Shown one piece after another: positions 1 to 64,000 of a stretch of DNA of 64,000 bases. The DNA is taken from contig CAWIFZ010000015.1 in the NCBI GenBank assembly GCA_963835415.1, positions 67,582 to 131,581 of the forward strand. The letters run 5' to 3'. Origin of the DNA: an uncultured Actinomycetes bacterium (lineage in GTDB: Bacteria; Actinomycetota; UBA4738; HRBIN12). Both the position numbers and the translations under genes were made by a program. How positions within the stretch are numbered: position 1 is the first letter of the stretch; every line of letters begins with the position of its first letter. The notes under the pieces were generated by a model. The model was not told the DNA's origin, ran no database searches, and saw only the letters and a list, made by a program, of their open reading frames with translations.

Positions 1-62
1 CGACGAGTGGCGACCCCATCGGATCCGTCGCCCGGACGTTGATCGCGGCGATGCCGGTCTGA
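1..62 (+). CDS. 3' end of an upstream gene, product unknown (partial)
   Basis: Frame 3 is open from the window edge to TGA at 60-62 with G/C-rich third positions. Too short to classify. Confidence 0.3.
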   Translation, partial: TSGDPIGSVARTLIAAMPV

Positions 63-170
63 CGGGGATCCACGCGTTCGGTCTGCTTGCCCGTCCGTTG
101 GCCCGCGCATCTCGTACACTCACGGTGACAGAGTTTGCAAGGCTTACACCGTGGAAAAGGGGTAAATGCC

Positions 171-497
171 GTGACCTACACCATCGCAGAGCCCTGCATC
201 GATGTGCTGGACCGTGCCTGCGTCGACGAATGTCCGGTCGATTGCATCTACGAGGGTCCGCGCATGCTCTACATCCAACCCGACGAGTGCGTCGACTGCG
301 GCGCCTGTGAGCCGGCGTGCCCCGTGACCGCGATCTTCTACGAGGACGATGTCCCGGCGGAGTGGAAGCAGTTCACCCCCATCAACGCGGAGTTCTTCGA
401 CGCGAACGTCAGCGGCCTCGGATCGCCGGGGGGAGCCGCGCAGGTTGGTCCCTCGGCCGTCGACCACCCGGTCGTCGCCGGCTGGGCCGCGGTCTGA
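171..497 (+). CDS. fdxA: 7Fe ferredoxin (3Fe-4S + 4Fe-4S), FdxA type
   Basis: GTG at 171 gives (M)TYTIAEPCIDVLDRACVDECPVDCIYEG ... CVDCGACEPACP, the classic FdxA N-terminus with two Cys clusters. Purine-rich GAAAAGGGG lies ~9 nt upstream. Confidence 0.9.
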   Translation: MTYTIAEPCIDVLDRACVDECPVDCIYEGPRMLYIQPDECVDCGACEPACPVTAIFYEDDVPAEWKQFTPINAEFFDANVSGLGSPGGAAQVGPSAVDHPVVAGWAAV

Positions 498-522
498 ACA
501 GAACGTTCCGCCCTGGGTGAGA

Positions 523-1653
523 TCAGGCGGGGTCGGGAAGCAGCCCCGGCGCGGGAAGGGCCGTCGGAGCGTCGGTGGGGCTGGGCCAGCGCTGTCGCGA
601 CTTGGCGGCCAGCTTGAACATGAGCTCGACCGCTTTCGGGTCCTCCGATGCGGGCCGCGCCTCGATCACGCCGTCGGCGAGGGCGCGGTTCCACAGGTCG
701 AGGCCCGTGTCGGTGCGCACGATCGTGAGGGTCCATCCCTCCGACTGCCCCAGGCCGCCGAACGAGATGTCGGCGTGCTCGGCCGCGAAGTCGGGGCAGT
801 GCAGGCACCCCGGCCTCGTGAACTCGTGTGCTTCCTTCAGTGAGTACGTATGCTCCGCGCCGTCGTCCGTGTAGAACAGGAGCTTCCCCTTCACGTTGAC
901 CCGCGCGAGATGGTCGAGATCGAGCCCCAACCGGTTCTGCGCGATCTCCACCATCAGTCCGTCGTACGTGAACGTCTTGGAACACAGCAGGCCGAACGTC
1001 CATGCGATCTTCCGGCGCCACTTGTTGACGCGGCGGGCCTGGAGCGATCCTGTGACCGAGGACTGGCAGCTCATCCCCACCAGCGCCACCTTCGAGAGGC
1101 CGAGCTCGGCCGCTTTGATCAGCGCGAGCGGGTTCGCCGAGTACGTGTATCGCGAACCGGCGGTGTCCAAGACGCCCTGCGCGTCGGTGACGACCGCCGG
1201 CTCCGCGTCCCACGAGCGATCATCGGAGAGCTTCGAGGTACAGGCACCGTCGATCTCGCCGTTGGCCAATCCCCATATCAGCAGCGCCGATACGACCCCT
1301 CCGTCCTGTCCCTGCGCCAGCGATGGCGCATCCGACGCGCGCGCGAGCCAGATGTCCTTGTAGTGACCGATCACGTCCTCGGGCTTGCGGGTCATGCCGA
1401 AGAGCGTCATGTCGACCTCGCCCTCCCAGTCTCGGAACCGTGGGCAGGCCCTGGTGCAGATGTCGCATCCGCGCTCGCCGTGGGCGCACTGGTCGACGCC
1501 TTCATCCTGGAGCTGGACCGGCACGTCGTCCTCGTAGCCCAACACGTGGAACGGACAGGCCACGATGCACGCGGTGCAGCCGGTGCAGATCCCCGTCATG
1601 ACCACCTCGTGATAGAGGTCGTGCCACTGGGTCTTGTCGGCGGTCGACGGCAT
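523..1653 (-). CDS. Coenzyme F420 hydrogenase/dehydrogenase beta-subunit family protein (FrhB/FdhB-like)
   Basis: N-terminal ferredoxin-type motifs [12 protein letters not shown] and CDICTRACP are followed by an FrhB-like body ([25 protein letters not shown]). Confidence 0.8.
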
Positions 1654-1743
1654 GTCAGCCGGAGTATAGGCACCCGCTCAGTGCGGCAAGCCGTTCGCGT
1701 CGTCCGCGCGTAGTACCCCCGATATCGGACCTGGGAGGGGTGG

Positions 1744-2106
1744 ATGAAGGCGAAACGGCTCTACGTGATGCTCGCCGCCGTGACCGCGTTGACGCTTGCC
1801 GGCGCGGCGTGCAGCAGCGATGACGGCGGCGGAAGCAGCGACGCTGGCGGCGCCGCGGACATGACCGTCACGGTGAAGGACTTCGAGTTCGACCCGTCGA
1901 CGATCGATGTCTCATCGGGGGAGACCACGATCGAGATCACGAACACCGGTGCGGTCGAACACAGCTTCACGCTCGACGACGACAGCGTGAGTCAGGACAT
2001 CGAACCGGGCGAGAGCCAGACGGTCACGGTGAACCTGACGGCGACCGCGGGGTTCCACTGCAAGTACCACCCGGACCAGATGACGGGAACGTTGCAGGTG
2101 TCGTAG
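1744..2106 (+). CDS. Cupredoxin-domain lipoprotein (type-1 blue copper protein-like)
   Basis: Signal peptide with lipobox LAGAAC. Cu ligand pattern: His in AVEHSF plus C-x2-H-x3-M in HCKYHPDQM. GGGAGGGG RBS upstream. Confidence 0.8.
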   Translation: MKAKRLYVMLAAVTALTLAGAACSSDDGGGSSDAGGAADMTVTVKDFEFDPSTIDVSSGETTIEITNTGAVEHSFTLDDDSVSQDIEPGESQTVTVNLTATAGFHCKYHPDQMTGTLQVS

Positions 2107-2126
2107 CGGGGAAGCGACCGGGCACC

Positions 2127-2474
2127 CTAGATGGCGAAGGAATCTCCGCACGCGCATTCGTGCTTCGCCTGCGGGTTGCGCATCTTCAGCCCTCCGCCCA
2201 ACAGGGCGTCGTCGAAGTCGAGCGTGGAGCCCTGCACGATCGGCCGGCTCGCGGGATCGATCAGGACGCGGAAGCCGTCGGCGGCCAGGACCACGGCGTC
2301 GTCGGGCTCGGGCGCGTCCACGAACGAGAGCTCGTACGTGAACCCGGAGCACCCACCCGCCAGCACACGAACGCGGAGCGACGCGTCCGGTCGGCCCTCC
2401 TTCGCGGCCAGCTGACGCGCCTTGCGGGCCGCGCCGTCGGTGACGGCGATGGGGTCATCGGTCCTGGTGGCCAT
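2127..2474 (-). CDS. Iron-sulfur cluster insertion protein (HesB/IscA/ErpA family)
   Basis: GGCSGFTY motif and C-terminal CACGDSF signature; 115 aa. Confidence 0.9.
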   Translation of the reverse strand: MATRTDDPIAVTDGAARKARQLAAKEGRPDASLRVRVLAGGCSGFTYELSFVDAPEPDDAVVLAADGFRVLIDPASRPIVQGSTLDFDDALLGGGLKMRNPQAKHECACGDSFAI

Positions 2475-2477
2475 GGC

Positions 2478-3852
2478 TCAAGGATACGTCGGTTCCTGCG
2501 TGAGCGAGGTGAACGCCCCTTTCACAGACTCTGAGAGCGTGGGATACGCGTGGATCGCGGCACCGGCGTTCGACGCTGTGGCTCGCTCGGCCATCACGGC
2601 GACGATCTCGTGGATCATCGCGCCGGCCTCGTCACCCACGATGTGCCCGCCCAGCATCTCGCCCGTCCGGGCGTCCGCCACGAGCTTCACCAGGCCGTGT
2701 GCGCTGCCCTCGATGTGTGCGCGTTCGTTGTCCGCCATCGACGACACGGCGGTCCGGACCTCGTGGCCTTGATCGCGGGCCTCTCGCTCGGTCAGACCCA
2801 CGCTCGCTACCTCGGGGTCGCAGAACGTCACCTTCGGCACGACCCGATAGTCGCGCGGGCGCGGCCGCCCGAGGATGTCGTCCGCCACGATGTCGGCCTC
2901 GTAGCCGCCGACATGCGTGAACAGCAGCTCGCCCGTGGCGTCTCCCGCCGCCCACACGTCTTCGCCCGATGTGCGGAGCGTCTCCGACAAGATCGGCCGG
3001 CCCCGGTCGTCGAGCTCGACGCCGGCGGCCTCGAGGTCGTGCCCGTCGAACACCGGCCGGCGACCGGTCGCCACCAGGAGCTCATCGACGGTCACGACCT
3101 CGTTCCCCGCGAGCTTGACTTGCCATCCGTCGGCTGCGTGGCGCGCACCGTCGATCGTCACCCCCGCACGGAGCGAGATCCCTTCGTCCTCCAGCGCCGG
3201 AGCGAGCGCCGCCGCCGCCTCCTCGTCCTCGGCGGGGAGGATGTGGGGGAGGGCCTCGAGGATCGTGACCTGCGTCCCGAACCGTGAGTAGATCTGCGCG
3301 AACTCGACGCCGATCGCTCCCGCTCCGATGACCGCGAGGGATCGGGGAGGCTCCGTCGGCTTCCAGATCGCCTCCTTGTTCGTCCAGAACGGCCCGTGCT
3401 CGCAGCCCCTCGATCGGCGGGATCGTGGCCTCGGTGCCGGTGGTGAGCACGACGCGGTCGGCCTCGACCTGCGTCCCGTCCGCCAGCTCGATCCGGTGCG
3501 GGCCGGTGAGGACGGCCTCCTGCATGAAGACGCGGATGCCGGCTCGTTCGAACGGCGCGGCGCCCTCGCCGGACTGGGCGTCGATGACGTCGCGCGCTCG
3601 TTGCTGAACGCCCGGGAGATCCACCCTCACCGAGGGGATCCGCACGCCGAAGCGACCGGCGTCCCGGGCGAGCGCCGCGATCTTCGCGCTGCGCAGCATC
3701 ACCTTGGTCGGCACGCACCCGTAGAAGTTGCACTCGCCGCCGAGCCGGTCGCGTTCGGCGATGGCGACGCGCATACCCTCTCCGCCCAGACGGAACGCCA
3801 CCTCGGAGCCGGTTCCCCCGCCACCGATCACGAAGACGTCGAACCGGTCCAC
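2478..3852 (-). pseudogene. Class I pyridine nucleotide-disulfide oxidoreductase (dihydrolipoyl dehydrogenase / mercuric reductase family), frameshifted
   Basis: The FAD fold VFVIGGGGTGSE and redox-active GGECNFYGCVPTK lie in the frame starting at 3852. The NAD fold AVIGAGAIGVEFAQ and dimerisation domain (HAYPTLSE) lie in the frame ending at 2478. The frames join only if one base near 3402 is removed (coding strand GGGCTG-C-GAGCAC). Confidence 0.85.
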
Positions 3853-3855
3853 CAG

Positions 3856-5052
3856 CTACCTCGCCCGCGCGCCCAGGAACCCCACGAAGATCCGGGCGTA
3901 GATCCGGGCGGCCGCGACCAGGTCGTCGACGAGCACCCACTCGTTGGCGGTGTGCGCCACCGTCAGCGATCCCGGACCCATGATGATGGTGGGGATGTGG
4001 ACGTCGTTGATGTAGAAGCGCGCGTCGGTGATCCCGGTGAAACCGACGTCGGCCGCGACCGTGCCGCGATCGGCGACGATCGCCCGGCGTGCCGCATCCG
4101 CGATCGCCGTGTCGGGCGCGGCCTCCGCCGCCTCGGTCCATGCGTCGAGGGCGAACGTCAGGTCGACGTCGGGATGCTCGCGCCGGATGTCCGCGGCGAG
4201 ACGATCGAACGGCGCGAGCACCGCCGCCGGGTCCGTCTCGCCGGGGATGATCCGCCGGTCGATGAGGAGCTCGCATCGATCGGGGACGACGTTGGGCGCG
4301 CTGCCTCCCGTGATGACCGCGGCGTTCACGCTGGGACGGCCGACGAGCGGGTGCTCGCGGTCGGGAAGCACCTCCGCGAGGCGCAACAGGAATCGGGACA
4401 TCGACGTGATCGCGTTGACCCCGAGCTCGGGCGTGGAGCCGTGGGCGCCGGCGCCCTTCGCGGTGGCGACGATCCACGCGCCCCCGCGCTCGGCCAGCCC
4501 TACACGCAGATCGCTCGGCTCGCCGACGATGCACGCGTCCTGGACGAGCAGGCCGCGGTCGAGCAGGACCTTGGTGCCGTACAAGCCCATGTGCTCCTCG
4601 TCCGCCGCCAGGTGGAACGTCAGGGTGCCCGCCAGATCGATGCCGGCTCGACCGATCGCGGCGGCCGCGGCGAGCGCCGACGCGACCGGACCTTTCATGT
4701 CGGCGGAGCCGCGGCCGATCAACCTGCCGTCCTCGACGACGCCCTCCCAGGGATCGTGACGCCAGTTCGCGAGGTCTCCGACGGGCACGACGTCGAGGTG
4801 GCCGTTCCACGCGAGGGACGGCCGATCTCCCGAGCCGATCGACGCGACGACGCTCGGCCGCTGCTCCTCGCCTCGGATCGTCTCCGGCGATGCGCCGATC
4901 GCGGTGAGGATGCCGGTGGCCACTTCCGCCGCGGCGTCCTCGGTCCCACCGGGGTTCTCGCTGGGTGCCGCGATCAAGGCGCGTGCGAACGCCAGGACCT
5001 CGTCCGCGTCGACCGCCGACGCGGCTGCCTCCGCGATGTCCTCATCTACCAT
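3856..5052 (-). CDS. M20 family metallopeptidase (ArgE/DapE-like deacylase)
   Basis: HLDVVP, GRGSADMKG and EE metal-ligand motifs. Start chosen at ATG 5052 (MVDEDIAEAA...), since the upstream extension is Arg/Pro-rich. Confidence 0.85.
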   Translation of the reverse strand: MVDEDIAEAAASAVDADEVLAFARALIAAPSENPGGTEDAAAEVATGILTAIGASPETIRGEEQRPSVVASIGSGDRPSLAWNGHLDVVPVGDLANWRHDPWEGVVEDGRLIGRGSADMKGPVASALAAAAAIGRAGIDLAGTLTFHLAADEEHMGLYGTKVLLDRGLLVQDACIVGEPSDLRVGLAERGGAWIVATAKGAGAHGSTPELGVNAITSMSRFLLRLAEVLPDREHPLVGRPSVNAAVITGGSAPNVVPDRCELLIDRRIIPGETDPAAVLAPFDRLAADIRREHPDVDLTFALDAWTEAAEAAPDTAIADAARRAIVADRGTVAADVGFTGITDARFYINDVHIPTIIMGPGSLTVAHTANEWVLVDDLVAAARIYARIFVGFLGARAR

Positions 5053-5060
5053 GGCGATCG

Positions 5061-5648
5061 ATGGTACCCGTGACCCCGTTGCGAACGGCACTGCGTGATT
5101 CGCTCGAGCAGGCTCCATCGCCGTCGCCCGACCCGGGCGATCGCCTGGCGGCCGTCCTCGCGCCGTTCGTCGAGGCACCCGAGCCCGCGCTCGTCTTCAC
5201 CGTCCGATCGAGCGGGATGTCACGCCACGCCGGTGAGATCTCGTTCCCCGGGGGGTTGCAGGATCCGGGGGAGACGCTCGGTCAGACGGCGCTCCGCGAG
5301 GCGTTCGAGGAGCTCGGCTTGGACGCGGCGACGACGGAGCTGGTCGGCGCGCTGCCGCCGGTCCACACCACCGTGAGCGGGATCCTGGTCGTCCCGTTCG
5401 TGGGCATGCTGGAGTCGCTGCCGGCGTTCGTGGTGAGTGAGCAGGAGATCGAGGAGGTGCTCACGTTCACGGTGGCGCGCCTGGCGGCGGTGGAGCGGCC
5501 GGTCGAGGTGGCGCGGGAGCCGGGCCGGGTCTGGCATGGTTTCGCGTATGAGCTCGACGGCTACATGATCTGGGGCGCGACCGGCTGGATGCTTCACTCG
5601 CTGCTCGAGATCGTTCGGAAGGAGGCGTCATGGCTGATCCCGGCATGA
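5061..5648 (+). CDS. NUDIX hydrolase, CoA pyrophosphatase-like
   Basis: ISFPGGLQDPGETLGQTALREAFEELG Nudix box with the preceding motif typical of NudL-type CoA pyrophosphatases. Confidence 0.8.
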   Translation: MVPVTPLRTALRDSLEQAPSPSPDPGDRLAAVLAPFVEAPEPALVFTVRSSGMSRHAGEISFPGGLQDPGETLGQTALREAFEELGLDAATTELVGALPPVHTTVSGILVVPFVGMLESLPAFVVSEQEIEEVLTFTVARLAAVERPVEVAREPGRVWHGFAYELDGYMIWGATGWMLHSLLEIVRKEASWLIPA

Positions 5649-6079
5649 ACGGAGAGGTGGCGCCCGAGGACCGCGAGCTGCGTGCCCTCCTCGGCGACGC
5701 GCACACGATCGCGGTGGTGGGGTTGTCCTCCAAACCCGACCGCCCGTCGTTCGGCGTCGCCGCCTACCTCCAAGAGCACGGCTACCGGATCGTGCCGGTG
5801 AACCCGAAGGAGACAGAGGTCCTGGGCGAGCCGGCGTACCCCGCGCTCGGCGACATCCCGGCAGACCTCCCCGTGGATGTGGTCGACGTGTTCCGTCGCG
5901 CCGAGGAAACACCTGACATCGCACGGGACGCCGTCGCGATCGGCGCCCGCGTGTTGTGGCTGCAGGCGGGGATCGTGAACGACGAGGCGTACCGGATCGC
6001 GACCGACGCGGGCCTGGAGGTCATCATGGGGGTCTGCATCCGATCCACGATCAGACGGCTGGACGCGACGGAAGGATGA
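5630..6079 (+). CDS. CoA-binding domain protein (YccU/YneT-like)
   Basis: IAVVGLSSKPDRPSFGVAAYLQEHGYRIVPVNPK. Strong RBS GGAAGGAGG at 5618-5626. The start overlaps the end of the NUDIX gene. Confidence 0.85.
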   Translation: MADPGMNGEVAPEDRELRALLGDAHTIAVVGLSSKPDRPSFGVAAYLQEHGYRIVPVNPKETEVLGEPAYPALGDIPADLPVDVVDVFRRAEETPDIARDAVAIGARVLWLQAGIVNDEAYRIATDAGLEVIMGVCIRSTIRRLDATEG

Positions 6080-6249
6080 CCGACATGCAGACGTGGGAAT
6101 ACTTCGTGGCTCCGCTGCTGGAGCACAACCCGGGAGAGATCCTGAACACGTTCGGAGGTGATGGCTGGGAGCTGGTGTCGGTCGCGCAGATCGAGAATCC
6201 GATGGGCGGGAAGAGCCTGGTCGCCTACATGAAACGGCCGAAGGCCTAG
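6076..6249 (+). CDS. DUF4177-like small protein
   Basis: 57 aa, WEYFVAPLLEH...GGDGWELVSV...YMKR pattern. ATGA overlap with the upstream stop at 6076-6079. Confidence 0.7.
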   Translation: MTDMQTWEYFVAPLLEHNPGEILNTFGGDGWELVSVAQIENPMGGKSLVAYMKRPKA

Positions 6250-7401
6250 CGGCCGCGGGTCTCGCGCCGCAGGCGCCACCCGGCGACGAACCGCATGATG
6301 AGTCCCGCGGCGAGCGCCAGGCCCGCCACGACGGCGATCGCCGTCTTCCACCGCGCCCGACGGATCGGCGGCGGGTGCGTTCGTCTGCGGCGTCGGCGAG
6401 CCCGTTCCCGAGAGTTTCCAGATGGCTTCGGAGGTGGCGACGTACAGGTCCCCGTCCGGGCCGACCTGGAGATCCGTGATCCCCGCGCCAGCGTCGCCCA
6501 CCACGTCGGCCCGCGCGTCCGATCCCGCGGGGAGCGACAGCCGGTACAGGGCACCCGTGCCATAGGCGCCGAAGTACAGATCGCCCTCCCAGACCGCGCA
6601 ACCGGTCGGCACGATCACGTCGGGGAAGTCGAGCACGGGATCGATGAACACCGGCTCGCCGCCCGGTCCGAGCTGGTCCGGCCAGCCGTAGTTGCCGGCC
6701 GGCTCGATCCGGTTGACCTCGTCGTCGCTGCCCGGCCCGTTCTCCGTCTCCCACAGGTCACCGGTCGAGGGATCGACGCACAGCCCGAACGAGTTGCGAT
6801 GTCCCATCGAGTACGCGGGGTTCTCCGAGCCGAACGGGCCGTCGGACGGCGTGCTCCCGTCGGGGTTGAGGCGCAGGATCTTCCCGCCCAGATCGTCCGG
6901 GTCCTGGGCGCGCTCCGCCTCATGCACCTCGCCGACGGCGACGTAGAGCTTGCCGTCGCCGCCGAAGACCAGGTCTCCGCCGTTGTGATAGCCGTGCTCG
7001 GTCGTGAGCGCGTCCAACAGCGGCTGGGGTGGGGCCGCGGCGTCGTCGGCGCGGATGCGCGCCAGCCGGTTCAGGTGCACGGCCGGATCCGAGTAGTAGA
7101 CGTAGATCCACGGCTGGGTCGCGAACGCGGGATCGAGCGCGAGCCCCAAGAGCCCCTGCTCGCTCGAGGACAGCACGTCGATGTGGGCGAGCGGCTCGTC
7201 GACGAGCTCGCCGTCACGGATCACGCGGATGTCTCCGGTGTCCTTCTCCGCGAAGAGGAGCCGGCCGTCGGGTGCGAAGGCCATGTTCGACGGGAACGAC
7301 AGGTCGGTCGCCACCGGTTGGAACGTGATCTCGGCGCTCGCGGTCGCGTGCGGCACGAACGCGATCCCCAGCACGAGCGCGAGCGCCGTTCGCCGAAGCA
7401 T
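6246..7401 (-). pseudogene. PQQ-dependent sugar (glucose/sorbosone) dehydrogenase with C-terminal TM anchor, frameshifted
   Basis: Signal peptide MLRRTALALVLGIAFVPHATASA. Propeller motifs GLLGLALDP, HNGGDLVFGGDGKLY, GHRNSFG, GNYGWP. After ~6366 the G/C third-position signal moves to the frame ending at 6246, which encodes WKTAIAVVAGLALAAGLIMRFVAGW. Confidence 0.75.
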
Positions 7402-7450
7402 CCATCGAGTGTGGCATGCACCACGTGAACGGTCGTGGCGCCGGGCGTCG

Positions 7451-8608
7451 CTAGCCGAGCGCGTGTGCGAGGTCGGCGATCAGGTCGTCCGGATGCTCGA
7501 TGCCGACCGACAGGCGCACCAGATCGCCGGGCGTCTCCAGCGGCGAGCCCGCCACGCTCGCGTGCGTCATGGGTCCAGGCACCTCGATCAGCGACTCGAC
7601 CCCGCCCAGGGACTCCGCCAGGAAGAAGATCTTCGTGCGGGTCACGAGCTCGAGCGCGGCTTCGTCCGATCCCACCTGGAACGACACCATGCCGCCGAAG
7701 TCCGACATCTGTCGCGCGGCGACCGTATGGCCCGGATGCGAGACGAGCCCCGGATAGTGCACCGCCGTGACCTTCGGATGCGACGCCAGGAACGCCGCCA
7801 CCCCGCGCGCGTTGTCGCAATGGGCCCGCATGCGGATGGCCAACGTCTTCAGTCCGCGGAGCGCCAGGAACGAGTCCATCGGTCCGGGGACCGCGCCCAA
7901 CGCGTTCGTGAGGAACCCGAGCCGCTCGACCCACTCCGGGTCACTCGTGACGATCGCCCCTCCGATCAGATCGGAGTGCCCGCCGAGGTATTTCGTCACG
8001 CTGTGGACGACGGCATCGACGCCGTGTTCGAGCGGACGCTGCAGCGCCGGCGTCGCGAACGTGTTGTCCGCCACGACGCGCGCTCCGGCCTCGTGCGCGA
8101 CGGCGGCGACCGCGGCGAGATCGACGATCTTCAACATCGGGTTCGACGGTGTCTCGACCCACACGAGCTTGGTGGTGGGACGGATCGCATCCCGGAGGGC
8201 CACGTCGTCGGCCAGATCGACGGTCGACGACGACAGTCCCCAATCCGACAGGACGTTCGCGAGCAGACGGTACGTCCCGCCGTACACGTCGTTCGCCAAG
8301 ATCACGTGATCGCCGGGCCGCAGCGTGAGCAGCAGCGTGGTCTCCGCCGCCATGCCGCTCGCGAACGCGAACGCGTGCGCCCCTCCTTCGAGCGCCGCGA
8401 GCGCCACCTGGAAGGCCTCGCGCGTCGGGTTCCCGCCGCGTCCGTAATCCCAGCGCTTCGGCCGGCCGACCTCGTCTTGCGCGTACGTCGCGGTCTGGTA
8501 GATCGGGACGTTCACCGATCCGTAGAGCGCTTCGGGTTCCTGACCGGCATGGATGGCGCGCGTCTCGAAGCGCGGGCCGTCTACCGCATCTCCGGAGGTA
8601 GCTTCCAT
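7451..8608 (-). CDS. Cystathionine gamma-lyase / gamma-synthase (Cys/Met-metabolism PLP enzyme)
   Basis: PLP-lysine motif SVTKYLGGHSD and a full-length family match by eye. Lies in an operon with CBS, which suggests the lyase role. Confidence 0.9.
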   Translation of the reverse strand: MEATSGDAVDGPRFETRAIHAGQEPEALYGSVNVPIYQTATYAQDEVGRPKRWDYGRGGNPTREAFQVALAALEGGAHAFAFASGMAAETTLLLTLRPGDHVILANDVYGGTYRLLANVLSDWGLSSSTVDLADDVALRDAIRPTTKLVWVETPSNPMLKIVDLAAVAAVAHEAGARVVADNTFATPALQRPLEHGVDAVVHSVTKYLGGHSDLIGGAIVTSDPEWVERLGFLTNALGAVPGPMDSFLALRGLKTLAIRMRAHCDNARGVAAFLASHPKVTAVHYPGLVSHPGHTVAARQMSDFGGMVSFQVGSDEAALELVTRTKIFFLAESLGGVESLIEVPGPMTHASVAGSPLETPGDLVRLSVGIEHPDDLIADLAHALG

Positions 8609-9420
8609 CCTCGCTCCTCGAGCTCGTCGATCGCTGCCCGGCCCTCGCGCGCCCTCCGCCAGAGCATCGCCTTACGCTTCGCGTCGTGCCCGGGGGCGAA
8701 CTCCCCGCGCACCAGGGCCTGGCAGTCCGGGTCGCCGCAGGCACAGTAATTGAACAGTGGGGCCACGGCGCTGGGCGCGTTCGCCGCCCGGCGGAACGGC
8801 GTGGCCGGCAGCGTGCTCACCGGCAGCATGATGACGCCCTCCGTCGGATCGCCCGGAGCGAACCGTCTGCCGTCGAGCGCCAGCAGTCCCGTGAGCGCGG
8901 CGAGCGCTGCGTCGATCCTGTCGATCGACGTCAGCTCATCGGTTCGTACCCCTTGCGCATGCAGGACGCCCTCGCGCCAGGCGCGCTTCGAGACGCCTTT
9001 CGGCGGCAGGCTGCCGGCCAGCACGACGGCCGTCGCGTGGGGGAAGACCTCCATGGCTCGACGCTTCGGCGATCCGCCGCCATAGGTCGGGAACCCGTGC
9101 TCGGCCGCGATCCGGAACACCCCGAACCCCACCTCCATCCACGCGAAGAACGCGTTGCCGCGCCCGTGGATCTCCGACGGGGTGTTGAACGACTGGATGT
9201 TGCAGGCGGCGAGCTCACGCTCGGTGCGGCGGGAACGTCCGGTGGCCGCCCAGCGAGGCGGGGAGTCGATCGCCACGACGTCGGGGCGGAACTCATCGAT
9301 CAGCGCGCCGACCTCCTCGGGACGGGTGTGCGACCGAACCGCGAGCGGCACCCGTCGCTCATCCATGAGGACGAGGTCCAACCCTTTCGCGACGCCGACG
9401 TCGATCCCGAGCGATCGCAC
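8581..9420 (-). CDS. DUF429-like (RNase H-fold) protein with Cys-rich C-terminal tail
   Basis: N-terminus MRSLGIDVGVAKGLDLVLMD and the overall length fit DUF429. The tail is NYCACGDPDCQALVRGEFAPGHDAKRK. High G/C third positions throughout. Confidence 0.6.
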   Translation of the reverse strand: MRSLGIDVGVAKGLDLVLMDERRVPLAVRSHTRPEEVGALIDEFRPDVVAIDSPPRWAATGRSRRTERELAACNIQSFNTPSEIHGRGNAFFAWMEVGFGVFRIAAEHGFPTYGGGSPKRRAMEVFPHATAVVLAGSLPPKGVSKRAWREGVLHAQGVRTDELTSIDRIDAALAALTGLLALDGRRFAPGDPTEGVIMLPVSTLPATPFRRAANAPSAVAPLFNYCACGDPDCQALVRGEFAPGHDAKRKAMLWRRAREGRAAIDELEERGWKLPPEMR

Positions 9421-9427
9421 GATCGGG

Positions 9428-10802
9428 TCAGGGCGTCCGTTGCCGATGCGCCAAGAAGTCCAAGAGGTCGCTCCTGGTCAACACACCCAGGACCTGCCCC
9501 GCCTTGGTCACGAGCACGGCGGGTCCGTGCTCGAGCTCGCCGAACGCCGACTCGATCGGATCGTCGAACTCGACCATCGGGATGGGCGGCGCCATGACCT
9601 CGGCCACGTCGGCCTGCAGCGCGTCGGGGTCGCGGAAGATCCGGTCCAACAGCTCTCGGTCGCGGATCGAGCCCACGAACTGCGAGACGTCCGTGCTCTC
9701 CTCACGTACCACCGGGGCCTGCGAGATATCCGCTTCCTGCAACCGCTCGACCGCCTGCCGCACCTTGTCGTGGGCGCCGACCGTGATCAATGGCGGGAGC
9801 TCGCCGTGCTTGGCCATCAGGACCTCCTCGACGCGGATCACGTCGGGCCGGTCGAGCATGCCGTGCTGCAACATCCACGAGTCGGAGTACACCTTGGACA
9901 GGTACTGCCGTCCGGTGTCGGGCAACAGCACGACGATGGTCTTCGTCTCGTCGAGTTCTCGCGCCACCTGCAACGCGGCGTACACGGCGCTCCCCGCCGA
10001 GCCGCCGATCAGGATCCCCTCCTGTCGTGTGACGGCGCGCGCCGTGCGGAACGAATCGCGATCCGACACCTTGACGTAGCGATCCACGATCGAGGGATCG
10101 AACGTGTCCGGCCAGAAGTCCTCACCGATGCCTTCGACGAGATAGGGGCGCGGCTCGTCTCCGGAGTAGACCGATCCTTCCGGATCGGCGCCGACGATCA
10201 TCACGTTCGGGTTCTGCTCCTTGAGGTACCGGCCCACGCCCGTGATCGTTCCGCCGGTTCCGACGCCCGCGACGAAGACGTCGATCGCTCCGTCCGTCTG
10301 ACGCCAGATCTCAGGGCCGGTCGTCTCGTAGTGCGTCGCAGGGTTCTCGGGATTGAAGTACTGGTTCGGCTGATAGGCGCCGGGGATCTCCTCGGCCAGG
10401 CGATCGGCCACCCGGTAGTAGGACTCGGGCGACTCCGGAGGAACGGCCGTGGGGCAGATGACGACCTCGGCGCCGTACGCGCGCAGGAGCGAGATCTTCT
10501 CCTGGCTCATCTTGTCCGGCATCACGAAGATGCACTTGTAGCCGCGGATGGCCGCGGCGATCGCCAGCCCATGCCCGGTATTGCCGGACGTCGGCTCGAC
10601 GATCGTGCCGCCGGGCTTCAGCAGGCCCTCCCGTTCGGCGGCCTGGATCATGCGGATGCCGATCCGATCCTTCACCGATCCCGCCGGGGTTCAACATCTC
10701 CAGCTTGGCCAGGACGGTCGACCGAACGCCGCGGGTGACGGTGTGCAGCCGCACGAGCGGCGTGTCGCCCATCGCGTCCAGGAACGTGTCGAGCACCGGC
10801 AT
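9428..10802 (-). pseudogene. cbs: Cystathionine beta-synthase (PLP domain + C-terminal CBS pair), frameshifted
   Basis: N-terminus MPVLDTFLDAMGDTPLVRL...LEMLNPGG is in one frame. (S)VKDRIGIRMI...SGNTG...GVGTGGTITG plus two CBS motifs are in the next frame. The extra base is near 10679 (GGCGGG-A-TCGGTGAAG), inside the PLP-lysine motif. Confidence 0.9.
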
Positions 10803-10866
10803 CCTGACCCCTCTCTGGCCTGCTTCGCCCCTATCGTGCCACGCCTCGCGGACGGGCGTCCGGGGA

Positions 10867-10907
10867 GGGCAGCTGCCCCAGGCACGACGGCCATCTCCCG
10901 TGCCGTC
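10867..10907. promoter_or_regulatory. 12-nt palindrome GGGCAGCTGCCC plus adjacent hairpin in the divergent intergenic region
   Basis: Palindrome at 10867-10878. Stem GGCACG/CGTGCC at 10881-10886 and 10899-10904, with an alternative GACGGC/GCCGTC pairing. Lies between the CBS and REC-GGDEF starts. Confidence 0.3.
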
Positions 10908-10982
10908 ATATGCGGGTAAGGCTCCACCTCGGGCGGTAAAGTGCCGAAGCTATGGGGGCGTAGCCGTACCTGAGCGGCGAAC

Positions 10983-11972
10983 GTGGGAGATGGAGCAGGG
11001 GGAGGCGTGACCGAACAGCAGGGGGAGTTCGCGGACGTCAGCGGTGGGGAGAGCCTCCTCGTCGCGGACGACGATCCGTTCATCGCACGGCTGCTCGAGA
11101 TCGAGCTGCGCGCCGCGGGATACGACGTGCGCGTCGCGAGCGACGGTGTGGAGGCGTTCGACCTCGCGCAGGAGCGGAGCCCCGACCTCGTCCTGGCCGA
11201 CGTGATGATGCCGAACATGGACGGCTTCGAGCTCACGCGTCGCCTCCGTCAGGACCCACGCACCGCCACCGTGTCGATCATCATGCTGACGGCGCGGGGT
11301 CTGTCCGCCGACAAGCTGGAAGGGTTCGCGATCGGCGCGGACGACTACATCGTCAAACCGTTCGACACCCCCGAGTTGCTCGCACGCATCCGCGGCGTGC
11401 TGCGTCGCGCCAAGGAGATGCGCGCGCAGTCGCCCCTCACCGGTCTGCCCGGCAACGTCCGGATCGAGGAGGAGATCGACGGACTGGTGGAACGCGACCA
11501 GGCGTTCGCGCTGCTGTACGCGGACCTCGACCACTTCAAGGCGTACAACGACCACTACGGGTTCATGCGGGGCGACCAAGCCATCCAGGCGACGGCCTCC
11601 CTCATGGAGGAAGTGGCACGGGAGATCACGGACGGCGACGCGTTCATCGGTCACGTCGGCGGCGACGACTTCGTGCTGATCGTCCCGCCGGAGAAGGCGA
11701 CCGACACGGCTGAAGCCATCGTGGCGCGCTTCGACCAAGAGGTGCCGGCGCTCTACGATCCGGACGACCGCGACCGCGGGTACGTGGAGGTCGCGAACCG
11801 CCGCGGCGAGCTGCAGCGGTTCCCGCTGCTGTCCATCTCGATCGGCGTGGCGAGCACCGAGAAGCGCTCATACGCGCACTACGCGGAGGCCGTCGCCATC
11901 GCGACCGAGATGAAGGCCTACACGAAGGCGACCGCGGGGTCGTCGTGGGCGATCGACCGCAGAACGGTCTGA
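10983..11972 (+). CDS. Response regulator receiver + GGDEF-type diguanylate cyclase domain (GGDDF variant)
   Basis: REC motifs LLVADDD, DLVLADVMMPNMDG, IVKP. GGDEF domain with LTGLPGN, DLDHFKAYND and HVGGDDFVLIV. Start is GTG 10983 or GTG 11007. Confidence 0.85.
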   Translation: MGDGAGGGVTEQQGEFADVSGGESLLVADDDPFIARLLEIELRAAGYDVRVASDGVEAFDLAQERSPDLVLADVMMPNMDGFELTRRLRQDPRTATVSIIMLTARGLSADKLEGFAIGADDYIVKPFDTPELLARIRGVLRRAKEMRAQSPLTGLPGNVRIEEEIDGLVERDQAFALLYADLDHFKAYNDHYGFMRGDQAIQATASLMEEVAREITDGDAFIGHVGGDDFVLIVPPEKATDTAEAIVARFDQEVPALYDPDDRDRGYVEVANRRGELQRFPLLSISIGVASTEKRSYAHYAEAVAIATEMKAYTKATAGSSWAIDRRTV

Positions 11973-11976
11973 TCCC

Positions 11977-13137
11977 TTACAGCGGAGCAGGTTCGGCCAG
12001 GTAGAAGCCCTGACCGAACGGCACACCGAGGTCCACGAGCGTCTCCAGCTCCTCACCGGTCTCGATGCCTTCGGCGACGATCGCGATCCCCATCTCCTCG
12101 CCGAACGATACGAGCGACGATGTCAGCGCGCGCTTCGCACGGTCGCCGTCGATGCCCCTGGTGAGGCTGGTGTCCACCTTCACGATGTCGGGGCGAAGCA
12201 GGAGCGTGTGACGCAGGCTGGCGAACCCCGCGCCTGCATCGTCGATCGCCACCCGCACCCCGTGCGAACGCAACCCTTCGAGCGCCGCGGCGAGGACCTC
12301 GTAGTCCTCGATCGCCTCGTGCTCCGTGATCTCGACCACCATCCGCGTCGCGTCACCGTTCACGAGCGGCGGGAGCTCGGGCGACATGGCCGCGCGCGGA
12401 GAGCAGTTCACGGAGAGATACACGTCGGCGGGGAGCTCGGGAAGGCCCTTCATGGCGCTCCTGATGGCCATCATCTCCAGCTGCACGCCGAGCTCCATCT
12501 CGACCGCCGCGGCGAACCATTCGTTCGGTGGACGCAGCGGCAACGAATGGAACCTGGCCAGCGCTTCCATCCCCACGACCACGCGGCTGCGGAGCTCCAC
12601 GATCGGTTGGTAGACCATGGTCACGCCGCTCCCGGACAGGAACCTGTCGATCTCGCCACGGCGAGCCGTGAGCTGCTGATGTTGGATCTCCTCGCGACGC
12701 AATTGGGACGAGAGTTCGTGCACGACCCCGTCGATCAACTCCGCGGACAAGCTCGCCCCGCCGTCGAACACCTTCGCGATCGAGCCGAGCAGGTCCTGGC
12801 CCACCGTTCCCTTGACCAGGTAGCCGACCGCGCCGGCGCGGAGCATCTCGAGCACCGTGGGCCGGTCTTCGAACGCCGACAGCGCGATCACCCGCGTCTC
12901 CGGCGAGACCCGGATGATCTCTCGCGCCGCTCGCGGGCCGCCTCCCGCCGGCATGCTCACGTCGACGAGCGCGACATCCGGACGGCGGGACACGGCGAGC
13001 TCGATCGCCTGATCGGCGTCGCCTGCCTCTCCCACGAGCACCAGACCGTCCTCGTGGGCGAGCAGGTCTGCGAGAGCGCCACGCAAGGCAGGCTCATCAT
13101 CAGCGATCAGGATGCGGATCGGCGGCACGGGCGTCAC
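11977..13137 (-). CDS. Response regulator receiver + EAL phosphodiesterase
   Basis: REC motifs ILIADDE, DVALVDVSMPAGGG. EAL motifs EALARF, DDAGAGFASL, KVDTSL, AEGIET, GQGFY. Start chosen at GTG 13137; the longer ORF is antisense to hutU. Confidence 0.85.
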   Translation of the reverse strand: MTPVPPIRILIADDEPALRGALADLLAHEDGLVLVGEAGDADQAIELAVSRRPDVALVDVSMPAGGGPRAAREIIRVSPETRVIALSAFEDRPTVLEMLRAGAVGYLVKGTVGQDLLGSIAKVFDGGASLSAELIDGVVHELSSQLRREEIQHQQLTARRGEIDRFLSGSGVTMVYQPIVELRSRVVVGMEALARFHSLPLRPPNEWFAAAVEMELGVQLEMMAIRSAMKGLPELPADVYLSVNCSPRAAMSPELPPLVNGDATRMVVEITEHEAIEDYEVLAAALEGLRSHGVRVAIDDAGAGFASLRHTLLLRPDIVKVDTSLTRGIDGDRAKRALTSSLVSFGEEMGIAIVAEGIETGEELETLVDLGVPFGQGFYLAEPAPL

Positions 13138-13308
13138 CGTGCCGCCGGGGGAAGTTCCGACGGAAACCACGGAGCGGACCGTACCCGGCGTCGTGGGGGC
13201 GTTCAACCACCCGGCGGAGCCAGGTCCGAGACCCCCGACCCGGCCGAGCGCATCCCCCGCCCGGCGTACTATCGATGCGTCGCAGCGAGACGTGTTCGGA
13301 GGTGAGCG

Positions 13309-14967
<1,659 letters not shown>

Positions 14968-14971
<4 letters not shown>

Positions 14972-15661
14972 CCGAGCGGCACATCGTCGCCATGGGCGGC
15001 GGACAGGATGTCGGCGATCCGGTGTTCCGCTACGCGGCGGATCTGGTGGATCGCCCGAGGCCGAAGGTGTGTCTGGTGCCGACGGCGGCGAGCGCGGTCC
15101 CCATCTCGGTGATGCGGTTCCTCTCCGTCTTCCCTGCCGATGCGCTTCGAGCCGACGTACCTCGATCTCTTCGACCGCGATGACCGAGACCTCCGGGACT
15201 TCGTCTGCTCGCAGGACCTGATCTTCGTGGGCGGCGGCAATACGGCCAACCTGCTCGCGGTGTGGCGGGTCCACGGACTCGACGACATCCTGCGGGAGGC
15301 GTGGGAGTCGGGCGTCGTGCTGGCAGGGCTGAGCGCGGGCGCGAACTGTTGGTTCGAGGCGAGCACCACTGATTCGTTCGGTCCGCTCGCGGCGTTGCCC
15401 GACGGGCTCGGCCTGCTGGCGGGCAGCTTCTGTCCGCACTATGCGGACGAGCCCGGCCGACGCCCGCTCTACCACGGCCTGGTCGGCGACGGGTTCCCGC
15501 CGGGGACCGCCTGCGACGATCGAGCGGCGGTGCACTACGTCGGGATGGAGCTCGCGGACGTCGTGACATCGGTGGCGTCCGAGGGGGCGTTCCGGGTCTT
15601 CACGGGCGACGACGGGGTCCAGGAGGAACCCATCCCGGCCCGGCTGCTCGTGCCCGATTGA
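14968..15661 (+). pseudogene. Peptidase S51 family (dipeptidase E / cyanophycinase-like), frameshifted
   Basis: GTGA overlap with the hutU stop. N-terminus [12 protein letters not shown]...KVCLVPTA is in one frame. DLIFVGGGNTANLL...AGLSAGANCW is in the next. Junction near 15139. Confidence 0.75.
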
Positions 15662-15709
15662 CCGAGCGCATCCTGCGCGCCGTTCGGCGTTGGGGGTAGC
15701 CTTGCCGCC

Positions 15710-17236
15710 GTGCCGGTCGGGGTGGGGGGAGCGCTGACGCTCGCGGACGTCGTGGCCGTGGCGCGCGGCGCCACGGTCGAGTTCCCCGCCGACGCGCGTG
15801 CGCGGGTCGAGGCCGCTCGTGCGGTCGTCGAGCGGGTCATCGCCTCGGGCGACACCATCTACGGGGTCACCACCGGGTTCGGCTCGCTGGCCGACGTGCG
15901 GATCGATCCGTCGCAGGCGGCCGCGCTCCAGCTGGGCATCGTGCGATCGCACGCGACCGCCGTCGGACGACCGCTCTCCCGCGAAGAGGCTCGAGCGATG
16001 CTGCTGCTGCGGGCGCACGTCCTGGCGCTCGGCTACTCCGGGGTGCGGCCGCTGATCGTCGACCGCATGGTCGAGATGCTGAACCGCGAGCTGATCCCGT
16101 CGGTGCCGGAGCAGGGTTCGCTCGGCGCGTCCGGCGACCTGGCGCCGCTTGCCAACCTCGCGCTCCCGCTGATCGGGCAGGGCGAACTCCTCTCGGAGGA
16201 CGGCAGCGAGCCGGCGGGCGCGGCGCTCGCGGTGGCGGGCCTGTCGCCGATCGCGCTGGAGGCCAAGGAGGGGCTGGCGCTCGTCAACGGGACCCAGGGC
16301 ATGCTCGCCGTCGGGATCCTCGCCGCGCGCCGCGTCGCCGACCTCGCGCGCGCGGCCGACGTCACCGCGGCGATGTCGGTGGAGGCGGCGCTCGGCACCG
16401 ACGCCGCGTTCGACGAACGGCTACAACGGTTGCGGCCGCATGCCGGACAGGTCGCATCGGCATCGAACCTGCGTCGGTTGCTCGCCGGCTCATCGATCCT
16501 GTCGTCGCATCGCGAGAGCCCGCACCTGGTGCAGGACGCGTACTCGCTACGGTGCGCGCCGCAGGTGCACGGGGCCACCCGTGACGCGCTCAACTACGTC
16601 GAGGGCGTGCTGCAGACCGAAGCCGGCGCCGTCTCGGACAACCCGATCGTGCTGCCCGACGACGACGAGGTGCGCTCGGGCGGCAACTTCCACGGCCAGC
16701 CGGTGGCGGTGGCGCTCGACACGCTCGCGATCTCCACGGTGGGGCTGGCGAGCATCAGCGAACGCCGCCTCTACCGGTTGCTGGATCCGAAACGGAACAA
16801 CGACCTCCCCGCCTTCCTGATCGAGGGCAGCGGGCTGAACTCCGGGTTCATGCTCGTGCAGTACACCGCCGCGTCGCTCGTCTCGGAGTGCAAGTCGCTC
16901 GCGCACCCGGCCTCCGTCGATTCGATCCCGTCGTCGGCGGGTCAGGAGGATCACGTGAGCATGGGCATGATCGCGGCCCGCCACGCACGCGACATCGTGA
17001 CGAACGCCGAGCTCGTCGTGGCGATGGAAGCGATGGCGGCCGCGCAGGCGCTCGATCTGCGCTCGCCGCTGGAGCCCGCGGAAGGCACGCGCGCCGCCCA
17101 TGACGCGGTTCGCGACGTGGTGCCGTTCCTCGAGGTCGACCGGGAGCTCCGTCCGGACATCGATGCCTGCGTCGAGCTCGTCCGAGGCGGCGGGCTGGTG
17201 ACGGCGGTCGAGTCGGTCGTCGGCCGGCTCGACTGA
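15710..17236 (+). CDS. hutH: Histidine ammonia-lyase
   Basis: MIO-forming GSLGASGDLAPLA motif; full-length and intact. Confidence 0.95.
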   Translation: MPVGVGGALTLADVVAVARGATVEFPADARARVEAARAVVERVIASGDTIYGVTTGFGSLADVRIDPSQAAALQLGIVRSHATAVGRPLSREEARAMLLLRAHVLALGYSGVRPLIVDRMVEMLNRELIPSVPEQGSLGASGDLAPLANLALPLIGQGELLSEDGSEPAGAALAVAGLSPIALEAKEGLALVNGTQGMLAVGILAARRVADLARAADVTAAMSVEAALGTDAAFDERLQRLRPHAGQVASASNLRRLLAGSSILSSHRESPHLVQDAYSLRCAPQVHGATRDALNYVEGVLQTEAGAVSDNPIVLPDDDEVRSGGNFHGQPVAVALDTLAISTVGLASISERRLYRLLDPKRNNDLPAFLIEGSGLNSGFMLVQYTAASLVSECKSLAHPASVDSIPSSAGQEDHVSMGMIAARHARDIVTNAELVVAMEAMAAAQALDLRSPLEPAEGTRAAHDAVRDVVPFLEVDRELRPDIDACVELVRGGGLVTAVESVVGRLD

Positions 17237-17239
17237 GCG

Positions 17240-17743
17240 TTACGCGCGTCCCAGCGTGACCAGGATGAGGTGCGCGATCTTCTCCGGCGTCCGTCCGTCC
17301 GTTCCCACGTGATCGCCGAAGGTCGTGTCCTGGAACGCCAGGATCCCCTCCTCCAGCCGCTCCAGACGCCATCCGACCGCTCCCGGCTCGACCGGGTCGC
17401 GCTCGATGCGCTCGATCAGCGTCGCCTCGCTGGCGGTGAGCCGGAACGGCCGCACCTCGGTCGCGCCCTTCAGCCCGTCCATGATCTCCCGGTAGTACTC
17501 CAGCCGCCAGATCGTCATGGGGATGACCAGGTCGCCGGTGCCGGTGCGCTCGACCGCGTCCTCCACGACTGCCTTGCGCCACTCGGGGAGGTCCTGGAAG
17601 TCATCGACGCCGGGCCACTGCCGAACGAGCTCCTCACCGCGAACCTCGGGATCCAGCAGCGACCAGTCGGGTTTCGCCTCGAGCAACGCCCGCGCGACCG
17701 ACGTCTTCCCGACGCCGAACGGCCCGTTCAGCCAGACGATCAT
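17240..17743 (-). CDS. TmrB-like P-loop ATP-binding protein (tunicamycin-resistance family)
   Basis: MIVWLNGPFGVGKTS Walker A, then LVIPMTIWRLEYYREI and FRLTASEATLIERI, collinear with B. subtilis TmrB as I remember it. ATGA overlap with the hutI stop. Confidence 0.7.
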   Translation of the reverse strand: MIVWLNGPFGVGKTSVARALLEAKPDWSLLDPEVRGEELVRQWPGVDDFQDLPEWRKAVVEDAVERTGTGDLVIPMTIWRLEYYREIMDGLKGATEVRPFRLTASEATLIERIERDPVEPGAVGWRLERLEEGILAFQDTTFGDHVGTDGRTPEKIAHLILVTLGRA

Positions 17744-18966
17744 GCGACGAGCTCCCCGCCGACGATCGTCGCGACCACGGGATCGTGGCCGGGTCGGTAG
17801 GGGACCTGGGCGAACCGAGGTTCATCCAGGAGCAGCACGTCGGCGCGCTTCCCGACCTCGAGCGTGCCCGATCGGTCGCTCATCCCCAGCACGAACGCCG
17901 GGTTGGCGGTCGCCGCCGTCAGCGCCTCCAAGGGGGTGAGCCCGTAGGAGGTGCAGGCGAACGCGATCGCCTCCGGCATCGACGACACGGGCGAGGTTCC
18001 GGGATTGAAGTCGGTGGCGACCGCGAGCGCGGCGCCCGCCTCGCGGAGCGCGGCGACCGGCGGTGTGGACGCGCCGAGGATGAAGGACGACGCGGGGAGC
18101 AACACGGCGACGGTGTCGCCGGCGCGGCCCAGCGCGGTCACGCCCGCGGGGCTCAGGTGGTTGAGGTGGTCCGCGCTCCGCGCACCCAGCCCCACGGCCG
18201 CTTCCGCCGCCCCGCTCGGACCGAGCTGGTCCGCATGAACGCGGAGCGGCAGCCCGGCGGTCGAGGCCGCGCCGGCGACGGACGCGAGATCGTCGAGCGA
18301 GAACGCGATGTCCTCCACGTAGATATCGATCTGATCGGCGAGCCCCTCGGCCGCTGCGGCGGGGATCAACTCCTCGCACGCGGCCCGGACCCAATCGGCG
18401 CGCGACATGCCCTTCGGCACCGCGTGGCACGCGAGCAGCGTCACCGAGCACGTCTGCGGCGCGGAGTCCGCGAGCGCGCGCGCCAGTCGCGCCTGCCGGA
18501 GCTCGGCCTCCACGGACAGCCCGTACCCGGTCTTCAGCTCCACCGCGGTCGTTCCGTGCGCGGCCATCTCACGGACGAGCGGTACGCAGAACGCCAGCAC
18601 GTCGTCGTCGGAGGCGGCCGCGAGCATCCGGCTGCTGCGGAAGATGCCTCCCTCGTCGCCGTGCAGGTCGCGGTAGCTCGCGCCGGCCAGGCGCGCCTCG
18701 AACTCGTCGGCGCGCCAGCCGAAGAACGGCAGATGCACGTGGCAGTCGACGAACCCGGGAACGAGCAGGCCGCGGTCGGCGGAGCCGACCGCGGCCGGCC
18801 ACGGCAGGCCGCCTGCGGGTCCGACGTACGTGAGGATCCCGTCCTCCCACGCCACGCCGGCGGGCTCGTCCAGCACGCTCGCGGTCGCCGCCGCGCCTCG
18901 GGCGGGGAGCGGTCCCGAGGCCGTCGCGAGCGCGGCGGCGACCGCCGCCCCACGTGTACCCATCAT
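17740..18966 (-). CDS. hutI: Imidazolonepropionase
   Basis: Amidohydrolase metal ligands FVDCHVHL, HADQL and ATDFNPGTS; intact. Confidence 0.9.
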   Translation of the reverse strand: MMGTRGAAVAAALATASGPLPARGAAATASVLDEPAGVAWEDGILTYVGPAGGLPWPAAVGSADRGLLVPGFVDCHVHLPFFGWRADEFEARLAGASYRDLHGDEGGIFRSSRMLAAASDDDVLAFCVPLVREMAAHGTTAVELKTGYGLSVEAELRQARLARALADSAPQTCSVTLLACHAVPKGMSRADWVRAACEELIPAAAAEGLADQIDIYVEDIAFSLDDLASVAGAASTAGLPLRVHADQLGPSGAAEAAVGLGARSADHLNHLSPAGVTALGRAGDTVAVLLPASSFILGASTPPVAALREAGAALAVATDFNPGTSPVSSMPEAIAFACTSYGLTPLEALTAATANPAFVLGMSDRSGTLEVGKRADVLLLDEPRFAQVPYRPGHDPVVATIVGGELVA

Positions 18967-19031
18967 GCGGGAAGCCTAGCGGCCGTCGGGCCGCGGACCT
19001 GGACCCGACCGTTCGTCCATACACTCGATGC

Positions 19032-19493
19032 ATGCACGTGGAACGCGAGATCGTCCTCCCCACCACGCCCGGACAGGCATGGGGCGTCCTCGTGGACTGG
19101 GAGCGGCAGGCCGACTGGATGCTCGACGCCGATCGGGTCGACGTCGTCTCCGATCATCGGGAGGGCGTGGGCGTGCGGCTGGCCGTCAAGACGCGTCTGT
19201 TCGGGATCCCGGCGTTCACGGAGCCGATGGAGGTGACGGTGTGGGAGCCGCCGCGGCGCCTGCAGATCGCTCACGGGAGCGTGGTGGAAGGCGGGGGGGT
19301 CTGGGAGCTCGACGAGGTCGACGGCGGCACGCGGTTCCGGTGGTCCGAGGACATCGCGCTCCGTGTGCCGTTGGTCGGTGAGCTGGCCGCGCGCGCATAC
19401 CGGCCGGTGATGCGGATGCTGATGGCCCGCGCGCAGCGGTCGCTCCGAGCCCACGTCATCGCCATCGGACCCGTGCGATCATCTCGGCGCTGA
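19032..19493 (+). CDS. SRPBCC (polyketide cyclase/dehydrase-like) family protein
   Basis: MHVEREIVLPTTPGQAWGVLVDWERQADW, typical of SRPBCC proteins. ATG at 19032. Confidence 0.7.
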   Translation: MHVEREIVLPTTPGQAWGVLVDWERQADWMLDADRVDVVSDHREGVGVRLAVKTRLFGIPAFTEPMEVTVWEPPRRLQIAHGSVVEGGGVWELDEVDGGTRFRWSEDIALRVPLVGELAARAYRPVMRMLMARAQRSLRAHVIAIGPVRSSRR

Positions 19494-19506
19494 CGTCGCT
19501 CGCCGG

Positions 19507-19842
19507 CTAGCGCGCGAGCGTCGGCGTGGGCGGTGGGGCCGCGATCATCAGCACGACCGCCGGATCCTCGGACGCGTTCTTGACCGTGAGCTCCGTCCCC
19601 GCCGGCACCAGCAGGGACTCCCACTGCCGCATCCGTGCGCGGGACTTGCCCACCTGCGTCGCGATCTCGCCGGACAGCACGAAGAGCACGGCGTCGGAGG
19701 CATCGTCGGCCATCGGCCCCAGCCCTTGGGCGCCTTGGAGGCAGATGACCTCCGACCACAGGTGCTCGCTCTCGAACAGCGTCTCGTGACGGGGCTCGTC
19801 GTCCGTGAAGTGCACCAGGTCGCGGATGTCCCGAGGCTTCAT
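19507..19842 (-). CDS. Cupin domain protein
   Basis: 111 aa from ATG 19842, with a small beta-barrel pattern (VLFVLSGEIATQVG...LLVPAGTELTVKN). Confidence 0.6.
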   Translation of the reverse strand: MKPRDIRDLVHFTDDEPRHETLFESEHLWSEVICLQGAQGLGPMADDASDAVLFVLSGEIATQVGKSRARMRQWESLLVPAGTELTVKNASEDPAVVLMIAAPPPTPTLAR

Positions 19843-19978
19843 CGCGCCACAGGGTAGCGGCCCTCCGGCGTCGACGGCCCGGCGGTGCGGGTGGTTGCGC
19901 CTCGCGGCTACACTGACCGCCGCTTGCCCGCGAGAGGCCAGCCAGAGAGTCCACGCAGGAGTCGACGAAGGAGCCCCG

Positions 19979-21463
19979 GTGACCACGTTCTCGTACTCGA
20001 CCGACGCTCCGGCCACGGTGAAGGCCGGGGTACTCGTGCTGCCGATGTTCCTCGGTCCCAAGGGGCCGTTGCCCGGTCCGGGCGTGAAGGAGGTCGGCCT
20101 GGAGCAGGCCTATCGCGACGCCAAGCTGACGGGGAAGAAGCTCGAGAACCTGTTGGTCGTGCGACGCGACGGCGACCGGTTCGCCGCCGGAGCCGTCCTG
20201 CTGGTCGGCGCGGGGGACAAGGCGCAGCTCACGTCGAACGTCATCAGGCGTGTACTGGGCCGCGCGTCGAGCGCCCTTCCGCGTTTCGGCACCGTGGCGA
20301 CCACGTTCCCTCAGGCCATCACCGGGAAGGGCGCCGCGGACGCGGTGCAGGCGGCGGTCGAAGGCATCGTGCTCGGCACCTACCGCTTCGATCGCTACAA
20401 GACGGCGGGCTCCGAGACGAAGGCGCTCACGCGGATCACGGTGCTGGGATCGGCGAGGGCCGATGCGAAGGTGGCGCGCGACGCCGTCAAGCGGGGCCAG
20501 GTGGTCGCAGAAGCCGTCTGCTGGGCGCGCGACCTGGTGAACACGCCCGCCGGCGACATGCCGCCCGCGGAGATCGCGCGCGAGGCGCAGAAGATGGCCC
20601 GCGAGGTCGGGCTGCGCTGCAAGATCTGGGGCAAGCCGGAGCTGGAGAAGGGCGGCTTCGGCGGCATCCTGGGCGTCGGCGCAGGAAGCGTGAACCCTCC
20701 ACGGCTGATCGAGCTCTGGTACAAGGGCGCGGGCACCGAGACACCCATCGCGCTCACGGGCAAGGGCATCGCGTTCGACTCCGGCGGCCTGTCGATCAAG
20801 GACGCCAAAGGTATGGAGACGATGAAGTGCGACATGGGCGGCGCGGCATCGATCCTCGCCACCATGAGGGTGATCGCGATCCTCAAGCCGAAGATCAACG
20901 TGATCGCGGCGATCCCGTCGTCGGAGAACATGCCGAGCGGCTCCGCCACCAAACCGGGCGACGTCTTGACGCACCGCGGCGGCACGACGTCGGAGGTGTT
21001 GAACACCGACGCCGAGGGACGGCTGGTGCTGGCCGACGCGCTCGCGTACCTGGCCGAGAAGAAGCCGAAGGTGATCATCGACACGGCCACGCTCACGGGC
21101 GCGTGCATGATCGCGCTGGGCGACCAGATCACCGGCGCCATGGGCAACGACGACGCGCTGTTCCGTGACATCGGCGCGGCAGGTGACGCGGTGGGCGAGA
21201 CCATGTGGCAGCTCCCGCTCTACGGCGACTACCGCCGGCTGATCGACTCGACCGTGGCCGACGTGAAGAACATCGGCGAGCGGTACGGAGGCGCGATCAG
21301 CGCGGCGTGGTTCCTGGCGGAGTTCGTCGGGGACACGCCGTGGATCCACCTGGACATCGCCGGACCCGCGTGGGCCGACAAGGTGAGCGACCTCGGACCG
21401 AAGGGCGGGACCGGCGTCCCGGTCCGCACGCTCGTCCGCTACCTGCTGGACCGGAGCGCTTGA
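19979..21463 (+). CDS. pepA: Leucyl aminopeptidase (M17)
   Basis: NTDAEGRLVLADAL signature and VGKGIAFDSGG-type motif (GKGIAFDSGGLSIK). GTG 19979 is preceded by GAAGGAG. Confidence 0.9.
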   Translation: MTTFSYSTDAPATVKAGVLVLPMFLGPKGPLPGPGVKEVGLEQAYRDAKLTGKKLENLLVVRRDGDRFAAGAVLLVGAGDKAQLTSNVIRRVLGRASSALPRFGTVATTFPQAITGKGAADAVQAAVEGIVLGTYRFDRYKTAGSETKALTRITVLGSARADAKVARDAVKRGQVVAEAVCWARDLVNTPAGDMPPAEIAREAQKMAREVGLRCKIWGKPELEKGGFGGILGVGAGSVNPPRLIELWYKGAGTETPIALTGKGIAFDSGGLSIKDAKGMETMKCDMGGAASILATMRVIAILKPKINVIAAIPSSENMPSGSATKPGDVLTHRGGTTSEVLNTDAEGRLVLADALAYLAEKKPKVIIDTATLTGACMIALGDQITGAMGNDDALFRDIGAAGDAVGETMWQLPLYGDYRRLIDSTVADVKNIGERYGGAISAAWFLAEFVGDTPWIHLDIAGPAWADKVSDLGPKGGTGVPVRTLVRYLLDRSA

Positions 21464-22198
21464 CCGCGGCGTCCGAGGACCCGGTCGGACCGACCCCCCG
21501 CACCGGACCGGTGCTCGGCATCTACGCGCATCCCGACGACGCCGAGATCTCGGCCGGTGGCACGATGGCGAAATGGGTCGCCGCCGGCCGTGAGGTGCAT
21601 CTGTTGGTCCTGACGAACGGCGACCGAGGCTCGAGCGACCCGTCGCAGGATCGTGCCGAGCTCGCCGCGACCCGCCTGCTCGAGACGGAGGCCGCCGCGG
21701 CGTATCTGGGTCTGGCGAGCGCGCGGAGCCTGGGCATCCACGACGGAGAGCTCGCCAACACGCACGACGTGCGTGAGGCAGTGATCCGTCGGATCCGCGA
21801 GGTGCGGGCCGAGACCGTGGTCTCGGTGGACCCGACCGCATGGTTCTTCGAGAACCGCTACTACAACCACTCGGACCACCGGACGGCCGGCGAGATCGCG
21901 CTCGACGCCGTCTTCCCCGGCGCCGGCAACCCGCACTACTTCTCCGAGCACCTGGAGGAGGGGCTGGACGTGAGCGAGGTGCACGACGTCTGGCTCGGGT
22001 GGACGAATGAGTCCAACCACATCGAGGACATCTCGGGTTACTTCGACGCGAAGATCGCCTCCCTCGCGAAGCACGAGAGTCAACTCGAACAGAGGGATCC
22101 GGTTCTTCGAGGAGTTCCTGGCGAAGGAAGCCGTCGAGCTCGGCGAGAAGATCGGCGCGAGCCACGCCGAAGACTTCCGCGTCCTCGATCTGAGCTAG
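21460..22198 (+). pseudogene. PIG-L/LmbE family deacetylase, frameshifted near the 3' end
   Basis: AHPDDAE and HSDH motifs are in the first frame. The conserved tail GIRFFEEFLAKEAVELGEKIGASHAEDFRVLDLS is in the next. Junction near 22093 (CAG-A-GGGATC). Start is TTG 21460 or GTG 21511. Confidence 0.75.
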
Positions 22199-23076
22199 CG
22201 CTCGGGGAATGGCTCCTGATCGGCGCGCACCACGGCGTCGAGCGCCGGGTACGGTGGACCCTCGCGTAGGGCGTTGAGGAGTTCTCGCGCGGCTCGTTGC
22301 CCGTTCGGGAATCGGTCGCCTGGATCCCAGCGCCACGCTGCGACCATCGCAAGAACGAGGTGCCGGCACTCGTGGAGCAGTTCTTGATCAGCGTTCGGAT
22401 AGCGATCGCTGACGTCTTGGGGCACATGGGCCAGGTCGAATTCGACCGGCCCACGACAACAGGTCTCGAGGTCGATGAACAGTGGTCCGTTCTTCGTGCG
22501 GAGCACGTTGCCCGGATGCGGCTCGCCGTGCAGCAGTTGCTCCTCAGCGCCGCGGTCGCTGCTCGCTCCTCTCAGGCTTCGCAACGTGTGGCTGAGAAGC
22601 TCCCGGTCCGCGTCGGGGAGCGCTGGAGTGAGGTCGCGGCTCGCGACGAGCTGTTGGGCCTCCGCGACTCGATCCGTGAAGTGCGGCGCCGCGATATCGA
22701 GCGTCCGCATGCCGGCATGCAGCCGCTCGAGCGCGTTGGCGTAGTCGTCTGGTGAGACCTCTCGAGGTGACAGAGGTTCGTAGTAGGTCCACAGCGTGAC
22801 CACGAAGCCGTCACGCTCGTAGACGCGCGGCTCCACTCGAGGCTCCAGAGCAGCCACAGGGCTCTCGGTTTCGCAGAGCCGTTGCGCAAGGTCGACTTCG
22901 AACTGCGCGACCTGGTGCGCGACAGGGGCGACTCGGGCAAGGACGTCACAGGGCAGCAGTCGCAGAGCGAGCTTGTTCGAGTCCTGAAGAACGATCGCGT
23001 CGTCGACCGTCAGGTCAAGCGCCGAGGCGATCGACATAGCCGCAGCTACCGCACGCGGAAACGCTGATGCCTCCAT
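22195..23076 (-). CDS. Aminoglycoside/choline-kinase-type phosphotransferase family protein
   Basis: LLHGEPHPGNVL catalytic loop and FIDLE metal-binding motif. Confidence 0.75.
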   Translation of the reverse strand: MEASAFPRAVAAAMSIASALDLTVDDAIVLQDSNKLALRLLPCDVLARVAPVAHQVAQFEVDLAQRLCETESPVAALEPRVEPRVYERDGFVVTLWTYYEPLSPREVSPDDYANALERLHAGMRTLDIAAPHFTDRVAEAQQLVASRDLTPALPDADRELLSHTLRSLRGASSDRGAEEQLLHGEPHPGNVLRTKNGPLFIDLETCCRGPVEFDLAHVPQDVSDRYPNADQELLHECRHLVLAMVAAWRWDPGDRFPNGQRAARELLNALREGPPYPALDAVVRADQEPFPER

Positions 23077-23263
23077 CTTCGCCTACCCTGATCTCGAACG
23101 CGTGCAACCTGCGCACGATACCGAGGAGCGGCAGCTCCAGGAGGTTTCCGAAGTCGTCAGCTGTCGGGCCTTGGAACTCGACGAGTCTCCCACCACCCTG
23201 TGACATGCTCGAGCAGACCCGGGCCGGTTCAAGAGCCCAACGATCCGAGGCTGGAGGCATCCG

Positions 23264-24239
23264 ATGAAGGCGATCACCCAAGAGCGCTTCGGAACGCCGG
23301 ACACGCTGCGGATCGTGGACATCGACGCGCCCGAGGTCCGGCCGGACGACGTGCTGGTCCGGATCCACGCCGCCGCTCTCAATCCCGCCGACTGGCACAT
23401 CCTCCGAGGCGATCCGTACGTCGCGCGCCTCATGGGGATCGGGCTGACCAAGCCGAAGATCCCCGTCGTCGGGAGCGATGCGGCGGGGGAGGTGGAGGCG
23501 GTCGGCGCGGACGTGCGAGGGCTGCAGCCTGGCGACGAGGTGTTCGGGTTCGTCCGCGGTGCCTTCGCGGAGTACGCGTGCGCCGCGCAGGACCAGGTGG
23601 TGCCGAAGCCGGCGAGCCTGACGTTCGAGCAGGCGGCCGCGCTCCCCATCGCGGCGACGACCGCCCTGCGCGGGATCCGCGACGTTGGCGCGGTGAAGTC
23701 GGGACAGCGGGTGCTCGTCAACGGAGCGAGCGGCGGGGTGGGTTCGTTCGCGGTGCAGGTCGCGGTGTCGATCGGCGCGGAGGTCACGGGCGTCTGCAGC
23801 ACGGGCAACGTCGAGCTGGTGCGCTCGCTCGGCGCCGGGCACGTCATCGACTACACCAACGAAGACTTCACGGACGGGGACATCAGGTACGACGTGATCC
23901 TCGACAACGTGAGCAGCCTCCCGCTCACGCGGTTGCGAGGGGTGCTCACCAAGGAAGGGCACGCTCGTGCTCAACGGCGGCGGCACGCCGGGCCACGTCT
24001 TCGGGCCGATCGGCACCCTCCTGAAGGCGGTCGTGGTCAACCTGTTCGTCTCGCAACGCCTGCGCCCGCTCCCGTCGAAGACGGATCGGCAGGAGTTGCT
24101 CGACGTGACCGCGCTCGTCGAGGATGGGAAGCTCACGCCTGTCGTCGACCGGACCTATCCGCTCGCCGACACCGCCGAGGGCCTGCGGTACGTGGAGCAG
24201 GGGCACGTGCGCGGCAAGGCCATCGTCACGCTCGCGTGA
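23264..24239 (+). pseudogene. NADPH:quinone oxidoreductase (MDR superfamily), frameshifted
   Basis: GASGGVGSFAVQ cofactor motif is in the first frame. TLVLNGGG...GKLTPVVDRTYPL...GHVRGKAIVTL is in the next. Junction near 23960 (GAAGGG-C-ACGCTC). Confidence 0.85.
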
Positions 24240-24265
24240 GGACACGAGGAAAGGGTGGTGTGGAG

Positions 24266-24604
24266 ATGGGAGTCATGAGCAGGGACATGGGGAGTCCGGA
24301 CGAGACCACGAGGTTCGACAACGGACAGGTCGAGGTCGTGAAGATCAGCGGGTCGACGATCCGGCGCAACACGTTCGAACCGGGATGGCGCTGGTCCGAG
24401 AACGTGGGGCCGATGGCGGGAACGGACTCGTGCCAGGTGCACCACGTGGGCTACCTCCTGTCGGGCAGGCTCCACGTGAAGGCCGAAGACGGCGGCGAGG
24501 CGGAGATCGGTCCCGGCGAGGCCTACGACATCCAGCCCGGTCACGATGGGTGGGTCGTCGGCGATGAGGCCGTGGTCGCGGTCGAATTCTCGCCGGCCGA
24601 GTAG
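24266..24604 (+). CDS. Cupin domain protein
   Basis: ATG 24266 with AGGAAAGGG upstream. VHHVGYLLSGRLHVKAEDGGEAEIGPGEAY cupin core. Shares a frame with the read-through of the upstream pseudogene but is a separate gene. Confidence 0.7.
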   Translation: MGVMSRDMGSPDETTRFDNGQVEVVKISGSTIRRNTFEPGWRWSENVGPMAGTDSCQVHHVGYLLSGRLHVKAEDGGEAEIGPGEAYDIQPGHDGWVVGDEAVVAVEFSPAE

Positions 24605-24622
24605 CGGCCCGACGAGGCGGCG

Positions 24623-25199
24623 CTAGACCGTCGCCGTTCCCTCGACCCCGAGGACGCCCTTCAACGCTTCGATCATCCCCAGGTGCCGGGATGCGTGCGT
24701 GAGGTGCCAGCCGAAGTGGTCGATCACGACCCAGCCGCCCTCGTCGTAGAAGTCCGCGGTCGGCAAGCGGAACTCGTCCTCGTCGAGAGCGGCGAAGACC
24801 TCCTCGGCGAGCGGCGAACGCCGCTCGCGCGTAGGACACCACCGCATCCTTCGCGGGGAGCGGGATCGCGGCGGAGGCGTCGTCGTCGAGCCCCATCCCC
24901 GTCGCTTCCTTGCCGAGCGTGGCGCCGAGATGCCAGGCGTTCGCCAGATCCTGCACGTCCCACAGCTGCTCCCGGCCGGCGAACCGCGCCAGGTCCGGCG
25001 CGAACGTGCCGAACCGCGCCTGGAACGCGTCCGCCCACCGCGCCGTGTGCCACAGGTGGAACGCGATCGAGGGCGCCTTCGCGCCGGGTCGTGCACGGAA
25101 CGATCCCTCGTCGAGATCGCCGACCGCGTCGAGGAACGCCGTGTGGATGAACGACACCCGCCCGGCAAGGCGCTCGACGACCAGATGGTCGGAGCTCAT
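24623..25199 (-). pseudogene. DinB family protein, frameshifted
   Basis: HLWHTARWAD is in the first frame and HLTHASRHLGMIEAL in the next. Junction near 24809. Confidence 0.75.
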
Positions 25200-25218
25200 C
25201 GCGACACGATAGCGATGC

Positions 25219-26010
25219 CTAGGACTTGGTGCCGATCGCGAGGATCACGTCGCGGAAGTCGTTCAACGGATCGGCGAACCGCTCGGCGAACGTCGCGCGC
25301 ACCCGCTCTTGGAACGCCGGCCAGCCCGCGTCCCCGAGCATCTCCTTGACGAAGCGTCCGGTCGCCCAGATCTCCTGACCCGCGAGGTAGTCCGCCTGCG
25401 TGTACTGGAACTGGAACCGCCGCTTCTCGGTGCGGACGTGGCGGAGCTTCGCGTCGATCAGGGCCTGCTCGACCGACTGGCGATCAGTGAACTTCGCGTG
25501 CCACGGCGCGGCGGCGGCCCACACCGGCTCGAGCATCTCGCGGGGGACCACCGACTCGAGCATCTCGCTCCACGTCGCCTGGAGATCGTCCTTCACGTCG
25601 GACCACGAGGTCAGCGCCACCCGGCCGCCGGGCTTCAGGACGCGCATCATGTCGAACAGCGCGGTCTCGTAGCGGCGGAAGTGCGACAACACGAAGTTGC
25701 CGGTCACCGCGTCGAACGCGCCGTCGCGGAACGGGAGGTCGATCGTGTCGGCCGCCACGAACGGGATCGACGGGCGTTCGCGCCGGCCGACCTCCAGCAT
25801 CCCGATCGACGGGTCGATGCCCACCGCGCGAGCGCCGGCGTCGGCCGCGGCCTTCGCTGCGACGCCGGTCCCCGTCCCGATGTCCAACACCTTCGCGCCC
25901 GCGCCGATCTCGGCGAACGCGACCAGGTCGCGCGCCACCTCGGCGAGCCTGGGCGCATGGACGCGTTCGTACGCTTCGGCCACCTCGTCGTAGGAACGCC
26001 AGTCGTTCAT
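25219..26010 (-). CDS. Class I SAM-dependent methyltransferase
   Basis: Motif I VLDIGTGTGVAA and post-I GIDPS; LKPGGRVAL. Confidence 0.85.
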   Translation of the reverse strand: MNDWRSYDEVAEAYERVHAPRLAEVARDLVAFAEIGAGAKVLDIGTGTGVAAKAAADAGARAVGIDPSIGMLEVGRRERPSIPFVAADTIDLPFRDGAFDAVTGNFVLSHFRRYETALFDMMRVLKPGGRVALTSWSDVKDDLQATWSEMLESVVPREMLEPVWAAAAPWHAKFTDRQSVEQALIDAKLRHVRTEKRRFQFQYTQADYLAGQEIWATGRFVKEMLGDAGWPAFQERVRATFAERFADPLNDFRDVILAIGTKS

Positions 26011-26106
26011 GGAGCATCAGGCTACCCGGCCGCGTGGCGAAAGACGGACGGACGCGGCGGGGCAGGCGACCGGTACCCTGTACGACCGTATGCCTCAGGG
26101 GGGTCC

Positions 26107-26886
26107 GTGACCGGTTCGGCAGGCGTGATGGCGCTCGTGCTGGCCGAAACCGTGGCCGGGACGGCGGCGCTCCTGTGGTTCACCCCGTTGTGGCGCGAGG
26201 TCAAGCGCGGGTACTTCACGCTCAACGGCGTGGTCCTCACGATCCTCGCGTTCGCAGCGTGGCGCGCGGCCGACGCCGGAGCGATCGTCGGGGACGACGC
26301 CGGTATGTGGAGCGTCCGGCTGACGCTCGCGAGCTTCATCGTGACGGCGGTGTGGACCGGGTTGCAGCTCCTCAAGCAGAACGCGGTCGCTCGTGGCGTG
26401 GGCTTCCTCTCCGTCCCGGTCGCGATCGCGGTGCTGGTCGCGATGTCGGCGACCGGGCGCCAGCATCAGGCGCTGGCGCTGTTCGAGCTGCTGGCCGGCG
26501 CCGCGTTCCTGGGCTCGGTGCTGGGCGGGCTGCTCCTCGGCCATTGGTACCTGACGGATCGCGGGCTCAGCAGGACGCCGATCGAGCGCGCGACGCACAT
26601 CATGCTCGTGGCGGTCGTGATCGAGGCGATCGCGGTGATCTCGGGAGGGTTCGGTGGCGTGGGGTCCTCGGACGCGTTCAACCCGCTCCTCACCGCCGGC
26701 GCGCTCGCCCCGTGGATCGCGCTCGGGATGGTGGGCACCACCGGGCTCATCGCCGTGATGGTGAAGGCCACGCTGCGCGGCGCGCGCGCGTCCGCGGTGC
26801 AGTCGGCGACGGGCTTCTTCTACCTCGCGGTCGTCACGGCCTTCACGGCGGAGGTCGCCGTGAAGACCCGATTCCTGCCGGTGTAG
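26107..26886 (+). CDS. Integral membrane protein, about 8 TM helices, function unknown
   Basis: Eight hydrophobic segments. Conserved-looking LLGHWYLTDRGLSRTPIERATH loop. Start is GTG 26107 or ATG 26128. Confidence 0.6.
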   Translation: MTGSAGVMALVLAETVAGTAALLWFTPLWREVKRGYFTLNGVVLTILAFAAWRAADAGAIVGDDAGMWSVRLTLASFIVTAVWTGLQLLKQNAVARGVGFLSVPVAIAVLVAMSATGRQHQALALFELLAGAAFLGSVLGGLLLGHWYLTDRGLSRTPIERATHIMLVAVVIEAIAVISGGFGGVGSSDAFNPLLTAGALAPWIALGMVGTTGLIAVMVKATLRGARASAVQSATGFFYLAVVTAFTAEVAVKTRFLPV

Positions 26887-26888
26887 GC

Positions 26889-27515
26889 ATGCAGGCGGCG
26901 ATCATGGCTCTGGGCGCGCTCGCCGAGGCGATCGGCTGGCGCCTGGTGGCGACCGGCCGCGCGATGGTCTGGCGGCTCATGCCGACGATCTTCCTGATCA
27001 TGGGCCTGTTCGCGATCGGCGTCCGTCGTCCGGTCGCGGCCACCAAGGTCGGGAACGGGACGGCGCTCGTGGCCGGCGTCGCGAGCGGGCTGGTCCTGTA
27101 CGCGGGAACCAGGGTCTTCGTGGCCGTCGCCGGCCGGTGGGAGCCGTTCCGTCGGCACGTCGTCGAGAAGTACCAGGAGGCCGCCGAGGTCTCGTTGGGG
27201 GAGGCGCTCGCCCTCTCGCTGCTGATCATGGTCCCGGCCGAGGAGGTGTTCTGGCGAGGGCTGTTCCAGGCCCGGCTCGACCAGTCGATCCCTGCGCTCG
27301 CGGCCGGCGTGTGGACGTGGCTCGCGTACGTGGGGGTGAACCTCGCGAGCTGGAGCCTCCCGATCATCGCGGCCGCGGTGGTCGGTGGAGCGCTCTGGGC
27401 GGGCCTCGCCGTGTGGTCCGGCGGGATGCTTGCGAGCATCAGCAGCCATATGCTCTGGACGGGCCTGATGCTGGCGTTCCCGCCGGGAGCAGGGCGAGGA
27501 GGGCGCGCGGAGTGA
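26889..27515 (+). CDS. CPBP family intramembrane glutamic endopeptidase (CAAX protease/Abi-like)
   Basis: EEVFWRG motif 1 and a C-terminal SSHMLWTG His motif. Multiple TM helices. Starts 2 nt after the upstream stop. Confidence 0.75.
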   Translation: MQAAIMALGALAEAIGWRLVATGRAMVWRLMPTIFLIMGLFAIGVRRPVAATKVGNGTALVAGVASGLVLYAGTRVFVAVAGRWEPFRRHVVEKYQEAAEVSLGEALALSLLIMVPAEEVFWRGLFQARLDQSIPALAAGVWTWLAYVGVNLASWSLPIIAAAVVGGALWAGLAVWSGGMLASISSHMLWTGLMLAFPPGAGRGGRAE

Positions 27516-28460
27516 GCTTCCTGTCGACAGCGGTGCAGCAGGTCCTGGAACAGGGCCCGTTCTGCGCGGTCGCGTCGTCCACGCCGCGCGGCCCGCATTG
27601 CACGCCCCTCGTGTTCGCGTACTCCGGCGGCCGCATCTGGCTGACCACGTCTCGCGGCTCCGTCAAGGCGCGCTCCTGGAAGATCGATCCGGGCGTGGCG
27701 GGGCTGGTTCGCTTCGGCGAGCTGTCGGTCGCGTTCACCGGCACCGTCCACGCGTACGACGCGCTCGACCGGAGCACGTGGGGGTCCGCCGTGGCGAGCG
27801 CCACATCGATCGCCCGCGCCGGCGCGGGCTTCAGCAAGAAGAACGCGAAGTTCTTCGCCGGGTATGCGTTCGACGCGCACCAGGTGCCGTTCGCGTGGAC
27901 GCCGCCGGGGCGGGTCTTCGTGGGCATCGATCTGGAACGGACGGCGTTGCTCGGCGAGGACGGTGTGCAGGAGGGACGGGGCCGGTGGGGCGGCGAGGCG
28001 CTCTCGCACGCGACGTTCCGCTCGACGAAGGGCACGGACGACCCGATGGCGCCGCTGCCCATCGGATGTGCGCAGCGAACTGGGGACACGCGGCGGTGCG
28101 TCGCTCACGCTCGCCGGTGACCGCGGACCCGTCGTGGTCCCGGCGCGATGGGGCGTGGACGGCGGTTCGCTCTACGCGGCGTTGCCGGCGGGGACGCTCG
28201 CCCTGGCGGGTGTGGGGCCGGACGCCCCGGTCGCGCTCACGGTGGACCACGCCTCCGCATGGCGCGCGCGCGACATGGTGGGTGCCATGGTTCAGGGCAC
28301 GGGCGCGATCCACGTGTTGGACGATCTGGGCTCGGGCGCGAAGACCGCCCGCGCGCTGGCGACCTCGATCGACCCGGAGGCCGGGGCACTCGTGCGCATC
28401 ACGCCCGTGCGACTGGTCTGGTGGAAGGGCTGGTCCAGCGGGAGCCTTGCGGTCGCGTGA
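27512..28460 (+). pseudogene. Tandem pyridoxamine 5'-phosphate oxidase-like (FMN/F420-binding split-barrel) protein, frameshifted
   Basis: GTGA overlap with the CPBP stop. Domain 1 GPFCAVASSTPRGPHCTPLVFAYSGGRIWLTTSRGSVKA is in the first frame. Domain 2 ASLTLAGDRGPVVVPARWGVDGGSLY...VRITPVRLVWWKG is in the next. Junction near 28061. Confidence 0.7.
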
Positions 28461-28897
28461 CGACCGTCGAGTTCTCCGTCGAGGTCGACGCGCCGCCCGA
28501 GCGCGTCTGGAAGGTGACGAGCAACCCCCGGAACCTCCCGCACTGGGACAAGCACATCGAGTCGGTGGAGGTTCCCGACGGAGGGCTTGCGCTCGGCGTC
28601 CGCTACCGGGTGACGATGCGCTTCATGGCGCTGCGGACGATCGTCGACGCCGAGGTGCTGGAGTGGGAGCCGCCGTGGCGCGCCTCGATCCGTCTGTCCG
28701 GGCTGCTCGAGGCGACCGTCACGACCACGGTCGCGTCGCTCCCGTTCGATCGGAGCGTGCTCCGGCATGAGATCACGTACCGGTTCCGGGGTCCGCTCGG
28801 AGGGCTCGGCGCCCAGGGCATCCAGGCGCTGGGCGGTTCGCAGATGGCGCTGAAGCGCGGCGTGCTGGCGCAGAAGCGCGAGATCGAAGACGACTAG
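28457..28897 (+). CDS. SRPBCC family protein
   Basis: GTGA overlap with the upstream stop. VEFSVEVDAPPERVWKVTSNPRNLPHWDKHIESVE. Confidence 0.7.
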   Translation: MTTVEFSVEVDAPPERVWKVTSNPRNLPHWDKHIESVEVPDGGLALGVRYRVTMRFMALRTIVDAEVLEWEPPWRASIRLSGLLEATVTTTVASLPFDRSVLRHEITYRFRGPLGGLGAQGIQALGGSQMALKRGVLAQKREIEDD

Positions 28898-28925
28898 GAC
28901 CGCCGCTCGCATATCATCGGCGGCC

Positions 28926-29514
28926 ATGAAGCTGCGGAACGTCATCGTCGGAACGGCTCTGGTCGGCGCCGCGCTTGAAGGTCGGCCGGTGGTCCTCGAC
29001 GGACGAAGGACGCGGGGTCGATGCGGAGCTGTTCGGTGAGCTGAACCGTGGGCACGGACCCGAGGCCGACCGGTTCTTCACCGGCGTCACCGAGCTCGGC
29101 TCGATCTGGGCGGCGGGCGCCGCCGCCGGGATCCTGGCCCTCACGGGCAGGCGTCGAGCGGCGGCGAACGCGTTCGCCGCCGCGGGGGTGGCGTGGCTCG
29201 CGGGACAGGGTCTCAAGAAGGTGGCGCACCGTCCCCGCCCGTACGATGCCGACCCCGACGGCACCCGCTTGCTCGTCGGCCGGCCGAACGCCACGTCGTG
29301 GCCGAGCAGCCACCCCGCCGTCCTCACGGCGTTCACGCGCGTGGCGGCGCGCGACCTGGCGCTCGGCCCCATCTCCCGGATGGGACTCACCGGGTTGGAC
29401 CTCTCCGTCGCCGCGTCGCGTGTCTACGTGGGCGTGCACTACCCGTCCGACGTGGTCAGCGGGCTCCTGATCGGACGCACCATCGGACGGCTCTGGCCGG
29501 CGCGCCGTTCGTGA
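28926..29514 (+). CDS. PAP2 family phosphatase (possible N-terminal frameshift near 28974; otherwise TTG start at 28975)
   Basis: KKVAHRPRP, PSSH and SRVYVGVHYPSD acid-phosphatase motifs. An ATG at 28926 opens a G/C3-rich hydrophobic leader, MKLRNVIVGTALVGAA, in the -1 frame relative to the main ORF. Confidence 0.7.
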
Positions 29515-29518
29515 GGCC

Positions 29519-29559
29519 GCACCGCCGAAGCACCGCCGAAGCACCGTCGAAAGCACCGG
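29519..29559. repeat. Tandem repeat, 11-nt unit GCACCGCCGAA, ~3.6 copies
   Basis: GCACCGCCGAA GCACCGCCGAA GCACCGTCGAAA GCACCGG, read directly from the sequence between the PAP2 stop and the lgt start. Confidence 0.8.
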
Positions 29560-29573
29560 TAGACTCGCTCCCG

Positions 29574-30599
29574 GTGTTGTCTTCCTTCTCCTCGCTCGCG
29601 TCCGTCGGCTGGCCCGTCCTGGACCGGTTCCGGTTCGGCGACGCGTTCGCCATCTCGCCGCACGGCCTGGGGATCGCGATCGGGTTCATGATCGGCGGCT
29701 GGCTCTTGGGGCGGATCGGGGTGCGGCGCGGCGTCACGCCCGAGCACATCAGCACGATGCTGTTCTGGGCGCTGATCGGCGCGATCCTCGGCTCGCGCAT
29801 CGCCTACGTGATCGCGCACCTCTCGGAGTTCAACAGCCCGCTCGAGTGGCTCTACGTGTGGAAGGGCGGTATCTCGCTGCTGGGAGGCATCACCGGCGCG
29901 ATCGTCATCAACATCCCGCGGATGCGGAAGTACGGGTACCGGTTCTTCCAGGTGATGGACCCGGCGGCGGTCGCGCTGGCGCTCGGCATCGGGATCGGGC
30001 GGATCGGCGACCTGATCATCGGCGATCACCTGGGCAAGCCCACGAGCTGGTGGCTCGCGTGGACGTACCACGGTGGCAACCTCGCCCCGCCGTTCAACTG
30101 CGTGAACGACGTGTGCCAGGCGCAACTGCAGGGCGGGACATCTCGAGGAGATCCGACGCGGACCGGCGCCACGCTCCTCGACGTCAAGGGACACATCCTC
30201 GCGACGGGCGTCGGCGTCCACCAGACGGCGCTCTACGACATGATCCTCGCGTGGATCCTGTTCGCGATCCTGTGGAACCTCTACAAGAAGCCGCGCCGCG
30301 AGGGCGTGATCACGCTGACGTTCGGGCTCTTCTATGGATGCGCCCGGCTGCTGGAGGACTCGCTGCGCATCGACAAGCGCTTCGGACCGTTCACGGGAAG
30401 CCAGTGGACGGCGCTCACGGTGGCGACGATCTCGGCGGCCATGCTGATCTGGTGGGCGATCGAGGCGCATCGTTCGCCGCCCCCGGATCACGACGAGGGC
30501 GCGGCCGCGACGCGAACGACATCGGCCCGGATGGCGAACCAGAAGAAGCGATCGGGGCCACCTAGTCGCGTGGACCCGGACGAGGTCGTGACACGATGA
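29574..30599 (+). CDS. lgt: Prolipoprotein diacylglyceryl transferase
   Basis: Family pattern (HGLGIAIGF, WKGGISLLGG, GRIGDLIIGDHLG, multiple TM helices) with an actinobacterial-style C-terminal extension. Start GTG 29574 is uncertain. Confidence 0.85.
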   Translation: MLSSFSSLASVGWPVLDRFRFGDAFAISPHGLGIAIGFMIGGWLLGRIGVRRGVTPEHISTMLFWALIGAILGSRIAYVIAHLSEFNSPLEWLYVWKGGISLLGGITGAIVINIPRMRKYGYRFFQVMDPAAVALALGIGIGRIGDLIIGDHLGKPTSWWLAWTYHGGNLAPPFNCVNDVCQAQLQGGTSRGDPTRTGATLLDVKGHILATGVGVHQTALYDMILAWILFAILWNLYKKPRREGVITLTFGLFYGCARLLEDSLRIDKRFGPFTGSQWTALTVATISAAMLIWWAIEAHRSPPPDHDEGAAATRTTSARMANQKKRSGPPSRVDPDEVVTR

Positions 30600-30659
30600 G
30601 CTCCCGACCTCCGAGGTGATCGCATCGGTCTGGCTCTGACCTCGCTGGAAGCGGCCAGG

Positions 30660-31976
30660 ATGCAGATGGCCGTCTCGCTCGGCTTCCACATCGTGTTCGC
30701 GGCGCTCGGCATCGGCCTGCCGCTGCTGCTGGTGTTCACCGAGTTCCTGGCGATCCGCCGCGACGACGCCGTCTGGATGGCGCTCACGCGCCGATGGTCG
30801 AAGGCGCTCGGGATCCTGGTCGCGATCGGCGCGGTCTCGGGAACGGTCCTGTCCTTCGCGCTCGGGCTGTTCTGGCCCGGGCTGATGGGGCGATGGGGCG
30901 CGGTGATCGGGCTGCCGTTCGCACTCGAGGCGTTCGCGTTCTTCATCGAGGCGATCTTCATCGGGATCTACCTCTACGGATGGGACCGGCTCACGCCGTG
31001 GGCGCACTGGTTCACCGGCTGGCCGGTCGTGCTCGGGGGAGCGGCGAGCGCATGGTTCGTGGTGACCGCCAACTCGTGGATGCAATCACCGGTCGGGTTC
31101 GAGCTCTCGGCGAACGGCAAGGTGGTCGACGTACAGCCGATCCAGGCGATGCTGAACCCATCGACGCCGGTCATGACCACGCACATGATCCTGGCGGGCT
31201 ACATGGCGACCGGGCTCACGGTCGCGTCGATCTACGCGGTCGGCATGTTGAAGGGGCGGCGCGACCTCTATCACCGGCGCGCGCTCGCGGTGGGGCTCAC
31301 GTTCGGGCTGGTGCTTGCGCCCGTGCAGGTCTTCGTCGGCGATCTGGCCGCCAAGCTCGTGGCCGAGCGACAGCCGATGAAGCTCGCGGCGCTGGAGGGG
31401 CTCTGGGACACCACGGCCGACGCCCCGCTCACGATCGGTGGGATCCCGCTCCCCGGCCGTGAGGAGACGATCCTGGGCATCCGGATCCCGGGCGCGCTGT
31501 CGTGGCTGGCGTTCGGCCACTCGGACGCGGTCGTGAAGGGATTGAAGGAGGTGCCGCCGCAGGATCGGCCGAACACGATCCTGGTGCACCTGGCGTTCCA
31601 GGCGATGGTGGCGATCGGGTTCGCGTTCCTCGGGCTCGGTCTGTGGTCGCTGATCGGGTGGTGGCGACGCGGCCGTCGGGCGTTGCCCGACGGCCGCTGG
31701 TTCCTGCGCGCCGCAGCCGTCGCGGGCCCCGCCGCGTTCATCGCGCTCGAGGCGGGATGGATCGTCACGGAGGTCGGGCGCCAGCCGTGGATCGTCTACG
31801 GCCAGATGCGCACGGCCGACGCCGTGACGACGCGCGGCGGCATCGTCTGGTGGCTGCTCGCGACCGTGGGCACCTATCTCCTGCTGGGCGCGGCATGCTC
31901 GTGGCTCCTGATCAAGCTGGCAGGCAAGCCTCGGGGCGTGGAGATGACGGAGGATGCGGCCGAGGAGACGAGGTGA
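30660..31976 (+). CDS. cydA: Cytochrome bd ubiquinol oxidase subunit I
   Basis: MQMAVSLGFHIVFAALGIGLP...GWIVTEVGRQPW. The conserved residues LTSLEAAR lie in frame upstream of the ATG with no start codon, so the true start may be GTG 30617 via a frameshift. Confidence 0.85.
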   Translation: MQMAVSLGFHIVFAALGIGLPLLLVFTEFLAIRRDDAVWMALTRRWSKALGILVAIGAVSGTVLSFALGLFWPGLMGRWGAVIGLPFALEAFAFFIEAIFIGIYLYGWDRLTPWAHWFTGWPVVLGGAASAWFVVTANSWMQSPVGFELSANGKVVDVQPIQAMLNPSTPVMTTHMILAGYMATGLTVASIYAVGMLKGRRDLYHRRALAVGLTFGLVLAPVQVFVGDLAAKLVAERQPMKLAALEGLWDTTADAPLTIGGIPLPGREETILGIRIPGALSWLAFGHSDAVVKGLKEVPPQDRPNTILVHLAFQAMVAIGFAFLGLGLWSLIGWWRRGRRALPDGRWFLRAAAVAGPAAFIALEAGWIVTEVGRQPWIVYGQMRTADAVTTRGGIVWWLLATVGTYLLLGAACSWLLIKLAGKPRGVEMTEDAAEETR

Positions 31977-33031
31977 GCGCCACCGCGTTGGAGGTCACGG
32001 TGCTGCTCGCGATCGGGGTCGGCCTGACGCTGTACGTGTTGCTCGGCGGCGCGGACTTCGGCGGGGGCGTGTGGGACCTACTGGCGCGCGGGCCAGAGCG
32101 GGACCGCGAACGTTCGCTGATCTCCTCGGCGATCGGGCCCGTGTGGGAGGCGAACCACGTCTGGTTGATCTTCGTGGTCACGATCCTGTTCGCGGCGTTC
32201 CCGATCGCGTTCGCCGCGCTCAGCGTGGCGCTCTACGTGCCGTTCGGCATCGCGATCGCGGGCATCGTGATGCGCGGCGCCGCGTTCGCGTTCCGCACGT
32301 ACGGCGAACCGGACACCGGGTGGCAACGGGTATGGACGCGGGTGTTCGGCATCGCGTCGCTCGTCACGCCGTTCGTGCTCGGGATGTGCGCGGCCGCGAT
32401 CGCGTCCGGCCGGATCCGGATCAGCGACGGGATCGTGCACGCCGACCTCGTGGGCGTGTGGACCGGTCCACTGTCGTGGGTTGCCGGCTTCCTGTCGCTC
32501 GCGATGTGCGCCTACCTGGCCGCCGTGTACCTGACCGTGGAGGCCGTCCAGCACGGCGCCCCGGAGCTCGAGCGGCGATTCAGGCGGCGGGCGTTGGGCG
32601 CCGGCCTGACGGCCGGCGCCCTCGCAGCCATCGGTCTGCTCGTCATCCGCGCCGACGCTGCCGTCCTGTGGAACGGCATGCTCGAGGACGGCTGGCCGTT
32701 CGTCGTCTCGTCGGCGATCGCCGGAGCGGTCGCATTGGGCGCGACCTACCGGGGGAAGGAGCGCGTCGCGCGCGCCGCCGCGGCGGTCGCGGTGGCGTCC
32801 GTGATCGCGGGGTGGGGTGTGGCGCAATGGCCGTACCTGATCGTGCCGGACCTCACCGCGGCCGAGGCGGCGGCGCCGAAGTCGTCGCTCGGACCGATCG
32901 TGATCGGGCTGGTCGTGGGGGCGGCGCTCGTCGCGCCCTCCCTGTTCCTGCTGTTCCGCGTGTTCAAGGCGTCGCAGGGCCCGGGCACCGCACCGGGTCA
33001 GGCGTCGAGCGGGTCCTCGACGTCTAGCTAG
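31973..33031 (+). CDS. cydB: Cytochrome bd ubiquinol oxidase subunit II
   Basis: GTGA overlap with the cydA stop. LLGGADFGGGVWDLL and SAIGPVWEANHVWLI motifs. Confidence 0.9.
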   Translation: MSATALEVTVLLAIGVGLTLYVLLGGADFGGGVWDLLARGPERDRERSLISSAIGPVWEANHVWLIFVVTILFAAFPIAFAALSVALYVPFGIAIAGIVMRGAAFAFRTYGEPDTGWQRVWTRVFGIASLVTPFVLGMCAAAIASGRIRISDGIVHADLVGVWTGPLSWVAGFLSLAMCAYLAAVYLTVEAVQHGAPELERRFRRRALGAGLTAGALAAIGLLVIRADAAVLWNGMLEDGWPFVVSSAIAGAVALGATYRGKERVARAAAAVAVASVIAGWGVAQWPYLIVPDLTAAEAAAPKSSLGPIVIGLVVGAALVAPSLFLLFRVFKASQGPGTAPGQASSGSSTSS

Positions 33032-33042
33032 TCCGTGACAGA

Positions 33043-34219
33043 CTAGTGTGTGTGGCCCGCGTGGTCATGGCCCGCATGGCCGCCGTGACCCGCGCCGGCG
33101 GCCGCCGGGACGTTCGTCATCAACGTGAGCGGCTTGCCGACCTTGGACTTGGTCGCGCGTGCCACCGCGTGGGCCGACTCGCGCAGCGCCACCGACGCCG
33201 GTGCGTCGGGGTCCGTCACGACGATCGGCGACCCGCTGTCGCCGCCGGCGCGGAGCGCCGGGAGCAGCGGGACCTGCGCCATCAGCGGAACGCCGAGCGT
33301 GTCGGCCGCCTCCTGCCCGCCTCCGGTCCCGAAGATGTCGTCGCGCTCCCCGCAATGGGGGCAGAGGTAGTAGCTCATGTTCTCGATCACACCGATCGGA
33401 CGCAGGTTCGTCCGTTCCGCCATCTTCCCGGCGCGCTCCGCGACCTTGCGCGCAGCCTCCTGCGGGGTGGTCACGACCAGCATCGAGGCTCCCGGGATGA
33501 ACGACGCCAGCGAGATCGACACGTCGCCTGTGCCAGGGGGCAGGTCACAGAGCAGGAAATCGAGGTCTCCCCAGTAGACGTCGCCCAGGAACTGCTCGAT
33601 CGCCTTGTGCAGCATGGGGCCGCGCCAGATCACCGGCGTCTCCTCCGGCACGAAGAACCCCATCGAGATCACCTTCACGCCGTGACCCTCGAGCGGCAGG
33701 ATCATGTCGTTGAACCCGACCGGCTTGCCCTGCACGCCGAGCATGCGCGGGATGCTGAACCCCCACACGTCCGCGTCCAGCACGCCGACGCGGTGTCCCT
33801 CTGCGGCGAGCGCGCACGCCAGGTTCACCGTGACGCTCGACTTGCCCACGCCGCCCTTGCCGGACGCGATCGCGACGATCGCCGTCGAGGCGGGGAACGA
33901 GATCTTCGACTGCGCCTGCGGTGCGGCCGCGCCACCGCCCCGGAGCTGCTGGACGAGCGTCTCGCGCTGCTCCGGGCGACATGGGGGACAGGTCGACCGC
34001 CACCCGCTCGACGCCCTCGAGCGGCTTCACCGCCGCGGTCACGTCGTTCGTGATGCGGTCCTTCAACGGGCAGCCCTCGATCGTGATCAGGACGTCGACC
34101 CGGACCGTGTCGCCCTCGATCGAGATGCCTCGCAGCATGCCGATGTCCTCGATCGGCCTGCCGATCTCAGGATCCAGCACGCTACGGAGTGCCTCACGGA
34201 CCTGGGTTTCGGTGACCAT
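33043..34219 (-). pseudogene. apbC: Mrp/ApbC/NBP35 Fe-S cluster carrier ATPase with N-terminal DUF59 domain, frameshifted
   Basis: The DUF59 part MVTETQVREALRSVLDPEIGRPIEDIGM is in the first frame. EQRETLVQQL...ASGKGGVGKSS...CPHCG and the His-rich tail HGGHAGHDHAGHTH are in the next. Junction near 33973 (ATGTCGCCC-G-GAGCAG). RBS GAAAGGA. Confidence 0.9.
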
Positions 34220-34248
34220 CGCGTCCTTTCGGGGTCTACTCTGGTTGA

Positions 34249-34264
34249 CACGGTGTGAACCGTG
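34249..34264. promoter_or_regulatory. Inverted repeat CACGGTgtgaACCGTG overlapping a TTGACA hexamer (candidate operator)
   Basis: 6-4-6 inverted repeat at 34249-34264, with TTGACA at 34245-34250. Centred between the divergent mrp (34219) and ArsR-type (34294) starts. Confidence 0.35.
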
Positions 34265-34293
34265 GAAATCCATCATACGGCGAGGTTGGACAC

Positions 34294-34971
34294 ATGCCCG
34301 AACCGGCACCGATCGAGGTCTACAAGGCGCTCGCCGACGATACGCGCTATCGGCTCTACCGCTACCTGCGTCTGTCGGGTCGGCCCGTATCGATCCGCGA
34401 GCTCTCGACGCGCCTGTCGTTGCATCCGAACACGCTCCGCCCGCATCTCCGCCGCCTGGAGGAGGCAGGCCTGGCCGCGAGCGAGGTCCACCGGGTCGCG
34501 ACCGTCGGCCGTCCCCAGGTGATGTACACGGCGGTCGCCCGTGAGGAACGGGAGGGACGCGATTACCGATTGCTGGGCGAGATCCTTGCCGGGCTGATCG
34601 GCGGCAAGCGCCAGCTCGACCGGGCCGAGGCGGTCGCCCGCGAGTGGGGGGCGTACCTGGTGGGGCGAAGCGTCCCTCGCCCGGGAGCGCGCGGTCCGTC
34701 CGGCCCCAACCTCGCGGTGCTCCAGGAGGCGCTCGCCGAGGCGGGCTTCGACCCCCGGTTCCGGCGGCGGAGCGCCAAGACCGTGGAGATCTCCCTGCGT
34801 GACTGCCCGTTCCGCGACCTGCTTGACGAGCACCGGGAACTGGTCTGCGCCGTCCACCGGGGGCTGCTGGAGGGCATGCTGGGCGCCTCGCGGCCCTCGC
34901 TCCGCCTCACGGAGTTCGAACCGCTGGCCGAACGCACCAGCGTCTGCCGCCTGGTCGCGCGCGGGGCCTGA
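34294..34971 (+). CDS. ArsR/SmtB-type winged-helix transcriptional regulator with Cys/His-containing C-terminal domain
   Basis: YKALADDTRYRLYRYL...VSIRELSTRLSLHPNTLRPHLRRLEEAGL HTH. C-terminal CPFRDLLDEHRELVCAVHRG. Confidence 0.75.
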   Translation: MPEPAPIEVYKALADDTRYRLYRYLRLSGRPVSIRELSTRLSLHPNTLRPHLRRLEEAGLAASEVHRVATVGRPQVMYTAVAREEREGRDYRLLGEILAGLIGGKRQLDRAEAVAREWGAYLVGRSVPRPGARGPSGPNLAVLQEALAEAGFDPRFRRRSAKTVEISLRDCPFRDLLDEHRELVCAVHRGLLEGMLGASRPSLRLTEFEPLAERTSVCRLVARGA

Positions 34972-35105
34972 TCCGGTCCCTTCGATCGTCCCCGCGTACC
35001 CCAGGTTGCCTCCAAGGAAAATTGGAACTGAAGTCGAGGCGTTCCCTTGACGATGAGTAGAGGGCGGGCCGGAGCGGCGGCCGCCATTCGCATGAGAGAG
35101 GCTTG

Positions 35106-36236
35106 ATGGACGACGTGACCGAACCGATCATGGAAGAGTTCAACGGCTGGTTGGCGGGCCTGTTCAAGAGCGAAGGCTCGGACCTGCACGTCAAGGTCGG
35201 ATCGCCGCCGATGTACCGGATGCCGGACGGGCTGCTTCGGCTCGACCGAGCGCCGCTGACGTTCGAGGAGACGAACGCGATCGCCGACGCCATCGTGCCC
35301 GCCGCCCGCCGCGACAGGTTGGAGGAGCACGGCGAGACGGACTTCGCCTATTCGGTGAAGGACGTCGGGCGGTTCCGCACCAACGTGTTCCACCAGCGTG
35401 GCTCGACGAGCATGGTCCTGCGGCGCCTGAGCTTCGGCGGACCGACGTTCGAGGAGGTCGGGCTCCCGGACGCCGTCCGACAGATCGCGGAGGAGCACCG
35501 GGGGCTCGTGCTCGTCACCGGACCGACCGGGTCGGGGAAGACCACCACGCTCTCCGCCATGATCGAGCACATCAACGAGACGAAGGCCGTCCACATCGTG
35601 ACCGTCGAGGACCCGGTGGAGGTCCTCTACGCGGACAAGGTCGCGTCGATCAACCAGCGCGAGGTGGGGACCGACACCGACGACTTCCTGGCAGCCCTCA
35701 GAGCCGCGCTTCGGCAGGACCCCGACGTGATCCTGATCGGCGAGATGCGCGACACCGAGACGGTTCGAGCCGCGATCCAGGCCGCCGAAACGGGTCACCT
35801 GGTCATGTCGACGCTGCACACGGTGGATGCGACCGAGACCGTCAACCGTGTGATCGACTTCTTCCCGCCCCACCAGCAGAAGCAGGTGCGGCTGGCGCTC
35901 GCCGGCACGCTCCGCGGCATCATCTGCCAGCGGCTCGTGCCGACGATCGACGGCGGCCGGATCCCCGCGCTCGAGATCATGGTGAACACCGGCAGGATCG
36001 CCGAGCGGATCGCCGATCCGGACCTGACCGCCGAGATCCACGACGTCATCGCCGACGGGTCCTACTACGGGATGATCACGTTCGATCAGTACCTGTTGAA
36101 CCTGGTGCGCGACGGCAAGGTGACGATCGAGTCCGCCATGAAGAACGTCTCGTCCCAGCACGACTTCATGCTGGCGTTGCAGCAGGCGGGCATGACCGTG
36201 CCGGTCGACGCGATGAGCCCCGCGCACTCGGGTTAG
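35106..36236 (+). CDS. pilT: PilT-family (type IV pilus retraction-type) hexameric ATPase
   Basis: Walker A GPTGSGKTTT, Asp box, Walker B VILIGEMRD, His box GHLVMSTLHT. ATG 35106 (TTG 35103 is also possible). Confidence 0.9.
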   Translation: MDDVTEPIMEEFNGWLAGLFKSEGSDLHVKVGSPPMYRMPDGLLRLDRAPLTFEETNAIADAIVPAARRDRLEEHGETDFAYSVKDVGRFRTNVFHQRGSTSMVLRRLSFGGPTFEEVGLPDAVRQIAEEHRGLVLVTGPTGSGKTTTLSAMIEHINETKAVHIVTVEDPVEVLYADKVASINQREVGTDTDDFLAALRAALRQDPDVILIGEMRDTETVRAAIQAAETGHLVMSTLHTVDATETVNRVIDFFPPHQQKQVRLALAGTLRGIICQRLVPTIDGGRIPALEIMVNTGRIAERIADPDLTAEIHDVIADGSYYGMITFDQYLLNLVRDGKVTIESAMKNVSSQHDFMLALQQAGMTVPVDAMSPAHSG

Positions 36237-36814
36237 CCGGCGACGGGCGTCTTCCGCCGGTTCCGCATCGCGACGACGAACGCTCCGGCGAGCGCGCCCA
36301 ACACCAGCGCCGTCCCGACCACCCAGATCCCCGTGGAGTCGTCGCTGCTGCTCTGGACGAGCGCGGACGATGCGACCTCGGCGGAACCCGGATCCCCTCC
36401 GGACGTCCCAGGTACGACGGCGCTCAGGTCCGACCCCACCCCGTCGCCGACGACGATCGCCCCCACCATGCCGGGATGGAGCCAACACGCGTACGGATAC
36501 ACGCCGTCCGCATCGAACCGATAGCTCACGTCGTCTCCGGTGAGGAGCGAGAGCCCCGGATCGCCCCACGTGTCGCCGACCCCGACGACGTCGTGCGTCA
36601 TCGAGTCCAGGTTCGTCCACGTGACCTCCGTGCCCGGCTCGACGTAGAGCACCGTCGCGTCGAAGCACAGGTCCGAGATCTCGACCGAGTCGCCGTGGCG
36701 TGCGGTCGGAGCGGAATGGCACCCTCCGCCGGCGACGGCGATCCCACTGCCTCCCCAGAGCGCGGCGCTCGCGACGGCCGCCATGAAGCCGATCTTGATG
36801 GCGCGGATCCTCAT
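36233..36814 (-). CDS. Cupredoxin-domain protein with signal peptide and C-terminal TM anchor
   Basis: His in SMTHDV plus C-x2-H-x2-M in YACWLHPGM. C-terminal helix IWVVGTALVLGALAGAFVVAM. RBS GAGGAG. Confidence 0.75.
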   Translation of the reverse strand: MRIRAIKIGFMAAVASAALWGGSGIAVAGGGCHSAPTARHGDSVEISDLCFDATVLYVEPGTEVTWTNLDSMTHDVVGVGDTWGDPGLSLLTGDDVSYRFDADGVYPYACWLHPGMVGAIVVGDGVGSDLSAVVPGTSGGDPGSAEVASSALVQSSSDDSTGIWVVGTALVLGALAGAFVVAMRNRRKTPVAG

Positions 36815-36894
36815 CTGGCTCTCCTCTCACCGGAACGGATGCACATGACCGTCCTACACGCCCGGCAACGTGGTGGTTCCCGGTCGCCGCGGGG

Positions 36895-37681
36895 TCAGAT
36901 GGAGATGCTCTCGGCGATCCGGACGGCCGCCGCTCGGCCGACGGAGGTCTCGAGCCGAAGCACGGTCCCGTCGGACTCCCAGATGAGGATGTTCCCCGTG
37001 ACGAGGTACCGCGAGTACGTGCCGTCGTGCGTCACCAGGTCGAGCTCGTGCGGGCCGCTGACCCAGATCGCGTCGGTTCCGCCGACCTTCGCGTCCTCGA
37101 ACGTGTTGCCGTCCAGGAACACGGACTTGGCCGCGAGCTCCATCTCTCCGTGGAACCCGTAGAGGACGGCTCCCCACGGCAGTCCGTCGATCGGGGGCAG
37201 CGCGCTGCTCGCGGTCCACGCCAGCACGATCCGGGATCCGTCGTCGGTCGCGTCGACCCACACCGCGTCCGGGTCGCCGAGGGCAGCGGGCACCTGGGCG
37301 GGGAACCCGGCCTCTCGCTCCGCTTCCTCGAGCGTGGCCCGATGCCCGAGCGTCGGCCCGCTCGCGACGGCCGTGGGCAACGCCGTGGGCCGCCCCGGGA
37401 TCGTGTCGATCGTGAGCGCACCCAGGTCGATCACGACCTTCGCCGCCACCGCCGCGGCGGCAAGGAGGACCACGCCCGCCACGAGCAGCAGCACGGTCCG
37501 CCGGCGGCGAGGCAAGCGACAGCCGCGGCCGGGCGAGCGACGGATGCTGCTGGAGATCGACGAGCGTGGCGGACACGCGAGCCGTCAGGTCCGGGGCCGG
37601 CGGCCAGTCCAGGTCGCGCCCGGCCGTGGCCAGCGCGCGTCCCAGCCCGTCGTCGTCGAGCGCCCGCAGCCGTTCGGTCAC
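36895..37681 (-). pseudogene. Membrane anti-sigma factor candidate (single TM, DUF4367-like ectodomain), frameshifted
   Basis: GTGA overlap with the sigma gene stop. The cytoplasmic 55 aa are in the first frame. RRRRTVLLLVAGVVLLAAAAVAA, the ectodomain and the ending RIAESISI are in the next. Junction near 37516. Confidence 0.6.
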
Positions 37682-38265
37682 CGGGTCACCTCCCCGGACG
37701 TCTCGAGCTCCGCGCGCAGACGCCCCAGCGCTCGCGACAGCCGCGACTTCACCGTGCCCGGCCTCACGCCGAGGGCGTCGGCCATCTCTGCCTCCGACAG
37801 CTCGAACAGGTATCGGTAGGCGATCACCAGGCGATCGGGCTCGCGCAGCTTCTCCAAGGCACGCGTGAGCGCCATCGCCTCATCGCGATCGAGCGCCGCG
37901 GTCTCGGGGGACGGGGCCGCGCCCCCCGGATCGACCGCGGCCGCTCGCAGGACGAGCCGTTCCTGCCGGCGGGTGGATCGGACGCGGTTCCGTGCCTCGT
38001 TCGCCACGATCCGCAGGAGCCACGGACGGAACGGCGCGCCCGGACGGAACCTGGGCAGCGCGTAGTACGCCTTCACGAAGGCCTCCTGCACGGCGTCTTC
38101 CGCCTCTCCCGCCTGACGGGCGACGAGCCACGCGACGCGATACGCGATGCCCTGGTAGCGCGACACGAGCTCCTCGTACGCGTGGACGTCACCGTCCCTG
38201 GCGAGGTCGACGAGCTCCGCGTCCTCCAGTGGTCGGCCCTCCACGGAACGCTCGCTCGGTCCCAC
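37678..38265 (-). CDS. ECF-type RNA polymerase sigma-70 factor
   Basis: Region 2 (AEDAVQEAFVKAY, FRPWLLRIVANE) and region 4 (LSEAEMADALGVRPGTVKSRLSRA). Confidence 0.9.
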   Translation of the reverse strand: MGPSERSVEGRPLEDAELVDLARDGDVHAYEELVSRYQGIAYRVAWLVARQAGEAEDAVQEAFVKAYYALPRFRPGAPFRPWLLRIVANEARNRVRSTRRQERLVLRAAAVDPGGAAPSPETAALDRDEAMALTRALEKLREPDRLVIAYRYLFELSEAEMADALGVRPGTVKSRLSRALGRLRAELETSGEVTR

Positions 38266-38283
38266 CTACGCCCCCACTACACG

Positions 38284-38316
38284 TCGAACGGCGCCGGGGT
38301 TCCCGGCGCCGTTCGA
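38284..38316 (-). terminator. Perfect 15-bp stem / 3-nt loop hairpin downstream of the stomatin gene (no U-tract)
   Basis: TCGAACGGCGCCGGG-GTT-CCCGGCGCCGTTCGA read directly. Lies 23 nt beyond the stomatin stop and 19 nt before the sigma start. Confidence 0.6.
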
Positions 38317-38338
38317 ACGACGATCGCGGCGGTCCGGC

Positions 38339-39268
38339 TCAGCCGTCGGCAGGCTTCGCCTTCCCGTTGCTGCCCGCCGCCTGCTCGGCGAGGGCGACGA
38401 CGCCGGCCGCGAGACCGGCGAGCTCCATGGGCACGACGATCTTGGACGAGGACGACGAGCCGATCGCCTTCAACGTCTCCAGGTACTGCAGGCTCATCGT
38501 GTTCGTCGCGACGACGTTCGCCACCTCGTTGATCTTGTCGAGCGCGAGCGAGAAGCCCTCCGCACGCAGGATCGCCGACTGCCGGTCGCCTTCGGCGTTC
38601 AGGATGGCCGCCTGCTTCTGGCCCTCGGCGTTCAGGACGGCCGCGGCCTTGTTGCCCTCGGCGACCGTGACCGCCGCCTGCTTGGCGCCCTCGGCCTCGG
38701 TGACGACCGCGCGCCGCGTGCGCTCGGCCGACATCTGCCGGGTCATGGCCTCCTGGACGGCCGGTGGCGGGATGATCTCGCGGATCTCGACGTTCGTGAC
38801 CTTCACGCCCCAGCGCTCGGTGACCTCGTCCAGCTTCGTGCGGAGGATCTCGTTCATCTGCTCGCGCTTGGCGAGCACGTCGTCGAGCGACATGTCGCCG
38901 ACAACGGAGCGGAGCGTGGTCGCCGCGATGTTCTGGGCAGCGCCCGCGAAGTTCCCGACGGTGAGGACGGACATCTGCGGGTCCATGACCTTGTTGAACA
39001 CGATGAAGTCGATCGAGATCGACGCGTTGTCCTCGGTGATGGCCGACTGGTGGGGGATCTCCAGGTAGAACTCGCGGAGGTCCACCGACACGGCTCGGTC
39101 GACGAGCGGGATCAGGATCACGAGGCCCGGGCCTTTGGTGCCCAGGACCCGCCCGAGCCGGAAGACGACCAGCCGCTCGTACTCCCGCACGACCTTGATG
39201 GCGGACGCGAGGAACCAGATGACCAGGATCAGCACCAGGGCGACCACGATCAGAGGCACGTAGTTCAT
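38339..39268 (-). CDS. SPFH/Band 7 (stomatin-like) membrane protein
   Basis: N-terminal TM helix, then VREYERLVVFRLGR...; Ala/Glu-rich coiled-coil repeats (AEGAKQAAVTVAEGNKAAAVLNAEGQKQAA). Confidence 0.9.
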   Translation of the reverse strand: MNYVPLIVVALVLILVIWFLASAIKVVREYERLVVFRLGRVLGTKGPGLVILIPLVDRAVSVDLREFYLEIPHQSAITEDNASISIDFIVFNKVMDPQMSVLTVGNFAGAAQNIAATTLRSVVGDMSLDDVLAKREQMNEILRTKLDEVTERWGVKVTNVEIREIIPPPAVQEAMTRQMSAERTRRAVVTEAEGAKQAAVTVAEGNKAAAVLNAEGQKQAAILNAEGDRQSAILRAEGFSLALDKINEVANVVATNTMSLQYLETLKAIGSSSSSKIVVPMELAGLAAGVVALAEQAAGSNGKAKPADG

Positions 39269-40626
39269 GCGGTGGTTCCTCCTTCCGCCGGCACGGAGGC
39301 CGGCACGGGTTCATCGATGATCGGTTCGACCGTGAGCTTGAGCCCGGTCAGGCCGGTGACGCGGATCTTGGTGTCGCCGCGCAACGGGCCGGCGGTCGAG
39401 ACGGCATGCCACTCCTCGGAGCCGACCCGCACCACACCCTCGGGGCCCAGCCCGGGGCCGAGGATCACCCCTTCCTTGCCGATGAGTGCGTCGGCTCCGT
39501 GCGGCATCGGCGGCATGTGGCGGATCGCGAGCAGCTTCGAGACCGCCACGCCGAAGAAGAGCGCGACGAGACCTCCGACCGTGACCAGGACCCACGGCGA
39601 GACATGGACGCCTCCGGATCCGTCGTAGAGGAAGAGTCCACCCCCGACCAGGCAGATGAGCCCCGCGATCGACCAGATGCCCAAGCCCGGCGCTTTCACC
39701 TCCAGGATGAAGAACACGACGGAGGCGATCAGCAGGACCACCCCGATCAAGCGGACCGGCAGGAATCCGAACGAGACGAGTGAGGTCAGCAACAGGATCG
39801 TCCCGATGGTGCCCGCGAAGATGTGCCCGGGCACGATCAGCTCGATGATGATGAGCAGCAGCCCGACCCAGAAGAAGATGAACGCGAGGTTCGGGTCGAA
39901 CAGGTCGTGCAGGAACCCTGCGCCGGGGGACATCGAACGCTCGATCACGTCGAGGTCCGTGAGGTCGGGGATCGTGGTGGTCGAACCGTCGCCGAGCGTC
40001 ACGGTCGTGCCGCTCACCGCGGCGAGCAGGGCATCGATGTTCGGCTCGATCAGGTCGATCACGTTCTCGTCGAGCGCCTCGCTCGCGGTGATGCTCGTCG
40101 CATCGAGCACGAACGACTCGGCGACCTCCTCGTTCCGACCGTACGTGTGTGCCAAGTGCCTCATCGTGGCCGCCGCATCCTCCGTCACCTTGCGTTCCAG
40201 CGTGAGACCGGAGATGCCCACCGGTGTCGCCGCGCCCACGTTCGTCCCGGGGGCCATCGCCGCGACCGGGCACGACATCAAGATGAACGCTCCGGCCGAC
40301 GCCGCACGGGCGCCCTCCGGCGAGACGTAGCAGATCACCGGCACCTTCGAGGTCAGGATCGCCTCGGTGATCTCGCGCATCGACGAGTCGAGCCCGCCGG
40401 GCGTGTCGATGGTCAACAGCACGGCAGGTGCGCCGTCGTCGTTCGCATCCTGGATGGCACCGCGGATGTAGTCGGCCACGAACGGATCGACGACGCCGGT
40501 CAGCTCCAGCTGCATGACGGGGTCGGAAGCCTGGCCCTGCGCCTGTGCCGATCCGACGGCGATCAGACCGAAGCAGAGGCAGCCGGTCACGATCACCAGG
40601 CGGGCGATCCGTGACCGCGTGCTCAT
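39265..40626 (-). CDS. NfeD family membrane-bound ClpP-class serine protease
   Basis: Signal peptide, ClpP-like domain (TIDTPGGLDSS, ARAASAGAFI), TM block and a C-terminal OB-fold NfeD domain. ATGA overlap with the stomatin start. Confidence 0.85.
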   Translation of the reverse strand: MSTRSRIARLVIVTGCLCFGLIAVGSAQAQGQASDPVMQLELTGVVDPFVADYIRGAIQDANDDGAPAVLLTIDTPGGLDSSMREITEAILTSKVPVICYVSPEGARAASAGAFILMSCPVAAMAPGTNVGAATPVGISGLTLERKVTEDAAATMRHLAHTYGRNEEVAESFVLDATSITASEALDENVIDLIEPNIDALLAAVSGTTVTLGDGSTTTIPDLTDLDVIERSMSPGAGFLHDLFDPNLAFIFFWVGLLLIIIELIVPGHIFAGTIGTILLLTSLVSFGFLPVRLIGVVLLIASVVFFILEVKAPGLGIWSIAGLICLVGGGLFLYDGSGGVHVSPWVLVTVGGLVALFFGVAVSKLLAIRHMPPMPHGADALIGKEGVILGPGLGPEGVVRVGSEEWHAVSTAGPLRGDTKIRVTGLTGLKLTVEPIIDEPVPASVPAEGGTTA

Positions 40627-40768
40627 CCTCAGAGCCTACGCCTCGCCGATCCAGTCGTGCAGCTTTGGTAACGACGCGTGCGGCTACCCTGATGGAGGCC
40701 GATAATCCAGTGGTCGGCACCGCCAAGCCGCGCGGAACCCGCCCCGCGTATACCGAAGGGAAGACCGA

Positions 40769-41341
40769 GTGCAGGCTCGGAACGACGGACCGCTCCTCCC
40801 GCGAGAGGAACAACAACTGGTGGAAGGCTTGCTCGCAGGTGACGACGTCGCCGTCCGCGCCATCTACGCGCGGTTCGGACGACCGGTATACACGCTTGGC
40901 TTGCGGCTGCTCGGAACCCGCGAGGCGGCCGAGGAGCTGACCCAGGACGTGTTCCTGACGGCGTGGCGCAAGGCGGCGCGGTTCGACGCCACCCGCGGGC
41001 GGCTGTCTACCTGGCTGATGACGATCGCGCACAACCTGGCCGTCGACCGGCTCCGCCGTGAGACCGGCGTGACGCGGCCGACGCTCGTGCTCGTGGACGA
41101 GGTGCCGGAGCGGGCCGGCGTCGACGAGGGTGCCGTGATCCTGGAGCGTGACGCCGCCGTCCGCGCGCTGGAGTCGCTCTCGGACGCCGAACGGCGGCTG
41201 CTCGCTCGCGCGTACTTCCGCGGCCTGACGGCGCGGGAGATCGCGGAGGCCGACGGCATCCCGCTCGGGACCGTGAAGACCCGTCTGCGCGCCGCCCTGA
41301 TCAAGGTGCGCCGCGCGAACGAAGGGAAGGAGCCGTCGTGA
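40769..41341 (+). CDS. ECF-type RNA polymerase sigma-70 factor
   Basis: Region 2 (AEELTQDVFLTAW, LSTWLMTIAHN) and region 4 (LTAREIAEADGIPLGTVKTRLRAA). Confidence 0.9.
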   Translation: MQARNDGPLLPREEQQLVEGLLAGDDVAVRAIYARFGRPVYTLGLRLLGTREAAEELTQDVFLTAWRKAARFDATRGRLSTWLMTIAHNLAVDRLRRETGVTRPTLVLVDEVPERAGVDEGAVILERDAAVRALESLSDAERRLLARAYFRGLTAREIAEADGIPLGTVKTRLRAALIKVRRANEGKEPS

Positions 41342-42138
41342 ACTGCACCGCCGTTCGCGACCGGTTGACCGAACGCGCGCTCGGCGCCGTGCCGGCCGAC
41401 GACGCGCAAGCGCTCGACCGCCACCTGGCGTGGTGCGCCGCGTGTCGCAAAGAGGCCGGGGAGCTGGACCGGGCTGTCACGACGTTCGCGTTCGCGCTGG
41501 CTCCTGCAGACCCGCCGGCCGACCTCGAGGACCGCGTCGTGGCCAACGTGCAGGAGGTCGCCGCCAAGCGTCTGCCTCAGGGAGCGCGCCGGGGCAAGCT
41601 CGCGGTCGCGCTCGCCGTCGCCGGGATGCTCGCGGTGTCCGGTCTCGGCTGGGGGGCCGTGATGGCCGGGAAAGCCGCGCGCTCCGAAGACCTGGCGCAC
41701 CAGGCGCAGAAGCAGCAACAAGACGGTTTGGAACGCATCAGCACCCTCATCAAGAGCTCGGAGTTCGACGACCCTTCCAACGAGGTCTTCCTGGGAACCC
41801 TCGCGGCCGACGCTCCCGGTGCGACGGCGGCGGGATCCGCGCTCACGCTGGCGTCGCCCAGCACGCCGGACATCGCGATCGTGATGATCAACGGGTTCGA
41901 CGCGGTGGCATCGAAGGATGCGCTCCCGTTCCGGGTCTTCCTCGTGGCCGGGCCCGGGCAACGTCTTCGCCTCGGCAAGATCAAGGCGCTCGACTCCGGT
42001 GGCGGCGCGATCCTCTCGAGGCAGTTCGAGCTCGACCTGGCGCGGTACACGGGTGTCGAGGTGCTGGACAAGGACGACCACGTCGTCCTTCAAGGCACCG
42101 TGTCGCTCCGCCCGTCCATCACCACGCCGTCTCCCTGA
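41338..42138 (+). CDS. Zinc-binding (HxxxCxxC) anti-sigma factor with one TM helix
   Basis: GTGA overlap with the sigma stop. HLAWCAACRKE ZAS motif. TM helix LAVALAVAGMLAVSGLGWGAVMA. Confidence 0.8.
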   Translation: MNCTAVRDRLTERALGAVPADDAQALDRHLAWCAACRKEAGELDRAVTTFAFALAPADPPADLEDRVVANVQEVAAKRLPQGARRGKLAVALAVAGMLAVSGLGWGAVMAGKAARSEDLAHQAQKQQQDGLERISTLIKSSEFDDPSNEVFLGTLAADAPGATAAGSALTLASPSTPDIAIVMINGFDAVASKDALPFRVFLVAGPGQRLRLGKIKALDSGGGAILSRQFELDLARYTGVEVLDKDDHVVLQGTVSLRPSITTPSP

Positions 42139-42169
42139 CGGCGACCGCCCTCGTCGTATCCTCGCTCCC

Positions 42170-43174
42170 ATGCGTTTCGGGCTGGCGTTGCCGCAGTACG
42201 GGTTCTCGCTCCCGGGCGGCGAGGTCGGGCTCGACACGACGGCCGGTTGGGCTCGCCGGGCGGAGGAACTCGGGTTCGACTCCGTGTGGGTCTCCGACCA
42301 CTTCTTCTACACGTTCTCGCGCTACGGCGGCGACCCCACGCCCATCCCTGCGGTCGAGCCGATGACGGCGCTGGCGGCCCTGGCGACCATGACGTCACGC
42401 GTGCGCCTGGGGACGCTGGTGCTCTGCGCGCCGTTCCGCCACCCGGCGCTCCTCGCGAAGATGGCGATGACGATCGACCGGCTCTCCGGCGGGCGACTCG
42501 ACCTGGGGCTCGGTGCCGGGTGGCTGCGGGAGGAATTCGATGCGTTCGGGTTCCCGTTCGGTTCGATCGGGGATCGGTTCACGGCGCTTGAAGATGCGCT
42601 CGCCGCGCTCGCCGCGCTGCAGTCGGGGGACGGCGCCGACTACGAGGGCCCGACCGTCACCTTGCGCGACGCGACGATGCTGCCCGGTCCGGTGAACGGG
42701 CACATCCCGGTCTGGGTCGGTGGAAAGGGTGGGCCGCGGTTGCTGCGGCTGATCGCGGCACACGCTGACGGTTGGAACGTGGTGTGGCGCGTGGACCCGC
42801 AGGACTATGCCGGCCGCGTGAAGGCCGCCCGCGAGGCGTTCGAGGCGGCGGGGCGCGATCCTTCCGCCCTCCGTCTCTCGGTGGGGCTCTACTCGATCCT
42901 CGCCGAGGACGAAGCCGCCGCGGAGGCGGCGTTCGAGCGTGGCCGCGCGCGGTTCCCGGGGGGCGCGATGGACGCCGACACGTGGCAGGGGTGGCGTGCC
43001 GACACGTTGTCGGGAACCCCGGAGCAGGCGATCGAACGCATCCGTCGGCTGGAGGATCTGGGCGTCGAGGAGATCGTGCTCTCTCCCTCCGTGCTGCCGT
43101 TCGCCGTGGACGATCCGGAGATGGTCGATCTGCTGGCCGAACGCGTCATCGCACCGCTGCGCTCGGCTTCCTGA
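42170..43174 (+). CDS. Luciferase-like monooxygenase family, F420-dependent oxidoreductase type
   Basis: MRFGLALPQ..., SVWVSDHF and GRLDLGLGAGW are typical LLM motifs. Confidence 0.8.
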   Translation: MRFGLALPQYGFSLPGGEVGLDTTAGWARRAEELGFDSVWVSDHFFYTFSRYGGDPTPIPAVEPMTALAALATMTSRVRLGTLVLCAPFRHPALLAKMAMTIDRLSGGRLDLGLGAGWLREEFDAFGFPFGSIGDRFTALEDALAALAALQSGDGADYEGPTVTLRDATMLPGPVNGHIPVWVGGKGGPRLLRLIAAHADGWNVVWRVDPQDYAGRVKAAREAFEAAGRDPSALRLSVGLYSILAEDEAAAEAAFERGRARFPGGAMDADTWQGWRADTLSGTPEQAIERIRRLEDLGVEEIVLSPSVLPFAVDDPEMVDLLAERVIAPLRSAS

Positions 43175-43409
43175 TGGAACCGCTCGACGCCGCGATCACG
43201 ATCCTGCGAGACGCGGACGAGCCGCTCCATTGGACGGTGATCCAGGATCGCGCGCTCCGGCGGGCTTGATCGATCCGTTCGTGGTCAGCGACGTGCGGAC
43301 GCAACTCTTGACGGCGTTGCGCGACGGCGTCCGCTCGGGGGTGCTGGAGCGGAAAGGGACGGGCGTGTACGTGCTGCCCGCGGGGCCGGCAGCGACCACC
43401 GACGCTTAG
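43174..43409 (+). pseudogene. HARE-HTH-like small winged-helix protein, frameshifted (-1 in a G run)
   Basis: MEPLDAAITILRDADEPLHWTVIQDRALRR is in the first frame and GLIDPFVVSDVRTQLLTALRDGVRSGVLERKGTGVYVL in the next. One G appears to be missing at 43262-43264. Confidence 0.6.
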
Positions 43410-43677
43410 GCGGCGGCTTCTTCCGGGGGCGGCCGCGACGCTTCGGAGCCGTCGTCTTGCGAGCCGCGGTCTTCTTCGCCGCGGGCTTCGACGCCGCCGG
43501 TCGGGCAGCGACGGTCTTCGGACGCCCGCGCCGGGGCCTGCGCGCGCCGGAGACCAATTCGGTCACATGTGCCGCGCAGAGGTCCTTCACGAAGTTGCCG
43601 CGCGCGGCCTTGATCGTCACCGTTTCCACGGCGGGCTTCCCGCACGCGTCACAGACCAAGATCGTTTTTTCCGCCAT
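43285..43677 (-). CDS. Small basic DNA-binding protein candidate: CxxC...CxxH N-domain + two RGRP AT-hooks (Lsr2-like logic); 3' end uncertain
   Basis: Strong RBS GAAGGAG. MAEKTILVCDACGKPAVETVTIKAARGNFVKDLCAAH, then RRGRPK and RRGRPRKK. The tail beyond ~43425 is antisense to the HARE gene with weak G/C3. An alternative end at TAA 43406 requires a -1 shift in the C5 run. Confidence 0.55.
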   Translation of the reverse strand: MAEKTILVCDACGKPAVETVTIKAARGNFVKDLCAAHVTELVSGARRPRRGRPKTVAARPAASKPAAKKTAARKTTAPKRRGRPRKKPPPKRRWSLPAPRAARTRPSLSAPAPPSGRRRATPSRVASARR

Positions 43678-43759
43678 CCCCTACTCCTTCTGTCGGGTCC
43701 TTCGCCGCAGGATATCCGACGCAACGATTTCGCGGGCTATCGCGAGCCGTCGGAGGTGG

Positions 43760-44758
43760 CTAGCGACGGTAGGGGATCGCGGAGAATCGCTCGAGTTTCG
43801 CGAACTGATGCTGCGCCTCGACGTATCGGACCGTTCCCGACTGCGACCGCATCACCATCGAATATGTGGTCGCTCCGTCGGGCCAGTACTTCACGCCGCG
43901 CAACAACGACCCGTCGGTGACGCCGGTCGCCGCGAAGAACACCTCACGCCCCGAGACGAGGTCGTCGGTCCTCAACACCTGGTCCAGGTCGAAACCTTGA
44001 TCGAGCAGCGTGCCACGCTCGTCGTCGCTCCGGGGCCAGAGCCGTCCCTGGATCGCACCGCCCAGGCACTTGAGCGCCGCCGCGGCGATGACGCCTTCCG
44101 GCGTGCCACCGATCCCCAGGAGCAGATCGACACCCGATCGCGGGGTGGCCGCCGCGATGGCGCCCGCCACGTCACCGTCCGTGATCAAGAACACGCGCGC
44201 GCCCACCTCGCGGACCTCGGTGATCAAGCCCGCGTGGCGTTCGCGATCGAGGATCGTCACGGTGATCTCCTCGGGACGGACGCCCTTCGCCTTCGCGACG
44301 CGCCGGACGTTCTCGGCGGCCGACGCCGTGATGTCGATGGCGTCGGCCGCCTCGGGTCCCGCCGCGACCTTCTCCATGTAGACGGCGGCGCCGGGGAAGA
44401 ACATCGAGCCACGCTCGGCGAGCGCGATCACGGCGAGCGCGTTGGGCTGTCCGAGGGCGGTGAGTCGCGTCCCGTCGACGGGATCCACCGCGACATCCAC
44501 GCCGGGCCCCGTGCCGTCGCCCACCTCCTCGCCGTTGTACAGCATGGGCGCCTCGTCCTTCTCGCCCTCGCCGATCACGACGGTGCCGTGCATCGACACG
44601 GTGTCGATCATCAGCCGCATCGCGTCGACCGCCGCGCCGTCCGCGGCGATCTTGTCGCCGTGACCGATCCAGCGGCCGGCGGCGAGCGCGGCGGCCTCGG
44701 TGACCCGCACCAGCTCCAGAGCGAGGTTGCGGTCGGGTCGCGGCGTCTCAGTCGTCAC
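43760..44758 (-). CDS. glpX: Class II fructose-1,6-bisphosphatase
   Basis: [18 protein letters not shown] and GGTPEG are GlpX motifs; intact. Confidence 0.9.
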
Positions 44759-44795
44759 GGGGCCTCCGTCGTGCTCGAGCGTTCGAACCGGGACG

Positions 44796-45798
44796 TCATG
44801 GTACGCCGCCGGGGCGATGGATCAGCCCTCGCTCCGCGTACCAGGCGAGGGTCCGAGCGACGGTCTCCTCGATCGGCCGATACGTCAGTCCCAGCTCCCT
44901 CGTGGCCTTGGAGCCGTCGTACCGGTGCCCGTGCAGCAGCGTCCGTGCGAGCTCGGCGCAGAACGGGAGGTCCCGGCGCGTCAGCCGGGCCGCCCAGCCG
45001 GCCGCAGCTCCCGCAGCGGGCGCCACCGCGCGAGGCACGCGGACGACATGACGGGGTCGCCCCACGGCCGCCTGCACGAGCGCGATCGCCCGGGTCGTGG
45101 TCAGGCTCGCGCCGCTCAAGAGGTACCGCTCGCCGGCGCGGCCGCGTGTCTCGGCGGCGAGATGTCCCTTCGTGCAGTCGTCGACGTCGACGATCGACAG
45201 GAACGTCTCGACGACCACGGGGAGCCGCGCGTTCACGAGCCCGATGAGCAACCGGGCGGAGCCCTCGGTCCGGCCGGGGCCTTGGACGGACGACGGGTTC
45301 ACACAGACGACGTCCACACCCAGCTCGGTGCCGAGCTCGAGCACGCGTCGCTCGGCCAGGAACTTCGATCGTTCGTACGCCGAGAGGAACGTGCCTCGGT
45401 GCGGGGCGTCCTCGGTGCCGACGACGCCGCGTGGCTCGCCGATCGTCGCGGCGGATGACGTGAACACCACGCGCGCGACGCCCGCCCGGGACGCGGCCCG
45501 GACCACGGAGGCGGACCCGTCGACGTTCGTGCGGAACATCGCGTTCGGGTCGCGCAGGCACATCGCGTTGACGCCCGCCACGTGGAACACCGTGTCGCAT
45601 CCGTGCATGCCCCCCACCAGCACGCCTTCGTCGAACAGGTCACCCGGGACGGGTACACCTCCGTCGGCCTGGACCGAGGCCGCCGCGTCGGTGGACCGTG
45701 CGAGCGCGCGGACCTCCCGGCCATCCTTGACCAGTCCGCGCAGGAGCGCGCCGCCGACGAAGCCGCTCGCCGCCGGTGACGAACGCCGGTCCGCTCAC
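44796..45798 (-). pseudogene. NAD-dependent epimerase/dehydratase (extended SDR), frameshifted near the N-terminus
   Basis: GTG 45798 VSGPAFVTGG is in the first frame. SGFVGGALLRGLVKDGREVRAL... and YERSK (YxxxK) are in the next. Junction near 45768, inside the Rossmann GxxGxxG motif. Confidence 0.8.
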
Positions 45799-45804
45799 CC
45801 GCGG

Positions 45805-46392
45805 CTATCGCTCACGCCGACCGATCAGCACGCCGCCGAACCGAGCGAAGTACTCGACCGCCGATCCCACGGTCACCAGCGCCGCCGCGATCATGGCGTA
45901 CTCGTCGGGATAGAGCGGCCCCCACGGCGATGACGTGCGGATGATGGCCAAGAAGATCGCGAGGAACTGCACGTTCGCCTTGAGCTTGCCCCATATCGAC
46001 GGCTTCACGACCGTGCCGTCCGTGGCGCTCACCGCGCCTCGCAGTCCCATGATCAACACTTCGCGTCCGATGATGATGAACGCGATCCAGGCGGAGGCGC
46101 GTCCGACGGACACCAGCGCGACCAGCACGCCGGAGACGAGCAGCTTGTCGGCGGTCGTGTCCAGGAACGTGCCGAGGATCGTGGTCTGCTTCCATCGCCG
46201 GGCCAGACGACCGTCGAAGAAATCGGTGGCCGCCGCGATCGCGAAGAGCACGGCGGCGGTGACGTACGCGTACTGCACGCGATCGCCCACGAGCACCAGC
46301 GCCATCACGACGGGCGTGAGCGCGACGCGGAGGTACGTGATGCCTTTCAGGAATGCAGCGGCTCGCTCGTCCGGAGTCTTCACCACGCTCAC
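45805..46392 (-). CDS. pgsA: CDP-alcohol phosphatidyltransferase (PgsA-like)
   Basis: DFFDGRLARRWKQTTILGTFLDTTADK matches D-x2-DG-x2-AR...G-x3-D-x3-D. Confidence 0.85.
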   Translation of the reverse strand: MSVVKTPDERAAAFLKGITYLRVALTPVVMALVLVGDRVQYAYVTAAVLFAIAAATDFFDGRLARRWKQTTILGTFLDTTADKLLVSGVLVALVSVGRASAWIAFIIIGREVLIMGLRGAVSATDGTVVKPSIWGKLKANVQFLAIFLAIIRTSSPWGPLYPDEYAMIAAALVTVGSAVEYFARFGGVLIGRRER

Positions 46393-46411
46393 GGCATCGT
46401 AACAGCGGCTT

Positions 46412-48888
46412 TCAGCCGTTCCGGGCGCTCCGCAAGAGCTCGCGCACCTCGCCGGCGCTCGCGCATGCCAGCGCGTCGTCGGCGAGCGCGCGAGCGACCG
46501 TGAGGTCCACGGTGCGCACGGCTCGCTTCACGAGCGCGATCGACGGGGCTCCCATCGAGAGCTCACGGACGCCGAGACCGAGCAAGAGCGGCGTGGCGTC
46601 GGCGTCGCCGGCGAGCTCACCACAGACGCCGACCCATCGTCCACGAGCGTCGGCCGCCTCCACGGTCATGCGGATCGAGCGCAGGACCGCCGGGTGGACG
46701 GCGTCGGCGAGCGCGCCGACGCGCACGTTCCCGCGATCCGCGGCCAACGTGTACTGCGTGAGGTCGTTCGTGCCGATCGAGAAGAAGTCCGCATCGTCGG
46801 CGAGTCGATCCGCGAGCAACGCGGCCGATGGGATCTCGACCATGACGCCCACCTCGAGCGTCGGTGGGCGTTCTCCGGCGCCGCGCAGGAGGTCCATCGC
46901 CTCCCGGAGCTCGTCCACGGTGGCGACCATCGGGAACATCACGCGGAGCGGGTGGTCGGCTGCGACCCGCAGGATCGATCGCAGCTGTGCCTGCAGGAGC
47001 TCGGGTCGCTGCAAGCCGAGCCGGATGCCGCGCACCCCGAGGAACGGATTCGCTTCGCTCGGCTGGTCGAGGTAGGGGATGGGCTTATCGGCGCCGGCGT
47101 CGAGCGTGCGGATCACCAACGGACGTCCGCCCAACGCCTCGGCCGTCTCGCGATACGCGGCCTCCTGCTCCCGCTCGTCCGGCATCGCCGACCGCCCCAT
47201 GAACAGGAACTCCGTGCGGAACAGTCCGACGCCGTCGGCGCCTGCCGCGACCGCGCGCGCCGCGTCGACCGGCGAACCGATGTTCGCCGCCACCTCGATC
47301 GTCACACCGTCGATCGTGCGAGCGGGCTCGAGGGCCGAGCGCCTGCGCCTCCCGGACGACGGCGTCGCGCGCATCGCGCGCCGCGGTGAGCTCCGACACG
47401 ACGGACGGATCCGGATCCACGTGGACCACGCCGGTCGACCCGTCCAGCGCGATGGGCGTCCCCTCGGGGACGGTGAGCACGCTGCCGCCGGCCCCGACGA
47501 CCGCGGGGATCCCCGACGAGCGCGCGAGCACCGCCGCGTGCGACGTCGGTCCGCCCGCGGCGGTGACGATGCCGAGCGCCATCGACGGGTCCAGACCCAC
47601 GGTGTCGGCGGGCGTCAGATCCCGCGCGATCACGACGCCCGGCGCCTCGAGCTCTGGTCCCGGGAGTGCGATGCGCAGGAGCCGTGCGAGTACCTGCCGT
47701 CCCACGCTCCGGAGATCGGCCGCTCTCGCCCGCAGGTACTCGTCATCGAGCGCGTCCCACTGCTCGGCCGTCCGTTCGATCACGTCGTGCCAGGCCTGGG
47801 CCGCCGACCGGTTCCCGTTCCGCGATCGCTTCTCGGGTCGGCCCGAGGAGCGCGTCGTCCCTCAGGAACAACAGGTGGGCGTCGAAGATCTCGGCCTCGT
47901 CCGCGCTCGCCATCCCGGCGACGTGCTCGCGCTGACGGACGATCTCATCGCGGACGTCCGTGAGCGCGGCGTCGAACGCGGCGTGCTCCGCATCGACGCC
48001 CGATCCCGGCCCCTCCGGGATCGGCAGGTCGGGCGTCCGGAACCGTCTGGCGGGCCCGATCGCGATCCCGGGCGAGGCGGGGTGACCGCGTACCACCCCC
48101 GTGACGTCCGGGGAGGCGAGCGACGCCTGGGCGGCCCGCGCCGCGTTCGGCTCCGGTCGGTCGTCGAAGTCGCGCTCGGCCAAGGCGTGGATCGCGGCCA
48201 GTGCCTGGGATGCTTGCGGGCCGCTGGCTGCGACCTCGACCTCGTGCCCCTGCGTCGCCCCGAGCATCGCCACACCGTTCAGGCTTGCCGCATCCGCGGG
48301 GCCTCTCCCGTTGGTCAGATCGCGGATCGTGATGCGGGCATCGAACGACGACGCCGTCTGCACGAAGCGTGCGGCCGGTCGGGCATGCAGTCCGTGCAAC
48401 GCGCGCACCGTCAGCCGGATCGTCTCCTCGCCGCCCGTCGGTTGCTCGCCGGACGCTGTGACCTCGGGTGCGTCTCCCGTATCTCCCAGGTGTGCGATCT
48501 TCCCGGCCAGTCCGCCGCGCGCCTCGTGCGCGACGCGATCGAGCGACGCTCCCATCTTCGCCGTGACGGCGGCTGCCACCGCGCCCTCCACGATCGGTGC
48601 CTCGCAGAGCAGCACGTTCGCCCGCCGCTCCTCCGGCATCAGGTCGATCGCCATCTCGGCCGAGAGCACCGCGCTGCCCAGGTCCATCAAGACGAGGACC
48701 CCGTCGTCGGACCACGCTCTGTCGATCGCTCCCATCACCAGGACGGCGTCGGTGCCGATCGGATGATCCGGCATGTCCAGGCCGCCCGCCGTCTCGAGCT
48801 TGACGTCGGGGCCACCCATCTCGCGGGCGAGCTGTGCGACGCCCTCCGCGATCAGATGGCTGTGCGAGACGATGACGATCCCGACCAT
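46412..48888 (-). pseudogene. dhaM: Multidomain PTS protein DhaM-like: EIIA(Man)-HPr-complete Enzyme I fusion, two frameshifts
   Basis: IVIVSHSHLIAEG (EIIA-Man-like) and LHGLHARPAARFV (HPr-like) lie in frame 1. GGPTSHAAVLARSSGIPAVVG (EI His domain) lies in frame 2. LFRTEFLFM, IRTLDAGADK, NPFLGVRGIR, FFSIGTNDLTQYTLAADR and CGELAGD (EI PEP barrel) lie in frame 3. Junctions near 47817 and 47339. Confidence 0.85.
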
Positions 48889-48901
48889 GGTCCGGTTCCG
48901 A

Positions 48902-49282
48902 TCAGGCTCTCGACGCCAGGACGCCGATGAGTGCCAGGCCGTAGGCGATCGTCACGGCGCCCAGGATCACGACACCTCGCGACACCAGCCGCTTCATGCG
49001 CTCCGAGAGCCCGAAGTCGAGGAGGACGGAGCGCAGACCCGCCATCGCGTGGATCGTGACCACGATCAGGAACGTGCACTCGATGACGAGGATGACCGGG
49101 TTGGCGATGTAGTCGAGGACCTGCGCATACGTCCGGAGCCCGCCGATCTCATCGACCACGAAATGGTGCGCCACCATGTGCACGGTGACGAGCACCAACA
49201 GCGCGACCCCGGAGTACGTGGTGACCTTCCACCGCCGCGAGCGGTGGTCATCGACGGGTTCGGTCGGGGCGCGTACCGCCAT
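48902..49282 (-). CDS. SdhD-like hydrophobic membrane anchor subunit
   Basis: 126 aa, 3 TM helices, His-containing VTVHMVAHHF and VVTIHAMAGLR. Its start shares one base with the upstream stop (TGATG). Confidence 0.65.
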   Translation of the reverse strand: MAVRAPTEPVDDHRSRRWKVTTYSGVALLVLVTVHMVAHHFVVDEIGGLRTYAQVLDYIANPVILVIECTFLIVVTIHAMAGLRSVLLDFGLSERMKRLVSRGVVILGAVTIAYGLALIGVLASRA

Positions 49283-49722
49283 CAACCGCTCCCCACGATG
49301 TGGAGCGTCGCGCCCAGCAAGAGGATCGCGCCGATGATCATGAGCGACCAGAAGAGCGCCTTCTGATGATCCACCGCGATCCCGGTGCCGATCAGCGCGA
49401 CACGGAGCCCGTTCAGGCCGTGGAACAACAGACCGAAGAGCAGCAGCACGTCGAGGCCGAGGAACACGGGCGTGGTCGCCAGCTCGAGGAAGCCGTGCCA
49501 CGCGCTCTCCCCACCGAGGAGCATCGAGAGCACCGCGAGATGGAGATAGAGGTAGAACGTGAGACCCAACGCCGTGAACCGGTTGAGGGAGAACGCCCAG
49601 TGACCGGTGCTCCGCCCTCGCACGTCGAACCATGCGGTGGCTCCGGGCGACTTCCGCAGCACCGGTCCGCGCGCTTCGCGCGCGGACCGGATCACGTCGA
49701 GGTCGTCGTCCCGCCGGCTCAC
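49282..49722 (-). CDS. SdhC-like cytochrome b membrane subunit
   Basis: ~146 aa, 3 TM helices, HWAFSLNRFTALGL, YLYLHLAV, LFHGLNGLR. GTGA overlap with the Fe-S subunit stop. Confidence 0.65.
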   Translation of the reverse strand: MSRRDDDLDVIRSAREARGPVLRKSPGATAWFDVRGRSTGHWAFSLNRFTALGLTFYLYLHLAVLSMLLGGESAWHGFLELATTPVFLGLDVLLLFGLLFHGLNGLRVALIGTGIAVDHQKALFWSLMIIGAILLLGATLHIVGSG

Positions 49723-50420
49723 GAGCCGTCCCCTCCGCTCGTCAGCGTCCGCCGGAGCTGCATGATCCGCTGCGCCGGACGCACGTTGGACGGACATGCC
49801 TCCGTGCACTCGAACGCCGCGTGGCATCGCCACGCGGCGTTGTCTGCGTCCGCCCACCTCAGGATCGGGCCGACGTCGGCGCCGCGAGGTTCCTCCAACA
49901 TCCGCTGGGCATACGCGAGCGCGGCCGGCCCGACGTACGTGTCGTCGGTCGCCACGACGGGGCACGCGGACAGGCACAGGCCGCACTCGATGCAGTCCTC
50001 GAACCGCTCATACGCGTCGATCCCGTCCGGCATCTCCGCCGATGACGGGAAGTCGCTCGTGCGCGTCGCCGGATGCGGCGCCGGGAAGCGATCGGCGAAC
50101 GACGTCATGTCGACGACCAGGTCGGTCATCACGGGGAAGTTGGCCATCGGTTCCACGGTCACCCGCCCCGGGTCGAGGTCCGCGAGGCGCGTGACGCACG
50201 CGAGGCCCTCGCGCCCGTTCACGCGGACGCCGCAGGTCCCGCACGAGGCGTGGAGGCACGAATGACGGATGGCGAGCGAGGGATCGCGATGGATCCGGAT
50301 CCACCGAAGAGCGTCGAGGACGGTGCTCGTCGGTTCGACCTCGGCCTCGAAGACGTCGAACCGGGACGGACCGCTCTCGCGTGAGAACCGGAACACACGG
50401 AACGCCCGCGTGGTCGTCAT
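49719..50420 (-). CDS. Succinate dehydrogenase/fumarate reductase-type iron-sulfur subunit (SdhB/FrdB-like)
   Basis: 2Fe-2S CLHASCGTCGVRVNGREGLAC, 4Fe-4S CIECGLCLSACP and third cluster CHAAFECTEACP. ATGA overlap with the flavoprotein stop. Confidence 0.85.
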   Translation of the reverse strand: MTTTRAFRVFRFSRESGPSRFDVFEAEVEPTSTVLDALRWIRIHRDPSLAIRHSCLHASCGTCGVRVNGREGLACVTRLADLDPGRVTVEPMANFPVMTDLVVDMTSFADRFPAPHPATRTSDFPSSAEMPDGIDAYERFEDCIECGLCLSACPVVATDDTYVGPAALAYAQRMLEEPRGADVGPILRWADADNAAWRCHAAFECTEACPSNVRPAQRIMQLRRTLTSGGDGS

Positions 50421-51598
50421 GCGGCGAAGTACGCGATGTGCGGAAGCAGGACCGTCTCGCGCGTCCGACAGACCTCGTCGACCCCGAGCTTGCGGCAGAC
50501 CACGTCGGCGCACACCTCCGCCATCCCGCGCAACGTGGTGCCTTTGCCTCCGGTGATCGTGACGAACCCCTCGGCGCCGCCCTCCGCCGCGTGGTCGATC
50601 GTCTTGAACGTCCGGGACAGTTCGCGGCCGGAGTCGGCCTCGCCGCGCGAGCCGATCAGTGGACGCGCGGCCGACCATGCGGCCCGGTGCGGGGCAGTGG
50701 CCACCGCCGGGATCAGTTTGGAGCCTTCGGTGACCATCCGCTCGACATGATCCTGGGGAACGCCCAGGTCCTCGGGGTCCTCCACGACCCACGAGCTGGT
50801 GCCGACGATCGAGAGCCCGCGCTGCGGCACGACGATGTCGCCGTCGCCGGACGCATGGAGGCGGTTGATCACCATGTTGCAGAGCCGTCCACGCAACGCC
50901 AGCATCACGCCGGGGGAGGGTCTGATCGGCACGTCGACGCCGGCCATCAACGCCACCTTCTCGGACCACGGCCCCGTCGCGTTCACCGTCAGGTCCGCGT
51001 GGATCTCGGCGTCGCGCCCGGTGACGTGATCGTGGATCGCTGCGCCGCTCACCACGCCGTCATGCATCAGCAGACCCGTGACCTCCATGTAGTTCAGTAG
51101 CGACGCTCCGTTCCGCTTCGCGGTGGCGAAGAATCGCAGCGGCATCCGCATGGCGTCCATCGTGGCGTCCGGCACGCGGACGGCCGCTTTCATGTCCGGG
51201 TTGAGCATCGGCTCGAGCCGCAGGGCCTGCTCCGGCGTGAGCTGCTCGGCCGGGATGTCTGATGCGGCGCACCCCTCGAGGAAGCCCGGAAGGTACGCCA
51301 TGTCCTCGTCTGTGATCGCGACGAACAGTCCGTCGTTCTCCTCGAACGAGCCCGGCGCGATCTTCCTGAGGAGGCGGTTCTCCTCGATGCACTCCACGGC
51401 GGACTCATGGTCGTTGACCGCGTAACGCGCGCCACTGTGCAACAGGCCGTGGTGGCGACCGGTCGTGCCGGATGTGAACTCTCCGCGCTCGACGAGCGTC
51501 ACGCGCAGGCCGCGCAACGCGAGATCGTGCGCCAACGCGCCCCCGGTTCCGCCGCCGCCGATGATCAGCACATGTGCGTCGTGTGCGGCCCTCGTCAT
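50417..51598 (-). CDS. glpA: FAD-dependent glycerol-3-phosphate dehydrogenase, GlpA-like but lacking the C-terminal BFD-type 2Fe-2S domain
   Basis: VLIIGGGGTGGALAHDLALRG, GRHHGLLHSGARYAV and FVTITGGKGTTLRGMAE are collinear with the first ~395 aa of E. coli GlpA as I remember it. The ORF stops at 393 aa. Confidence 0.8.
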   Translation of the reverse strand: MTRAAHDAHVLIIGGGGTGGALAHDLALRGLRVTLVERGEFTSGTTGRHHGLLHSGARYAVNDHESAVECIEENRLLRKIAPGSFEENDGLFVAITDEDMAYLPGFLEGCAASDIPAEQLTPEQALRLEPMLNPDMKAAVRVPDATMDAMRMPLRFFATAKRNGASLLNYMEVTGLLMHDGVVSGAAIHDHVTGRDAEIHADLTVNATGPWSEKVALMAGVDVPIRPSPGVMLALRGRLCNMVINRLHASGDGDIVVPQRGLSIVGTSSWVVEDPEDLGVPQDHVERMVTEGSKLIPAVATAPHRAAWSAARPLIGSRGEADSGRELSRTFKTIDHAAEGGAEGFVTITGGKGTTLRGMAEVCADVVCRKLGVDEVCRTRETVLLPHIAYFAA

Positions 51599-51690
51599 AG
51601 CGGCGAGTATCGCACCGAGGACGGCAACGGTTCACCCGTCGTGGTCGTGTCCCTTCCCGTCCTCCATGCCTGCTCCCGTGTCGATGCGAA

Positions 51691-51727
51691 GGACCGACGG
51701 ACCGTGTGTGCGGCGGCCCGTCGGTCC
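51691..51727 (-). terminator. 10-bp GC-rich stem-loop 11 nt after the glpK stop (terminator or attenuator candidate)
   Basis: GGACCGACGG (51691-51700) pairs with CCGTCGGTCC (51718-51727), leaving a 17-nt loop with an inner CCG/CGG pair. No clear U-tract. Confidence 0.45.
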
Positions 51728-51737
51728 CCGCGTCCTG

Positions 51738-53231
51738 TCAGTCCACCCAGTCGAACGTCTTGGTGACGGCCTTCTTCCACTGCGCGTATTCCTTCGCGAC
51801 GGTGGCGCTGTCCATCGAAGGCTTCCACTCGGCGTCCTTGCCCCAGTTGGAGCGCAGGTCGTCGACGTTCTTCCAGAAACCGACCGCGAGCCCGGCCGCG
51901 TACGCGGCGCCGAGCGCCGTCGTTTCGGCCACCTTCGGGCGGATCACCGGCACCTGCAGACAGTCCGCCTGGAACTGCATCAGGAGGTCGTTGTAGACCA
52001 TGCCGCCGTCCACCTTGAGCTCCTTCAGCTTGACGCCGGAGTCGGCCTCCATGGCGTCGAGGACCTCGCGGGTCTGCCATGCGGTCGCCTCGAGGGTCGC
52101 CCGGGCGATGTGGCCCTTGTTGACGTAGCGGGTCATGCCGACGATCGCGCCGCGGGCGTCGCCGCGCCAGTACGGCGCGAACAGGCCCGAGAACGCCGGC
52201 ACGAAGTACGTCCCGCCGTTGTCCTCGACCGTGGCGGCGAGCGCCTCGACGTCCTCGGACTTCTCGATCAAGCCCAGGTTGTCGCGGAGCCACTGCACCA
52301 GCGCGCCGGTGATGGCGATCGAGCCCTCGAGCGCATAGACCACCGGTGCATCGCCGAGCTTCCAACACACGGTCGTCAGCAGACCGCTCTTCGACGGCAC
52401 CAGGTCGGTGCCGGTGTTCAGGATCATGAAGCAGCCGGTGCCGTACGTGTTCTTCGCGTCGCCGACGTCGTAGGCGGCCTGACCGAACGTGGCGGCCTGT
52501 TGGTCACCCAGGTCGCCCGCGACCGAGATGCCTGCGAGCGTTCCCTTCGCCTCGCCGTACACCTCCGACGACGACCGGATCTGGGGCAGCATCGACTTGG
52601 GGACCCCGATCGCCGAGCACAGGTCGTCGTCCCAATCGAGGGTCTCCAGGTTCATCAGCATCGTGCGGGAGGCGTTGGTGACGTCGGTCACGTGCACCCC
52701 GCCGTCGGTCCCGCCCGTGAGGTTCCAGATGCACCAGGTGTCCATGTTGCCGAACACGAGGTCGCCGGCTTCGGCCTTGGCTCGCGCGCCGTCCACGTTG
52801 TCGAGGATCCAGCGGACCTTGGTGCCGGAGAAGTACGTGGCGAGTGGAAGACCGGTCTTCTCACGGAACCGGTTCTGATCGCCGTCCGCCAGGGAATCGA
52901 CGATGTCCTGCTGGCGGGTGTCCTGCCACACGAGCGCGTTGTAGACGGGCTCGCCCGTGTTGCGGTCCCAGACGACCGCCGTCTCACGCTGGTTCGTGAT
53001 GCCGACGGCTGCCAGGTCGGTCGCGGCGATGCCGGCCTTCTTCAGCGCGCCGGCGATCACCTCTTCCGACCGTGTCCAGACCTCCTTCGGATCGTGCTCG
53101 ACCCATCCCGGCTTCGGGAAGATCTGCTCGTGCTCCTTCTGATCCACCGCGACCACCGCGCCGCCGTGATCGAAGATCATGAACCGCGTGCTCGTGGTGC
53201 CCTGGTCCAGGGCACCTACGTAGTCCGCCAT
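51738..53231 (-). CDS. glpK: Glycerol kinase
   Basis: [24 protein letters not shown]-type motif ([12 protein letters not shown]), full length. ATG 53231 is preceded by GGAAGGAGG. Confidence 0.95.
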
Positions 53232-53262
53232 GTGGGGCCTCCTTCCGGTCCGTTCGTTGGCG

Positions 53263-53907
53263 CTATGCGTCACTCCACGTCTCGGCGACGGTCTTCAACA
53301 ACAGGAACGACGACGTGGCGCCGGGGTCTTGATGCCCGGCGCTGCGCTCACCCAGGTAGCTCGCGCGTCCCTTGCGGGCCACGAGTGGGGTCGTGCCTTC
53401 CATGCCCGCCTCGCCGGCCGCGGCCGACCGCCGGAGCGCATCCGCGAAGGATGCGCCCTCGCCGATCGCCGCGGCGAACGCGTCGCGCGCGGGCACGAGC
53501 GCGTCGATCATCGTCTTGTCCTGGAGTTCGGCCTTACCTCGTGCCTGCACACCCTGGACGGCGGCCGCGAGTGCCGCCGCCCAGTCTTCCGCCGTGATCT
53601 CGGTCTTGCCCGCCGTGGCGGTGCCGAGCTGGAGGAAGAGCGTCCCGTACAACGGACCGCCCGCCCCGCCGACCGTCGAGACCAACGTCATGCCGACGGT
53701 CTTGAACAACGTGCCGACGTCGCCTGGAGGGAGGGCGTCGACCTTGGCGAGCACGGCCTGGAAGCCGCGATCCATGTTGATGCCGTGGTCCGCGTCGCCG
53801 ATCGCGGAGTCGAGCTCCGTCAGGTACGCCTTGTTCTCCGCGATCGTCGCCGCGAACACCCGGACCATCCGGACCACGTCGTCGTACGGGACGCTCAATC
53901 GTGCCAC
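53263..53907 (-). CDS. dhaL: Dihydroxyacetone kinase ADP-binding subunit DhaL
   Basis: [25 protein letters not shown] and [19 protein letters not shown]. Start is GTG 53907 or TTG 53898. Confidence 0.9.
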
Positions 53908-53936
53908 CCCCTCGGTCGTCTGGGACACGGTCGGGG

Positions 53937-54944
53937 TCAGACCCCCCAACGCAGTCCAGGCGTCTTCACGGGTGCGTCCCAGAGCTTCGTCAACTCGTCG
54001 TTCAGCTTCAGCAGGGTGATGGAGCATCCCGCCATCTCGAGCGACGTGATGTAGGAGCCGACGAGGTTGCGCGTGATCGTGACCCCCTTCCCCTTGAGGA
54101 ACTTGTTGACCTCGTTGAAGACCAGGTAGAGCTCGATCAGCGGAGTACCGCCCATGCCGTTGACGAATGCGAGCACGTTGTCGCCGGATGAGAACGGGAG
54201 GTCCTCGACCACGGCGGTCGCCATCTGCTCGACGATGTCGTGCGCGGGCTTCAGCTTCATCCGCTCGCGACCCGGCTCACCATGGATGCCGATCCCGATC
54301 TCCATCTCGTCCTCGCCGAGCTCGAACGTCGGCTTGCCGGCCGCCGGAACCGTGCACGAGGTGAGCGCCATACCCATCGTGCGGGCGTTCGCGTTCACCT
54401 CACGACAGATGTCGGCGACCTCCTTCAGGGGCCGCTTCTCCTCCGCCGCCGCCCCGGCGATCTTCTCCAACAGCACGGTGGCGCCGACACCTCGCCGGCC
54501 CGCCGTGTAGAGGCTGTCCTGCACGGCGACGTCGTCGTCGACCAGGACCGATTCCACCTCCGTGCCCTCGGCACGGCAGAGGTCCGCAGCCATCTCGAAG
54601 TTCATGACGTCGCCGGTGTAGTTCTTCACGATGTGGATCACGCCGGCGCCGCCGTCGACGGCCTTCGTCGCCGCCTCCATCTGATCGGGCGTCGGCGACG
54701 TGAACACCTCGCCGGGACACGCCGCATCCAGCATGCCCATGCCGACGAAGCCGCCGTGCATCGGCTCGTGCCCGGAGCCACCACCGGATACCAGGGCGAC
54801 CTTGCCCTGCACCGGCGCGTCCTTGCGCACGATCGTGTACGGGTCGTACGTCACGTTGATCAGGTCCGAGTGCGCTGCCTCCATGCCCTGCAGCGCTTCA
54901 CGGACCACGTCCGCCGGATCGTTGATGAGTTTCTTCATCGTCAT
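53937..54944 (-). CDS. dhaK: Dihydroxyacetone kinase DHA-binding subunit DhaK
   Basis: [28 protein letters not shown] and GIHGEPG. Confidence 0.95.
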
Positions 54945-54974
54945 CCTTTCGTTCCAGGCGTTCGAACCGGTGGA

Positions 54975-55745
54975 TCAGAACGTCAGATCGAACGCGGCCT
55001 TGGCGAGGAACGCACCGAGCACGCCGCCGATCAGCGGGCCGACCACGGGGATCCACGAGTACGCCCAGTCGGATCCACCCTTGCCGGGGATCGGCAGGAT
55101 CGCGTGGATGATCCGCGGGCCGAGGTCACGGGCCGGGTTGATCGCGTAGCCCGTCGGTCCACCGAGCGACATGCCGATACCGAGGACCAGCAGGCCGACC
55201 GGCAGTGCACCGGTGGCGAGGGTGCCACCGATCGTCATCGAGCCGGCCATACCGGAGACGTGGATCAGGAACCCGCCGCCGAGCTTGATCGCGATGGCCA
55301 CGACGCCGAACACCAGCAACGCGGTGCCGATGATCTCCGTGATGAGGTTGGCCGCGGTGTTGCGGATCGCCGGTCCGGTCGAGAACACGGCGAGCTTCAG
55401 GCCGGGGTCTTCGGTCTCGGACCAGTGGGCGAGGTAGGCGAGGTAGACGAGGATCGCGCCGAGGAACGCGCCCACGAACTGCCCGGCGATCAACGTCGGC
55501 ACGTCACCCCAGTCCACCGCGCCGATCGACGCGAGACCGACCGTCACGGCCGGGTTCAGCTGCGCGACGCCGCCGGTCACCGCGAGGCTGGTGACCACGC
55601 CGAGGAAGACACCCATCGCCCACGCCCATGTGATCACGATCCAGCCTGAGTTCTGTGCCTTCGACTTGTTCAACAACACCCCGGCCACGACGCCGTCGCC
55701 GACCAGGATCAGCACGCACGTGCCGACCACCTCTCCAAGGAACAT
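54975..55745 (-). CDS. glpF: MIP-family glycerol uptake facilitator
   Basis: Two NPA boxes (LNPAVT, INPARD). ATG 55745 has GGGAGG upstream. An alternative GTG lies at 55805. Confidence 0.9.
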   Translation of the reverse strand: MFLGEVVGTCVLILVGDGVVAGVLLNKSKAQNSGWIVITWAWAMGVFLGVVTSLAVTGGVAQLNPAVTVGLASIGAVDWGDVPTLIAGQFVGAFLGAILVYLAYLAHWSETEDPGLKLAVFSTGPAIRNTAANLITEIIGTALLVFGVVAIAIKLGGGFLIHVSGMAGSMTIGGTLATGALPVGLLVLGIGMSLGGPTGYAINPARDLGPRIIHAILPIPGKGGSDWAYSWIPVVGPLIGGVLGAFLAKAAFDLTF

Positions 55746-55840
55746 CTCAGCAACCACCTCCCGATGTGCTGCGGCGCCCCCGGATATGGGCGCTCCCGTG
55801 GTCACATAGCCAAGGCCGTTCGTATCCGAAAGTCAAAGTG

Positions 55841-55907
55841 AGATCTGCCGCGATCAGCCCGACATCGCCGTGTTATGTTCGGCATCGTCGAACGTTTCCG
55901 CAGATCT
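55841..55907. promoter_or_regulatory. 8-bp inverted repeat AGATCTGC / GCAGATCT flanking a GTTCG-N7-CGAAC dyad (candidate operator region)
   Basis: AGATCTGC at 55841-55848 and GCAGATCT at 55900-55907, with GTTCGGCATCGTCGAAC between them. Located in the comparatively AT-richer divergent region between glpF and the dhaL paralogue. Confidence 0.25.
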
Positions 55908-55983
55908 GGGGAAATCGCCGACCCCGCGCCGAGGAGGGCTTCGGCTTGACAGGCTCGGGCGTGCCGACGGAAGGTGCCATCGA

Positions 55984-56676
55984 GTGAGCGGTCCGACCAT
56001 TCGCCGGGGAGGTGTCGGCTCCACGTCGTCGGGGACATTCGTCCTCGATGCGGAGTTCGTGCTCCGGTGGGTCGTCGAAGCGGCCGCCAGGATCGACGAG
56101 CAGCGCGACTTCCTCACCCAGCTCGACGCCGCGATCGGCGACGCCGACCACGGGGTGAACATGCAACGGGGGTTCACCGCCGCCGTGGCGACCGTGCAAT
56201 CGTCGTCCGATCGATCGCCGGGATCGCTCCTGGAGGAGGTCGGGAAGACCCTCATCTACCGGGTGGGCGGCGCCGCCGGCCCGCTCTACGGCACGGGCTT
56301 CCGCCAGATCGGCGTGACGATCTCCGAGGCGGTGACACCCGACGGTGAGGTGCTCCTGTCAGCGCTCCGGGCCGGTCTCGAGGGGATCCAGGCGCTGGGC
56401 GCGGCAGCGGCCGGCGACAAGACGATGGTCGATGCGTGGGAGCCTGCGGTCGCCGCGTTCGAACGGACGTTGCAGGCCGGAGGCGAGACGGAGGAAGCGG
56501 CGCGGAACGCCGCCGAGGCGGCCAACGCGGGTGTCGAGGCGACCCTGCCGTTGCAGGCGCGGAAGGGACGGGCGTCGTACCTGGGTTCGCGGAGCATCGG
56601 ACATCAAGATCCCGGCGCGACGTCGACCGCGATCATCTTCGGGGCGCTCGAACGAGCCCTCCGTCGCCGACGGTGA
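55984..56676 (+). CDS. DAK2-domain protein, DhaL paralogue without an adjacent DhaK partner
   Basis: [25 protein letters not shown] and [19 protein letters not shown]. Start GTG 55984 is uncertain. Confidence 0.8.
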   Translation: MSGPTIRRGGVGSTSSGTFVLDAEFVLRWVVEAAARIDEQRDFLTQLDAAIGDADHGVNMQRGFTAAVATVQSSSDRSPGSLLEEVGKTLIYRVGGAAGPLYGTGFRQIGVTISEAVTPDGEVLLSALRAGLEGIQALGAAAAGDKTMVDAWEPAVAAFERTLQAGGETEEAARNAAEAANAGVEATLPLQARKGRASYLGSRSIGHQDPGATSTAIIFGALERALRRRR

Positions 56677-57473
56677 CCGCGCTCTTCGCCGCGGGGGATC
56701 GTCGCGGCACGATCCAGTCCGTCGATCGGGCGGCGCGCATCCTCAGGGTCTTGGGGAGTTCACCGCGACTCGGCGTTACCGAGATCTCGGATCGGCTGGG
56801 GATCGCGAAGGCAACCGTCCACGGCCTGCTCCGAACGCTCGAGCAGCAGGAGCTCGTCGAACAGGACGCGGACAACGGGAAGTACCGGCTGGGAGCGGCC
56901 ATGCTCCAGCTCGGGAACTCGTTCCTGGACAACCACGAGCTACGCGCTCGCTCCCTGATGTGGGCCGGGTCGCTGGCGACACGCGTCGGTGAGGCGGTGC
57001 GCGTCGGCGTGATGAACGGTGAGACCGTCCTGATCGTTCACCACGTCTTCCGTCCGGACAACTCCGTGCAGATCCTGGAGGTCGGCGCGTCGATCCCGTG
57101 GCACGCCTGCGCCTTGGGGAAGGCGGTGGTCGCGTTCGGTCCTCCGTCTCGCCGCAATGCGCTCTTGGGCGCGAACCTCTCACCGCTGACCGGCAGGACC
57201 CAGACCGAGCCGTCGGTGCTGCGAACCGAGCTCGAGGACGTCGCGACGCTGGGTGTGGCCGTGGAGGACCAGGAAGCGGTGGTGGGGGAGGCCGAGATCG
57301 CGTCGCCGGTGTTCGATCATCGCGGGGACCCGGCCGGCGCGATCGGCGTCGTGGGACCGGTGGAACGGCTGCTCCCGGATGGTCCGTCGCCCGAGCTCAT
57401 CGCGGCCGTTCGCGAGGCCGGACGCGGGCTCTCGCGCGACATGGGGGCCGGACGGTTCGCGGCTCGCGACTGA
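56673..57473 (+). CDS. IclR family transcriptional regulator
   Basis: GTGA overlap with the upstream stop. SVDRAARILRVLG...LGVTEISDRLGIAKATVHGLLRTL HTH plus an IclR effector domain. Confidence 0.9.
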   Translation: MTALFAAGDRRGTIQSVDRAARILRVLGSSPRLGVTEISDRLGIAKATVHGLLRTLEQQELVEQDADNGKYRLGAAMLQLGNSFLDNHELRARSLMWAGSLATRVGEAVRVGVMNGETVLIVHHVFRPDNSVQILEVGASIPWHACALGKAVVAFGPPSRRNALLGANLSPLTGRTQTEPSVLRTELEDVATLGVAVEDQEAVVGEAEIASPVFDHRGDPAGAIGVVGPVERLLPDGPSPELIAAVREAGRGLSRDMGAGRFAARD

Positions 57474-57499
57474 GGCCGGGTCGCCGGTAGGCTCCGTTG

Positions 57500-58522
57500 A
57501 TGGACGACGCGCCGCGGTTCGTGACCGTCGATGACTACGAGCCGGTCGCGCGCGAGCGGCTCGCGTCGGATGTGTACGACTTCTATGCGGGCGGGGCGGG
57601 CGACGAGTGGACGCTCGCCGAGAACCGGCGTGCGTTCGACCGTTGGAGGTTCCGGCCGCGTGTCTTGCGTGCGTCGGGCCGACCCGACCCGTCGACCTCG
57701 ATCCTCGGGACGCGCGTGTCCTTCCCCGTCCTGGTGGCGCCGTGGGCGTACCAATCGATGGCGCATCCCGATGGAGAGCGAGCGACAGCACGCGCCTCGG
57801 CCCGGGCCGGGACGATCATGTTCGTCTCGTCGACCACGACCGATTTCCTGGAGGACGTCGCGGACGCGTCCGACGCGCCGAAGTGGTGGCAGCTGTACGT
57901 CTTCGAGGACCGGGCCGCGACGACGGACATGCTCGCCCGGGTGGTCGATGCGGGGTACGAGGCGATCTGCCTCACGGTCGACCTCCAGGTCTTCGGTTTG
58001 CGACACCGTGACGCGCGTCACGGGTTCGACACGCCGATCGGCGGTCCATCGTCGGCGTTGCCGTACGACGACATGCTCTCGTGGGACGACGTCGCGTGGG
58101 TCCGGGAGCGGACCCCGAGCCTTCCGCTCCTGGTGAAAGGGATCCTGACGGCCGAGGACGCGGAGCTGGCGGTGTCGGCGGGCGTCGACGGCATCGTCGT
58201 CTCGAACCACGGCGGGCGTCAGCTCGACGGGGCTCCCGCGGGCCTCACGGTGCTCCCTGAGGTGGTGGATGCCGTCGCCGGTCGTGTCCCGGTCCTGGTG
58301 GACGGGGGGATCCGCCGCGGCACGGATGTGATGAAGGCGCTCGCGCTGGGGGCCGATGCGGTGCTCGCCGCGCGCCCCTTCGTCTGGGGTCTGGCGGTCG
58401 ACGGTGAAGCGGGGGTCGTGGACGTGCTCAGGATCCTCCGTGAGGAGTTCGAGAACACGATGGCACTCTGCGGATGCCGCACGGTGGCGGAGATCACGTC
58501 GGCGCTCGTGACTCCCGCGTGA
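57500..58522 (+). CDS. FMN-dependent alpha-hydroxy acid dehydrogenase/oxidase (LldD/glycolate oxidase family)
   Basis: VKGILTAEDA, VSNHGGRQLD and DGGIRRGTDVMKALALGA. Confidence 0.9.
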   Translation: MDDAPRFVTVDDYEPVARERLASDVYDFYAGGAGDEWTLAENRRAFDRWRFRPRVLRASGRPDPSTSILGTRVSFPVLVAPWAYQSMAHPDGERATARASARAGTIMFVSSTTTDFLEDVADASDAPKWWQLYVFEDRAATTDMLARVVDAGYEAICLTVDLQVFGLRHRDARHGFDTPIGGPSSALPYDDMLSWDDVAWVRERTPSLPLLVKGILTAEDAELAVSAGVDGIVVSNHGGRQLDGAPAGLTVLPEVVDAVAGRVPVLVDGGIRRGTDVMKALALGADAVLAARPFVWGLAVDGEAGVVDVLRILREEFENTMALCGCRTVAEITSALVTPA

Positions 58523-58556
58523 CGGCCCGCGACGCCATCTGCCACCATCGGCGGTC

Positions 58557-59390
58557 ATGGCCGGCTACGACCTGCACGTGCACACGAACCGATCCGACGG
58601 GACGTTCACGCCGACGGAAGCGGTCGACCTGGCCGTGGAACGCGGTCTGACCGGGATCGCGATCACGGATCACGACACGCTGGCCGGGTTGGATGAGGCA
58701 GCATCGGCGGCGGGCGACCGGATCGAGATCGTGCCCGGCATCGAGTTCTCCGCCGAGTACGAGGGGGCAAGCCTCCACGTCCTCGCGTACTGGATCGACC
58801 CCGCGAACGAGGCTCTGCGGACCGAGCTGACCCGGCTCACCGACACCCGGTTCCGCCGCGGCGAGCTGATGGTCGAGAAGCTGCAGGAGCTCGGCTATCC
58901 GATCGATTTCGACCGCGTGCGCGAGATCGCCGGTGGCGACACGATCGCTCGCCCCCATGTGGCACAGGCCATGGTCGAGGCCGGCATCGTCCCGAACGAG
59001 AAGGCCGCGTTCACCGAGGAGTTCATCGTCGACGGCGGTCGTGCGTGGGTGCCGAAGCACGCCCTGCATCCCCTGGACGCGCTCACCCTGATCGCTCAGG
59101 CGGGCGGCGTGTGCGTGCTGGCGCATCCCGGCATGTGGAAGGGGGCGGGGTCGGTGCCCGACGAACTGATCGAAGCGATGGCTCACGGCGGCATGGCCGG
59201 CCTGGAGGTCGACCATCCGGACCACGACGAGACCCAGCGGGCGAAGTATCGGGAGATGGCGGCGCGCTTGGGCCTGGTGGCGACGGGCGCGTCCGATTGC
59301 CACGGGCTGCGCTACGACCCCGTGCGACTGGGGAGCGAGACCACCAGCGCCGATCGCTTCGCCGAGCTCCGCGCCCGCGCCGTGGGCTGA
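58557..59390 (+). CDS. PHP-domain phosphoesterase (TrpH/YciV-like)
   Basis: DLHVHTNRSDG, AITDHDT and LAHPG motifs. Confidence 0.85.
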   Translation: MAGYDLHVHTNRSDGTFTPTEAVDLAVERGLTGIAITDHDTLAGLDEAASAAGDRIEIVPGIEFSAEYEGASLHVLAYWIDPANEALRTELTRLTDTRFRRGELMVEKLQELGYPIDFDRVREIAGGDTIARPHVAQAMVEAGIVPNEKAAFTEEFIVDGGRAWVPKHALHPLDALTLIAQAGGVCVLAHPGMWKGAGSVPDELIEAMAHGGMAGLEVDHPDHDETQRAKYREMAARLGLVATGASDCHGLRYDPVRLGSETTSADRFAELRARAVG

Positions 59391-59392
59391 CG

Positions 59393-60067
59393 ATGGCGGG
59401 GTTGGAGATGGTGTTCTTCGACATCGGCGGCGTGATGTACGACGACACGATCTACGCCCGGGCCATGCACACGGCGTTGCGCGCCCTGGGCGCGAGCTTC
59501 ACCGACCGGGAGTTCGACGACGTGTATCGCGAGGCGCGCGCCGCGCAATCCGGTTCGTTCCGCGGGTTGTTGGCGCGTCGGTTCCTCGGACCCGACGCCG
59601 ACATGGCCGCGTTGGAGGCCGAGGCATCCAAGCACTGGGCATACCCGCCCGAGGCGCTGCACGACGACGTCCGTCCGTGCTTGGCCTCACTCGCCGGGAG
59701 GTATCGCATGGGGATCATCGCGAACCAACCGAGCGCGGTGAAGGACGCGATCCGTCGTGACGGTCTGGACGGCTTCTTCGAGGTGTGGGGCGTCTCGGAC
59801 GACGTCGGGTTGGAGAAGCCCGATCCCGCGTTGTTCACACACGTCCTGCATGAAGCGGGCGTGGACCCGTCCTCGAGCGCGATGATCGGCGACCGGTTGG
59901 ACTACGACGTGCGCCCCGCGAAAGCGGCGGGGATGCGGGCGGTGTGGGTGTTGCGGGGTGAGGCGCCGGACGATCCGACGCCGGAACAGCTGGCCGAGGC
60001 GGACGCCGCGGTCCACGACCTGGCCGAGCTCCCACCGGCGCTGGAGGCGCTGGAGATGCGTCGATGA
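59393..60067 (+). CDS. HAD-superfamily hydrolase (subfamily IA-like)
   Basis: Motif I VFFDIGGVM, motif III EKPD and motif IV IGDRLDYD. Confidence 0.8.
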   Translation: MAGLEMVFFDIGGVMYDDTIYARAMHTALRALGASFTDREFDDVYREARAAQSGSFRGLLARRFLGPDADMAALEAEASKHWAYPPEALHDDVRPCLASLAGRYRMGIIANQPSAVKDAIRRDGLDGFFEVWGVSDDVGLEKPDPALFTHVLHEAGVDPSSSAMIGDRLDYDVRPAKAAGMRAVWVLRGEAPDDPTPEQLAEADAAVHDLAELPPALEALEMRR

Positions 60068-61352
60068 CGCCGAAGCGGATCCTCATCGTGGGCGGGGGGT
60101 TCGCCGGCATGTACGCCGCGATGGAGATGCGGCGTCTCGCGGATGCCGGTCACCAGGTGACGCTCGTCTCGGCCGAGAACTTCATGCAGTACCAGCCGTT
60201 CCTGCCCGAGGTCGCGTCCGGCACGATCGATCCGCGCGCGATCGTGGTGCCGCTCCGTCCGTTGCTCAAGCGGGCCACGATCGAGGTCGGCGAGGTCACG
60301 TCGATCGACCACGATGCGCGCAACGTCGACGTGCGGATCCCGGACGGCGGGACCGTGCGGCTGGAGTACGACGTGCTCGTCGTGACCGCGGGTTCCTGGT
60401 CGCGCGTGCTCCCCATCCCCGGGCTGGCCGAGCACGGGATCGGGTTCACGACGGTGCAAGAGGCCATCTACCTGCGGAACCACGTGCTCTCGCGGCTGGA
60501 TGTCGCCACGCAGACGCAGGATCCGAGCTGCGTCGCGCGGCGCTGACGTTCGTGTTCGTGGGAGCCGGATACGCCGGGGTGGAGGCGTTGGGGGAGCTGG
60601 AGGACCTGGCCCGCGACGCGATGCGCAACTACCCGAAGCTGCGTCCTTCCGAGATGCGGTGGGTCCTGGTCGAGGCGGCCGGCCGGATCCTGCCCGAGCT
60701 TCCGCCGGACCTCGCGGCGTACGCGCAGGCACAGCTGGCGGAGCGCAACATCGACGTGCTGTTGCACACCCGGCTCGACTCCGCGGAGGAGGGCACGATC
60801 CGGTTGTCGGACGGGCAGGCGTTCGCGGCCGACACGCTGGTCTGGACAGCGGGGGTGAAGCCGTCGCCGCTGGCCGGCGGCGCGTTGCCGGTCGACGAGC
60901 GCGGACGGGTCGTCGTGGACGACCATCTGCGCGTGGTGGGCGTGCCGGACGCGTGGGCCGCGGGCGACATCGCGGCCGTCCCGGACCGCACCACCGGCGG
61001 TCTGGCGCCCCCCACCGCGCAACACGCGATGCGGGAGGGGCGCCGCCTCGGCCGGAACGTCACCGCGACGATCCTGGGAGGGGAGCTCGCGCCGTTCGTC
61101 TGGAAGAACGTCGGCGGCGTCTGCTCGCTCGGGCGGTACAAGGGTGTCGCGAACGTGTTCGGCATCAACGTCAAAGGGTTCCTGGGGTGGTTCCTGCACC
61201 GCTCGTACCACCTGTGGGCGATGCCGACGATCGGACGGCGCGTGCGGATCGCGATCGACTGGACGATCGCGCTGCTGTTCCCGCGCGACATCACGCAGTT
61301 CGGCTCGTTCGAGGATCCGCGCGGTCCGTTCCGCCGCGCGGCGGGTTCGTAG
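60064..61352 (+). pseudogene. ndh: Type II NADH:quinone oxidoreductase (NDH-2), frameshifted (-1)
   Basis: ATGA overlap with the HAD stop. ILIVGGGFAGM is in the first frame; the second dinucleotide fold FVFVGAGYAGVE and AAGDIA are in the next. CCGAG at ~60525 where CCGGAG would keep the frame. Confidence 0.9.
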
Positions 61353-61357
61353 GCGCG

Positions 61358-61825
61358 CTACGCGCCCTTGCGTCGCTGCTTCTGGAGATCGCTCGCGGCC
61401 TGCAGCGCCTTGTGGCTCCGCGCGATGTCCGGCATCTCGTGGCCCCCGGCCAGCTCCTCGGCGGCCCACCGCGTCATGTCGCGGATCGAGATGATGCCCA
61501 CGACCTTCGCCCGGTCGACGACCGGCAGGTGGCGGATGTTGCGTGACGCCATGATCTCGGCCGCCTCGGCGATGTCGGTCTTCGGCGAGACGGTGGTGAG
61601 ATCGCGCCGCGTCATGCCGTGCACGACCTTGACGCTGTGCGGGTCGCCTCCCGCCGCCACCAGGTTCACGATGTCCCGCTCCGTGACGATGCCCTCGAGC
61701 TTCTTGCCTTCGAGGACGACGACCGAGGAGATGCCGTTGGACCGCATGATCTTCGCGACGTCGGCGAACGTGTCGTCGGCGCTGGCCGTCTTCACATCCG
61801 TGTGCATGATCTCTCCGACCTGCAT
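61358..61825 (-). CDS. CBS-pair (Bateman) domain protein
   Basis: Two CBS motifs (ISSVVVLEGKKLEGIVTERDI; IRHLPVVDRAKVVGIISIRDM). RBS GAGGAGG. Confidence 0.85.
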   Translation of the reverse strand: MQVGEIMHTDVKTASADDTFADVAKIMRSNGISSVVVLEGKKLEGIVTERDIVNLVAAGGDPHSVKVVHGMTRRDLTTVSPKTDIAEAAEIMASRNIRHLPVVDRAKVVGIISIRDMTRWAAEELAGGHEMPDIARSHKALQAASDLQKQRRKGA

Positions 61826-61874
61826 CTGTGCCTCCTCGGACGTTCGTGGCTCGGGTCGTTCGTGAGGATGGAGC

Positions 61875-62321
61875 CTACCGCGAGCGACGTGGCGGCGCCG
61901 TGTCTGGGCGATCCCAGACGAACATCACCGACTCGGGCTCCCGGCTGCCTCCCGCCGCCTGATACGTCGCCGTCGCGGCCGCGTTGGCGTCGTCGGTGAG
62001 CACCCACATCGCGTAGCAGCCGCGCTCCCACGCGAGCTCCCTGAGCGACCCCACGAGCGCGCGACCGATGCCCCGGCCGCGGAACGACTCGTCGACCCCC
62101 AGCTCGTAGAGGAACATCTCCGGTCCGGGCTTGTCCGGGTGGAGGAGCTCCACGCCCGTCACGAACCCCGCGGGCGCCTCTCCGTCGAACGCGACCAACA
62201 GGTGGTGGCGATCATCGGCGAGGAACGCGCGGGACGTCTCGGCGTCGATCACGTCGTCGAAGAGCGCTTCCGCCGCGGCGACGCGATCGATGTCGTCGGG
62301 TCCCAGCCGCTCGATCCGCAC
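61875..62321 (-). CDS. GNAT family N-acetyltransferase
   Basis: Acetyl-CoA motif A: VDESFRGRGIGRALV. Confidence 0.8.
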   Translation of the reverse strand: MRIERLGPDDIDRVAAAEALFDDVIDAETSRAFLADDRHHLLVAFDGEAPAGFVTGVELLHPDKPGPEMFLYELGVDESFRGRGIGRALVGSLRELAWERGCYAMWVLTDDANAAATATYQAAGGSREPESVMFVWDRPDTAPPRRSR

Positions 62322-62333
62322 CGAGGTATCGCC

Positions 62334-63683
62334 TCAGTGGTCGCTTCGGCCGCTGAAGTGGAACTCCTCGATCTTCAGCGCGGGCACGCGTGAGGATGAG
62401 AAGAAGAACTCGCTCGCCAGCTCTGCGTGTCGTCCGACGAGCGAGACGCTCGTCAGCGCGTCGATGATCGACTGCGTGAACCGGAAGTTCATGACCGGGC
62501 CGACGATCTCGCCGCGTTCGATCAGGAACGTGCCGTCGCGCGTCATGCCGGTGATGCTCGACTCGATCGGGTTCACGATGTTCGAGTAGTGGAAGCGCGT
62601 GACGAGCACGCCGCGCTCGGTGGACTTGATCATGTCCTCAACCGTCGCGTTGCCCTCCTGCATGAACAGGTTCAACGGGAACGGACCCTCGGGGTTGGGT
62701 GCGGGCAGGCCGTGGCCGGTGGAGGTCCTCCCGGACTGCTTGGCGGTGCGCAGGTCGTAGACCGCGTCCTTGAACACGCCGTCCTTGATCAGGTCGACGC
62801 GCTGGCGCGGAACGCCCTCGAAGTCGAACGCCGCGCCGAGCGTGCGCGGGTCGGTGCCGTCGTCCCAGATGGAGATCGAGGGCGCGGCCACCTGCTCGTC
62901 GGCCTTGCCGCTGAAGCACGAGCGATCCTCGATGTACCCGCGCCCGCCGAAGCCGACGTACGCGAGGAACCCCGCGAGCGTGGCCACGGCCGCCGGCTCC
63001 AGCACGACCGGGTAGGTCCCCGGTTCGAGCGCGACCGGCGACTGGCTGCGCACGGCCTTGTCCGCCGCTCGCGCGCCGAGCGCGTCCGGATCGATGAACG
63101 CGGACGAGCCGGAGAACGCCTCGGCGAACCCGCTGCCGTGCTCGCCGCCGGTCATCACCGTGGTGAGCGACGCCATCGTCCCGGGCGACCAGCACACCTG
63201 CCCCTCCGAGTTCGCGATGCCGAGCTCGGCGGCGGCCGTCTCGAACGCCCCCGCCGCGACGAACCCCGCGGGACAATGCTCGATCAACCGGGAGACGGTC
63301 TCGGCGCGCGCCGCGGGTGACGACTCGGCCGTGTCCTCGAAGAACCGGTCGACCGGGGGAACGGCCGCCTTCGGCGCCAGGCCGGGGAAGAGCGGGTCGG
63401 GCGCCGCGACCTCGGCCATCTCCTTCGCGCTCGCGGCGGCCTCGCGGGCTCCGCGTTCGGTGAAATCGTTCGACGACGCCACGCCGGTGCGGTTGCGGCT
63501 GACGACGCGCACCCGAAGCCCGGTGTCCTCGCGGAACGTCGACTGGTGGATCACGGAGTTGGCGAACCGGGTCAGCCCGCCCCATTCGTGCGTGTACAGG
63601 ACCTCGACGCCGTCGACCCCCTGGAGGTCGAGCGCGGCCGCGGCGACGGCTCGGAACCGATCCTCGCCGATCAACCCGGGCAT
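62334..63683 (-). CDS. pmbA: TldE/PmbA family metalloprotease subunit
   Basis: Full-length family pattern by eye (GGLTRFANS, FDFEGVPRQ, TGHG, VTRFHYSN). The start directly abuts the tldD stop (TAGATG). Confidence 0.85.
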   Translation of the reverse strand: MPGLIGEDRFRAVAAAALDLQGVDGVEVLYTHEWGGLTRFANSVIHQSTFREDTGLRVRVVSRNRTGVASSNDFTERGAREAAASAKEMAEVAAPDPLFPGLAPKAAVPPVDRFFEDTAESSPAARAETVSRLIEHCPAGFVAAGAFETAAAELGIANSEGQVCWSPGTMASLTTVMTGGEHGSGFAEAFSGSSAFIDPDALGARAADKAVRSQSPVALEPGTYPVVLEPAAVATLAGFLAYVGFGGRGYIEDRSCFSGKADEQVAAPSISIWDDGTDPRTLGAAFDFEGVPRQRVDLIKDGVFKDAVYDLRTAKQSGRTSTGHGLPAPNPEGPFPLNLFMQEGNATVEDMIKSTERGVLVTRFHYSNIVNPIESSITGMTRDGTFLIERGEIVGPVMNFRFTQSIIDALTSVSLVGRHAELASEFFFSSSRVPALKIEEFHFSGRSDH

Positions 63684-64000
63684 CTAACGAACCCCCACCT
63701 GCACGCCGCGGAAGCGCGCCGGCGACGTCCCGTGCCCCACGCGTCCGACCTGTCCGGGCTGGCCCTTGCCGCAGTTCGGCGTGCCCCACACGGTCCACTC
63801 CTCGCGGCCGCCGACGGCGTCGCAGGATCCCCAGAACTCCGGCGTGATCCCCGTGTAGTTCGGGTTCTTGACCATCTGCGCCAGCTTTCCGTTCTTCACC
63901 AGCCACGCGATCTCGCACCCGAACTGGAAGTTGATGCGCTTGTCGTCGATCGACCACGACTGGTTCGTGGCCATGAAGATGCCGTCCTTGGTGTCGCCGA
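63684..64000 (-). CDS. tldD: TldD family metalloprotease, C-terminal part (5' end outside the window)
   Basis: GDTKDGIFMATNQSWSIDDKR...GTPNCGKGQPGQ...; the frame is open to the window edge. Confidence 0.85.
   Translation of the reverse strand, partial: GDTKDGIFMATNQSWSIDDKRINFQFGCEIAWLVKNGKLAQMVKNPNYTGITPEFWGSCDAVGGREEWTVWGTPNCGKGQPGQVGRVGHGTSPARFRGVQVGVR

Follow-up and report, generated by a model that had tools for sequence, protein, structure and literature searches.

A shortened flavoprotein of the GlpA type, related to the catalytic subunit of anaerobic glycerol 3-phosphate (G3P) dehydrogenase, is encoded in many bacteria together with SdhB-, SdhC-, and SdhD-like proteins, and the linkage of this glpA to the SdhB-like gene is reciprocal, conserved, and near-exclusive in more than 100 independent contigs from at least three phyla. 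The GlpA-SdhBCD arrangement, earlier predicted only in one archaeal group, is widespread in bacteria. The copy described here lies in a 64,000-nucleotide stretch of DNA from the genome of a soil actinobacterium, the whole of which is referred to as the window. It is likely that the products of the four genes form a single respiratory, membrane-bound G3P:menaquinone oxidoreductase of the complex II type, in which a DAO-fold GlpA replaces SdhA, and we infer that the subunits interact physically and display G3P:menaquinone activity.

The coordinates of the four translationally coupled minus-strand reading frames and the letters of the three overlaps between them, from which the original prediction had started, were confirmed (Table 1). 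The stop codon of the glpA-like gene overlaps the ATG of the sdhB-like gene as ATGA (gccgcATGAcg), the stop codon of the sdhB-like gene overlaps the GTG start of the sdhC-like gene as GTGA (ctcGTGAgcc), and the stop codon of the sdhC-like gene overlaps the ATG of the sdhD-like gene as TGATG (ggtTGATGgcg). The truncated glpA is preceded at a distance of 139 nt by a gene that is indeed glpK, as judged from its profile score, and the same operon begins with a glpF-like gene and includes dhaK and dhaL. Neither glpB nor glpC was found downstream of the cassette and no sdhA adjoins it, as had been proposed; the SdhB-, SdhC-, and SdhD-like genes are followed after another 13 nt by dhaM as the next gene. 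In the window, dhaM is broken across three reading frames (-2, -3, and -1, from a tblastn comparison with an intact copy), its intact counterpart being an 824-aa ORF in locus L003. Several genes of the window, dhaM of this same operon among them, are frameshifted, and expression of this particular copy of the cassette is not assured. Values for dN/dS of 0.07-0.45 across all four cassette genes indicate that they are under purifying selection. A scan of the operon for promoters and terminators yielded no promoter-like site and one terminator-like site, fewer than expected from shuffled sequences, and the window gave no matches in searches against Rfam or for tRNA genes.

Table 1. Genes of the glycerol operon, in window coordinates.
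Feature	Coordinates	Strand	Properties
glpF-like MIP channel (glycerol facilitator)	54975..55805	-	MIP family E 4e-41, below curated cutoff; two NPA motifs
dhaK, dihydroxyacetone kinase subunit	53937-54944	-	TIGR02363 497 bits, above cutoff; Dak1 domain
dhaL, dihydroxyacetone kinase subunit	53263-54027	-	TIGR02365 242 bits, above cutoff; Dak2 domain
glpK, glycerol kinase	51738..53273	-	TIGR01311 728 bits, cutoff 590
Truncated GlpA	50417..51598	-	393 aa; predicted FAD-binding, G3P-oxidizing DAO-fold subunit; BFD-like [2Fe-2S] domain missing
SdhB/FrdB-like iron-sulfur subunit	49719..50420	-	233 aa; [2Fe-2S], [4Fe-4S], and [3Fe-4S] motifs
SdhC-like membrane anchor	49282..49722	-	146 aa, GTG start; three TM segments, two putative heme-ligand His
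SdhD-like membrane anchor	48902..49282	-	126 aa, ATG start; three TM segments, two putative heme-ligand His
dhaM-type EIIA-HPr-EI fusion gene	46412..48888	-	EIIA-man, PTS-HPr, PEP-utilisers_N, and PEP-utilizers_C domains

The flavoprotein had been described as collinear with GlpA up to the point at which the BFD-like domain of canonical GlpAs begins, and profile searches bear this out. The match to the GlpA equivalog TIGR03377 (E value 8e-132) is limited to profile positions 1-377 of 530, NF008313 is matched over positions 5-386 of 548, and the Pfam DAO domain with 1e-47, and in the same type of search no match to Fer2_BFD (PF04324) was obtained. As the protein ends at position 377 of the 530-position GlpA profile and as the BFD domain, glpB, and glpC are all missing, the truncated GlpA would be expected to need a partner.

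The partner subunits have the predicted features as well. For the SdhB/FrdB-type protein, Pfam matches to Fer2_3 (7.5e-27) and Fer4_8 (7.6e-12) were detected, TIGR00384 scored 181.6 bits against a cutoff of 88, and the best matches among solved structures were FrdB from E. coli (3e-40) and SdhB of Sdh2 from Mycobacterium smegmatis (1.4e-35). All 11 cluster cysteines (C55, C60, C63, C75; C143, C146, C149, C153; C199, C205, C209) are invariant in 13 diverse homologues and form the motifs Cx4Cx2Cx11C, CxxCxxCxxxCP, and Cx5Cx3CP. Both anchor proteins pass the Pfam family Sdh_cyt (PF01127; SdhC-like 2.5e-08, SdhD-like 1.8e-12) and each contains three hydrophobic segments. The SdhC-like protein has its best PDB match in chain C of the M. 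smegmatis Sdh2 structure 6LUM (3.1e-09), and its H61 and H101, invariant in 51 homologues, align with the heme ligands His C47 and His C87. The SdhD-like protein aligns to both chains C and D of 6LUM; among 49 homologues, H35, H40, H78, and D89 do not vary, and H35 and H78 correspond in the alignment to His D65 and His D107, respectively. Each of the four histidines that axially ligate hemes bP and bD in M. smegmatis Sdh2 thus has an invariant histidine as its counterpart, suggesting that the SdhC/SdhD-like pair forms a putative, probably diheme, cytochrome b anchor.

In the proposed route, glycerol would enter through GlpF and be phosphorylated by GlpK, which would supply G3P, and G3P would be oxidized to dihydroxyacetone phosphate (DHAP) at the non-covalently bound FAD of the truncated GlpA. 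The first acceptor of the two electrons would be the [2Fe-2S] cluster which the SdhB-like subunit is predicted to carry in its N-terminal domain and which would stand in for the BFD [2Fe-2S] domain lost from GlpA, and they would continue by way of the [4Fe-4S] and [3Fe-4S] clusters to the two-subunit, probably diheme, cytochrome b anchor, with menaquinone as the predicted final acceptor. The midpoint potentials are about -190 mV for DHAP/G3P and about -74 mV for MK/MKH2, so that oxidation of G3P with menaquinone is exergonic, unlike that of succinate with menaquinone. Should menaquinone be bound at a distal site and the diheme anchor carry electrons to it through the membrane, the oxidation of G3P would be electrogenic, a property that to our knowledge no G3P dehydrogenase is known to have.

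The Fe-S route may not be obligatory, as the truncated GlpA-type enzymes from Sulfolobus acidocaldarius alone reduce quinones in vitro, being able to reduce ubiquinone-Q1 without CoxG, which serves only as a tether (PMC11962113). Truncated GlpA-like genes standing alone also exist. The truncated GlpA might therefore be self-sufficient and deliver electrons directly to quinone, as GlpD and the S. acidocaldarius enzyme do, with the SdhBCD-like proteins serving as a docking platform or a side branch. However, 11 invariant cluster cysteines and four invariant heme histidines would be needless in a mere tether, and the SdhB-like gene is kept in loci in which the anchors are missing, which argues for electron transfer rather than anchoring. 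We consider direct delivery of electrons to quinone unlikely and prefer a complex in which they leave through the SdhB-like subunit.

Such a complex might also be real and oxidize another compound, either a further small hydroxy or amino acid of the kind used by DAO-family enzymes or sn-glycerol-1-phosphate. The total TIGR03377 score of the flavoprotein, 440.5 bits, is below the curated cutoff of 552.8, and glpK is not adjacent in the cassettes of Solirubrobacterales and in locus L085. The low score is, however, explained by the missing C-terminal third of the protein, and the aligned part matches strongly. The next-best families are GlpO and GlpD, whereas enzymes with substrates other than G3P match with E values of 1e-17 or worse. 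The flavoprotein falls far short of the cutoffs of the GlpD models NF008899 (82.6 bits, cutoff 360) and NF009906 (62.9 bits, cutoff 352), and the C-terminal alpha-helical domain of GlpD was not matched in the profile search. An AF2 model (pLDDT 92.5) has its best PDB folds in GlpD and GlpO, with TM-scores (normalized to the query) of 0.81-0.84. The protein is 39-44% identical to the GlpAs from Bacteroides and Gallibacterium, and H54, R58, Y59, R312, and K352, located in the HxGxRY (HSGARY), RPL, and GGK motifs, are invariant in the truncated clade and in canonical GlpAs alike. Profiles, nearest solved sequences, and folds all place the flavoprotein with G3P dehydrogenases and oxidases and not with other DAO families, as the original prediction required, and glpK is adjacent in most loci, across three phyla. 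A substrate other than G3P therefore appears improbable.

The evidence from other genomes bears on the question of whether the four genes belong together. Truncated GlpAs of at least 51% identity are followed by an SdhB-like gene wherever the contig extends far enough, that is, at about 54 loci in genomes of Actinomycetota, Solirubrobacterales, and Chloroflexota, the cultured Bellilinea caldifistulae included, and clean SdhC-like and SdhD-like ORFs are present at 45 of them, mostly with 4-nt or 1-nt overlaps. In the reverse test, which was based on 80 metagenome loci found by a profile of the SdhB-like protein, a truncated GlpA was encoded upstream at 60 of the 61 loci with room for it, the 61st carrying a remnant, and an SdhC-like gene was located downstream at 68 of 69 loci. 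Canonical GlpAs of 536-560 aa are never followed by SdhB-like genes and instead have a GlpC-like Fer4 match about 1270 nt downstream. In a crude neighbor-joining tree (BLOSUM distances, midpoint root, without support values), used only for this split, the SdhB-linked truncated GlpAs are separate from canonical GlpA. The expected linkage of the cassette with glpK is conserved in most loci of Actinomycetota and Chloroflexota. In Solirubrobacterales, neither glpK nor dha genes lie within 6 kb of the four genes, suggesting that these travel as a unit; there, the assignment of the substrate rests on the protein sequence.

This pattern makes it very improbable that the SdhBCD-like genes encode subunits of a standard succinate dehydrogenase or fumarate reductase with an sdhA at another locus, with adjacency to glpA being coincidental or regulatory. 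It is true that the SdhB-like protein scores above the cutoff of the generic SdhB/FrdB subfamily model and that the closest similarity of the anchors is to mycobacterial Sdh2. However, the SdhB-like protein stays below every SdhB and FrdB equivalog cutoff, a search by regular expression, which is a weak test, found no SdhA/FrdA signature motif in the ORFs of at least 150 aa of the window, and an SdhA-like gene is not adjacent to the cassette at any of more than 100 related loci. The reciprocal linkage with overlapping start and stop codons, and a glpA that stays constant in loci L019 and L083 while the architecture of its partner is altered, likewise speak against coincidence. That the short glpA is a frameshifted canonical glpA, an assembly artefact or pseudogene, as might be suspected from the frameshifted genes of the window and from L087, is refuted by its constant length of 387-399 aa in about 50 genomes, by dN/dS values of 0.07-0.19, and by the absence of BFD-, GlpB-, or GlpC-like sequence in any frame downstream, where the SdhB-like protein is encoded.

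The locus L087 had been taken as representing a "truncated" GlpA within the canonical clade and was rejected as a frameshifted glpABC; for this reason, the short sequences found here and there among canonical GlpAs do not enter the counts as separate truncation events. True variants of the cassette, of the Rosetta-stone kind, speak for the proposed complex. In a MAG from Bacillota, glpK and a short glpA are accompanied by a single gene for a 571-aa SdhB-SdhC-SdhD fusion, and in L019 a GlpA with 79% identity is paired with an SdhB-CCG fusion. Some related truncated GlpAs have an SdhB-like gene alone, without anchors, and others have no partner, so that the flavoprotein evidently is able to work elsewhere. 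The distant truncated GlpA-like proteins P0124, P0146, P0159, P0224, P0228, and P0251 lack an SdhB-like neighbor, and the linkage thus holds for one clade and not for every short GlpA. No natural GlpA-SdhB fusion was found among the long representatives. Four of these (P0136, P0144, P0158, and P0237; 670-1000 aa) continue beyond the GlpA part into a further flavoprotein region of the FAD_binding_2 type and are read as GlpA-GlpB fusions, and P0149 is a cytidylyltransferase-GlpA fusion. We lean slightly toward the view that a DAO-fold flavoprotein other than SdhA captured the SdhB-type Fe-S subunit as a portable plug, giving rise to a distinct, bacterial-wide, G3P-oxidizing branch of the complex II superfamily whose exit modules diversified in parallel with the classical complex II types. 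The exit modules of this branch would comprise the diheme SdhCD described here, SdhB-CCG, the SdhB-SdhC-SdhD polypeptide from Bacillota, and SdhB alone elsewhere.

The textbook G3P dehydrogenases, through which carbon from glycerol and lipids enters respiration, are GlpD, GlpABC, and GlpO. If our proposal is true, the combination of a GlpA head with a complex II body would be a fourth architecture, used by abundant Actinomycetota and Chloroflexota of soil and sludge, and the Fe-S and anchor module of complex II could serve a flavoprotein of unrelated fold. The proposal also affects genome annotation, as metabolic reconstructions would otherwise enter the sdhBCD-like genes of the cassette under succinate dehydrogenase or fumarate reductase. 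Bellilinea caldifistulae GOMI-1 (locus L049) is a cultured organism carrying the cassette and a possible source of the enzyme.

Sdh2 from M. smegmatis, a diheme type-A succinate:menaquinone oxidoreductase (PDB 6LUM; PMC7447783), ranks first among solved structures for both anchors and second for the Fe-S subunit, and it shares the two 3-TM subunits and the aligned axial histidines (C47, C87, D65, and D107). Its flavoprotein, in contrast, is an SdhA of about 600 aa with covalent FAD rather than a 393-aa DAO-fold enzyme, and its substrate is succinate, whereas the presumed oxidation of G3P by menaquinone would proceed without assistance from the proton motive force. With GlpABC of the E. coli type, the present system has in common the GlpA-type catalytic FAD domain, a role after GlpK, and menaquinone as presumed acceptor, but it lacks the BFD [2Fe-2S] domain, GlpB, and GlpC. 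In GlpABC, electrons exit through the flavin of GlpB and the 4Fe-4S/CCG domains of GlpC, whereas the exit predicted here leads through three clusters of the SdhB type and a membrane-integral heme b anchor. The GlpA-CoxG G3P dehydrogenase from S. acidocaldarius (Saci_2032/2031), the only characterized truncated-GlpA system (PMC11962113), likewise consists of a truncated GlpA-type flavoprotein encoded beside glpK and a partner other than GlpBC for membrane association; that partner, however, is the cofactor-less tether CoxG, whereas three Fe-S clusters and heme are predicted for the partners here, and the S. acidocaldarius flavoprotein carries a C-terminal tail of about 50 aa.

The original prediction knew of no characterized enzyme of this composition, and this statement stands. 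The novelty of the arrangement had been overstated, because a "GlpA-SdhBCD" type had already been defined from gene order by Schmerling et al. (Commun Biol 2025; PMC11962113) for Thermofilum pendens (Tpen_1127 and the genes that follow it) and its relatives among the Thermofilales, with a proposed function of the sdhBCD homologues in electron transfer and membrane anchoring. According to this published description, the Thermofilum type also consists of a GlpA almost without C-terminal extension followed by sdhB, sdhC, and sdhD homologues. Thermofilum does not appear in the names of 30 representative clusters, in which Chloroflexota, Bacillota, and Nitrososphaerota were seen, and there are no archaeal names among the SdhB-linked representatives. 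Unlike the archaeal type, the present cassette comes from a bacterium of the Actinomycetota, has relatives in Chloroflexota and Bacillota, and is set in a glpF-dhaKL-glpK-...-dhaM operon. In view of the earlier prediction, the cassette is a bacterial member of a predicted kind rather than wholly new, and such bacterial cassettes correct the published generalization that glpA in bacteria is consistently found together with glpB and glpC (PMC11962113).

In the window, which has a G+C content of about 70%, an unbroken series of minus-strand genes comprises a glpF-like gene, dhaK, dhaL, glpK, the four-gene cassette and a dhaM-type gene. The original prediction had described the cassette as a gene for a truncated GlpA flavoprotein followed by genes for SdhB-, SdhC- and SdhD-like proteins, and this observation was confirmed by ORF coordinates, overlaps and domain matches, the overlaps between the cassette genes (ATGA, GTGA and TGATG) reading in the sequence exactly as stated there. 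Two routes to DHAP are joined in the operon, one through GlpK and the cassette dehydrogenase and the other through the PTS-dependent DhaKLM. The operon lies about 2.4 kb upstream of glpX, with two genes between them, and the presence near the operon of glpX, a CDP-alcohol phosphatidyltransferase gene and a cytochrome bd oxidase gene fits a quinol-oxidising chain combined with flux from glycerol to gluconeogenesis and lipids; the bd oxidase would be a plausible downstream quinol oxidase. Divergently from glpF, a second DhaL paralogue is encoded (TIGR02365, 220 bits), and a second DhaL copy was also found at the equivalent position in most related Actinomycetota loci, with identities of 44-52% and, at one locus, 68%.

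Features of the glycerol operon and of other genes in the window
Feature	Position	Strand	Remark
Cytochrome bd oxidase subunit I gene	30660-31976	+	
glpX-type fructose-1,6-bisphosphatase (FBPase II)	43760-44758	-	
Epimerase	44796-45623	-	
CDP-alcohol phosphatidyltransferase gene	45805-46392	-	
dhaM-type EIIA-HPr-EI fusion gene	46412-48888	-	13 nt past cassette
Four-gene cassette	48902-51598	-	
SdhD-like protein	48902-49282	-	126 aa
SdhC-like protein	49282-49722	-	146 aa, GTG start
SdhB-like protein	49719-50420	-	233 aa
Flavoprotein (truncated GlpA)	50417-51598	-	393 aa
glpK	51738-53273	-	above NCBIfam equivalog cutoff
dhaL	53263-54027	-	above NCBIfam equivalog cutoff
dhaK	53937-54944	-	above NCBIfam equivalog cutoff
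glpF-like MIP channel	54975-55805	-	
Second DhaL paralogue	55870-56676	+	
Type II NADH dehydrogenase-like gene	59958-61352	+	

The dhaM-type gene is broken across three reading frames, with junctions near 47818-47837 and 47338-47340, and its orthologue at the related locus L003 (8754-11228) is a single intact ORF of 824 aa; the split gene is either a pseudogene or the product of assembly indels. The type II NADH dehydrogenase-like gene is disrupted as well: its N-terminal half (Pyr_redox_2 positions 2-139) stops at 60546 and its C-terminal half lies in a different frame. For the epimerase, the Pfam match starts only at model position 63. Several frameshifts are thus present in the window.

The SdhB-like protein is of the SdhB/FrdB type, with Fer2_3 and Fer4_8 domains and a TIGR00384 score of 181.6 bits (cutoff 88), and its top PDB matches were FrdB from E. 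coli (3e-40) and SdhB of Sdh2 from M. smegmatis (1.4e-35). Its cysteines follow the pattern Cx4Cx2Cx11C, CxxCxxCxxxCP, Cx5Cx3CP, and 11 of 11 are invariant among 13 homologues with identities down to 42%. The SdhC-like and SdhD-like proteins both scored above the Pfam Sdh_cyt threshold and have three hydrophobic segments each; among solved structures, their closest matches are the C and D chains of 6LUM, the diheme Sdh2 of M. smegmatis. In that enzyme, His D107 and His C87 are the axial ligands of heme bP, and His D65 and His C47 those of heme bD (PMC7447783). In HMMER alignments, the four 6LUM ligand positions correspond in the SdhC-like protein to H101 and H61 and in the SdhD-like protein to H78 and H35. 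As all four histidines are invariant in about 50 homologues, the anchor is predicted to bind two b hemes in a type A architecture. An autonomous flavoprotein, for which SdhB'C'D' would merely provide a tether, has a parallel in S. acidocaldarius, whose enzyme reduces quinone even when its partner CoxG is absent (PMC11962113), but it fits poorly here, as the invariance of all cluster and heme ligands argues against a tether-only role.

The flavoprotein matched the GlpA equivalog model TIGR03377 with an E value of 8e-132, the match being confined to profile positions 1-377 of 530, and matched NF008313 across positions 5-386 of 548. As it lacks the last third of the profile, its total TIGR03377 score of 440.5 bits stays below the curated cutoff of 552.8, and no Fer2_BFD domain was found by domain search. 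The next-ranked models were GlpO and GlpD (E values of 1e-27 to 1e-17), and non-G3P enzymes of the DAO family scored more poorly. No GlpA structure was found in the PDB copy searched, the nearest PDB sequences being GlpD from B. halodurans (3DA1) and Streptococcus GlpO. An AlphaFold2 model obtained from a 34-sequence alignment was confident (pLDDT 92.5, pTM 0.91) and gave GlpD and GlpO as best structural matches, with TM-scores of 0.81-0.84 on the query. In an alignment of truncated and full-length GlpAs, H54, G56, R58, Y59, R312, R325, R329, H336, K352, R357 and E361 are invariant, and we take the HxGxRY, RPL and GGK motifs to line the G3P site as in GlpO and GlpD structures. The sole internal loop of low confidence (residues 319-328, about 50615-50644; pLDDT below 50) includes R325 and adjoins R329, and is a candidate substrate lid or partner-contact loop. 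In a crude NJ tree, SdhB-linked flavoproteins cluster apart from canonical full-length GlpAs. A substrate other than G3P is unlikely in view of the GlpA-specific similarity and of the linkage to glpK in three phyla.

For the forward test, the flavoprotein was scanned against 185,579 species genomes, window proteins were placed on the resulting 80 loci by tblastn and ORFs were then delimited. At all loci with GlpA identities of at least 51%, GlpA has the short form (387-399 aa in clean complete ORFs) and, wherever the contig continued, is directly followed by an SdhB-like gene; clean SdhC-like and SdhD-like ORFs were present at 45 loci, mostly with overlaps of 4 nt or 1 nt. These cassette loci belong to Actinomycetota MAGs, Solirubrobacterales and Chloroflexota (Anaerolineae, Ardenticatenaceae), and one (L049) to the cultured Bellilinea caldifistulae GOMI-1. 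At loci with identities of 39-44% (Bacteroides, Alistipes, Gallibacterium, Histophilus and others), GlpA has a length of 536-560 aa, SdhB-, SdhC- and SdhD-like genes were absent from all of them in the forward scan, and at several a GlpC-like Fer4 match lies about 1270 nt downstream of GlpA. When, in the reverse test, a profile of the SdhB-like protein was run against metagenome contigs, 80 loci with 48-97% identity were obtained. Of the 61 loci that have over 400 nt of upstream sequence, 60 carry truncated GlpA directly upstream and the remaining one shows a C-terminal remnant of GlpA; of the 69 with enough downstream sequence, 68 have an SdhC-like gene there. The full order glpF-dhaKL-glpK-glpA'-sdhB'C'D'-dhaM is retained in Actinomycetota and Anaerolineae, and at Solirubrobacterales loci, where glpK and dha genes are absent within 6 kb, the four-gene cassette stands alone. 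All four cassette genes are under purifying selection (dN/dS 0.07-0.45). Conservation excludes an artefact as the origin of the short glpA.

At some related loci, the partner module varies. At L083, a Bacillota MAG locus (JADBKO010000042.1, 3491-7935), glpK and a 409-aa GlpA (49% identity) are accompanied by a single 571-aa protein with SdhB-like (42%), SdhC-like (44%) and SdhD-like (32%) matches in that order, and this fusion keeps all four heme-ligand histidines. At another locus (L019, 5989-8786), a truncated GlpA with 79% identity is followed by a 513-aa protein with Fer2_3, Fer4_8 and CCG domains, a fusion that includes the N-terminal [2Fe-2S] domain of SdhB and in which both Fer4 motifs read CxxCxxCxxxCP; no SdhC or SdhD gene follows, and the protein is a TfrB/GlpC-like exit module, an alternative for the same flavoprotein. 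Locus L141 is probably of the same type. Downstream of more distant short GlpAs with 41-50% identity (L081/L082, L085 and L086), the SdhB-like gene stands alone, no membrane anchor genes being present at these loci, and at L086 the pair again adjoins a glycerol kinase gene. Other short GlpAs, with 36-50% identity, had no SdhB-like partner gene. From these variants it follows that the constant pairing is that of short GlpA with the N-terminal [2Fe-2S] module of SdhB, whereas the exit module varies. The reciprocal synteny contradicts the reading of sdhB'C'D' as parts of an ordinary Sdh with its sdhA elsewhere, and so do the changes of partner architecture next to a glpA that stays the same.

In other contexts (L089, 730-1950; L090, 17-1237; those of the representative protein P0159 and of L081), short GlpA-like genes come after genes for conserved proteins with approximate lengths of 406 and 460 aa, for which no Pfam matches were obtained and which may be a further type of partner. 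In many GlpA representatives with lengths of about 950-1000 aa (P0136, P0138, P0140, P0144 and others), the GlpA part is followed by a second flavoprotein region, which is of the FAD_binding_2 type; the order in P0144 is DAO, BFD, FAD_binding_2-type region. These proteins can be read as putative GlpA-GlpB fusions. In P0149, a cytidylyltransferase-like domain is fused N-terminally to GlpA.

The best-supported reading is that the cassette encodes a G3P:menaquinone oxidoreductase. G3P supplied by GlpK would be oxidised at FAD, and electrons would pass through [2Fe-2S], [4Fe-4S] and [3Fe-4S] clusters and heme b to quinone. The [2Fe-2S] domain of SdhB would functionally replace the BFD domain, and SdhB'C'D' together would replace GlpB and GlpC. 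We infer menaquinone as the acceptor because the host phyla Actinomycetota and Chloroflexota are menaquinone organisms, because the anchor resembles that of the diheme succinate:menaquinone enzyme (M. smegmatis Sdh2) and because the SdhB-like protein carries CPVVATDDTYVGPAAL at the site where ubiquinone-type SdhB presumably has CPSYWWN.

The GlpA-SdhBCD complex proposed in the original prediction gains support from comparative genomics, and the scans show that this predicted type is common in bacteria; an unusual and widespread enzyme class would now be accessible in a cultured bacterium. The novelty originally claimed is reduced by a 2025 description, the only source for such an arrangement found in full-text searches (Schmerling et al., Commun Biol 2025, and its preprint; PMC11962113). 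In a synteny survey, these authors reported putative sdhB, sdhC and sdhD counterparts after glpA in Thermofilum-related archaea and drew a "GlpA-SdhBCD (T. pendens)" complex in their Fig. 9b, giving no biochemical data for this type, and canonical glpA was said to co-occur consistently with glpB and glpC in Bacteria (PMC11962113). Likened by its gene arrangement to the GlpA-SdhBCD described for T. pendens, the window cassette, which is bacterial, appears from that description to be a bacterial example of a type hitherto predicted only from synteny.
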